A DNA stretch of 64,000 bases from Macrostomum lignano (taxonomy: Eukaryota): NCBI GenBank assembly GCA_002269645.1, contig NIVC01000102.1, positions 639,950 through 703,949 of the forward strand. Direction: 5' to 3'. Under the pieces are notes generated by a model, which saw only the letters and a list, made by a program, of their open reading frames with translations, ran no database searches and was not told where the DNA came from. This document shows positions 1 to 64,000 of this stretch, in pieces; the stretch's first letter is position 1; the number at the start of each line of letters is the position of its first letter. The position numbers and the translations under genes are program-made.

Positions 1-517
1 CATTCCTCACCCTATGAACCTGCTCATTTTCCTCTCTATGACCCTGCTCATTTGCCTACATGATCCCGTTCATTTCTCCCCTCTCTATGACTCTGTTGTC
101 TAGACCATCCATTGCAATCTTTTTGTGTCCACAGCCCCTATAAGAAGTTTTAACCTGCAGTCCATAGCCATAGCCAATTATTTGAAAATTGCCAGCAAAA
201 GTCCGGAAGAAAGTAAGTAGCCAATTTAACCATTGGATTTGTCAATAAAAAGCCCACTCTAGTAGGCCGCATGAAATTTAGCTTGGCTACTAAAGGCTTC
301 AGTCATTTTTAATTACTTTGCACTTTAATAGCTAGCTGTTGGTAGTCAACAACACGGAGCTAAGCATTAGTCAAACTCAGCACATTCATTAGCTCATTAA
401 AAATCTAGAAAGGACACTTTTTGTTATCATAGGAGCTCTCAACTGTGAAATGAAGATATAAAGTAGAAAGCGAGGTATGAAAGTGAGGAGGCTGACGGGG
501 AGATACAAGTCAAGAAA

Positions 518-1160
518 GATGGGAGACACGGGTAGAGAGGGAGGGCGACATCGGTAGAGAGGGAGGGCGACATCGGTAGAGAGGGAGGGCGACACGGTTA
601 GAGACGAGAGGGCGACACGGGTAGAGAGGGAGGGCGACATGGGTAGAGAGGGAGGGCGACATCGGTAGAGAGGGAGGGCGACACGGGTAGAGAGGGAGGG
701 AGACACAGGTAGAGAAGGAGGGAGACACAAGTAGAGGGAGGGCGACATGGGTAGAGAGGGAGGGTGACATCGGTAGAGAGGGAGGGAGACACGGGTAGAG
801 ACTGGAGGGCGACACGGGTAGAGAGGGAGGGCGACACGGGTAGAGACAGGAGGGCGACACGGGTAGAGAGGGAGGGAGACACGGGTAGAGACGGGAGGGC
901 GACACGGGTAGAGAGGGAGGGCGACACGGGCAGAGAGGGAGGGAGACACGGGTAGAGAGGGAGGGCGACACGGGCAGAGAGGGAGGGAGACACGGGTAGA
1001 GACGGGAGGGCGACACGGGTAGAGCCGGGAGGGCGACACGGGTAGAGACGAGAGGGCGACACGGGTAGAGAGGGAGGGAGACACGGGTAGAGACGGGAGG
1101 GAGACACGGGTAGAGACGGGAGGGCGACACGGGTAGAGAGGGAGGGAGACACGGGTAGAG
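518..1160. repeat. 22-bp purine-rich minisatellite (consensus GGGAGGGCGACACGGGTAGAGA)
   Basis: About 29 tandem copies read directly; the overlapping ORFs 389-1377 are translations of the repeat. Confidence 0.95.
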
Positions 1161-1234
1161 ATGAGAGGGAGGTACAGATTGAGATGGGAGGCATACACAG
1201 GGAGAAAGGTGAGAAGGAGACTGTAGAGCGCAGA

Positions 1235-1690
1235 GCACATGCCTCAAGTGAAAAAACATCTCTACTCAACAGGAAAACACACAGGTTTCTATCTGTCTCT
1301 CTCCCTCCTTTCTCTCTAGCCGCCTCATCACCGCGCAGTCTCCCAATTCCTTCAGGAGAGGTTCCAGCACTTGTCACGCAACCTGGAGAGGCTTGTCAGC
1401 TGCTGAAAAAAACTTGCTGAAGAGATGGAGACTGCAAGGGAAAGAGAGGGGAGAGGGGCAGAGAGAGAGAGAGCGCTGAGCGAGGGCACTTCTGCTCCTA
1501 GAGGCAGCAATACCCAGCGATTCTTTGCAGCAACAACTTTTTTTAGTCTAATTTGCAAGTGCGTCAGTCAACTCGAAGCAACAATGCTGACACAGCACGA
1601 CACGTGGAGATGACAACGCATTGCAATTGCAAGAAAAAAGTATTGAAGGCTCAAGCGCCATTCAAGCTGGTTAAGAACACAAAACGCTGG
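1235..1690. repeat. Unclassified dispersed repeat; second diverged copy at about 17748-17895 plus 18800-18950, split by an RTE insertion
   Basis: Shared blocks ACATGCCTCAAGTG, AACAGGAAAACACACAGGTTTC, GAGGTTCCAGCACTTGTCACGCAAC, GCGCTGAGCGAG and GCAAGAAAAAAGT.TTGAAGGCTCAAGCGCC occur in the same order at both loci. Confidence 0.8.
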
Positions 1691-1849
1691 TAGGGACAGA
1701 AAAACAATGCTGCATAGGCAGCTGTTGTGAGACTCTTAATTGTGTCAGTTTTTTGTAAAAAATATTATTTTAGTGGCAGGCCGTTGAGAGAACTTCGTCT
1801 TGTCATGGGAATTTGCATCAGCCTTGGCGCCTTATTCTCTCAATTTTAG

Positions 1850-3306
1850 CGCCATTCAAGCATCGATCTTGGCGCTGTTTAAGCATCGATCTTGGCGCCA
1901 TTCAAGCACCGATCTTGGCGCTGCTTTTTAATCGATCGTGGGGCCATTCAAGCACCGATCTTGGCGCTGTTTAATAATCGATCGTGGCGCCATTCAAGCA
2001 CCCATCTTGGCGCTGTTTAATAATCGATCGTGGCGCCATTCAAGCACCCATCTTGGCGCTGTTTATTAATCGATCGTGGCGCCATTCAAGCACCGATCTT
2101 GGCGCTGTTTAATAATCGATCGTGGCGCCATTCAAGCACCGATCTTGGCGCTGTTTATTAATCGATCTTGGCGCCATTCAAGCACCGATCTTGGCGCTGT
2201 TTATTAATTGATCGTGGCGCCATTCAAGCACCGATCTTGGCGCTGTTTATTAATCGATCTTGGCGCCATTCAAGCACCGATCTTGGCGCTGTTTAATAAT
2301 CGATCTTGGGGCCATTCAAGCACCGATCTTGGCGCTGTTTAATAATCGATCGTGGCGCTATTCAAGCACCCATCTTGGCGCTGTTTAATAATCGATCTTG
2401 GGGCCATTCAAGCACCGATCTTGGCGCTGTTTAATAATCGATCGTGGCGCCATTCAAGCACCGATCTTGGCGCTGTTTAATAATCGATCGTGGCGCCATT
2501 CAAGCACCGATCTTGGCGCTGTTTAATAATCGATCGTGGCGCCATTTAAGCACCGATCTTGGCGCTGTTTATTAATCGATCGTGGCGCCATTCAAGCACC
2601 GATCTTGGCGCTGTTTAATAATTGATCGTGGCGCCATTCAAGCACCGATCTTGGCGCTGTTTATTAATCGATCGTGGCGCCATTCAAGCACCGATCTTGG
2701 CGCTGTTTAATAATCGATCGTGGCGCCATTCAAGCACCGATCTTGGCGCTGCTTAATAATCGATCTTGGGGCCATTCAAGCACCGATCTTGGCGCTGTTT
2801 AATAATCGATCGTGGCGCCATTCAAGCACCGATCTTGGCGCTGTTTATTAATCGATCGTGGCGCCATTCAAGCACCGATCTTGGCGCTGTTTAATAATCG
2901 ATCGTGGCGCCATTCAAGCACCGATCTTGGCGCTGTTTAATAATCGATCGTGGCGCCATTCAAGCACCGATCTTGGCGCTGTTTAATAATCGATCGTGGC
3001 GCCATTCAAGCACCGATCTTGGCGCTGTTTAATAATCGATCGTGGCGCCATTTAAGCACCGATCTTGGCGCTGTTTATTAATCGATCGTGGCGCCATTCA
3101 AGCACCGATCTTGGCGCTGTTTAATAATTGATCGTGGCGCCATTCAAGCACCGATCTTGGCGCTGTTTATTAATCGATCGTGGCGCCATTCAAGCACCGA
3201 TCTTGGCGCTGTTTAATAATCGATCGTGGCGCCATTCAAGCACCGATCTTGGCGCTGCTTAATAATCGATCTTGGGGCCATTCAAGCACCGATCTTGGCG
3301 CTGTTT
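1850..3306 (+). repeat. 23-bp satellite array, forward orientation, organised as a 46-bp dimer (GGCGCCATTCAAGCACCGATCTT + GGCGCTGTTTAATAATCGATCGT)
   Basis: Period of 46 measured (CAAGCACC at 2041 and 2087); two alternating related 23-mers. Confidence 0.95.
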
Positions 3307-4035
3307 AGATAGACTCCGCATGTTAGCCGAGATATCATCGTGAAACTGCTGCAGGCACCTCAATGAGGTGTCCTGCAAGCGCAGCTCAGAGATCCGGTGC
3401 ATTAAATCTCTGACAATAACTTCAGACTTGCCATAACGCTCTGTTAGAATTTCAACAGCTATACCATAATTTAAAGACGTTACAGAAAGCCCCCTAATGC
3501 ATGATTTGACAGAGTCTGATAGAGCACTTAGGAGATAATTGAACTTGTCGATATCTGCAAGCGTGGAGCTCTTATGGACCGATGACTCAAACTGATCCCA
3601 GAAAGACTGCCACGTTGCAATCTCCCCCGTGAAAATCGGGAGCTGTCTCTTTGGAAGCTTTACCTGCGTAGAGACAAGGCCAGGTGTACCTGTAGCCGAA
3701 TTCGCCGCAGCGGCAAAGTTTTCATGCCGTTGAACGGCTTCAGTCAACTTCTTGATGCAACTAATGCATCTCAATGAGTAAGTCTGATTCTCTTCCTGTT
3801 CCCTGTCCAGCTGGTCTTCCTCAACAGACTCCTCAATAACCTCATCCAATTGATGCAAAGCTTCCAGCTTAGGACTAAGGATGTCGATATACGTAGCAGC
3901 TTCTATCCGGTTGAACACTCTTCCTGGACCACCTAGCAGAGTTTCCTCAGCCTTAGCCATAGCTTTTGTAATCGCCGAACGGATTCCTGCCCGTTTCCGA
4001 ACAGCTGCAGCCAGCTCATCTCCACTGAGAACCAT
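3307..4035 (-). mobile_element. gag: BEL/Pao gag, N-terminal part (coiled coil + DUF1759-like), truncated at an inversion breakpoint
   Basis: ATG at 4035 (MVLSGDELAAAVRKR); KLPKRQLPIFTGEIATWQSFWDQFESSVH..LADIDKFNYL..NYGIAVEILTERYG is the BEL/Pao DUF1759 pattern; the ORF runs into the satellite at about 3306. Confidence 0.9.
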
Positions 4036-4468
4036 GACGGACGACCGGAAGGAGCAAAGAATGCAAGAAAACCCCGGCGCCAATGAGCAGAGCGAGTCGA
4101 CCAGCTCAAACCAGAAACAAAGAAGAAACACGAACTATTACAACTAATTAAAGGCAGGAAGCATGAAAAACAGAGGCAATCAACACGGAATCAGAGAAAC
4201 CGAAAAATAAGCAACCGTAATAACAGAACAAACAGAAATTAACTTTAATTGAACTTAGCGAAATTCTCAATAGTGAGTGAAGGAAGCACGCTGATCTAGT
4301 AATATCCAGCCGCGGCCGCTGCTCATCGTCAGGACAGGCAGACGCTACTGCTCCAGAATGCGAACCAGCCGTGGCTTGCAGCGTTAGAGTAAAGCGATTC
4401 TTGCAGTCGTAGCCTTAACTGAAGTCGCTTGTTAGAAAGCCGCTAAGGTAAAATAGAATATTTTTTCA

Positions 4469-4479
4469 TTCGGGCGCCA
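4469..4479 (-). promoter_or_regulatory. Primer-binding site TGGCGCCCGAA immediately after the 5' LTR
   Basis: Directly follows the LTR terminal CA on the minus strand; matches the first 11 nt of the tRNA-Lys-type PBS TGGCGCCCGAACAGGGAC. Confidence 0.75.
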
Positions 4480-4700
4480 TGTTGTAAAAATAACAATTAA
4501 GAAAGAGCAAGGTGCTCGGGCCAGTGGCCTCCTGACTGATATATATTTGCTGTCTAGCTGGGCAGTCTACAAGTACGTAGCCGCCCTCACAGGTGCGTAC
4601 ATAGGAAAAGACTGACGGAGAGGGTGGTTATAGGCTAATAATAAAAATCGATAATAGAGTTAACCACTCCACTAGCATGCATGCACCAAAGAACGCGACA
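4480..4700 (-). mobile_element. 5' LTR (221 bp, TGT...ACA) of BEL/Pao element, inverted
   Basis: Reverse complement is identical by eye to 9655-9875; flanked by TSD AGCGC (reverse complement of 4701-4705). Confidence 0.95.
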
Positions 4701-4890
4701 GCGCTGATTAAGCATCGATCTTGGCGCTGATTAAGCATCAATCTTGGCGCTGATTAAGCATCGATCTTGGCGCTGATTAAGCATCGATCTTGGCGCTGAT
4801 TAAGCAGCGATCTTGGCGCTGATTAAGCATCGATCTTGGCGCTGATTAAGCATCGATCTTGGCGCTGATTAAGCATCGATCTTGGCGCTA
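4701..4890 (+). repeat. 23-bp satellite (GGCGCTGATTAAGCATCGATCTT), about 8 copies
   Basis: Period 23; same monomer variant as 9876-10558 in the opposite orientation. Confidence 0.95.
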
Positions 4891-5399
4891 ATGAAACATA
4901 TAACTCAGTTTCGTTTTTAGAATGTTGGACTAATTGTGAAGAATTTCAAAGCGACTTTTCATTCATGTTTCTACGAATGAACCGCACAATTGCATGAGCG
5001 AAATGATCCAGCAGCCGTTGATGATGCACATCGTCCAGAGCTTAGGAGGTCTTAGGAGGTCCATGGCTTAATTGCTGCAGTGTCCCTCACTGAAGTTGGA
5101 AAATCCTCTCTTATAAGCTGCTTATGCTTAGATCTGCCAATCTGCTTGGATTATGTTGACAAAAATACTCACAGGCTCGTGCCTGCCAGCTTTTCAATGA
5201 GATTTTCGACATGCAGTCTACCTGCAAGCTTGCGTGTGCCGAAAAGTTTATTCAACTTGCGGCCAACCTAGCGGTCGGGTTGAACGGATTCGTAAAAGTG
5301 TACTTTTAATCTGACACGCAATATCTCCTCTGATAATAATAAATTGTTATCTAGGAACTTGATTTTCAAATTAGTCAATGTGATTTTGTGAACAGTAAA

Positions 5400-5550
5400 T
5401 CGATGCTTAAATGGCGCTAGGATCGATGATTAAATGGCGCCAAGATCGATGCTTGAATGGCGCCAAGATCCATTCTTAAATAGCGCCAAGATCGATGCTT
5501 AATCAGCGCCAAGATCGGTGCTTGAATGGCGCCAAGATCGATTAATAAAC
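5400..5550 (-). repeat. 23-bp satellite, reverse orientation, about 6 copies
   Basis: Reverse complement begins GTTTATTAATCGATCTTGGCGCCATTCAAGCACC, the dimer variant that continues the array ending at 3306. Confidence 0.9.
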
Positions 5551-8500
5551 CGCGCGATGGGAGCACTCCGATTTCAATCTTGATTGGCTCGGACTTTTAC
5601 TATCAGATAGTTGGTGATGAGATTATTCGTGGACTTCACGGCCCGGTCGCTATCTCTTCGAAGCTAGGCTATCTTCTGTGTGGGCCGCTGACAGTAAATA
5701 CTCGGAGTCGCGTCGATGGCTTGGATGAGGGTCAGTCGGTCAGCGAAGGAGCCTGCACCAGCACGCCGGTGGTGTGCTGCTTTGCCAGTGGCGGCTCGGA
5801 TTTGGTGGTTGCCGACAGCCAGGATTTCACGGCACTGTGGAGGCTGGATTCGATAGGAATTCTTGACGATCCGCGACCTGCTGCGGCGGAAGATTTTCCA
5901 TGCAATGCGCAGCTTCGCGAGGGTCGCTATTCGGTGCAGTTGCCGTGGGCCTATGCCAAAGAGGCGATTGAATTACGGGATCACTTTGATCTGGCAGCAC
6001 ATCGGTTAAGGTCCAGTATGCGCCATTTAGAGCGCAATCCAGCTAAGTTGGCTCAGTGTGATGGAATCCTCGCCGAGCAGGAAAATCTGGGTATTATAGA
6101 GAAGGTCCCAACCACTGAAAGCGCCCAGCCAGCTGCAATCATTCATTACCTACCGCACAGTTGCGTCTCAAAGTCAGATAGCGAGCATACAAAGCTTCGC
6201 ATGGTTTTCGACGGATCCGCAAAGGCAAACAGTACCGACTTCTCGATTAATGATTTTCTGCTGACGGGACCAGCAAAATTTCCGCTGATTCCCCAGCTGC
6301 TTGTCCGGTTCCGCCTCAAGCCAATTGCTGTGCTGGCGGACATTGAGAAGGCATTTCTGCAAATCGGCATCGATCCAATCGACCGCGACGCACTTCGATT
6401 TCTTTGGACTCAAGGTCGCATTGGGGAACCGCGGCAAGTCGTGCAATACAGATTCTGTAGAGTTCCGTTCGGTCTTTCATGCTCGCCTGGCATTCTGCAG
6501 GCCACGATTTCGCAGCATCTTGAGCTGCTTCAAAAACGTTTTCCGGAAGTTGTGGGAACTCTCAAGCACAGCTTGTACGTTGACAATTTAGTCACTTGCT
6601 GCGACTCGCCTAGTGAGGCGGTAGAGTTTTACACTCAGACGAAACAGATTTTCGTCATGGCTGGCATGAACATGCGGCAGTGGCAGTCCAACTCGAAAGA
6701 GTTTATGGAGGTTCTACCTGCTGCGGACGTAGGGAGCGCCCAGAAGGTTCTTGGCATTCCATGGGAGGCTGGAGGGGACATTTTTCGCCTAGAATTTTCG
6801 GAAATGCTAAACTCCGTCGGCGATGAAATTCCGTCGAAGAGACTCATGCTTGCGGTTTTAGCCAGGGTTTTTGATCCCCTTGGGTTCATGACTCCCGCCA
6901 TTGTAATGGTTAAGGCTTGGTTTCAGCAGCTCTGCAAGGAGAAAGTTCAGTGGGACGACCGCCTTCCCCTGGGTATCGCTACACAGTGGGTGGGGTGGCT
7001 GAGCTCGCTGAGAGTCACTTGTCTGGAAATTCCACGGTGTGTCATTCCTCGGGAAGCGGACACGCACCTTTGTAAACTGCAGCTTCACGGGTTTTCCGAT
7101 GCCAGTGAACGGGCATATGCAGCGGTTGTGTATCTGCGGGTTGTGGATACAAGGCACCACAGTGTTTCAACTCACCTGCTGATCGCAAAATCTAGGGTAG
7201 CTCCGCTGGTACCCGTTAGTATCTCCAGACTCGAACTTCTTGGAGCCTTGATATTATCTCGGTTGATAAGCTTCGTATCTATACAGCTTCCCGGGGTTCA
7301 GCGGTTCCTGTGGACCGACAGTTCGAATACTTTGCAGTGGATAAAGTGCGAGTCAAAGCTGCGCCAAGTATTCGTTCAGAACCGGGTTACAGAAATACGG
7401 CGATTAACCGACGTCAGCGAGTGGCGGCACATTCCCGGAGCTGTCAATCCCGCGGATCTTCCATCGCGGGGGTGCTTGCCGAACAGGCTGATGGAGAACG
7501 CGTTGTGGCTGAACGGGCCAGAGTTTCTTCGTCAAGTGGGAAGCAGTTTCAGTGACACCTTCGATTTTCCAGGCAAGCCATCGTCCACGGCAGAGTCACA
7601 AGACGACTGTGAAATGCTGCAAGCCGATTATGAATCTCGGGTGGAGACTCAAAAGTCACGTGGGGAGGCTCTAGCTATGCCCTCAGTTGGCTCACAGAGG
7701 CGCGAGCGCGCAAGAGCAGGCACGCTGCTCAAGGTTTTTGATATCCAGCGTTTTTCTTCGTGGATCAGGATGACGCGCGTGCTCGGTTGGGTTCATCGCT
7801 TTGTTAGCAATGCGCGCAGATCTGCGGCGGAACGAAGGTTAGATGATCCGTCTGATTTGTCAGCCATCGAAGTTCAGGAAGCGGAGACTTCCTTGTTGCG
7901 GGCAGTGCAAGCTTCCGCGTTAGATCCTGAAATTCAGCATCTTCAGGGTGCTGGGCATCGCACGGCCTTGATCCGTGACTTGAACTTGGTTCTCGGTGAG
8001 GACGGTCTTGTTCGATCGGGTGGTCGTCTTCAGGATGCGGTGCCATTCGAAACGAACAACCCAGTCTTAATCCCACCGAAACATCCGATTGAGCAGCTGC
8101 TTATTCGCCACTGCCACAGCGCAGTTTTCCATGGTGGTGTTCCTGCGACGTTGTGCAAAATCAGAGAGCGGTTCTGGATTTTAAAGGCCAGACAGCGCGT
8201 CAGGCAGGTTTTAGCAGGTTGTGTGACATGTAAGATGCTTCAAGGATGTCCATTTTCGGTGCGGTCAGTTCCGCAACTTCCCCGGTTTCGGTTGTCCAGC
8301 ATTCGGGCGTTTCAGACGGTTGGCCTTGATTATGCTGGTCCGATCATATATCGGACGGGGGAGGGTGCGGGAGAGAACAAGAAGTCCTATGTTCTTCTTT
8401 TCACATGCTCTGCAACTAGGGCAGTTCATTTAGAGGTCGTGAGAAGCATGGATTGTGATCAAATGCTACACGCCCTTAGGCGTTTTGTTGCTCGAAGAGG

Positions 8501-9227
8501 GATACCATCTGTAGTCAGTGACAACGCACGCACCTTTCGAGCCGGAGCTAAATTAATTGGTGCGCAAATTTCCGAAGACTTGCAGGCGTTTTGTTCATCA
8601 AGGAAGATCAGCTGGCATTTCATTCCTGAGCGAGCCCCGTGGTGGGGAGGTTTCTGGGAGAGGCTCATTGGATTAGTGAAGATGTCACTTAAGAAAGCAG
8701 CAAAACGTCAACTCCTAGACTTTGATCAGTTAGTGACTCTGGTGCTTGAGACCGAAGCAGTGGTGAACTGTCGGCCGCTGCTGTATGTGTCATCTGATGA
8801 CAGCACCGAGGTTATCACACCGTCGCACTTTATTGCAGCCGGACGACTCACTCAAGAATCTGGCGGGGTTGAGAATGATGGTGAGTCGTTGCTGCCACTT
8901 CCAAGAAGATTAAAGATGCTCAGAGCTGCACTAGATTGGTTTTGGCACCAGTGGAAAACAGCCTATCTTCAGGCGCTTCGTGAAAAAGCTTTGAAGGACC
9001 ATCCTGAAGGTCGTGTGCCACGTGTCGGTGAAATGGTTCTGCTCGTTGGAGAAGTCCACCAGCCGAGGCTGAGGTGGAGGCTTGGTTTGGTTGAAGAGAT
9101 TCGCGTTGGCCGTGACGGGGCAGTCCGTTCGGCGGTCGTCCGAGTGTCGGGTGCTGGGAATTCCCGGCGCTGGGAGCGGGTGAGGAGACCAGTTCAAGCT
9201 TTGGTGCCGCTAGAGATTCAGTCTTAA
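5551..9227 (+). mobile_element. pol: BEL/Pao pol: RT - RNase H - integrase - C-terminal DUF5641-like region; protease absent
   Basis: Uninterrupted ORF with LADIEKAF and YVDNL (RT), LHGFSDASERAYAAV (Pao RNase H), HCH..FHGG..CVTC (integrase zinc finger), GLDYAGP / VVSDNARTF (DDE core), APWWGGFWERL. Confidence 0.95.
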
Positions 9228-9654
9228 GTCATTTTTTGTTCGCTGTTCAGCTCGTTTTTCGCGTTTGGCTTCGCTACTGAATTTTCAACTTTCGTCGTTA
9301 TATCGATAGTCTGTTTGGTTGATTTGGTTGATTATGTTAAATTGCGTTGTTTTTTTCTGCGTTGCGTCTGGCGTTTTTTGAGTTTTTGCAATTCTCGTCA
9401 TTTTTTGCGGTAATTGGGTTTCATTTTCCATCCCGTTTCGAATTGACATATTATAGTAAAGTCCAAATTAGTTTATCCGCTTTTTTCCTTGAGAATCGTT
9501 CGTTCCGGTTATTGTTAAATTTAATTAATTTCACTCAAATATCTCATTTCAATTGATTTCACCATAGTTACACCAAATATACGAGTATTTTCAAAATTGG
9601 TGTTAATATTCGAAGGTTAATTTCTGAGAAAAATGCTTCCCATTTTTGGGGGAG

Positions 9655-9875
9655 TGTCGCGTTCTTTGGTGCATGCATGCTAGTGGAGTGGTTAACTCTA
9701 TTATCGATTTTTATTATTAGCCTATAACCACCCTCTCCGTCAGTCTTTTCCTATGTACGCACCTGTGAGGGCGGCTACGTACTTGTAGACTGCCCAGCTA
9801 GACAGCAAATATATATCAGTCAGGAGGCCACTGGCCCGAGCACCTTGCTCTTTCTTAATTGTTATTTTTACAACA
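9655..9875 (+). mobile_element. 3' LTR (221 bp) preceded by polypurine tract GGGGGAG and followed by TSD AGCGC
   Basis: TGTCGCG...TACAACA; PPT at 9648-9654; AGCGC at 9876-9880. Confidence 0.95.
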
Positions 9876-10558
9876 AGCGCCAAGATTGATGCTTAATCAG
9901 CGCCAAGATTGATGCTTAAACAGCGCCAAGATCGATGCTTAATCAGCGCCAAGATCGATGCTTAATCAGCGCCAAGATCGATGCTTATTCAGCGCCAAGA
10001 TTGATGCTTAATCAGCGCCAAGATCGATGCTTAATCAGCGCCAAGATTGATGCTTAATCAGCGCCAAGATCGATGCTTAATCAGCGCCAAGATTGATGCT
10101 TAATCAGCGCCAAGATCGATGCTTAATCAGCGCCAAGATCGATGCTTAATCAGCGCCAAGATCGATGCTTATTCAGCGCCAAGATCGATGCTTAATCAGC
10201 GCCAAGATCGATGCTTAATCAGCGCCAAGATCGATGCTTAATCAGCGCCAAGATCGATGCTTAATCAGCGCCAAGATCGATGCTTAATCAGCGCTAAGAT
10301 CGATGCTTAATCAGCGCCAAGATCGATGCTTAATCAGCGCCAAGATTGATGCTTAATCAGCGCCAAGATCGATGCTTAATCAGCGCGGAGATCGATGCTC
10401 AATCAGCGCCAAGATTGATGCTTAAAAAGCGACAAGATCGATGCTTAATCAGCGCGGAGATCGATGCTCAATCAGCGCCAAGATCGGTGCTTAAATGGCG
10501 CCAAGATCCATGCTTGAATGGCGCCATGATCAATGCTTAAAAAGCGACAAGATCGATT
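9876..10558 (-). repeat. 23-bp satellite array, reverse orientation (CAGCGCCAAGATCGATGCTTAAT)
   Basis: About 29 tandem copies, degenerating at the distal end. Confidence 0.95.
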
Positions 10559-11109
10559 CAAGAAAATATGCATATATTGCTTAGAACTTAATCTGTCTTA
10601 AAACTCGAGCCGGTCTCTAAGTATCGAAAGCAAAGACTTAATTATTCAGCAATACGTGAAGGTGCTCTCCATCTGATTCTCGCTGCTGGCTTTGCCCGAG
10701 GGTTAAACGCGGGTTTCCAATCCAGATGTTCGGCGGTCCCCACAATCTGTCGCAGCGCTCAGCCTCTCTCACCAGCCCCGGCTATTGCGCAATCGGTTGC
10801 CTCGGCAGGAAGGAAATCAAAATAATTGGAATATTCTTCCCCTCCAGGATTTTTCTATCATATCTCCTGCGATTGCGGATTCCCCATGGGAGCTGTTCGA
10901 CATCAAAATATTGGGAAATTTTGTCTGTCCTTGCGTCTGTTCACATTTATCAGCTCCTTGGCCACTTGGGGATCGAATGCTGAATATCGAAATTTGAATC
11001 TTCGTGAAATTATAACAAATTATTTTTTCTCTGCAGTGCCTTGGCCTTTTGTTATATTTGCCAAGCGCTTGAAATAACAATCAGGGTTCAAGGGGCGCCG
11101 ATCTAGCGG

Positions 11110-11465
11110 TTTAGTGAGGCGCCATTCTAGAGTTTGGTGAGGCGCCACCGGGCTAATCTGGAGTCTTTCTAGTTTTAGTGGGGCGCCAAGCTGGATTTTT
11201 AGTGAGGCGCCAATCTGGAGTTTTCGTGAGGCGCCAATCTGGAGTTTTAGTGAGGCACCAAACTGGACTTTTGGTGAGGCGCCAAGCTGGAGTTTTAGTG
11301 AGGCGCCAATCTGGAGTTTTAGTGAGGCGCCAATCTGGAGTTTTAGTGAGGCGCCAAGCTGGAGTTTTAGTGGGGCGCCAATCTGGAGTTTTAGTGAGGC
11401 GCCAATCTGGAGTTTTAGTGAGGCGCCAATCTGGAGTTTTTTGAGGCCCCAAGCTGGAGTTTTAG
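11110..11465. repeat. 24-bp minisatellite (GAGGCGCCAATCTGGAGTTTTAGT)
   Basis: About 14 copies; gives the KLQIGASL periodic ORF. Confidence 0.9.
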
Positions 11466-12109
11466 TGTCACACTCAGGGATGAGAAGAAATATGAGAATA
11501 AAGGTAGGTCTACAATGTATATTTATGAAAACAGAAAACATGAGAGTTGGATGACAGACAGACGGACAAGCTCCAGATGTAATAGATAATACTAAGCCAG
11601 ACAAAAATATTTAGCAAGCCGCGGCCACTTGCCCAGCAACCGGGCTGGCAGAACCCAGCAGCAATACTGCAATAAAAATCCCAGATTCTTTTCCTGAAGC
11701 AGAGAGACGGGGATAGACGGGTTGGTGGTAGAGACAGCAAAACGCTCCCGTTTATCGGTCGTGATCGCACTGATTGCAGATTATTTTTAACTTCCATTTG
11801 ATACCTGGGTGGCTGAATTGCAGAGAAGTGAAATATTATCTGTGTCTGCCTGTTAATCTGCCTTGACTGAAGCCTCTTAACTGCAACCAGCTGCTATCTG
11901 CAGGGATGGCCTACTATAAGAAACCAATGACTCAGTGAAAATAGCTTGCGAGCGGGTTGGGGTGAAGGTAGGTATAATTGTTATATTAGAATAGTTCTAT
12001 AAAACTAAAATAAAACGGAAATGTCACAACTTTGTCGAAAAAAGTACAATTGTACCCGTACCAGAAAAGCAGATTTCTGTTAAAAAATGAATTAGATTAG
12101 ATTGAGAGA

Positions 12110-12910
<801 letters not shown>

Positions 12911-15066
12911 GCAGAAGCACTTTACAGGAATTCATAGAGCAGTCAAAGCAGTAAAATTCAACCAAAGCGTAAAAATTACCTAATAAAATTCTAACTTTAA
13001 CGCATTCACAAGTGTCTAGCATGGACCACTTGGCAGCTCATGATGCAGCCCAAGGCAGTTTCCTGAACACTTCCTAATCGCGTAACTGCAGCTAATGAGC
13101 GCCGCAGGGGGGGGGGGAACAGGCGCTCAGAATTTTGGGGAATTTACTAGCCAGCTGAACGTTTTATTGGCCTCCCAGCACCTGACTGCAGCCGCCTCTG
13201 TCGTGCCATGGCGATGAGGATTGAATTATTAATAATAAAAGTTACAGCGGCGCCTTGCCTTTCAACGCCTGCGCTCCTGTGGCCATTATGAGTTGAAGCA
13301 TTGGGCCAGCCCGTGTCCAGCCTTGTCTTCCCCTCTGTGGCGCTGCTGACCAGTTGGTTGGCTATAACCGTCAATTTCCGTAAAGTGGGATTGATCAGGA
13401 TTGTTGAGCTTCATGTGCTGTAGAAATGTCAAGTTTCTTAGCCCCTAAAGACAAGTCGGGATATTCAGTTTTGGATCAAAGTGAATATTGCTAAAGAGGA
13501 TAGAAGGGGCGCCAGCTACAGGAGCCAGCTACAGATGCTCTTCAACAACTTATTTTACAAATATCCAAGAGGCAACTCTCGAGCATGGGTACAGCTTTAT
13601 CTGATCAATGTACATGGGTTGAAGTTGGTTTAACAACTTAAGGGATTAGCGATCCTTTGTTAATATTAGCAACTGAGATGATTCGCCCAACTGTTAATAA
13701 ACATTCATCAATTACAACTGCAACGGCGACAGACAGAAGACTTTTGGCAAATCAAAAGTAGTTATAAAAATCACATAAGACGCTTTAGAAATTCACAAAT
13801 TAATACGCCAATTTGTCAGTAAATTGTTCGATTTATAATTTACCCTCTCCTCTGCCTACTTAAAGGTGAGAAACATTTACTTCTAGAATGCTCAAGTCAT
13901 CATACGAGCTAAGTCGTATGCACAACTATAATAGTTAGAAAGCGTGCACAATCATATAAAATATGGATTATAGATAGTCCAGCCCAAGCGGACACAAGCG
14001 ACAACCAATCATCAACACGAGTTTGAGTTAATAATGAATTATTCAAACACTGTATGCATATGCATACTACTTTGCCAAAACTTATAGCATTGAGGCGAGA
14101 GCTTCGTGTGGTGTCAACGACTTACTCCCTAGCTTATAGCGACTGTAAAAGGCAAGAAACAGCTTCATTGGTGCATGGATGTGACAGCATTAGTATAACG
14201 CCTGGCAGAATATAGTCGATACACTTTTCAGCAGGGCTTATTGATTTCTTACAACTCCTACATGGCCTCCGCATAATGCGCTGGTAGCCATGCATGGTTA
14301 TTAACCCCTGGCTTACTCTCTGCTGGAAGATGCTCATATAGGCTTGTTGAATTATTCTCTCCTTCATCTGCAGCCTCCCCCGCCTGCCGTACGCGCATTA
14401 TTATATTGAATTACATCAGAGGAGACCGCGTATGCAGTAGCAAGGCATTGAAAATCGATTGAGTCTCTCTCCCTGTATGCAGCTATAATATTGCGGAACC
14501 GATTCCCAACCGGCTGCTGCACAGCCTAAATTATTCACGAAGGTGAATCTTCAGTTGGTGCTAGAATAATTATACACAAAATGCTATTTTTTTAGCAATC
14601 CAGTGTAACAGTTGACCTGGATGACTGTGAGAGAGGGAGAGAGATGGCTTAGGGTGAAAATGCATCTTAGGAAGCTTGTTATCTGAGGTCATGCTTTCTG
14701 ATCTCTTAATAGAACTCATGCATACAAAATAGATTTGCAAAAAAAATAAAACGGATATCATACTCGTGCTACTTTCCGATTTAGAGAAGTAGTATTATTA
14801 GAATCGCAAAGACATTAGATGCTAAACAGATCTCTTAAACAGTCTAGCATGGGTACGTCAGACTTAAGTTGCATTTTTGCTATTACGATAGGCTTGTCCC
14901 CAGATGGAAGCTGAATCTTTGCTGCTCGCCAGGTTTTATGGCCTCAAAATACAAGGTTCTTATTAAAAAACTCGTCCTTTGGAGTAGAAGCTACCGCCGA
15001 CACTTAAGACCAAAAACTTTTTTAGCTGCAGAGCTAGTCTTGCAAGCTATGGAAATGGTTGGCGTC

Positions 15067-15545
15067 CAGCAACAACAACAAAATACGCTGTCAGTCTTTA
15101 GAAAGGACTGGGCTAGGTCGTAAACGAAGGCCACGCCGCTTGACTTACTTGAATTAGCTGCAGGCCTGTCCCGGAGGGGACACAGCGGAAAGGTGCGGAT
15201 GCCCACTCCGCTAATCCCTGAACGGCCGAAATGCCACGCCGCAAATCGCTGCACCGGCTTTGGGCATTTACTACCAAATTAGGACTTTGGGATAATGCGG
15301 TCTGCCGGCTGGAGTTGCCAACGGTGCAAAAGGTCGCTTGGACGGACCAGAACGGCGTAGCATTACATGCAGTGTCGCATTGGTGACCCGCTTGTCGCAG
15401 ATCTTGAAGGTGGCGCGCAGTAGGCCAGCGTGCACCGCGTCTACTTGTTGATCAAGGGAGCCCGTCAGCGTCCAGGTCTCGGCGTCGCACAGCAGGACGG
15501 TCTCGACCATCGTCTGGAACAACGTTGCGATCTGGCGGCCAGGTA
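15067..15545 (-). mobile_element. RTE-clade LINE 3' fragment with (GTT)n tail
   Basis: IATLFQTMVETVLLCDAETWTLTGSLDQQVDAVHAGLLRA matches the RTE ORF C-terminus; 3' end CTGACAGCGTATTTTGTTGTTG is shared with the copy at 17909. Confidence 0.85.
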
Positions 15546-15548
15546 GGG

Positions 15549-15862
15549 CGGACGGATGAGGACAGGACACTCCCTGGAACTGCAAAGCTACTGCAAGAGA
15601 ATTGGAAGAAGTTCGAGCGACAGGTGTATGATGCGCAATAAGGAGGAAGAGCTGATTGAGCACGTGTTGCAGTGCCCGGCCACCTGGAGGAAAAGGGAAG
15701 CGGCCGGATTGTTAAATCTAAAGGACCTGCAGGACAAACCGGAAGAGGCCCTGGGTTTCTGGAATTGGTACAGAGCGAATGGTGCGGAACAGGAGTGAGC
15801 GAATCATTCTCTAGGGGGGACTGGCAACAACAACAACAGCAGCAGCAGCAGCAACAGCAGTA
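15549..15862 (+). mobile_element. 3' end of an I/Ingi/Jockey-like LINE: C-terminal zinc-knuckle region plus (CAA)n(CAG)n tail
   Basis: MRTGHSLELQSYCKRIGRSSSDRCMMRNKEEELIEHVLQCPA fits the RTGH..C..C..ET.EH.L..CP motif (second Cys lost); simple-repeat tail after the stop. Confidence 0.7.
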
Positions 15863-16129
15863 GTCACAACGGGGGCTTATGGACATCCTCCTCGAAGCGA
15901 CTTCTACTGACATGAACAATCAGTCGAAGCCCCGGGGGCCCCTGGACTCAGGCCCTGACCTGGGAACGACAAATGGTCCGCACCAGCACAGACCTTCCGA
16001 AGAAACGCCGCCCGCCGAGCCAGAAAACCTCCATTGTGTCCTGCGCCTTGGCGGGGGTGGAGCAGAAAACGACACCACAGGACGCAGACGCGGCAAACGC
16101 TGACGCCGTCTCCCGAAGACACACGGAGC

Positions 16130-17130
16130 CCAGAGTTCCCGTTGATGCGGTTCAATTTTGACGGCATCCACAGCCGCTATCCGGAACTAAGCTCTCGGCT
16201 GGAAACCGCGCGTCCTGCGGGAGTCCTACTCCAAGAGACAAAACTCAAGCCGGCCGAGGATTTCCACCCACCACTGGGCGATGTCATCGCCGTCCGCTGC
16301 GACGGAGTTCCCTACGACTCCACCCCGCAGCCTGCAGGCCCGGTTCACCGCCCCGGAGCGCTGCCGGACCCGGAATTCTTTGGATAGAGACAACTGGTGC
16401 AGTAGCTGCAGATCCGCCGAACGCCTGATTCCGGCGAGACTCAACTGGATGCTGGAGTCCCAGAACAAGCTCTAAGCCTGCAAGGCCGGCTTCCGCTGCT
16501 ACCGCAGCTGCGAGGAACATCGCCCGCGTGAGCAGGATATCTTTGATGGCCTGGAAAACAAGACGCAGCTGCGGAGCATCCTGGCTCTGCTGGACTTCAG
16601 CTGGGCGTACAATAAAGTCTGCTGCCGGGCCCTGTACGCTAAGCTGCTGCGCTTAGGGGTCGGCCGCCGACTCGTCCGATGGGTCCGCGGCTTCCTCTGC
16701 CAGCGCCGGGCCTGAGTAAACTGGAACGCCGTCGTTAGCCAGGAAAGGGAAGTGTTATCACCCCGACGCTCTGGATGTCTATGTTAACGACCTCGCCGCG
16801 GATATCGCTAACGCCGCCCCGAATGCCGACCGCACTATCACTACCTCGCTGTGCCAAGCTTCAAGCTCCTCTAGCCCGCCCTGAACGCGGCCTTCAACTG
16901 GTGTGTCCGGTAGAAAGTAGAGCCGAGTATCAGTAAATGCTGTTTCACCACCTTCTCCATAGCCCACAGCGAAAGCAATGGCAAAGTGCTCTACATCGGC
17001 GGCCAACCACTCTCCTATGACGCTTACCCGGTCTTCCTCGGGGTCAAACTCGGCGGCGGCGGCGCCCCTTTCGAGGTGCTCACATTGCCCACATCGCCAC
17101 GGTGCGCGCTGTCGCCCACTACGCTGGCGG
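16130..17130 (+). mobile_element. Degenerate APE-RT LINE (I/Ingi-like) with internal deletions, stops and frameshifts
   Basis: NFDGIHSRYPEL...VLLQETKL (APE N-terminus); LALLDFSWAYNKV..LYAKLLRLG..LVRWVRGFL (RT); VYVNDL; YPVFLGVKL (thumb). Confidence 0.8.
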
Positions 17131-17908
17131 AGTCTGGGGTACCTTTGCCTCGCCCAGCTCCCGGTTGAGCGCCAGCAGAGCTACTGTGCCAAGGCGAGGA
17201 GGACCAACAGGCTTGCCAGGGAGGAAGGAGCCTGTCGCTGAAGAGGATCAACCCCCGACCCAGAAGAGAATATGCTGGCACGAAGAAGTAGCAGCATATT
17301 CAGAAACCGAATCGCTCCTGATCACTTCGCATTTCGAATCCTAAATTTTTATGAGCTGAAACTTGCAGTAGTTTTTGATGCGCTTATCAAGGTTTCAAAT
17401 AACTCTACTGCGGCAATGATATCAACCAGGAGAAATGTTGTGCCATGAAGCTTCGCTTCGAAGCTTTGATTCTTTACAGTTGTATCTATGATTTTAACTC
17501 CCAGCTAAAGTCACTAAAGACCTCAGATTTGATTTCATTTCTTCAATACTCGCTGTGCTTATGCTGCTTAAATTTGCAAATCGAAAGAAAAGACCACCTA
17601 AAAGCTTAAAAACTTCACCAGTTCTAAAATATGTAACGTCACACAAAAAATATCGTTCACTATCATAAAATCGGAGGGAGATATACAGGTAGAGAAACTG
17701 GTAGACATTAGAGGCAGATGCAGAGAGGGAAACTGTATAGGACAGAAAACATGCCTCAAGTGGAAAGTTTTTAGCCGTACTTAACAGGAAAACACACAGG
17801 TTTCCATCTGGCTCTCCACCTTACTCTCTAGTCGCCACATTGCGCAGGCTCCCAATTCCTCCAAGAGGTTCCAGCACTTGTCACGCAACTTGGACTACAA
17901 TTAAGAGG

Positions 17909-18790
17909 GGCAACAACAACAACAACAACAAAATACGCTGTCAGGATGGTAAAAATCAGCGTCACAGGGCGCGCTTCATGGCTTGGGCGCGAACAAAAAG
18001 GCCGCGCCACCGGCAGTGTCCGGGGCGCCGGCGTCAGCCAGCAGACAGTCGACGTAACGCCGAGTTCGCGCTTGACCTCACCGGTAGGGTGCCTGCAGCG
18101 TGAGCAGCACCTCCTGCACCGGCTGTGGGCAGTACGACTCGGCGCGGATGAGATGGCCTGCGAGCTGGAGTCGCCGACGGCGCAGTAGATCGCTTGGACG
18201 TGGCAGGCCAGCGCGGCGATAGAGTGCCGCGTTGTTGACTCGCTCGACGCCGATGTTGAAGGCGGCACGCAGCAGGCCAGCGTGCCCCGCATCGACTTGC
18301 TGTTCGAGTGAGTCCGTCAGCGTCCAGGTCTCGGCGTTGTAGAGCAGGACGGTCTCGATTACCGCCTGGAACAGCGCCGCCCTCTGGCGGTTCGGTAGGG
18401 CCTCGGACTGCAGGACTGACCTTATAGAACGAAAGGCAGCCCAGGCAAGCCCGCGGCGGCGTCGCAGGTCCTCGCGAGCGTCTGGAACCAGACCGCCGAG
18501 GTAGACGAACTGCTGACATCGCGGGAGCTCGGTCGCCTGCCCTTCAGCGCAGAATATTGCAGCCTCGATGTCGTCCGGCACGCAGAGCACAACGGTCTTC
18601 TCCGTGTTGACCACCAGGCCGACGCTCGCCGCAACGGCAGCTAGCCTGTCCAGCTGCCGTTGGGCGCCCTCGACGGTCAAGGACAGCAGGGCGAGGTCGT
18701 CGGCGTAGCCAAGCACGCTGAGCCGCTTCTCCGGTTGACGTCGACCCACGCGTCGCCGCAGCAGAAAGCCGTCGTCGTCGGATGAGGGGC
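17909..18790 (-). mobile_element. 5'-truncated RTE-clade LINE with (GTT)n tail
   Basis: LGYADDLALL (RT), FVYLGG, LYNAETWTL, RRRRLQLAGHLIR; (CAA)7 on the + strand at about 17909-17929. Confidence 0.92.
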
Positions 18791-19212
18791 GGAAAGAGCA
18801 GCGCTGAGCGAGAGCACTTTTGCTTCTAGAAGCAGCCAGCCAACTCAATGCAACAACACGCTAACACAGCACGACACTTGGAAGAAAAAGCATTGCAAGA
18901 AAAAAGTCTTGAAGGCTCAAGCGCCCTTTAAGTTGGTTTAGAACAATTACGCTCTCATCGCAGCAAGGAATCGTTAATACTCTAGAAATCAATAATATAT
19001 TATTTTGCATCTGCACAGTAGTGTGCAAAATCTCTCTGTTTGAAACCTGCCTGGCAACCAAACAAAGACAGTCTGGCAATCCCAAATCAACTCAAAAAGC
19101 CTCTTTCATATATGTGCATCCTTTTTAAGACTTCGCATCCTACAAGAACTGCTGCTCAACTATACGCGGATAGTCAAATCCAATTGGGTGAAAAGTGCTA
19201 CGACCGAAAAGA

Positions 19213-20080
19213 ATGCTTCACAGCATCCATGTCAAGCTTCTGGCAGGTGTGATTTGCTGTATCGCCGCAGGTGTGGCTGGCCTCGGCACTAGAAAAGTCC
19301 AACTTTCCTATCTTGGCTGCTTCAAAGACTTCACAAACGGAGTCCGTGATATGACACCAACAAAGCCATATAACGTGGCAAGAATCGGCTCCCAGTCAGT
19401 CACGAGCTACGAGTTCGCGATTCTGAGCTCGTTGATGACGCTCGAATTGTGTGCCGCTCTGTGCAGCATGACGGGAACTCGCTACTTTGGCGTCCAGGCC
19501 GCGGCTTGGTGCTTCTGCAGCGATTCGTATGGCTCGCAGGGCTTGGCATACGAGTCGCTGTGCAACGAAGGCTGTGGGGGAGATCCATCAAAAATTTGCG
19601 GCGGACAAAATGCAAATTCGGTGTATCAGTTGAACTACCAAGGTGAGCTGCTCATTGCATCGGCCGCGAAACTATGATTACATGTTGCAATTAACTTAAT
19701 CTCTTGCACTTGAGAAAACACAGAGACCGCAGACAGCACTATCTCATGTACACACGAATCTAAACTGCGATTTAGAGTGAGGGGTGCTAATCGTTGCAAA
19801 TTTTTTTGCTTGAAAGCAAAATTTCTCCCTTACATTTCCAGACCAATTCATCTTCTACCTGGGCAATCGAACCTATGCCGCAATGAACAATGCCTCGGCA
19901 CCGGCTTACAACACGATCTCAACTAACAGGAGCCGGATCGGGTGCATGAGCCTGTGTCAGCATCCCACCTGCCCTGCCGTGCTCTACTCAAAGCAGGGTC
20001 TCTGCCACTTGCTGGATTTTCCTGCTCTGCCATTCAGTCTGGCCAACCAATCTTTTGGAGAGTTTTACGTTCGCGGATAA
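19213..20080 (+). CDS. Secreted WSC-domain + PAN/Apple-like protein, 2 exons (19213-19642, 19842-20080), about 222 aa
   Basis: Hydrophobic N-terminus; WSC motif YLGCFKD..MTLELCAALC..YFGVQ...CFCS..CNEGCGGD...CGG.NANSVY; donor AG|GTGAG at 19643 and acceptor TTCCAG| at 19841 join in frame; exon 2 has GCMSLCQHPTCPAVLY..GLCHL. Confidence 0.85.
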
Positions 20081-21051
20081 GAGCTCCAACGCGGTGAAAG
20101 AACTAACTAATTTAATCATTTCAAACTCGCTTCTGGTCAAAAAAAGAGACACCCGAAGTAAGGTGATGATATTGTCATTTTACTGTGGACGATTTAGGTT
20201 AGGTTTAAATTTGACCTGGCAGTCAAATTTTACTGACAGTCAATTGCCGTAGATTTTTAAGCAAGAAATATTATGAAATAAAATAAAAGTTTTCTGTATT
20301 TCTGAGACGTGTTTGAATGATCAGGACCGCTTATTCAGAAGGACATATTATAAAATATGGAAACCTTTTAACCACTGTCTTCACTTCACAATGCTTCACT
20401 CACTAGCGGAACTTCTGAGTGACACACAGAAAATCATTCTTTATATGTTTCAGATTTAAATTTGAAAGGAAAACGACTTAATCAATAGAGAAGGCAAGAT
20501 AATTATGAGCTTTGTACCCGAAATCTAACGAAGTGCTCACTGTCACTACACTATAAAAAAAATTACTACAGTAATGCATACTTTGATACCATATCAGCAG
20601 CATGTTATAGTAGTCATGAAAACTAAATATCCACATGCAACGTACTCGTCAATAGGCTTCATTCTACTTGATTTAGCAGGACAACACAAAAAGATACTGA
20701 AACACCTGCATGTATTCATATATTTAAGACTAATTAAGGTAGTCTCAAAAGTGAAAGCTGATAGCTAAAAAGCTATTAATGGGAACTGACATGCGACACC
20801 CGAAAATCAAGCCAGTGTAATAGAGACACTGCAACACCACCAGATTTTGGCTATCAATATTGATCTTAAGTAGTTAAATATTAAAAGCATACACAAAATT
20901 AAACATCTGTATGTTTGAGGTCATTGTCATAGGCAAAGCAATTAGTTATGGTCATCTACCAGTCAACTTCATCGAATGTTAAAAAGCGATTAAAGCATTA
21001 AAATCAATGTAATTGATTTCTGCTTGCAACAGTCTGCGCAAATTCTGTCAA

Positions 21052-27481
<6,430 letters not shown>

Positions 27482-28002
27482 TGTTTAGTTCTTAATCATT
27501 CTTCTAAGTTCTGTAGTCTAGTAACAAACTGGGCAAAGGTCTATGAAAACTATGAAAAGTTTGTTTAGAAGCGTAATAAATGGATTAAACTATTCGAATT
27601 TTATTTCTGTAAATGTTATTATTTATTGAATGATGTTAGTGGGATTAATACTAGTCAGTATTAGCTGTCATTAGCCGAAAATGAATCCCAGCTCGTTCAT
27701 CGATGCCTTCAGATTCTTGCAATAAGAACAATTGAACACGCGCGCAAAGAACGTTTCAACAAAATTATGTTTTAATACAATTGTTATCTAATGAAAATAA
27801 TAAAAGTATTCTATAAAATTTAAAGCTAAAACTTTTTACATTCAAGAAACAATTAAAGACTCTGCTTTAATATTTTAAAAGCAACTACTATGAGTAGCAA
27901 ATGAAAATTATTTTCGTATGACCCCCGAAAACTTGCAACAGATAGTTTATTTAAAAGTATGCATCTAGGAAACGAGTAAGCTTCCCTTGCCTCCTGTAAG
28001 TA

Positions 28003-30095
28003 GTATGGTTGGTGCACTTTGGCGATTTCTTGATGAGAAAAGCAGCCGGTTGCGCCAAGTCGCTCCTATAGCTTCAACTCAAATAGCCACGCATTGCCTG
28101 CCGCATCGTCGGTGGGCCGCGGACCGGGGGATCTGGGCTTGAGCCAACAGCAACTCCTGATAGTGCTTCTGGGACGGCTGGTCGATTTAGCTGATCCGAC
28201 CACCGGCACGACTCCCTCGGTCCAACTCGACACCCACTTTTTGCGGCTGCAACTTTGTGCCGAGCTGGTCGATGTTTGGTAGCCAGTGAGGCAGCTGCGG
28301 CTTCTGGGTTCAAACTCACATTCTGCGCTCAGCATCAGGCTTGGGAGCCGAGGTTTCGGGCACATGAGTGAAACTACGTCACTCTTGAACTTGATAAAAT
28401 TTTCCAGCATATATGTATGCATATTCAGTTTCAGCTTGATAATCCTAATATTCGGGAATAATACTAATAATTATTACGCATAAGTTTGTGTATGATTAAC
28501 TATACCGCATAAGTTTCTGCATTTTCCACTTCTTAAAGTGATAATGCTTGCAATATTATTATATTACTACTCACCTCGGTAGAGAAATTTGAAATCGAGA
28601 CAGCTCAAATAGATACCAAATTTCTGCATTTGCTTAATCAAGATACGAAGTTTATGTGAATACTGTTTATATAGCAAAGTGTAAAAGTAACGCATGTATT
28701 ATTAATTTCTACGAGTATAAAAAATGCCTACACTACCGTAATTAACGACAAAAAGTGGGTATCGAGTTAGCCTGAGGGATTTGCCGCTCCCGACCGGAAA
28801 TCGGCCAGTTTGTTGCGACAGGGAAAGCTGAGGAATTGCTTTTGGCTCAAATCCAGATCCCCCAGGCTGCGGCCCACCGGCTGCACAGGCTGTGAGAGCC
28901 GCTATTTACAGTGCGCTGTGCTGGGCTGTTGCAATCCAACTGATGTCGCGACACAAATTGAACCACTTCTGACGCGTGCGAACTACTCTACTGTGGTGAG
29001 TAGAAGCATAATAATACTGCATGTATTTTTTAATTTGAGAAGAGAAAAAACAGAAACCTATACAGTAATTCATCATATGGTATTGTCAGAAAATGCTATG
29101 AATTATTCCCAAACATCAAAATTTGACAAGCTAAAACTTCACATCTAAAACAGTCAAAGATCGAGATTTGCGGTTCTGCTCATGTGTCTGAAACCAATCA
29201 AGCCTGTAAAAGGCGGCCCTAAAACCAGTTCGATGCAGAGAGAGTTCAGTAATGACGTGATGGCGTTTGATTCTGACTGCAGAACATCGATTTGCCGGTC
29301 CGACCAGCCACATCGGCCAGCCGTCCCAGAAGCACTGATCAGGAGTTGCTGTTGGCTCAAGCCCAGATCCCCCGGTCCGCGGCCCACCGACAGATGCGGC
29401 AGGCAATGCGGCTATTTGAGTTGAAGCTGAGCGACTTGGCGCAACCGGCTGCATTTCTCATCATTAAATTGCCAAAAGTGGACCAAACATACTACTGAAA
29501 ATAGGCAAAGAAATCAGTAGTTTATGTCAAAATTCTCATTTCAATAGCAAAATTGACAAATACAGGTATGCAAACTAAAAACAATGTATTGTATTGAATT
29601 AGGGCAGGTCATATTATCAGTATGCATGTACAGTGTAAATGATAACTTGAAATCATATGTACATGATACATGTGCAGTGCCGCTGAGATATATAAATGTA
29701 CATGTCTATGTTATTGAATTTATTGAATATTAAGCAATTGGAGTGGAGAGTCTTTAAGATAAAATGTTCAACACACAGGTACATCAAATGTAACTCGCAA
29801 TTCCTAATTGTTGATAAATTAAGTGCAAAAATGGGTATCGAGTTAGCCTGAGGGACTTGCCGCTCCCAACCATAAATCGGCCAGTTTTTGCGACAGCTAG
29901 GGTAAGCTTCGGAATTGCTTTTGGCTCAAATCCAGATCCCCCAGGCTGCGGCCCACCGGCTGCACAGGCTGTGAGAGCCGCTATTTACAGTGCGCTGTGC
30001 TGTGCTGCATGCAGAACTGCAATCTAGCTGATGCCGCGACACAAATTAAACCACTTCTGACGCGTGCGAACTACTCTACTTTGGTGAGTAGAAAT
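28003..30095. repeat. Cluster of four related 260-430 bp modules: A' 28003-28440 (inverted), B1 28752-29010, A 29126-29495, B2 29829-30095
   Basis: A' is the reverse complement of A; B1 and B2 are direct copies; all share the core TTGCT.TTGGCTCAA..CCAGATCCCCC.G.C.GCGGCCCACCG. Confidence 0.85.
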
Positions 30096-31255
30096 ATCAG
30101 AGGATGCCCTGTATTTTTACGGTAAAATAAAAAATATAAAAACGATTGCGACTACGTTTCAGTGGAGTTTCTGTATAATATAAAAAATTACCAAAATATT
30201 TCAAAGTTGGTTAGATGGCTGTAGTTCCAGACAGAGAGAGGTTAAAAGAAAGGATTTTATTTTCATTTGCCGCATTGAGTACTTAGTAGGCTACTTGACA
30301 TGAAAAAAGATTTTTGACGGGTTGAAATTTCTATTCGCTTAAAATATTTAGTCGAGAGGCGTACTTTAAAGTTAAGACAAGCTGAGTAAATTCTTCTGTC
30401 GAACAGGCCATGATGATGGAGACAAAAGTTGAATTTGAACTCTACAAATATTAGTCAAAAAAGGTGCTGTACGGTGGTGAGAACTCAGGGCAAATTTTCG
30501 TACTCAATCATTAGAAAGCGTTCATTATTCGTCTCTTGACCGCATCGCCCAAGCGGCGTCAGGGTAGAGAAGAGTCTTTTTGTGTATCGTCAGTAGCGCT
30601 GTGGGTTAAGAAAAACTTGCCATTCAGCTTCTTTATACTATTTTTTTAACCATAAACCACCTGACACGCAGTGGGCATGCAGTCTCTCCGTTTCACTGCC
30701 TCACCGCCATCTGGCCATGCTGCTACATCGCTATAGGCTGGTACGGGGAAGAGTTTCTGTGCATAGCAAGAGGAGAACAATGGCAAGCTGACCGCCTCTC
30801 ATAGTCTCATCCAGCTGTTAGCAACAAGAGTTTTCTCTATTGTCCCTGCGCGCTGAAGTCGACAGCTACTGTATTTTAGACGCTGTAACATATTGGGCTG
30901 AGGTTAGCCAAGTCCACCTAAAGACGTCAAATTACCTCGTTTAAAAACTATATTGAACTTGTACGAGTAGAAGCACTGCACTTTTGTGCAACAGGTAAGT
31001 TCGACGAGAATTTTTATTTTGACCCAATGAACTGATCTTAAAATGGATTCTTTGAATAAAACAAAACTTCAAACTGCGATTATTTTGCCTTAGTAAAAGT
31101 TTAGAGGGGCTTGCAGTGCCTGCGTAAAACATTGGCCAAAGTGCCCCCTCAGCCCTCCTGCAAATATTAATAGTTGTTATATGTTATAACTTTTCTAATC
31201 TTTTGTTAAGTAATGTCAAAAGGGGTCATGGGGTTTCATATGGCTTTGTTACTAA

Positions 31256-31991
31256 CAGGGGCGTCGCCATGGGTTCTATGGTGGGGGACAAAGCCAAGAA
31301 TTCAATATGTTACATGAATAAATTCCTACGCTCGTACAATCCCATTATTTTGACAATCGTGTTGTCAGCGCTCATTTTGGCGCCGCAGGCATTCATTTTG
31401 GCGCCACAGGCACTCATTTTGGCGCCGCAGGCATTCATTTTGGCGCCACAGGCACTCATTTTGGCGCCGCAGGCATTCCGTTTAGCGCCGCAGTCACTCA
31501 TTTTAGCGCCGCAGGCACTCATTTTGGCGCCACAGGCATTCGTTTTGGCGCCGCAGGCACTCATTGTAGCGCCACAGGCACTCATTTTGGCGCCGCAGGC
31601 ATTCCGTTTAGCGCCACAGGCACTCATTTTGGCGCCACAGGCATTCCTTTTAGCGCCGTAGGCACTCATTTTGGCGCCCCAGGCACTCATTTTGGCGCCA
31701 CAGGCATTCCTTTTAACGCCGCAGGCACTCACTTTGGCACTGCAGGCACTCATTTTGGCGCCGCAGGCACTCATTTTGGCACTGCAGGCACTCATTTTGG
31801 CGTCGCAGGCACTCATTTTGGCGCCGCAGGCATTCCTTTTAGCGCCTAACGCTATATTTTGGCCCCCAGAAAAAATTACTCAACTGATTACCACGAGTCA
31901 CAAGGTGGGGTGAAGGGGACACAGCATTGGCATAGCTTTTACTGGGGAGGGGGGCATGTCCCCCCTGTCCCCCCCGGTGGCGACGCGCCTG
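31256..31991. mobile_element. Non-autonomous DNA transposon (hAT/P-type 8-bp TSD) carrying a 21-bp minisatellite
   Basis: TIRs CAGGGGCGTCGCCA / TGGCGACGCGCCTG (13/14); flanks GTTACTAA (31248-31255) and GTTAATAA (31992-31999); internal TTTTGGCGCCGCAGGCACTCA array at about 31365-31850. Confidence 0.85.
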
Positions 31992-32196
31992 GTTAATAAC
32001 TTGTTGTTAACCAAAATTCAATGGCCTCTACAAGGCCAGAGTACTAGCAACCTACTAGAGGGAAGCGAATACCAATCAAGATATAATACGTGCCTAATTA
32101 GGAAAAAATGTATGATTATTCTGCTGACACGCGCCATCTGTAATTATTTTCTGAAATCGTTTTTGACATCGCAATTTAAACAGGAGGAGCGAAACG

Positions 32197-35100
32197 ATGT
32201 CGCTAAAAGCATCCGAACTAAATGAGCGCGCCGAAAAATCTGAAGACGAATCCGAGGCCAATTTAACGGGCGAGGAAGCCAGCGACTCATCAGTCCAGTC
32301 CGACAGAGAGGCCGATGACTCAGAAGACGATGAAGACAAAGAGATCGAGGACTACTGGAAGGACGATTCGGATCTCATTGAGCAGACAGACAATCAAGCT
32401 ACCAGCGAGCAGCAACCAGCCGAGTTAGTACTCGGCGCTGACGCAGAGCAGCCCGCCTTGCCGCTGTCGCAGCGGTTGCTTCGTCTGGCTCGCAGCTTTG
32501 AGTTCGAGACGGCTAACCGGCTGCTCACGGAGCTTGCCGGCTCCGGGACTTCAACCTTAACGCTGGAACGCGACCAACGCACTAGGCGAACTCTCATCCA
32601 CTACGCTGCTATGCACTCAAAAGGTCAAGAAACGCTTCAACTGCTGATTAATCTGGTCGGAATTGACAGTCTGACCGAGTCGGACAAGGCCAAGATGACG
32701 CCTTTGCACTTCGCCTCCCACTACCACTCGAGCAAGAGCTTGGCTCCGCTGTTAAGCCAGGTAAAGCGAAAAGTTCTCGAACAAAAGGACGCCAACGGAG
32801 ACACCTGCGCTCATTGGGCTGCCAGGAATCGCCGGAGCAAAGATGCCCTCCTCGCTTACTTAGAAGCGATTGGCCAGCAGTGCCTTGGCTGGCTGAATGC
32901 TAGAAGACGCACCGTGCTGAGCGAGGCGATGGCCACTTGCGACGCTGCAACCGCAGAGCGGCTGCTGGCGCAGGCCGGTTCCGAGTTGCTGGCTTTGAAA
33001 GACGAGGAAGGAAATTCTTGGGCCCACTATGCCGCCGACAATCGCGATGAAGCAGTAATCTTTGCTGCGATTGAAGCTGCTGGACCGGAGTGTCTGGGCT
33101 GGCAGAACTATCGCAAGCAGTCCGTCTTGCACCGGATCCTAGAGTCTTGCAGCGTCGAGGTCGGCAAGAAACTCGTGGCCCTGGCTGGCTCAGAAACGCT
33201 AAGCTTGCGCAATGAAATCGGTAGCACCTGTTTGCACATGATTGACAACAACAAAGAGGAGATACTTTCAGCCGCCTTGGACACTATTGGACCCGAGTGT
33301 TTGACCTGGCAGAACGCCAAGAAGCAATCGGTCCTGTACCACGCTGTGTTGACATGCAGCACCGAGCTCTGCAAGAAGCTGGTGCAAGAAGCAGATTCAG
33401 ACTGTTTGAGCTTACGCGATGAAGATGGCAACACCTGCTTGCACGAAGCCGTACGCAGCGACAGCAAGATCGAAATCGTCCTCAAAGCTGCTCAAACTGT
33501 CGGTTGGTGGTGTCTCGGCTGGCAAAATAACAAGAAACAGACTGTTCTGTACCTGGCCGTCAGTTCGTGCAGCGCCTCGGCTGCCAGTCACCTGCTGAAG
33601 ATGGCTCCGGCGGAGATTCTTCGAGTTGACGGTGATGGAAACACGCTGCTACATTCGCTGTTCCAGAGCGAGAAGCACCGACACAGCGACAATGAGATTC
33701 AGGAGTTCTTGTCCATGATGAATACGCTAGTTAAATCGGGTGTTCGCCTAGTCTGTGAGAACAATGTAGGTCAGAACTGCCTGCACAGTACAACAATGCT
33801 CGAAAGGTGCCTCGCACTCATCAATGATGAAAGCCGCAACTTTTGATACCTATAAGAAAATGTTCAAGCAATTGCTCAATAACTCCAGCGGCTTGCACGC
33901 CATTCACGCCTTTGCTGGTCGATATCGGCTGCGCGAGATTGTCAAGCCTCTGGCAAAGCTGTCGGAGCTGCAGGTGCCCGACCTGCTGCGCTAACAGTAA
34001 CCATGGACGCCAACAAGGGAGCCACGTGTCTGCATTTTGCCTGCGAAGCTGGCAACAAGGCGAATATTCGATACTTACTTCGGCAAGGTCTGTTGCTGCA
34101 GAACGTGACCCACAGCGGCATGTCCTGCATCGACTATGCCTATGAGAAAGGAAAACTCGACGAGGTGCTGGAGGTTGCCGAAGATTGTCAGAAAGGCCTG
34201 ACAATGACCGATCTATGGCGCCTAGTGGATCCTGCTCAAAGAGCACTGAAGCTTCCAGACAGATCGAATTCTCGTCAGCTGATTGCCTCAATCGCCCACG
34301 AATCGCTGAGAGTGGAAGGCCCAAGAGGGGATTCCCATAGCGTCTGCGACGACAAGCCAAGCAAACGACGAGGATCAGCTGTGAGTCTATCGGAGAAGCC
34401 GCCTGAAACTGCGGTTGCAGTGGCAAAAAAAGACGTCAGCCGCACAGACTGGGACGTATTGCTCAGAGCTATCGAACTGGACTCGTCACGTATCTTAAGA
34501 AGTGCCTTCAGCTTGAATCTGGTCACTTCAGACACGGAAAGGTGTCTGCCGATGTACTTAGCCCAGAAGCTAAATTCTGACACATATGACAGTAATCGCT
34601 ACTTCGACAAATCCGAAGAGTTTTTGAACCAAAAGCTCTTTAGCGTAGTCTCTGAGCTATTGGTGATTGACGTTGCCGCCTTCTTCGACAAGATGAACAT
34701 CTTGCCTGACTTGATTCTGACCCGCCAATTTGAACTAATTCCGGCTTGCATTAGTTTGCTGGTCTATCTCAAGCCGAAAATCGCCCAGAGACAGGGCAGG
34801 CTCGAGCAGCTAAAGGAGCTCCAGGGCAAGATTATCTGCATAGTGGTTAACGCTTTAGACGATCTATATATGTCAGCCAGCGAAGAGGAAAGGAACCTGT
34901 TGATTGACTACATCCGCGGCGACCTAAGAGACAATAACGGAGAAAATCCTGGACCTATGTTCCCGTGCAGGTGCGCTGACAATGCAGACAGATCCTCCTT
35001 CGAGTACATCACCCTGTTCGACATGGTGGAAGAGTCCGACTGCAGCGAGCTAATTGAAACTGACTGCATGCACAATGTCGCCCGGAAAGCCTGGCACCCG

Positions 35101-37099
35101 AGGCCGCAGTACACGGAGGCCAGCGGCAAGAAAAAACGCTTTACTGATCCGTTCACTCCCAAAGTGAAGTTCTACATTCACCACGTCGCTTTCGTCATCT
35201 TCTTGGCCTACGCAGCCTGGTACATTCTAGACTTCAAAATGACTTTCTACACCGTGATCCCGGACATCCTGCTATCTTTGTACGCAGCCTCCTACACTGT
35301 GCAGGAATTTGCAGATTTTTGGCGCCGCAGAGCCTTGAAAAACTTCTATGTCAATAAACGAATAATCAGATGCCCATCGTACTTCCAGGATGCGATTAAC
35401 TTATTTGATTGCTTCGCCATCCTGTTTCTATGGATCGGACTGTTCTGGAAGTGGATAATCTTCTACGTAGTCGAAGACAGTAACACAACTTATGCGTGCC
35501 AAATGATGCTAACTATATCTTTCACTCTGTGGGGATTTCGATCTGTCGCTTTCCTCAGCTATCATGAAAGAACTGGACCAGTCATCTCCATGCTGAGCAG
35601 TCTGCTAATTCTCGACCTCCTGCCATTTTTGGCAATTGTGATGATAATATTTTACGTCTTCGGTGTGCTGTTCTTCAATCTACTCTTCCCCGTGATCTTC
35701 TCCCCAGCCTCAGAGATGAATGGTAGCGGCTACGCTTGGAAGGTGATACTACAGGTTTTTACTCTGCCGTTTAACTTATTGTTCACTACCTTCGACACTA
35801 CTTCGTTGGAGCCGTCGTCTGCCACGGTCAACCAAACAATTGGCAAAGTGGCGCATCCTCAGGGATTAGCGTGGTTCAAAAACTTACTGTTATTTGTATT
35901 CCTTTTCCTGGTGAACATCGTCATGGTGAACCTGTTGATTGCGTTGTTCAGCCTTCGAGTCAGTCGAATGGACAGTCGGGCTCTGGGAATTTGGCGTAGG
36001 ACCTACTTTGAGATGCTGCGCGAGTACCAGACCCTTGGGCCCTTGCCACCGCCTGTGTCCTTCATCAGCGAGATTGTTCTTCCTATCATGCGGTTTGTTC
36101 GAGGCGCAAGAGTGCAACCTACCGATAAAAGTGTAAGTCTTGGGATTCAAAACTTCGTAGGAATAGTGCGAATTTGATGCATGCATATCATGTATGATCC
36201 GTTCCATATCTATCCATTCGATTACAAGATACCAAGAGGGATTTACTAAGATGCAAAGGCTCGAAGACGAGGCTGATATCTCAAGCTAGAAAGCTTAATA
36301 TCAGGCGTAATGCTTATATGTTTTTAACGTAAGCCGAAGAGACGGGCAACTTTTTCCACAGCCTATGACATTGGCCTTTGCACAGACGACTTTTCTAATT
36401 AAAAAATTTAACCACATGGCGTGAAGTAGTATAATCAAATCGAATGTCGACGTGTCTAAATTGAATTCAATTTTTGTTGAAACTAAACGGGAAATTAAAA
36501 AAAGAACTCAAAACGATTCCTAACCTCAAAAAACGTTTCAGGAATGGTGGCTTAACGAAAGCGACTACCCAGACGAGTACGTCAGCTTCTTGAGGTTCCA
36601 GGCCACTCGCTTCCGGCGTTGCCGGCCTCAGCTTAGCCGAGAGGTGACCCGCAATCGAAGCGACTTCGACGGATTGAAAGCGCACACTGGCAACCTGATG
36701 GACACGCTGCAGGAGCAACTCGACTCGAGGCTGGGTGCCATGGCTGACCGACAGGAAGAGACTTCTCAAAGGCTGACAGGGCGGCTAGACAAGGTTGAAG
36801 AGAGTCTGGCGCAGGGCGTGCAAGTTCGGGAGCAGCAGCAACAGGTGCCTGCCACTTCCGACAGGCTTTCTCAAAATTTGGTTCCGGAAGCTGTTATCGA
36901 CGATAAGCTTCGAGCTCTAGAAGCGAGACTGACTGCCGAGCTTCGAGCGGCGACATCAACGGTTGAGCCAGGGCCAGACGCCGGTCCCGATGACAGTCGC
37001 TACCGAAAGACTACCTCTCGGCTGAGACAGCAGCGACGCAAAATCAAAGAGTTGGACAGCAAGCTGGATTCGATTATTGAGCTGCTGAAACGGAACTAA
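32197..37099 (+). CDS. Ankyrin-repeat TRP channel (TRPM-like S1-S6 and TRP domain), copy 1; exons 32197-36132 and 36542-37099; two compensating 1-nt frameshifts at about 33841 and 33990
   Basis: Acidic N-terminus, many ANK repeats (GDTCAHWAA, GNTCLHEAV, GNTLLHSL, GATCLHFAC), six TM segments, VNIVMVNLLIALFS (S6), IWRRTYFEMLREY..LPPP, AGT|GTAAGT and TTTCAG|GAA phase-0 intron, C-terminal coiled coil. Confidence 0.85.
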
Positions 37100-37569
37100 A
37101 CTTTAAAACTACTGACTCAACAAACATGTGGGTTGATTAACTTTTAAGCCAAAAACTAAAAAGTTCCTCGTTTTAGAAGAGGCTGTTTGTTTTAATTTTA
37201 GAAATCTTCTGTCAAATCAATTTAATCACGAGTGTATTTCTGAACAAGCTCAAGAATTTGTTGTTTATACTGTAGCGCTGGCCACCAAAAGATTAAGATG
37301 ATTAATTAAGTTGAGCGAAAGGTTAAATCTCTTTCGAAAGGTTTCAATGTCTAACCTGTAGGTATTTTTTCCTTTTTACTTTTTTGTTTCAGTCTTTACT
37401 AACCTGTTGATGTAAAATCTAATTATTTAGCTGTCGTTAATTTCGTTTGAATGCTTTATATGGATATTTTGTAGCGTATTTTTTCACCGGATTATATTGG
37501 AGACAAATCTTGGTTGTTTTAGCAAATGAATATCTACTTATTCAAAATATTACTTCTTTGGGGCTACAT

Positions 37570-38408
37570 CCTGTCTCACCCCTTCTAGCTACCTGTCTCA
37601 CCCCTTCTATCTACCTGTCTCACCCCTTCTTTCTACCTGTCTCACCCCTTCTATCTACCTGTCTCACCCATTCTATCTACCTGTCTCACCCCTTCTATCT
37701 ATCTGTCTCAACCCTTCTATCTACCTGTCTCACCCATTCTATCCACCTGTCTCACCCCTTCTATCTACCTGTCTCACCCATTCTATCTACCTGTCTCACC
37801 CCTTCTATCTATCTGTCTCAACCCTTCTATCTACCTGTCTCACCCATTCTATCCACCTGTCTCACCCATTCTATCTACCTGTCTCACCCCTTCTATCTAC
37901 CTGTCTCACCCCTTCTATCTACCTGTCTCACCCCTTCTATCTATCTGTCTCACCCCTCCTATCTACCTGTCTCAACTCTTCTATCTACCTGTCTCACCCC
38001 TTCTATCTACCTGTCTCACCCCTTCTATCTACCTGTCTCACCCCTTCTATCTACCTGTCTCACTCATTCTATCTACCTGTCTCACCCCTTCTATCTATCT
38101 GTCTCCCCTCTATCTACCTGTCTCACCCATTCTATCTTCTATCTACCTGTCTCACCCCTTCTATCTATCTGTCTCACCCTTTCTATCTACCCGTCTCACC
38201 CCTTCTATCTACCTGTCTCAACTCTTCTATCTACCTGTCTCACCCCTTCTATCTATCTGTCTCACCCCTTCTATCTACCTGTCTCACCCCTTCTATCTAC
38301 CTGTCTCACTCACCCATTCTATCTACCTGTCTCACCCCTTCTATCTACCTGTCTCAACTCTTCTATCTACCTGTCTCACCCCTTCTATCTACCTGTCTCA
38401 CCCCTTCT
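37570..38408. repeat. 22-bp pyrimidine-rich minisatellite (CTATCTACCTGTCTCACCCCTT)
   Basis: About 38 copies; ORF 37447-38412 is a repeat artefact. Confidence 0.95.
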
Positions 38409-38900
38409 CTAACCTACTGGCTGCTAGAAAAATATGTATAGCCTGTAAACTTCTGTGGAAAACGTGGGCTTGTTAACCATGATGGAAGGTAATATCGTGC
38501 TGTTTTTAGCACTTTTAGCAACACTCGCATTAGTCTGAAGATAGCTGGGGTCATGTTTATGCTCACTCTCAAGCGCCAACAATTTTGGGTTCTGACTCAC
38601 CAGATATCTGAAGAAAACAAGAAAATCTAGCAGACTGCCTAAAGAGGCAGCGTGTTTATTGTTATTGCTTCGGCCTCAAGAGATAGGCGTCAGCCGTCAG
38701 GCACTTAGATTAAAAATAGTGGAGTTCAGATGGAAAAGCAACACTGCTGGAAGGAAAAAAGCAAAAATAGAATTGTGTTTACCTCGAGAATTGTACAGTT
38801 CATCTACAGACCAGTGGAAGAAGGAATTCTACAACAAAAAGCATCTCTCAAAAGCAGAGCAGCAGATATTGTTAGCGAATGAGATCAACTTTCTAACAAA

Positions 38901-41805
38901 ATGGACGCGTTGTCTCAGCGCAGATCAGCAGAACTGTTCCAGGCCTGCAAGTCAAAGAACTTCGCTTTGATTGACACGCAAAAGTTGAGCAAAGATTTCT
39001 CACAGTGGGCAGCCGTCACCGACACCAATGGAAGCACTCTGCTGCACGCCCTCTTCCAAGCTAATCAATCTTTGGATGACTTCGACTTAGAAAAGTTTGC
39101 AAGCACGGTTCACTGTCTACTCAAAGCTGGGGTTGATCCCGGTCAGGAGAACGGCTGTCTAAGGAACTGCCTGCTCGGCACCGAACTGGAGCAGAAGACA
39201 TTGAAGAGGATTCTTCACCGACTTTCCCAGTCTGACTTGAAACCGGCATTTGGCCCGCTCCAGACCAACTCACAGGGTCTTCATGCTGTTCATGTGTTCG
39301 TCTGTCGATACCAACTCGAGGATTTGCTGCCCGAGCTCAGTCAGCTATGCGACCTGAGCGTCAACGATTTGGTGAATCTTTGCGTGACTTCGGGTGACCT
39401 GTGCGGAGCCACCTGCCTTCACCTGGCGTGTCAAGCAGGGCAAGAGAAGAACATCAAGTTTCTGTTGGATCAGAGTCTGGACCTGACCGTTCAGACAGCT
39501 TCCGGACAAAATTGCGTCACTCTGGCGTGCTGCTCTGGAGAGCTGCAGGCACTGATAAATGCAGCAGCATCCGCTTCAATGGAACTCAGAGACCTACTAG
39601 TGTTAATTGACCCTCTAGAGAGTGGCCTGCCGCTTCCAGAGAAGTCAGTCTCTAAGCAGACTGTCTCTTTTCAATGGTCAGACCAGCTTGTCTCTTCCAG
39701 TTCAATGGTCAGATGGCTGGGAACCAGCTTGGACAGAAACAACGAAGTCAAACTCAAAAATGATGGGCAAAATTCCAGTTCGATCGCGCAACTATCGGCT
39801 CAAATGAGATGGCTTCTTCGAGCACTGGAACTGGACTCACCTGAAATTCTTCGCGATCTGATCGCTAGCGAGTTTGTCGCAGCAGACATGAGTCCAAGCG
39901 TGATTAGCAAGTTACAGGTTGCTTTGCTGACCAATGGTCGATCGTTGGAACATTTTCTCACAAATGAGACTATTCGACCCATTCTAATCGACAGCCAGAA
40001 CCCTTCTCTAATTGACTTTGCCATATTCTGTAGTAGAACCAATTTAGTGTCCGAACTATCAATGCTGCCACAATTCGACATCATTCCAAAGACGCTGTAC
40101 TTGCTGATTCAGCTGAGACTGAAAATTAAACTGCGACAAGGCAAGCTCAATCAGCTACTCGGAGCCAAGACTCAGGCTCTGAATGTGTTGGTCAACGTGC
40201 TCGAAGCACTGTACTCGAATGGGTCGGAGAATGAGCGACAGCTGCTCTTCGGCTACTTGACTGCGAGTTTCATCGACTCAAACGGCGTCAGAGGACCGAT
40301 GTTTCTCAATCCGCAGTGTCTCAACACCAGAGGTCGCAGACCGGCCGACAGCCAGTCTGAGTTCGTATCGGCCATGGAGCTGGTGGACATTGTCGATTCA
40401 GTCGAGCTTTTTGGCACCGAATGCATTAGCAAGCTGGTGTCCAAGTACTGGAAGCTGCCGCCACCGCTGCCTTGGAGACACGAGGCTGACGACGCCGACT
40501 TCAGCGACAAACCCCGTTGGCTGGGTGGCAATGAACTTTCGCCCTGCTGCTCGAAGCGTGGCTGCACCATTCAGGTAAAGTTCATCCTCGCATCGGTATA
40601 CTGTTTCCTGTTTCTCGGCTTCTTCGGATGGTACCTGATGGACTTTGGTCGAACTCTGAAGCACATGGAGGTGGACATAGTTATGGGTCTGTGCGCCGCG
40701 TCGCACACTCTGCAATGGTTCAATCAGCTTGCGACAATTCACGAGCTAAGGGAGGTGTTATTTACCACTAGCAGAAGAGTTTGTCGGAACTTTACTCACG
40801 GACTAGCTTACGTTGACCTGATAGCCCTACTGCTCATATGGACCGGCCTTGTACTCAAAATGCTGGGTCAGCACGGCCATAATGAGCAGGCTTTGTACGC
40901 CAGTCAAAGCGTAATGGGCGCCTCGTTTCTGTTCTGCGCCTTTCGCCTGGTGAGCCTCTACAACTACTTCAAAGTCACTGGGGCCAAGATCTCTATGTTT
41001 CTCAGCCTGCTCTACAAAGACTTTTGGCCGTTCTTTAACTTCGCTTTCGTCATCATTATCGCATTCGGGATATTTTTTACTACTCTGCTTTTCCCCATCA
41101 TGTCAAGCTCTGTGACCAGACAGCCCCGCGCCATTTTCAAGCACATATTCGTTGTTCCCATGCACCTGATGTTCGGCGACTTTGGCAAGGTTGATTTCGA
41201 CTCTTGCAATGAAACGCGACAGGCGGGCAATTTCGAGTGCGCCGCCAGCTCGGGATTCGTGGCGTTCAGCAAATATCTGGTGTTCCTATTCCTGATAGTT
41301 GTCAATATTGTGCTGGTGAACCTGCTGATTGCTCTGTTCAGCATGCGAGTGGCAGTGATGGATGTCAAGTGCATCGCCATATGGCGTCGGAATCGTTACA
41401 GGTGGGTTTTGTTCGGTTATTTTTCGTGCATCCTAAAGTATTTTGAATGTAACAATCGTATGTACTGTATGTACTTGTAAGAATAAAGTAAATGTTCTGG
41501 GGAGCAGGACAAATGGGGCAAAGTAGCCTACCAGCCGTTAATGTTTCTGAACTATAATCTGCAATATATTAAATTGCAGAATGCTTCTCGAATACTCGAC
41601 AGTGAGTCCTTTGCCAGCTCCGCTATCCAGTCTGCACTACATCGTAATGCTACTCAATCGGGCTCGCAGATGTACGGCTACCAAGGTTAACAGAGTAGCA
41701 ACTTTCGCGTCGGAAAAGGTGAACAATATTTGTACTTCAAATATATGATAAAAAATGCGTTCATGGACGACTAGAGTAGACAGACGTTGCTTCGCTAGGA
41801 AACTG

Positions 41806-41847
<42 letters not shown>

Positions 41848-41848
41848 A

Positions 41849-41940
<92 letters not shown>

Positions 41941-41959
41941 GCTGCTACTACTACTACTG

Positions 41960-42007
<48 letters not shown>

Positions 42008-42332
42008 ATTCTAATTGCAGAAACAACCCTGGTGGCAAAATCGGGAGTCATTCGCCGACTACCCCGAAGACTACAAGGCCTACCTGATTTACCAAGCCAC
42101 ACAGCTGCGTCAATGCCGGGCAAAGCTACGTCGCGGTGTGGAACGAAATCGAAGCGATGTCGACGTACTCGGAGCTTTCGTGGAAGGCGAGCTGGACAAG
42201 GCAACGGAGGAGCTGGCTAAGCAGGCGGAGTGTCGGCACCGAGAGGTGCAGTTTGAGCTGATCGAACATAGAGAGCAACTCAATCGGATTCTGGAATTTT
42301 TGACGAGAAACCGCTCGGCAAATGCGAAGTGA
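38901..42332 (+). CDS. Ankyrin-repeat TRP channel, copy 2 (short ANK array); exons 38901-41401, 41580-41685, 42021-42332
   Basis: Colinear with copy 1 (GSTLLHAL, GATCLHLAC, QGKLNQL, VKF..FL, VNIVLVNLLIALFS); spliced IWRRNRY|RMLLEYSTVSPLPAP; last exon DYPEDY.AYLIYQATQLRQCR matches copy 1 DYPDEYVSFLRFQATRFRRCR; GT-AG introns in frame. Confidence 0.88.
41803..42006. repeat. (CTA)n microsatellite in TRP copy 2 intron 2
   Basis: About 65 CTA units ending roughly 15 nt before the acceptor. Confidence 0.95.
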
Positions 42333-42559
42333 CTACACAAAATACTACAACATTGTAAAGAAGCATGATCTAAGCTTCAACTCGATATTGACTCACCGAT
42401 AGATATAAATTCAGCTTCGCGCGGCTTAAATTGTGTCCCACTTCATTCATCAAGATTTTGTGTACATGTATGACTTTTAATTAGCATGCTACCGTGTGCC
42501 TAACACATGCGTGAAAGAGTCTTGTATACATTCTAAAGGGGGCGTGTACTCGATTTTTT

Positions 42560-43078
42560 AGGGCTTTAGCACCAGGAGCCTTCGCACCAGGGCGCCAGCA
42601 CCAGGGGCTTTAGCACCAGGGGCTTTAGCACCAGGGGCTTTAGCACCAGAGGCTTTAGCACCAGGGGCTTTAGCACCAGGGGCTTTAGCACCAGGGGCTT
42701 TAGCACCAGAGGCTTTAGCACCAGGGGCTTTAGCACCAGGGGCTTTAGCACCAAGGGGCTTTAGCACCAAGGGGCTTTAGCACCAAGGGGCTTTAGCACC
42801 AAGGGGCTTTAGCACCAGGGGCTTTAGCACCAGGGGCTTTAGCACCAGGGGCTTTAGCACCAGGGGCTTTAGCACCAGGGGCTTTAGCACCAGGGGCTTT
42901 AGCACCAGGGGCTTTAGCACCAGGGGCTTTAGCACCAGGGGCTTTAGCACCAGGGGCTTTAGCACCAGGGGCTTAAGCACCAGAGGCTTTAGCACCAGAG
43001 GCTTTAGCACCAGGGGCTTTAGCACCAGGGGCTTTAGCACCAAGGGGCTTAAGCACCAGAGGCTTTAGCACCAGAGGC
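42560..43078. repeat. 15-bp minisatellite (TTAGCACCAGGGGCT)
   Basis: About 34 copies; LKPLV periodic ORFs. Confidence 0.95.
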
Positions 43079-43269
43079 GCGAGCAGGAGTCTGAGTATCA
43101 TAAATCTTGTCATAACTTTTCCTCGATAGTGTCCTCGAGTGCACCTCGTATACTCCGTATTGCACAGAATATGTACTTACATGTAATATATAAAATCCTA
43201 ATTGTAAATCTCATTAATGCATATTGTAAATACATTTAGAGTAAAAATATTGATTTTCATGGGTGAGAA

Positions 43270-44690
43270 GTCTAGGGTTTGTGAAGTGTAGGTTGGTTTT
43301 TGAAGTGTAGGTTTTTGGAAGTTCAATAAATATAGATTTAACAGTTTGTGAAGTTGAAGGTTTGGGAAGTGTAGGGATTGGGAAGTGTAGGGTTTGGGAA
43401 GTGTAGGGTTTGGTAAGTGTAGGGTTTGGGAAGTGTAGGGATTGGGAAGTGTAGGGTTTGGGAAGTGTAGGGTTTGGTAAGTGTAGGGTTTGGGAAGGGT
43501 GAGGGTTTGGGAAGGGTGAGGGTTTGGGAAGGGTGAGGGTTTGGTAAGTGTAGTGTTTGGGAATTTAAGGTTTGGGAAGTATGAGGTTTGGGAAGTGTAG
43601 GGTTTGGGAAGTGTAGCGTTTAGTAAGTGTATTGTTTTGGAATTTTAAGGTTTGGAAATTTTAGGGTTTGGGAAGTGTAGGGTTTGGGAATTTTAGGGTT
43701 TTGGGAAGTTTAGGGTTTGGGAAGTTTAGGGATTGGGAAGTGTAGGGATTGGGAAGTGTAGGGTTTGGGAATTTTAGGGTTTTGGGAAGTTTAGGGTTTG
43801 GGAAGTGTAGGGTTTGGGAAGTGTAGTGTTTGGTAAGTGTAGTGTTTGGGAATTTTAGGGTTTGGGAAGTGTAGGGTTTGGGAAGTGTAGGGATTGGGAA
43901 GTGTAGGGTTTGGGAATTTTAGGGTTTTGGGAAGTGTAGGGTTTGGGAAGTGTAGGGTTTGGGAAGTGTAGGGTTTGGGAAGTGTAGGGTTTGGGAAGTG
44001 TAGGGTTTGGGAAGTTTAGGGTTTGGGAAGTGTAGGGTTTGGGAAGTGTAGTGTTTGGTAAGTGTAGTGTTTGGGAATTTTAGGGTTTGGGAAGTGTAGG
44101 GTTTGGGAAGTGTAGGGTTTTTGGTAAGTGTAGGGTTTGGGAAGTGTAGGGTTTGGGAAGTGTAGGGATTGGGAAGTGTAGGGTTTGGGAAGTGTAGAGT
44201 TTGGGAAGTGTAGGGATTGGGAAGTATATAGGGTTTGGGAAGTGTAGGGTTTTTGGTAAGTGTAGGGTTTGGTAAGTGTAGGGATTGGGAAGTGTAGGGA
44301 TTGGGAAGTGTAGGGTTTGGGAAGTGTAGAGTTTGGGAAGTGTAGGGATTGGGAAGTATATAGGGTTTGGGAAGTGTAGGGTTTTTGGTAAGTGTAGGGT
44401 TTGGGAAGTGTAGGGTTTGGGAATTTAAGGTTTGGGAAGTATGAGGTTTGGGAAGTATAGGGTTTGGGAAGTGTAGGGTTTTTGGTAAGTGTAGGGTTTG
44501 GGAAGTGTAGGGTTTGGGAATTTAAGGTTTGGGAAGTATGAGGTTTGGGAAGTATAGGGTTTGGGAAGTGTAGGGTTTAGTAAGTGTAGTGTTTTGGAAT
44601 TTTAAGGTTTGGGAATTTTAGGGTTTGGGAAGTGTAGGGTTTTGGAAGTTCAAGTTTTAGGAATAGTAGTGATTGGGAAGTGTATCCTAA
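43270..44690 (+). repeat. 16-bp G-rich minisatellite (GGGTTTGGGAAGTGTA)
   Basis: About 85 degenerate copies, two GGG tracts per unit. Confidence 0.95.
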
Positions 44691-47533
44691 GTACATGCAA
44701 AATCGTACATATGCATATCTACGAGCTTGTATTAGTATTTTTCTTCGAGGGGCTGCGTCGTCGTCAAATCCAATCGGATTTGAAATCTAGTCTCTAGTTT
44801 ATGTCTAGTCTAGACTAGCTCTAATCTAGTCCAGCATTGACCATAAGACAGGATTTGACTTAAAATTCCCACAGGAAAAACCCCGTGGCAAAACCTCGGC
44901 GAGAAACTCTCGCGGGAAAATCTCGTGCTCCCGTATGTACTATTTACTGGCCTGAGCGGTTATATGTCACTGAATTCTATTCCTGTTTATTTCTACACGT
45001 AGCTATTTTACTCCTATAGAGGGATTTCTCTCAGTCCGTGCGTTCCTGCGATCAGAGGGTCAGGCGATCTACTTCAGACTACTAAGTCTCGTTTCTAAAC
45101 GGTTCTTACATGTACATATGTAAATCTCCCATTTGTTGGGTCTCTAAGGGAATGACAAAGTCTTTTAAAACTGCAAATATCGAATTTGGTTAACTTTCCA
45201 AAGTTGGAAAAATATTACTGTTGAATTGAAAGGCTTTCTCGTTTTCTCGGTTTCTGCTCACTTACGAGCTAAGAGTATTTTTTGTTAAGACAAACGTTTA
45301 CAAAAAACTTTGGCGGCGAATTTGAATGCAGTTTTTTTTAAGAAAGTACGTAAACATACTATTTTAAAGAAAGAATATACGATTTAAACACTAGTAAAAA
45401 TACCACTACCCAAATATATTATAGTTGAATAAAAACGAGCATTTGCAATTCATTTAGTGCAAATTTTCATGGCCACTTCAAGGTCCTAAGAATAAAAAAT
45501 TCGCTTCCCTTGACGTCTATGTACCTGGTACTTTTACCACAGAACATTTACTACACATACATGACTTTTGTACTTTGCATGTACACGTAATAATGAACAA
45601 TATTAATGAAATTCATTTGAGTTTTGAAAGCGCACCAGAATTGTTCATTTACTTTGTAACCCGGCGGGAAATTCGAGGGCTGGCTGTGAGCTTTAAAGCA
45701 CAGAAAAAAGCTCACACAATGCAACAATCTCTACAGATCTCGGAGATTTAGGCGTAAAATGTTGTCCAGCCTACAGAAAATAGGCTACTAAGCAGATGTA
45801 CGTCCCGTTTATATAGTGAGTAGCGTATGCACAAGTAGTTTTGCAACTGAATGTCCACGCAATTGCACGCGATAGAATAGTGGTGCAGTTGTGCTTGCGA
45901 TTAAAAGACAAAGCATCCTCCCACGAAGAAAAAGACTAGAATAGATACACAGCACTTCTAATCGATTGGAATACAGCAGTCAGATGCTAAAGGAAGGCAG
46001 GAAACACTGCGTTTTAATTAAGCAGTAAATGCAGCGCGAACGTGCAGCTGCAAAATGTACGGATAAAGGCTTTGGCAGCCAGTCGCCAGTCGAGTACTCG
46101 CCAGCTCACTCAATCTCGTATTCGCGGCAACCGAGGGGGCCGGACACCACTCATCGCGTATGAAGCGCGTCAACGCGGTGAAAATTGCCGCGCGGGACGT
46201 GCATGGCGGTGCTTTAATCGGCGTTGACTCCATTGTAACTGTTGTTGTGGCTAAAAGTTGGGAAGAATTAGGAAAAATGGATTTTGTGTTTCTACTCGTC
46301 GGCGAGGGTGTCTGCGGACTGCGGCGCCTGCATATACCCCTCCTCGTCTTCTTCTATATCAACAAACACTATCGGTTTTAACTTGTAGGGCTTCCTCATT
46401 TCTGGCTCCACCTAATAACTATGGCTCTGAGTCTTTCCTTCTGCTCTTAGTTTGCTTACAGCCTATATAGGATTATAGAAAATAGCAGAGAAAAAGTAGT
46501 ATTTGCTAGAACCACTAGCTACAAGAAAAAGCAACCACTAAAGAAGCCGGCGGCACCTTGCCGGCCTCCTGCGCCCAAGAAACCGAAGCCTGCAGCCACA
46601 CAAAGCGACCGGCTGGTCCCGGCTGAAGGTCCGTCCCCGGCCAAGGCACTGGTGAGTTCTACGGGGTCAACTATCTCAACGTCAACTGGCGGAACTTGGG
46701 TGGCTTCTAAAGACCTGGCCTATCAACGTCACCTGGCGGCCGCCGCGTAGCAGTCCACATCGAGCGACTCTGAAGCCAACCGAATCCAAATCCTAATCCA
46801 AATCCGAATTCGAAATCCAAATTCGATATTCAATTTTTTTAAAAACGGTTGTGGATACAAAATATATTGGCCACCTAGGTTCCGCCAGGAACATTTCTAT
46901 ATTGTGGGTAAAATCTATTGAGCCTTTGCTTTTCTTCTTTCAGCGCTTGGTGCTACTCATTTTTGGTGCCGCACTGAAAATCTGTCCTGGAGAAAAGCTT
47001 TGCATAAACGAGACTGAGACAGCGTTAGCTCGAAAGTAATATTCGTGCAAGGTCTTTAAAGCGAGGCCTACAATGTGCAAATTCAAATTTGCGGATTCAA
47101 CTATTCAGCTTTATTCCAACGGAAGGCTGACAATTTTTTTGCCGCAATATGAATGCGGACGTGGCATCGATTTTACAGTTTGTTAACGAAATTACTATTT
47201 ACCAGTACAAACTGGATTTCGATTTTGTCCACGTTCAAACTTCTACATTGGTTGGTCAAGTTCAGTTTCCTGGGAGAAACAGCTTCCACTATTTAAAAAG
47301 CTGTGTCGGAAACTATGGAGACTTAGGGCAACCTACGATGCAGAAGTTTTTTCTGCAGACAATCAGTTAAGATAGTCAAAAACTCCCAGACTCTTTTGCA
47401 ACGTCTTTCATACTGCGAAGATTTTCGCAATGGGAGACAAAAAACGATACCAAAGTAAATCTCTTAACTCGATCTGTTAATGCACTGCTTGCCATGCTAC
47501 TAAAAGCAGCACAATCGGCAAAAAATTCCAGCC

Positions 47534-47909
47534 ATGGCCCGGACCTACATTCTCGAGGGAAATGTAGCGGTAGGCAAAACAATGCTTCTAAGAAATCTGG
47601 CCCTGAACTCGCGACTGAAGAAATGGGAACCGCAGTTTCTCTGGGGCCAAAGAGCCGGTTCATGCGTTCACCTCACACCCGAAGCTGCCGGCAGAGACGA
47701 ACTCGCTGGAGGAATTCTATCAAGGATCTCTTTCAGCAATCGGCTTTCAAATCCGTGCGAGCCATTGTCTGCTTCACTGGGACAAGAACATGAGAGAATT
47801 GCTACTCTCACCGGAGCCGGATCAACCGGAGTACGAAATTCTGGTGATGGAAAGGTCCATGGCGTCTGCTCACGCATTCAACTCGCTTCTGGCAGAGGCC
47901 CTCTATTGA
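47534..47909 (+). pseudogene. Deoxynucleoside kinase (dCK/dGK/TK2-like) N-terminal two-thirds, +1 frameshift at about 47643, truncated
   Basis: YILEGNVAVGKTML (dNK P-loop EGNIAxGK); after removing one G from CTGGGGCC: KEPVHAF..NSLEEFY..AIGFQ..LVMERSMASAHAF..L, the EPV / FY / FQ / ERS motif series of dNKs. Confidence 0.82.
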
Positions 47910-48769
47910 ACATGCCCCCTACGTTTGGGGTTCGTGAGTATTTCCACCTATTACTATTGGAATAACGTCCCCCTGCTGACAAGCATTCTTCAACACGATT
48001 AATTCTATTTATTAAAAATCGTTGTTGTTGATGCGGTTGTGGAAGGAGTTTTACTTGCTTGCCAGCCGACGGTTTGGTTTTGTCTCTATGCTGGCAATAA
48101 TTTGTGGCCATGCCCATCCTGGTGTCTGGTGTAAACTGACGGCTGGGGTTTTTTCGACCATTGGCAAGTAGCTCTTTGAAGTTGCATTGTGTGGATTTTT
48201 ATTTCCACAGCTGGGTGTCTAGGCCGACTATAGGTCATAGAACCATTCAGGTCCGCCTGGCCCAGTGCCTTAAATGCAACCAGACTAGTAAAGGAGCGCT
48301 AGATTCTGACCCAATATAACGAGGTCTGCGCTTGCATTCATTGGTTGAATTACGGTGTGCATAGGATAACAACAAACCCAATGCCAACGCAAGTGGAGTA
48401 TTGCATTTTCCACAGGAAAGTGAGGACGCTCGCGGCTACTTGGAGATGCACCACCACCACCATCTATTTTGTTGGTTGTGCATGTTGGCACTCGTTTTGT
48501 AGGTGCTGACGACAGCCGTTTGCATACATAGGATCTACAAACTCGCGCGGATTGATGAATAAAATAACGAGGGGCTAAAAGTCGACTAAAGTTAATCGTG
48601 TCACCCTCTATTATTAAAGACACGCCCTCGCGTTTGGGGTTCGCGAGTACTACTTCTACTACTATTTGTAGTGACGTCCCCCTGCTGACAAAAAAGTTTA
48701 TTTGTTTATTCTATTCTCTTAATAGGAAAATATTACTACTGCCTACACCGTTGGCTAATAAAACTTATC

Positions 48770-49095
48770 TCCCTTTCCAGCCCTTAATACGGTGTGTTGT
48801 GTGCAAGAGCATGTTTCGTTCTCGCGCGGAGTTGCACATTCACACGTAGTATCAATTCTGTTCCGTTCCTGAACTACTGGATGGGCCGATTCGCGAACTA
48901 ACTGCTGCCAACAATCCTCCTGATGGGTGAAGGGTTGAATTGCGCGAGTCAGCTCACCGAGGACAGATCAACTATTTGGTGTTTATACCTGGCCAGGACG
49001 GTGGTGACGCGGAGCGCCTGTTGCCACCTGGCGGCTTGTTGGCTCAATTGCGCGACTCGATTTACCGCCTATTCACACAGCTGGGTCCTCCTTAG
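48770..49095 (+). pseudogene. Degraded ORF with C2H2-like zinc finger (two in-frame stops)
   Basis: RCVVCKSMFRSRAELHIHT*YQFCSVPELLDG..DG*RVELRESAHRGQINYLVFIPGQDG..LRDSIYRLFTQLGPP in a single frame. Confidence 0.45.
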
Positions 49096-49107
49096 TTACT
49101 ACTACGA

Positions 49108-49766
49108 ACTTTAATGCGCCTAAAAGTGAGAATGGCTAGACCGAGAACGCCTACCACTGCTGCTGCCATCAACGAGAATGAATTAATTTCTGCATACTTC
49201 AACACCCAACGCTGCCACGATACGCTTTGACAACAACAACCACGCTCCCAACAAGCAGCAACGAGCAGCAGAACGATCGAGGTGCCGAGGTTAATTCTAG
49301 TAGCCTTCGTGAACAACAAGGTTTTCAATGGAAGTGGATACAAACCCATTCAACTGTCTGAATAGGCGGAACATGCAAGTCTCAGCAGAATTGCTGTGTT
49401 TGTTAACGAGGAGTCTGTCCCTTCGCGACCATTGCAAAAAAAATTGGTGCGGGTAGTTGTGTGAGAGAATATACCAATCTGCTGCAGCAGTTGGGGTTGT
49501 ATCTGCAAGGACGAGACGTTGGCATGGCTTCACAATGGAGGACTATGGCAGTGGATACTCGATTTTCGCGTTTGCGTTGGGAAGCGAGTCTGGTGTCGGG
49601 CATTAGTGCTCAGCTCTATAAGGAAGGGAATGTAAAGTTGGAGTTGCGCTTCGCTCAGGCAACAAGCGTTGTCTGTAAGTACAATGTAATATTCTGCGGT
49701 CTATTTGACAAGGAGCTGCAGATCACGGAGCTTCGCAACGTTGTGCCGGGTACAGCATGGAAGTGA
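49108..49766 (+). mobile_element. Polinton/Maverick (adintovirus-like) major capsid protein, C-terminal half, frameshifted
   Basis: Across frames: VPRLILVAFVNNKVFNGS / NPFN / RIAVFVNEESVPSRPL / EYTNLLQQLG / GNVKLELRFA..NVIFCGLFDKELQITELRNV, matching the recalled Polinton MCP pattern P.RIIIGFV.N.AFNG..NPFNF..I.L.VNG..VP..Y..L..G.L.LELRFA..D..IEID..RNV. Confidence 0.75.
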
Positions 49767-50191
49767 ATCTGAACATGTTGCTGGGTGTCAGGGATAGATT
49801 TTTGCGGTCAATTATTACAAATCTATGTATGGGATTGTTTGGTGTTGTCTTTTTAGGTGTGTATCATCAGGACTCGATTAGAGCTCTTAGACAATTACCT
49901 TTAGATGGTAGAGACTATTTCTTTGTGGCAATTACGGACACTTCGTATCTTCCTGGTAGGCATTGGGTGGTGGTTTGGGTGAGTAGCAAGCGAGTTGGGG
50001 GTCGTAGTGGACGAAGAGTTAGGGAGTATTTTGATTCGCTTGGTTGAAATCCCCTGGAAAATATTAGACGGTGGTTGGGGCGGGAATGTGGGGGTTTTCA
50101 GAATTGGACCTACAGCCAATTTGCTATTCAGGACCATCGAACTGGTCATTGCGGTATTCGGGTGTTGTTTTATTTGTTGATTCTCTTTTAA
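49757..50191 (+). mobile_element. Polinton/adenain-like cysteine protease, one in-frame stop
   Basis: FLGVYHQD..FVAITDTSYLPGRHWVVVW..EYFDSLG*..YSQFAIQDHRTGHCG gives the His-Asp-Gln-Cys set; ATG overlaps the MCP 3' end. Confidence 0.88.
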
Positions 50192-50930
50192 CGCGTGTTC
50201 TTGGTTGTGGGCCTCGTCGAGAAAATGAGTTTCGGCGCGCGTATTTTGCCTACAATGCTTTGCAATGCAATACAATGCAATGTGTTGCCTATATTCTTGT
50301 TATGCAGAAATATATCAAGAAACATTTTTTGGCCAGCTTGGTTGATCGACAATGTGGTCTTTTCTTTCATTTTTTGTGGGTGCGGTGCAGTAGATTGTGT
50401 AGTTAGAATTCACTGTTTGGGGGATAGAGAAGACAATGTGTTATGGAGCGAGTGTAAAAAAACTGACTTTATTTGCTGTCTGTGCGCTGTTCTGAACTGC
50501 GTTTTGGTAGCTTGGGAGAAGCATGAAAATTGACTGCTAGAACTTGACTCCCACAATTTATTGAGATCTTTTCTTTTGTTCTTTGTGGGTGCAGGCAGTA
50601 TAGACTGTGTAGTGAGGATTATTGTAGAATACCCTGTCCCAGCTGGTTTGGTACCTTACTATTTAATTTTCAATAGGAAAATGTGGTATGTGCGTAGTAG
50701 AATTTCTGACGGGTACCTTACTACTTTTTTGCAATAAAAATTGGAGTATGCGCATCATTTTCTATTACTACTGATGTGGAGTGATTATTTACGGGACACC
50801 AACCTATCCTACAAGCATTTTTCGAATGTATGAAAGTGATTTTCAGCAGTTTTAGTTGCAATAAAAGTCACTGAATCAAGAGACGTGCTACAAGTTCGTC
50901 AATTGTCTAAGGTGCAACTGACCAGTGTGG

Positions 50931-52143
50931 AAGTGTTGCCACCGACCCTAGAATCTCACGATTCTTACTCCCAGAGCAGAATCTCACGATTCTTACTCCC
51001 AGAATCTCAAGATTCTTACCCCCAGAATCTCACGATTCTTACCCCTAGAATCTCACGATTCTTACCCCTAGAATCTCACGATTCTTACTCCCAGAATCTC
51101 ACGATTCTTACTCCCAGAATCTCACGATTCTTACCATCAGAATCTCACGATTCTTACTCCCAGAATCTCACGATTCTTACTCCCAGAATCTCACGATTCT
51201 TACCCCTAGAATCTCACGATTCTTACTCCCAGAATCTCACGATTCTTACTCCCAGAATCTCACGATTCTTACTCCCAGAATCTCACGATTCTTACCATCA
51301 GAATCTCACTATTCTTACTCCCAGAATCTCACGATTCTTACTCCCAGAATCTCACGATTCTTACTCCTAGAATCTCACGATTCTTACTCCCAGAATCTCA
51401 CGATTCTTACCCATAGAATCTCACGATTCTTACTCCCAGAATCTCACGATTCTTACTCCCAGAATCTCACGATTCTTACTCCTAGAATCTCACGATTCTT
51501 ACTCCCAGAATCTCACGATTCTTACTCCCAGAATCTCACGATTCTTACTCCTGGAATCTCACGATTCTTACCCCTATAATCTCACGATTCTTACTGCCAG
51601 AATCTCACGATTTTTACCCCCATAATCTCACAATTCTTACCCCCAGAATCCAACGATTCTTAACCCTAGAATCTAACGATTCTTACTCCCAGAATATCAA
51701 GATTCTTACCCCCAGAATCTCACAATTCTTACCCCCAGAATCCAACGATTCTTAACCCTAGAATCTGACGATTCTTACTCCCAGAATATCAAGATTCTTA
51801 CCCCCAGAATCTCACGATTCTTACCCCTATAATCTCACGATTCTTACTCCCAGAATATCAAGATTCTTACCCCCAGAATCTCACAATTCTTACCCCCAGA
51901 ATCCAACGATTCTTAACCCTAGAATCTGACGATTCTTACTCCCAGAATCTCAAGATTCTTACCATCAGAATCTCACGATTCTTACCATCAGAATCTCACG
52001 ATTCTTACTACTAGAATCTCACGGTTCTTACCCCCAGAATCCCACAATTCTAATGCCTAGAATAAAAAATCGCTGAAAATTGCTGAATATGACAAAAAAT
52101 TGCTCAGCGATTAAAATTCATTGGAGTGGCATTGGCAATACTG
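50931..52143. mobile_element. Non-autonomous hAT-like element carrying a 23-bp hairpin minisatellite
   Basis: Ends AAGTGTTGCCA / TGGCAATACTG; 8-bp flanks CAGTGTGG (50923-50930) and CAGTGTGA (52144-52151); internal AGAATCTCACGATTCTTACTCCC array at about 50948-52050. Confidence 0.75.
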
Positions 52144-54589
52144 CAGTGTGACCTGTTCTTGCCAGCAAGTGCTGGACACTAGTGGCAGAAGTCACCAAGC
52201 GTGCATGCACGGAGCTTAGACCTATGAAGATACGGGTTGCAGTGTACGAGTAGAAGAATTGTACAGAGATCATTTAGCTGTCTTGAGACATACAACAAGA
52301 CCACAAAAAACTATGGAAAGCATAGGTTGCAGTATAGTAGAATTGCACCAAGGTTCAACTGTCATAAGATTTTCTCAAAGGTGGGAAAACATTAGCAAGC
52401 ACACATAATTTATATAATACAAATGTATACTTCTAATTATATCCATTGTCTTTGGTATATTGAAACTTCCTCAATGTATAGTATTCTAGCACACCTAAGA
52501 TGCAAAATTTCATGCATTAGAACTGAAAAAGCCCAGTCTATATAGCAGCTAGACCATATAGTACCAGTAGTCATATCAATTCAAATTCTTAATGTAGAAA
52601 AAGAAATTAGGAATAACTAAATTTTTGGCAACAATTTATTTTTTTTAAACTCACATAATTTATGTTTTGTTAAAACTTTAACAAAGCTAAAATCCTTCAT
52701 TTCCATTGTATTCAATTTGATATAGCTTTGGTTAATTTCTAGGGAAATTTGTATACCTAATAATAGTAAAATTATTTTTATTAGAAAGCATAATACTATC
52801 ATTGGCACTATGTTCAAAATTATATCTTGACATAAAAGATATAAGCTTGAGTACATGTATTAGCTAATTATGATAAGCATGTTTAGTTGATATATGTAAA
52901 TAGATATAATGTATACTGATTTCTTTTAAATATATTTTAATACTTTTTATATCAAATATAATAAATAAAGAAGTAAAACATGGCTATTCCTATGGACATA
53001 ATCGAGATAGTATTGGTTTTGTCTTTCAATTTCAGAGCATGCCCTATTCACTTTCAGCCTCCTGAGAATTTGCCAGCAGCTAAACTAAACTAATATACAT
53101 CAGAAATGTTCGAGACATCACTATTGGTGACATTTGACATTTATTTCTTAGTAAATAAGAGTTAGTAGTAGGCTTAGCAGCCACATATAATGCAAGCATG
53201 TCACTGATTAAATAGTAAAACAGTAAATATATCCTTACCTAGCTGATAGTGTTAATCAGATCGCACCAGGGCGCAAATTCGTCGAGGAATGGAAAGTAGA
53301 CTTCTAGACTTTATATCAAAATCAAAACGCAGAAGTAGGCCTAGTAAGTAATAGTAGTAGTATAGTAGTAGTAAGGAGCTTGGCTTAGGCAAATAGCCTT
53401 TTTGGCCAATAAAACTCTATGCACGTAAGAGATTTTTCAAGATAAGTTAATCATGATTCGATTTTTGTAAAAGATATAGTATTGGGAAGCGTAAATTAGT
53501 AAACATAAATACATACTAGACCACCGCGGGTCACTTTTGCGAGATAGTTTCACGGAGAACGAAATCGAAATCGAGCTAACTGCAATTTCGTGCTGTTTTT
53601 AACTGGTTGAGTACGTTACAACAAAAAATACTTTTTTATGCAGCGAAATCCTATTATACACACGTAACTGATAATAAATTTTTACTACTTTTAAGAATTA
53701 AAAGGCTTATAGCTATTAAACTGATAAATAAATTTACAGAAAAAATGGAGGTTGTTGAGCCGTTGTTGTTGTTCTTGTGAAGTTTCTAGAAACACCTGAT
53801 AATAACAGACAAGTTATCCTAGTTAATTAAATATGTACTTTACACAACGTCTATTGTTATCTTGTATCGGTTTCGCGTCAAAGAGAAGCATCTATACAAT
53901 TAGCTGCTAGATACTTTAGAACTATACATAAGTACTAGAATAGATAAAGCCATATAGCCCTTTGCCTTTTATAGGTGCTAGCTGCTACTGCTAGATAGAG
54001 CCCAAGCCCTAGATATACTAAATTAATAATACTTATTAGTATTTCGTATTGGATGCCAGGTGGAGCATTATTGCTGTTATTTTTGTTGTCAATTGTTTTT
54101 GAATTTGATTTATAATGTTTTTGAACTTTGTGTCATGTTTTAACTTTGAATTTTTTCACATTATTCCAATAGGGATTATAGGCCTAACTATTTAAGTATT
54201 TATATCAGTAGCACAACCAAAAATTTTTGAGGAGGGATTCTAGAGGTTAAAGACCTGGGAGAGGAGGCAGGGGTGGTTCTGTTTAAGGCAAAAATTGCTT
54301 GGTCCTCCTTTTTTTGGTCTCTGCCTTAAGGCTTAGGCTAAGGGGGGAGGAGCAATTGCCAGGTGATGGTCATTTTGTCAACTGGCATTTTGTCAACTTG
54401 GTTGACAAAGTGACCAAAGTATTGGGATGACTTTATTAGTGGTTTACAAAGTGACCAATGCCTAGGTCCTTCCCATTTGCTTGTTGACAAAGTGACAGAA
54501 TTTTTCATTATATGAATGATGCATGTAATTGCATGTAATTGAAATCCATACCATAGTCAGGAAGGTGGCCTTTGCCATGGAAAATTCCG

Positions 54590-54745
54590 GCGCACACTAG
54601 GGGTCCTTGGCGCACAATCATAGTGCACACTGAGGTCCCTAGCGTATATGGCATCAGCATACAATCATGGTACACACTGAGGTCCCTAATGCATGTGGCG
54701 CATAATTGTGGCACATAAGGTCCCTGACATATGCAGTGCTGTGCA
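54590..54745. repeat. Degenerate ~40-bp tandem repeat (GCACACTGAGGTCCCT core)
   Basis: Four imperfect copies of CACACT.A/G.GGTCC. Confidence 0.55.
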
Positions 54746-55925
54746 CAACTTTAGTGCATAAGGAATCAGAATAGAATCTTTATTAGCATAAAACTGGCAT
54801 AGCATATTGAGTCTGTATACATATGCAACCTTCAAAATTCAGTTAGCTGTGCAACTTAGTTTTAACAAAAATGCGACGTAGTTTTTGGCCAAAAATGTGA
54901 CTCATCAGCTACTTAGTACTACTACTTTGGTGCTTTTTTGGGTGAGCATTTTTGCAACTTCCTTGGTTGGCTGGATTAGCCGACTTGGCCAACTGTTGCA
55001 CATGTATGTGAGTCTGCATGCATTCTAAGAATTTTGTAAATTTATTGTAAAATATATAATTTACATAAATCATATAAATTATATAAATTACATAAAATAC
55101 ATAAAATAAAGGCACAGATGATGCACAAATGATGCATAAACGGCACAAATATGGCGCATAGATTGTCCCAAAAAAATTATTCTGGCACACACTAAGCCAC
55201 CTTACTTACAATGGGTTAATACAGCTGCATATCTTGTATAGCTTACAATTTTTGTTATATCAATGACTAGTTTTATTAATTGCCTTGTTTTTTTTAAATG
55301 ATCAAATTTTGCAATTTTGTAACACCAGATTGTATGTTCATTAGGTTAAATTTTTGAATGCAAATATCTATGCAAATGCGTCACCCATGTGCACTTATAC
55401 CCACCCATATGCATCTGGGCATTAATGAATCTTGAGTATTTGTATTATGCGACCATATATGCAACTATGTAACATGGGTATTTCTCCTATCTAAATATGT
55501 CAAGGATTGCTATAAAGTCCCATATGGAGTTGTGAAAATGAAAGGACTACATGTGCCTTCCCACCCCTCCACCTTACTATGCACAGTCAATCAAAGCAAA
55601 TCTTGATATCCAATAATGCTCTTGAGTATATAAATATGCACAATTCATGCGTGCTCATTGATCAATCATGCCTTACATGTATAAGGCATTTCAATCCCAT
55701 ATGTGCGTAACCTTGGGAATCACCCAGCTGTTTCTATTGACAACATATATATGTAAGTCGCTATTGGCTGAGAGCAGTCATGTGACTAATATTCTGTCTA
55801 ATAGCAACTTACATATGCATGTTGCAAAGGATTGAAACCAAATATTTGTTCTATCTAGATAGTTGCTATACTATAAAACTATGTAAAATGAAATTATTTG
55901 GAATGGATCACCAGAACAAAAGATA

Positions 55926-57212
55926 CAAGTGGCACTAAAAAAGTTCTGAGCCTCAGTATGAAAAAAAGAGAATTGGGGCAAATGCAATCAGTTTTTTCTA
56001 CATAGTCTTCCTTGACCAAGATGCACTTGTGACATCTTGATCGCAGTGCTTTGATGCTACTCTGAAAGAACTGCTTTGAGCACCCCTTGAACCAGAAGGT
56101 CGAAGTATCCTTCAGTGCCTCATTGGTGTCAAATTGCTGCCCACAGAGTGCTGGCTTAAGATGCGGAAATAGATAAAAGTCACTTGGGGCAAGGTCTGGT
56201 GAATAGGCAGCGTGTAGCAGCTCTTGGAACCCTGCAATATTGACAGCTGCCTTTGCCAGCCCATTGGTGTGAGCAGGTGCATTGTCGTGCAGCAGCACCA
56301 CCATGGCTCAGCATTCCCCGCCAATTCTCCTTGATTGCCTCGCGCATATGGGCAATTAGATTGGCATAGTAGGCACCTGTGATTGTCTGCTTATGTGGCA
56401 AAAAGTCTAGTAGCAGTGGGCCTTTGGCATCCCAAAAGATAGTGAGCATTATCTTGCCTGCATTGCATCCAGACTGTGCCTTCAGTGGTGCTGGTGCACC
56501 AACTGGCAGCCATTGCTTCAACTCTTTCTTTAACTTAGGATCATGATGGTGGATCCATGTCTCATCACTGGTCACATAGCAAGACAGAAAGCTGGCAGGA
56601 TCTAGATTGTAAGTTTGCAGGACAAGCTTCACATACTGCAACTACGCACACTTCTGGTCGCTTGTCAAGATTTGTGGGATCTATTAGGCTGAGACCTTCG
56701 ACAAATAAAGATGCTGGTGCAGGATCTCAATGACCTATGGGTCAGAAAGCCTAGTGTCCGCCAGAAGTTCCCTGACCTTTACCTACCAGTTGCCATCAAC
56801 CAGGGCCTGGATGCACGCTGGATGTTGTCAGCAGTGATAGCAGTCCAGGGGCGTCCATATAGAGGGTCATCTTTGAGAGAGTCGGGCCACACTTGAACTT
56901 GGCTGCCCAATGCTTGACAGTGGCATATGAGGAGGCAGCCCTAGCATATATGGTAGCCATGCAACTTTGGATTTCAGCAGCTTTTGAGCCCTTTAAGGTC
57001 AGAAATTTGATCACTACCCTGTATTTCATTTTTAGTTCTTGAGAATTTGCCATAGGTAGCTGAAAATATTAAGGTGCTATAGAACTTTAGTAATGCCTAG
57101 AGAGCTGAAAATTTTGTCAAAGACTATTAACATATTGTGTTAAAGGATCAATTTTCAGTGCTTTGTGCCCATGGGATCTTGGTCAGGCTTAGAACTTTTT
57201 TAGTGCCCCTCA
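55926..57212 (-). mobile_element. Full-length (1287 bp) decayed mariner (DD34D) transposon
   Basis: TIRs GGCACTAAAAAAGTTCT.AGCCT at both ends, TA flanks at 55924-55925 and 57213-57214; HTH YRVVIKFL, VTSDETWIHH, LLHDNAPAH, YSPDLAPSDFYLF; several frameshifts. Confidence 0.93.
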
Positions 57213-58653
57213 TATAATGAAAAAGCTACATTTTAGATAAGCCTTTGTAGCTTGGTTAATTATTAGTGGAACATATAAAAGTGTGTAGATATCTTATTAA
57301 GTACAGAAGTGCATAGACAATGTTTGATTCTACCAAATATATAATTGTACAAAATTTCAAAAATAGTTTTATTGTTTATCTAACATTATATAGCTCAACA
57401 TTTTTTTGAAACTTTTGCAGATTTTAAAAATGCAACTATAAGAAGTAAAAATAAAGCCTATTAAAATTATAATTAAATCTTTTAGGCCTAGTCTTATTAT
57501 TGTATTATTGCTTACTCATGGCAAATAAACAAATAATAAAGTATCATAAGACAAAAGCCAGGAATCAATATATAAGTTGTTATAATGCATTATGCATTCC
57601 AAAGTGCATTGCTAGGTATATTGTTTGGAACAAAAAAGCAGTAAATAAAGTGAATTTATAAATTCTTTGTCATTGAAACTAATGTAGCTAGTAAGTAAAT
57701 ATTTTGTGTACACAAAGTAGTTACATTAAATGTAGAGTCCATAGGGCAGTGCAAAAACCAATAGGCAGAAAACAAAGAATCAAACTTGTACTATGAATAT
57801 GATGGTTGTCCAAAAAGTCTTACAACTTTTTTTACATTACTCTTTTTAATAGTCAGCAAAAATAAAAGCAACTGATTTATTTCATAGCACTTTACTTACA
57901 AATGACAGTGAAAGAATTTTGAAAATATCACAAACTTTTCAAAAGTTATGCCTCCTTAACTGCAGTGGGATACTATATCTTAATACACAAATAGGAACAA
58001 AAAACTAAACTACAATTAGAAATCTCATAGTAGGGGCAAAAAATTCTAGTGTGTGCCACATCATCACTTTCTATTTCTATATCTTTTGTATAAGTTTTAT
58101 TTGCTTCTGCTTGTGTGACACTCTGAAATAGCCACTGAAAGACTCATTTTGAGACATACAGTAACCTGAAGGGTGACTATTGAAGGGTGACTATATTGAG
58201 GAGGTCTCAGTTGCCATTAAGAAATACATTTGAACTTTTTTTGAAAGACAACTGACTTGCTGTTTCCTGGTACTTGTACTCCAAAGCTTATGCAGCATCC
58301 AAGTTCCTTTTCATGGATTGAGATGCAGTATCCCAATGCAGCGAAGAAAGCATAACTTTTGAAAAGTTCATGATACAAGCATGTGTCATAATATTAATTT
58401 TATTTTATTTTAGTATTTTACATTTTGCAACTCACTTCTGTGGGTCAAAGAGGCTTAGTGCATAAATTTTACTAAACTTTTTTTGAGTCTCTACTGACAG
58501 TAGAAATATAAGGAAAATACGCCAATAAAAAATAAAATGTGTCCAATACATATATTTACTGTTAAACTAAACTTACAATATAATAGTCAACAAACAAAGG
58601 ATAACTGCTTACCATTGCAGCAAATTCAAATTCAAATCTATTTTTGAATCGTC

Positions 58654-59118
58654 ATGGCAACCCCGTCGCGTCGTCGTTTAATCCGAGATTTCAAGCGCCT
58701 CCAAGAGGACCCTCCAGCCGGGGTGTCTGGTGCACCCAAGGAGGACAATATTATGCAGTGGAATTGCGTCATATTCGGTCCTCAGGACACCCCGTTCGAG
58801 GACGGCACCTTCCAGCTGACCATGGAGTTCACTGAGGAATATCCCAATAAGCCGCCTACGGTTAGATTCGTATCGAAAATGTTCCACCCCAATGTGTACG
58901 CGGATGGCAGTATCTGTTTGGACATTCTGCAGAGCAAGTGGAGCCCCACCTACGATGTGTCAGCAATCCTCACCTCCATTCAGTCTCTGCTGGACGAGCC
59001 GAACCCGAACTCACCAGCCAATAACGTTGCCGCCACTCTCTACCAGGAGAATAAGCGGGAATATGAGAAGAAAGTTCGTGCTATTGTTGAGGAGAGCTGG
59101 CTCATGCAAGACGCTTGA
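58654..59118 (+). CDS. UBE2A: Ubiquitin-conjugating enzyme E2 A/B (Rad6), intronless CDS, 154 aa
   Basis: [63 protein letters not shown], near-identical to Rad6/UBE2A/B with the catalytic Cys. Confidence 0.97.
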
Positions 59119-59269
59119 GTTTGGGCTCTGCTTGATGATGACTCATGGGGGCTGTGGGACTGCCGGCTCTTTAATTGACTTGCTGGTGCCCGTCTGAGCT
59201 CTGATGGCCGGGGTCTGCGGGCCTGTGAGAAACTCCAGGTTCACCCCAGATTAACTATTTTAAAGCATT

Positions 59270-59461
59270 GGTTTCTCTCTCATCTCCTCTCCTCTCCTTC
59301 CCTCCCTTGTCTCTCTCCTCTCCTCTCCTCTCCTCTCCTCTCCTCTCCTCTCCTCTCTTCTCCTCTCCTCTTCTCTCTCCTCTCCTTCCCTCCCTTGTCT
59401 CCTCTCCTCTCACTCCTCACCTCTCTCTCCTAAACTCTCCTCCCCCCTCTCCCTCCTCTCC

Positions 59462-59496
<35 letters not shown>

Positions 59497-59650
59497 CCTT
59501 CCCTCCCCTCCTCTCTCCTCTCATATCTCTCCTCACCTCTCTTCCCTCCTCTTTCTTCTCAACCCTCTCCTCTCTTGTCTATCCTCCTCCCGTCCTCTCA
59601 TGTCTTCTCTCTCCTCACCTCTCCTCTCCAGCCCTCTCCCCTCTTGTATT
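59270..59650. repeat. CT-rich low-complexity tract downstream of UBE2A (probable 3' UTR)
   Basis: (CTCTC)n and (CTAT)n; AATAAA at 59852-59857. Confidence 0.85.
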
Positions 59651-60351
59651 TTTTGTTATTGTAGTTAAAAATCAATCCTTCAATCCTTGGTCTGAAGCAG
59701 TCATTGTCGGGTATTTCTAATTTTATAACTCTTAAAACACGATCTGCGTTCAGCCTACAGGCTGCAATTGCATCTTAATTCTTTCCTGTGTTTTACTCTC
59801 TGTTGTAATCAGTTTGTGTGTTTATTGGCACCCTGTTCTGTCTATTGATGTAATAAAAAAGCATACAATATTGGTGTCCATTACAATCTGTTAATATCCT
59901 GCTATATTATCAGCATATGTACATCTTCTGATATAATAGAAGTTATTTTTCGTTGTTTTATTTGGTGTCATATCTAGTGTTAGAAGACAATAAATTGAAT
60001 ATTAAGCTGTCTATTGTACTGAGTTATATCTTGAATGGAAATTCTTTCAATCCCTATAAGCTACTTTCAGCTGTCTATATAGGATATATTCTACTATGAG
60101 TAGTTTTCCACCTATTTGCAAATTATTCTTAGGCGTTTTAAGAAACCTCTGTTCACTTGCGATTATATATACTAATATTTATATTCTGGTTACGCTCTGT
60201 CGGTATGCGTTTGATCAGTTGATGATCTATAAAATATTAGATATAAAAGTGTATTATACAAGTAAATATGTAAATCATTTCTTGATCGCTAAACGTTATT
60301 GCAGTTTTGTTGTTCATTAAAATCCCAAAAATCATCGGCTTTAGTTGATCC

Positions 60352-60627
60352 CAGGCCAGCCTCCCAGATCCTCAGTTGCTGGGCCAGCCTCCCAGATCCT
60401 CAGTTGCTGGGCCAGCCTCACAGATCCTCAGTTGCTGGGCCAGCCTCCCAGATCCCCAGTTGCTGGGCCAGCCTCCCAGATCCTCAGTTGCTGGGCCAGC
60501 CTCCCAGATCCTCAGTTGCTGGGCCAGCCTCCCAGATCCTCAGTTGCTGGGCCAGCCTCCCAGATCACCAGTTGCTGGGCCAGCCTCCCAGATCCTCAGT
60601 TGCTGGGCCAGCCTCCCAGATCCTCAA
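60352..60627. repeat. 28-bp minisatellite (GGGCCAGCCTCCCAGATCCTCAGTTGCT)
   Basis: About 10 copies; ends roughly 90 bp before the NDUFA8 ATG. Confidence 0.95.
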
Positions 60628-60718
60628 TTAAAAGGCTCAAGCTTAAATTCATCCTCGTTGGTTATCCTGCCGAGTTTTTAATACGTACTCGTGTTTGATT
60701 CCCCATAGCAACGCCGTC

Positions 60719-63585
60719 ATGGTGCTTGGCAATGACGTTTGGTTGCCGGCGGCCTCAGAGCTGGAGGTGCCGGAGCTCAACATCACCACCATGCCGCTGC
60801 TGGCCGCCGCGCACCAGCTGGGCCGCTTCTGCGACAACCAGTGCAAGGAGTTCATGCTGTGCCACCAGGAGACGCTCAAGGTAGGCGATGCCTCACCCTA
60901 CTGTGGCTGTCTGTCTACTTTTGTAATTTTATAGTTAAACTCTGCCTTACCTACTTAGTCAATACTACTCTACAATGCTTACTTCATCTCTACGCTACTC
61001 AATATACCCCTACTCAACCTGACTCTACTCAATCTACCCTACTCAATCTACCCTACTCAACCTACCCTACTCAATCTACCCTACTCAATATACCCTATTC
61101 AATCTACCCTACTTAATCTACCCTACTCAATCTACCCCTACTCAATCTACCCCTACTCAAATTCCCTACTCAATCTACCCTACTCAATCTACCCTACTCA
61201 ATCTACCCCTACTCAATATACCCTACTCAATCTACCCTACTCATCTACCCTACTCAATCTACCCTACTCAATCTACTCTACTCAATCTACCCCTACTCAA
61301 TTTACCCTACTCAATCTACCCTACTCAATCTACTCTACTCAATCTACCCCTACTCAATTTACCCTACTCAATCTACCCTACTCAATCTACCCCTACTCAA
61401 TTTACCCTACTCAATCTACCCTACTCAATTTACCCTACTCAATCTACCCTACTCAATCTACCCCTACTCAGTTTACTCTACTCAATATACACTACTTAAT
61501 CTACCCTACTCAATCTACCCTACTCAATCTACCCCTACTCAATATACCCTATTCAATCTACCCCTACTCAATCTACCCTACTCAATCTACTCTACTCAAT
61601 ATACCCTACTCAATCTACCTCTAATCAATATACCCTACTCAATCTACCCTACTCAATCTACCCTACCCAATCTACCCTACTCAATCTACCCCTACTCAAT
61701 ATACCCTACTCAATATACCCTACTCAATATACCCTACTCAATCTACCCTACTCAATCTACCTACTCAATATACCCTTCTCAATCTACCCTACTCAATCTA
61801 CCCTACTCAATCTACCTACTCAATATACCCTTCTCAATCTACCCTACTCAATCTACCCTACTCAATCTACCTACTCAATATACCCTTACTCAATATACCT
61901 TACTCAATATACCCTACTCAATATACCCTACTCAATATACCCTACTCAATATACCCTACTCAGTTTACTCTACTCAATATACACTACTTAATCTACCTAA
62001 CATACTCTATCATTCTACTCTATCTACCAAATGCAACTCAAAGGACCCGCGCAAGTGCCTGGCCGAGGGCAAGGCCGTCACCGAGTGCGGCCTGGAGTTC
62101 TTCCGCCAGATCAAGCGCCACTGCGCCCTGCCGTTCGAGCGCTACTTGAACTGCTTTGAGAAGCGCTCGACCTCTTATAACCGGCCGGCCTACTGCCGGC
62201 GGGAGCAGGGCCCGTTTGACGACTGCGTGAGGCAGCACCTGGGACAGGTAGGTGATCGTGCGGACGGCTATGTCCTGTCACCTGTTTTAGATAGACACCG
62301 GTTATCACCTGTATTATACACCGGTTATCACCTGTATTAGACACCGGTTATCACCTGTATTAGACACCGGTTATCACCTGTATTAGACACCGGTTATCAC
62401 CTGTATTAGACACTGGTTATCACATGTATTAGACACCGGTTATCACCTGTATTAGACACCGGTTATCACCTGTATTAGACACCGGTTATCACCTGTATTA
62501 GACACCGGTTATCACCTGTATTAGACACCGGTTATCACCTGTATTAGACACCGGTTATCACCTGTATTAGACACCGGTTATCACCTGTTTTAGACACCGG
62601 TTATCACCTGTATTAGACACCGGTTATCACCTGTATTAGACACCGGTTATCACCTGTATTAGACACCGGTTATCACCTGTATTAGACACCGGTTATCACC
62701 TGTATTAAACACCGGTTATCACCTGTATTAGACACCGGTTATCACCTGTTTTAGACACCGGTTATCATCTGTTTTAGACACCGGTTATCACCTGTTTTAG
62801 ACACCGGTTATCACCTGTATTAGACACCGGTTATCACCTGTATTAGACACCGGTTATCACCTGTATTAGACACCGGTTATCACATGTATTAGACACCGGT
62901 TATCACCTGTATTAGACACCGGTTATCACCTGTATTAGACACCGGTTATCACCTGTATTAGACACCGGTTATCACCTGTATTAGACACCGGTTATCACCT
63001 GTATTAGACACCGGTTATCACCTGTATTAGACACCGGTTATCACCTGTATTAGACACCGGTTATCACCTGTATTAGACACCGGTTATCACCTGTATTAGA
63101 CACCGGTTATCACCTGTTTTAGACACCGGTTATCACCTGTATTAAACACCGGTTATCACCTGTATTAGACACCGGTTATCACCTGTTTCAGACACCGGTT
63201 ATCACCTGTATTAGACACCGGTTATCACCTGTTTTAGACACCGGTTATCACCTGTTTTATCACCTGTTTTAGACACCGGTTTATTCCCCCAAACCGCAAT
63301 CCCCCCCAGGAGCGGCCACCTCCCGGCTACTTCAGCAAGATCCGCTTGCACGACAGCCAGCGGCCGCGCCATCCGGTGCCGCCAGCCCCCATGCCGCAGC
63401 GCATCGAAGAGCGAGACTTGGACAGCGTCACTGAGCCGCCCGGCACCCCCGACCCGCTGTTTGCCTTCAACAGCCGCGACACCTCGGAGGAGGGTCAGCG
63501 CCGAGCCAGAGAGTGGCTCAGGCTCGACAAGGAGCGGACTACTAGCAGGAACTTCGTGCCACCGGCTGACGATAGCTCTGAGTGA
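60719..63585 (+). CDS. NDUFA8: NADH dehydrogenase 1 alpha subcomplex subunit 8, 3 exons (60719-60880, 62044-62247, 63310-63585), 213 aa
   Basis: LPAASELEVPEL..LLAAAHQLGRFCD..KEFMLC..|DPRKCLAEGKAVTECGLEFFRQIKRHC..FDDCVRQHLG matches the NDUFA8 twin CX9C pattern; two phase-0 GT-AG introns. Confidence 0.93.
60990..61995. repeat. 14-15 bp minisatellite (CTACTCAATCTACC) filling NDUFA8 intron 1
   Basis: About 70 copies. Confidence 0.95.
62290..63275. repeat. 23-bp minisatellite (TTAGACACCGGTTATCACCTGTA) filling NDUFA8 intron 2
   Basis: About 42 highly homogeneous copies. Confidence 0.95.
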
Positions 63586-63779
63586 ATGCGGAACAGGAAA
63601 ACTGCTAAACTGCATGGCTAAACTGAAACTTAAAATATATTCTAGTAGGCTTTAAGTGGCACCGCTTGCTCGCTTGCTTGCGATTTGCACACAATATTAC
63701 TATAGAGTTAGTTTAATGTGTAGCTTTTTCATTTTAGAGTCCCAAGTTTGAAAATGTGTTCAATTTGGATCCTTTGTTT

Positions 63780-64000
63780 TTATCCCCATAATAGATTTAT
63801 AAATAGCCCCATAATGGGATTCCAAAATATCCCCATAATGGGATTCATAAGTATCCCCATAATGAGATTTATAAATATCCCCATAATAGAATTTTATAAA
63901 TATCCCCATAATGGGATTTTACAAATATCCCCATAATGAGATTCATAAATATCCCCATAAATGGATTCAGAAGTATCCCCATAATGAGATTTATAAATAT
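63780..64000. repeat. ~24-bp minisatellite (AAATATCCCCATAATGGGATTC..), runs off the window edge
   Basis: About 9 copies visible. Confidence 0.9.

Follow-up and report, generated by a model that had tools for sequence, protein, structure and literature searches.

Animal Polintons or Mavericks, the adintoviruses of Starrett et al. (PMC8502044), include forms such as L009, a metagenomic adintovirus in which the adenain gene lies just after the capsid gene and zinc fingers are found at or before the start of PolB. A deoxynucleoside kinase (dNK) is absent from the accessory genes treated in section 3.2 of that paper. One described element in which a dNK does appear is uAdinto18782 (Buck et al., PMC11071296, supplementary file 2; contig LQRL01138240, given as 'hydroides cnidarian' in the file, on the 'Unsubmitted' sheet), which is annotated there, under the authors' labels, with adenain, hexon, pX, packaging ATPase, integrase, dUTPase, a zinc ribbon, dNK, a PC4-like protein and PolB. 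Other adintoviruses bear dUTPase or dCTP deaminase labels in the same supplement. Meld29240, a Giardia-associated meldvirus (GenBank BK066919; PMC11071296), is, like the element considered here, a midsize linear dsDNA element and has a 'Tkoid' gene with dNK-type motifs visible by eye, but its polymerase is of the HelPol type and it is protist-associated rather than an animal adintovirus.

Among the entries listed from the PMC11071296 catalogue, one gene is named dNK and one is a weak 'Tkoid', against 466 named 'hexon' over all virus groups, this being a count of names; dNK looks rare among adintoviruses. No main-text discussion of a dNK in an animal Polinton was found in a literature represented largely by titles and abstracts. 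PMC11071296 also lists four Macrostomum adintovirus contigs (GEXL01013493, LFJF01006280, LFJF01047747 and NIVC01005149), and a Macrostomum dNK may already be annotated among them. A first-pass annotation of the DNA studied here had proposed that a dNK would be an unusual complement for a Polinton: rare it appears to be, but not novel, since one is annotated in uAdinto18782 and a dNK-type gene in Meld29240.

The window, that is the whole stretch of DNA analysed, comprises 64,000 nucleotides of Macrostomum lignano contig NIVC01000102.1. We read the feature of interest within it as a dead, internally deleted Macrostomum copy of a Polinton (adintovirus), likely with a dNK as accessory gene, and give this reading a probability of about 0.7. 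The fragments of capsid, protease and dNK genes lie on one strand within 2.7 kb. The features are as follows:

46451..46750, + strand: 99-aa ORF rich in Lys and Pro, where the shared span begins on the left (from the ORF list; 3′ part common to a sibling, X12 record 18)
~46541..50760, + strand: decayed, internally deleted Polinton-type element (from sibling contigs; ends not TIR-defined)
47534..47900, + strand: dNK pseudogene, codons 1-122 of 223, frameshift near 47645, C-terminal half deleted (match to P0007)
47899..47981, + strand: deletion junction, 81 nt where a sibling has 564 other letters, then colinear (X1 record 5)
48787..49092, + strand: C2H2-like zinc finger and following frame, possibly a Polinton PolB N-terminus (weak; hhalign)
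49279..49766, + strand: Polinton/adintovirus double jelly-roll major capsid protein (MCP) gene, C-terminal third, in three frames (match to P0008)
49757..50191, + strand: adenain-type cysteine protease gene with one in-frame stop (homology to L009 adenain)
50192..50760, no strand assigned: multi-copy tail of unassigned content (sibling pieces 13-14% diverged)

The capsid fragment is best seen against P0008, an intact homolog of 442 aa, whose residues 289-442 match 49282-49763 in three frames with 52, 61 and 65% identity (combined E 4e-33). Searched against 1.84 billion representatives, the fragment gave nine matches, eight of them capsid-like, and 46 of 126 MCP homologs match the window at E<=1e-3. 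None of the matching homologs longer than 400 aa aligned before its own residue 256, and the window therefore holds the C-terminal part only. It falls in a divergent group, with 50-67% identity per piece to P0008 and P0037, 39-49% to P0010 and lower values to the others. P0008 itself has 122 relatives at E<=1e-10, the named animal ones being mostly 'F54H12.2-like', a label which we take to be a marker of Polinton capsids. Its predicted model (pLDDT 72.6) matches the capsids of Sputnik, mavirus and PBCV-1 (E 5e-16 to 7e-14) and also an iridovirus capsid. Both the identity of the MCP and, for the intact homolog P0008, the double jelly-roll fold, which had been named as a check on it, are upheld by these matches. 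The hexon is, in addition, reciprocally recognisable with that of animal Polintons, L009 standing at 31% to P0008.

The protease gene opens with an ATG at 49757 and the MCP stop ends at 49766, so that the two share 10 nt; this is the overlap of capsid C-terminus and protease start that had been noticed from the letters alone. The protease matches the adenain of L009 (E 2e-12), which carries Pfam Peptidase_C5, and a profile of ten sequences (iE 1.4e-12, the next-best site elsewhere being at 2.4). Its His, Asp, Gln and Cys motifs are visible. A Gly/Arg-rich insertion stands at 49901-50057, ahead of the YFDS motif; contigs of other copies skip within this interval and the loop therefore varies among copies. 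The adjacency of MCP and protease is kept in loci L010-L012 and L014-L019. L010-L019, ten contigs of prokaryotic genomes in GTDB (from symbionts and MAGs), have Polinton capsid genes, and several of them also carry protease, ATPase, integrase and PolB genes, likely as contaminating host DNA in the bins. By its capsid and protease sequences the remnant is a Polinton/adintovirus, as it had first been read.

In contrast to animal adintoviruses, the window copy is without PolB core, integrase, ATPase and TIRs, and it differs likewise from uAdinto18782, a near-complete element that also bears a dUTPase. Strict membership of the Polintons is not completable from this copy, as it has no integrase, ATPase or TIRs. 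Over the 64-kb window, a profile of four integrases gave no match better than iE 30 and one of seven ATPases none better than iE 0.94, while profiles of PolB core, penton and pX found nothing. An inverted-repeat search over 42-56 kb of the window returned no TIR pair (best left-right inverted match E 0.31). The profiles and this search agree with the first-pass annotation, which had seen no PolB, integrase, TIR or TSD; no TSD is readable because the ends of the element are undefined.

The span of the element was instead taken from related copies. Sibling contigs, 7.8-13.7% diverged from the window, begin at 46541 and extend to 50704, and summed depth drops to single-copy level beyond 50760 (runs X1 and X10). 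Neither Pfam nor PHROG has a match for the 99-aa Lys/Pro-rich ORF at the left end. The tail gave no Pfam, PHROG or profile match and is not ATPase or integrase by profile; it contains an internal 53-nt repeat (50358-50410 and 50567-50620).

Tandem arrays lie at 43344-44684 and 50950-52051, and the genome of the window is generally rich in tandem repeats. A very high-copy short element with CTAG repeats is found at 44763-44900 (X10 summed depth 4666 against ~200 nearby). To the left, its other copies have 44860-44890 in inverted form (joint 44761/44883 on opposite strands; fold z -2.7), from which the element looks palindromic and truncated in the window. A MITE or the end of an element would be possible readings, and the right side showed no partner. 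Further away, several features were labelled by eye: two ankyrin/TRP-channel-like host genes in tandem, whose coding exons are very long (33883-37099 and 38883-42332; ORFs of 764 and 865 aa), decayed mariner-like transposase pieces (55894-57068, - strand), an intronless ubiquitin-conjugating enzyme ORF (UBE2A/Rad6-like; 58648-59118, + strand) and an NDUFA8-like gene with tandem repeats filling its introns (60647-62340, + strand).

The dNK fragment is identical to P0007, an intact dNK paralog annotated as an M. lignano gene (PAA57108.1), at 30 of 37 and 74 of 85 residues. The dNK reported from the letters alone is thus real, but it ends at about codon 122 of 223 and is therefore without the lid region, a loss that had gone unstated. 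The window copy keeps the P-loop and ERS region only, the full motif set (P-loop, catalytic Glu/Arg and lid arginines) being found in intact P0007. At the deletion junction, the 81 nt resemble 48610-48691; a 61-nt repeat (47922-47982 and 48631-48691, 82% identical) has its first copy at the junction and may represent either a regulatory motif or small genes that are paralogous. A frameshifted ORF immediately before the dNK (~47075-47470, + strand) is common to the siblings. A PC4-like reading of ~47075-47200 was made by eye alone, had no Pfam or PHROG match and was dropped. Pfam missed dNK, MCP and protease alike on the raw window fragments, and PDB sequence searches were blank or weak.

P0007 carries the Pfam dNK domain (PF01712) at E 9e-21 and matches Drosophila dNK at E 1e-7. 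It keeps the P-loop, E40, Y62, Q72, E106-R107 and the lid residues R167, R169 and E172, which we take to be catalytic and substrate-binding residues, and has an alanine at the site of Drosophila dNK A110, presumably permitting thymidine. It belongs to the same family as the Drosophila multisubstrate dNK (PDB 1j90) and the dNKs of large DNA viruses, with conserved active-site residues, but is only 27-33% identical to the nearest relatives found, and its substrate range is a prediction. In the Atlas, it reaches TM 0.77-0.85 to dNK clusters; of the eight neighbouring clusters shown by features, five have a viral share of 76-100%, two have one of 50% and the last is bacterial, taxa that rest on few members. 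The dNK of uAdinto18782 shares with P0007 the P-loop, EP, ERS and R-x-R-x-G-E motifs in a comparison by eye alone. A 1.5-kb contig with the dNK nearest to P0007 has no informative neighbour gene, and no Polinton capsid was found among seven viral loci with distant dNKs, nor was a dNK-like ORF found in the 11 partial Polinton loci (L009-L019) by reading ORF starts. No mention of Mlig029005 was found in the literature.

Whether the dNK belongs to the element was addressed with the sibling copies. Contigs of four of the 24 listed runs were aligned to 44700-50940 at 80% likeness, and the statements below refer to the matches listed (32 of 877). Near-identical contigs, one of which covers 47603-48963, confirm the local assembly. 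Siblings at 8-14% divergence occur in runs X1, X8, X10 and X12, as expected of a dispersed multi-copy family. X12, guessed to be an RNA run, was set aside as evidence of expression, since it also covers the non-coding flank. One sibling tile (46541-47645) carries ~1 kb of upstream DNA into the dNK. Another follows 47644-47899, continues into 564 other letters and rejoins the window at 47981-48229. These 564 letters could hold the 101 codons that are missing but not much more, and the sibling dNK is therefore probably intronless and continues into the same downstream DNA. Further tiles cover 48050-48365, 48577-49076 and 50384-50704; the tiles come from different runs and may represent different copies. 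In the 5′ part of the dNK, both of the two read variants listed give the residue of intact P0007, which links P0007 with the siblings. The 7.8-13.7% range was measured on nine sibling pieces; covering dNK, zinc-finger and tail sequences but not MCP or protease, they fit the earlier statement that the genes are similarly decayed.

These copies bear on the caveat, raised with the first description, that the dNK might be an adjacent host retrocopy. In its fuller form this explanation takes the dNK for a host gene or retrocopy beside the remnant and the siblings for homeologs or old segmental duplicates, in a recently polyploid genome with large indel differences between paralogs (PMC10733133), and it accommodates the annotation of P0007 as an M. 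lignano gene. Homeologs can be rejected, since the subgenomes of M. lignano differ by 1.9-2.4% (PMC10733133), far from the 7.8-13.7% of the siblings. A retrocopy would not bring 1 kb of upstream DNA together with downstream DNA, which the diverged siblings share along with the dNK. P0007, moreover, is a one-member cluster without a close paralog among 1032 candidates (122-391 aa), the one other at E<=1e-3 being a metagenomic dNK at 33%, and is distant from insect and human dNKs (35 and 26 bits). We consider a host origin improbable. Diverged siblings that tile both the dNK and its flanks indicate that its surroundings are those of a multi-copy element and that it is no solitary retrocopy of a host gene; on these sequences, it is most likely part of the same multi-copy element.

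Alternatively, the dNK might have arrived with the Polinton while intact P0007 is by now a domesticated host gene, outside any live element. No other intact dNK of its family was found, it has kept its catalytic residues and it figures in the annotated gene set; likewise, no capsid protein named for M. lignano is present among the 120 homologs listed. Intact capsid ORFs of the nearest clade are nevertheless found in Logan contigs, host unstated (P0008, P0018 and P0037), and domestication appears very improbable.

A greater challenge to the dNK as cargo would be a chimera, in which the dNK block stems from a different endogenous DNA virus, or from a segment that was duplicated, and came to adjoin a Polinton's capsid-protease tail through a deletion or a nested insertion. 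Summed depth in X10 steps up from the dNK zone (622-633) to a level 2-4x higher over capsid and protease (1364-2664); depth is not copy number, and the step suggests that many family members may lack the dNK arm. No sibling contig bridging dNK and capsid and no sibling piece over 48365-48577 is present among the matches listed (32 of 877), and in X1 the interval 48253-48879 is covered by the window's own copy only. Large DNA viruses and phages have dNKs that this one resembles, and the genes between it and the capsid are not firmly Polinton. On the other hand, sibling divergence is in the same range on either side of the capsid, all genes are on one strand, no gene of another virus group was found in the remnant with Pfam or PHROG, and uAdinto18782 provides a precedent for a dNK within an adintovirus.

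The zinc-finger ORF between dNK and capsid also leans against a chimera, in the direction of PolB. A C-x2-C-x12-H motif is present at 48787-48850, but of the C2H2 finger first proposed only three of four ligands remain, the fourth being lost at a stop, and Pfam finds nothing. The Polinton PolBs of L010, L012 and L017 start with C2H2 fingers. Compared by hhalign with these three PolB N-termini, the finger and the next 20 residues gave a probability of 44.5% (E 2e-4, 40 columns; control 0.1%). Against the PolB of L010 the ORF beats 999 of 1000 shuffles, without reaching significance against three others; profile searches against PolB, a motif profile included, gave no match, and the Atlas has no usable match for 48931-49092. 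By eye, it resembles Adinto8025 PolBa-N. This ORF is likely, though not proven, to be the start of a PolB, with a large deletion joining it to the capsid gene. The interval 47910-48440 was also considered as a penton gene, without support: at 47910-47969, 20 residues show a likeness that is not significant (E 0.014 among 34 queries, hhalign 1.9%). Taking both sides together, we regard a chimera as unlikely, and the dNK is probably true cargo of the Polinton remnant.

Under this preferred reading, the ancestral element would have carried early and accessory genes including the dNK, followed by PolB, and a large deletion would have joined the beginning of PolB to the final third of the capsid gene. 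In uAdinto18782 the dNK, likewise a Polinton cargo, is listed before PolB, between integrase/dUTPase and PolB, which is the position we infer for the window element. The kinase of intact copies is predicted to phosphorylate deoxynucleosides obtained by salvage, thymidine probably among them, and thereby to supply dNTPs to the element's own protein-primed polymerase. The kinase of the window copy is inactive because the lid half of the enzyme is missing.

Nucleotide-salvage genes suggest replication when or where the host supplies no dNTPs, which touches on the question of a true viral phase in animal Polintons. A case from a laboratory flatworm in which the enzyme survives intact is useful, although the pattern to which it adds is already catalogued and the window copy is dead. 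It is possible, with the odds well against it, that Macrostomum hosts a distinct and still-intact adintovirus lineage which took its kinase from large DNA viruses and copies itself in post-mitotic cells. If this were true, a flatworm in which only stem cells divide would be a tractable model for showing that animal Polintons act as genuine viruses rather than as germline transposons alone.
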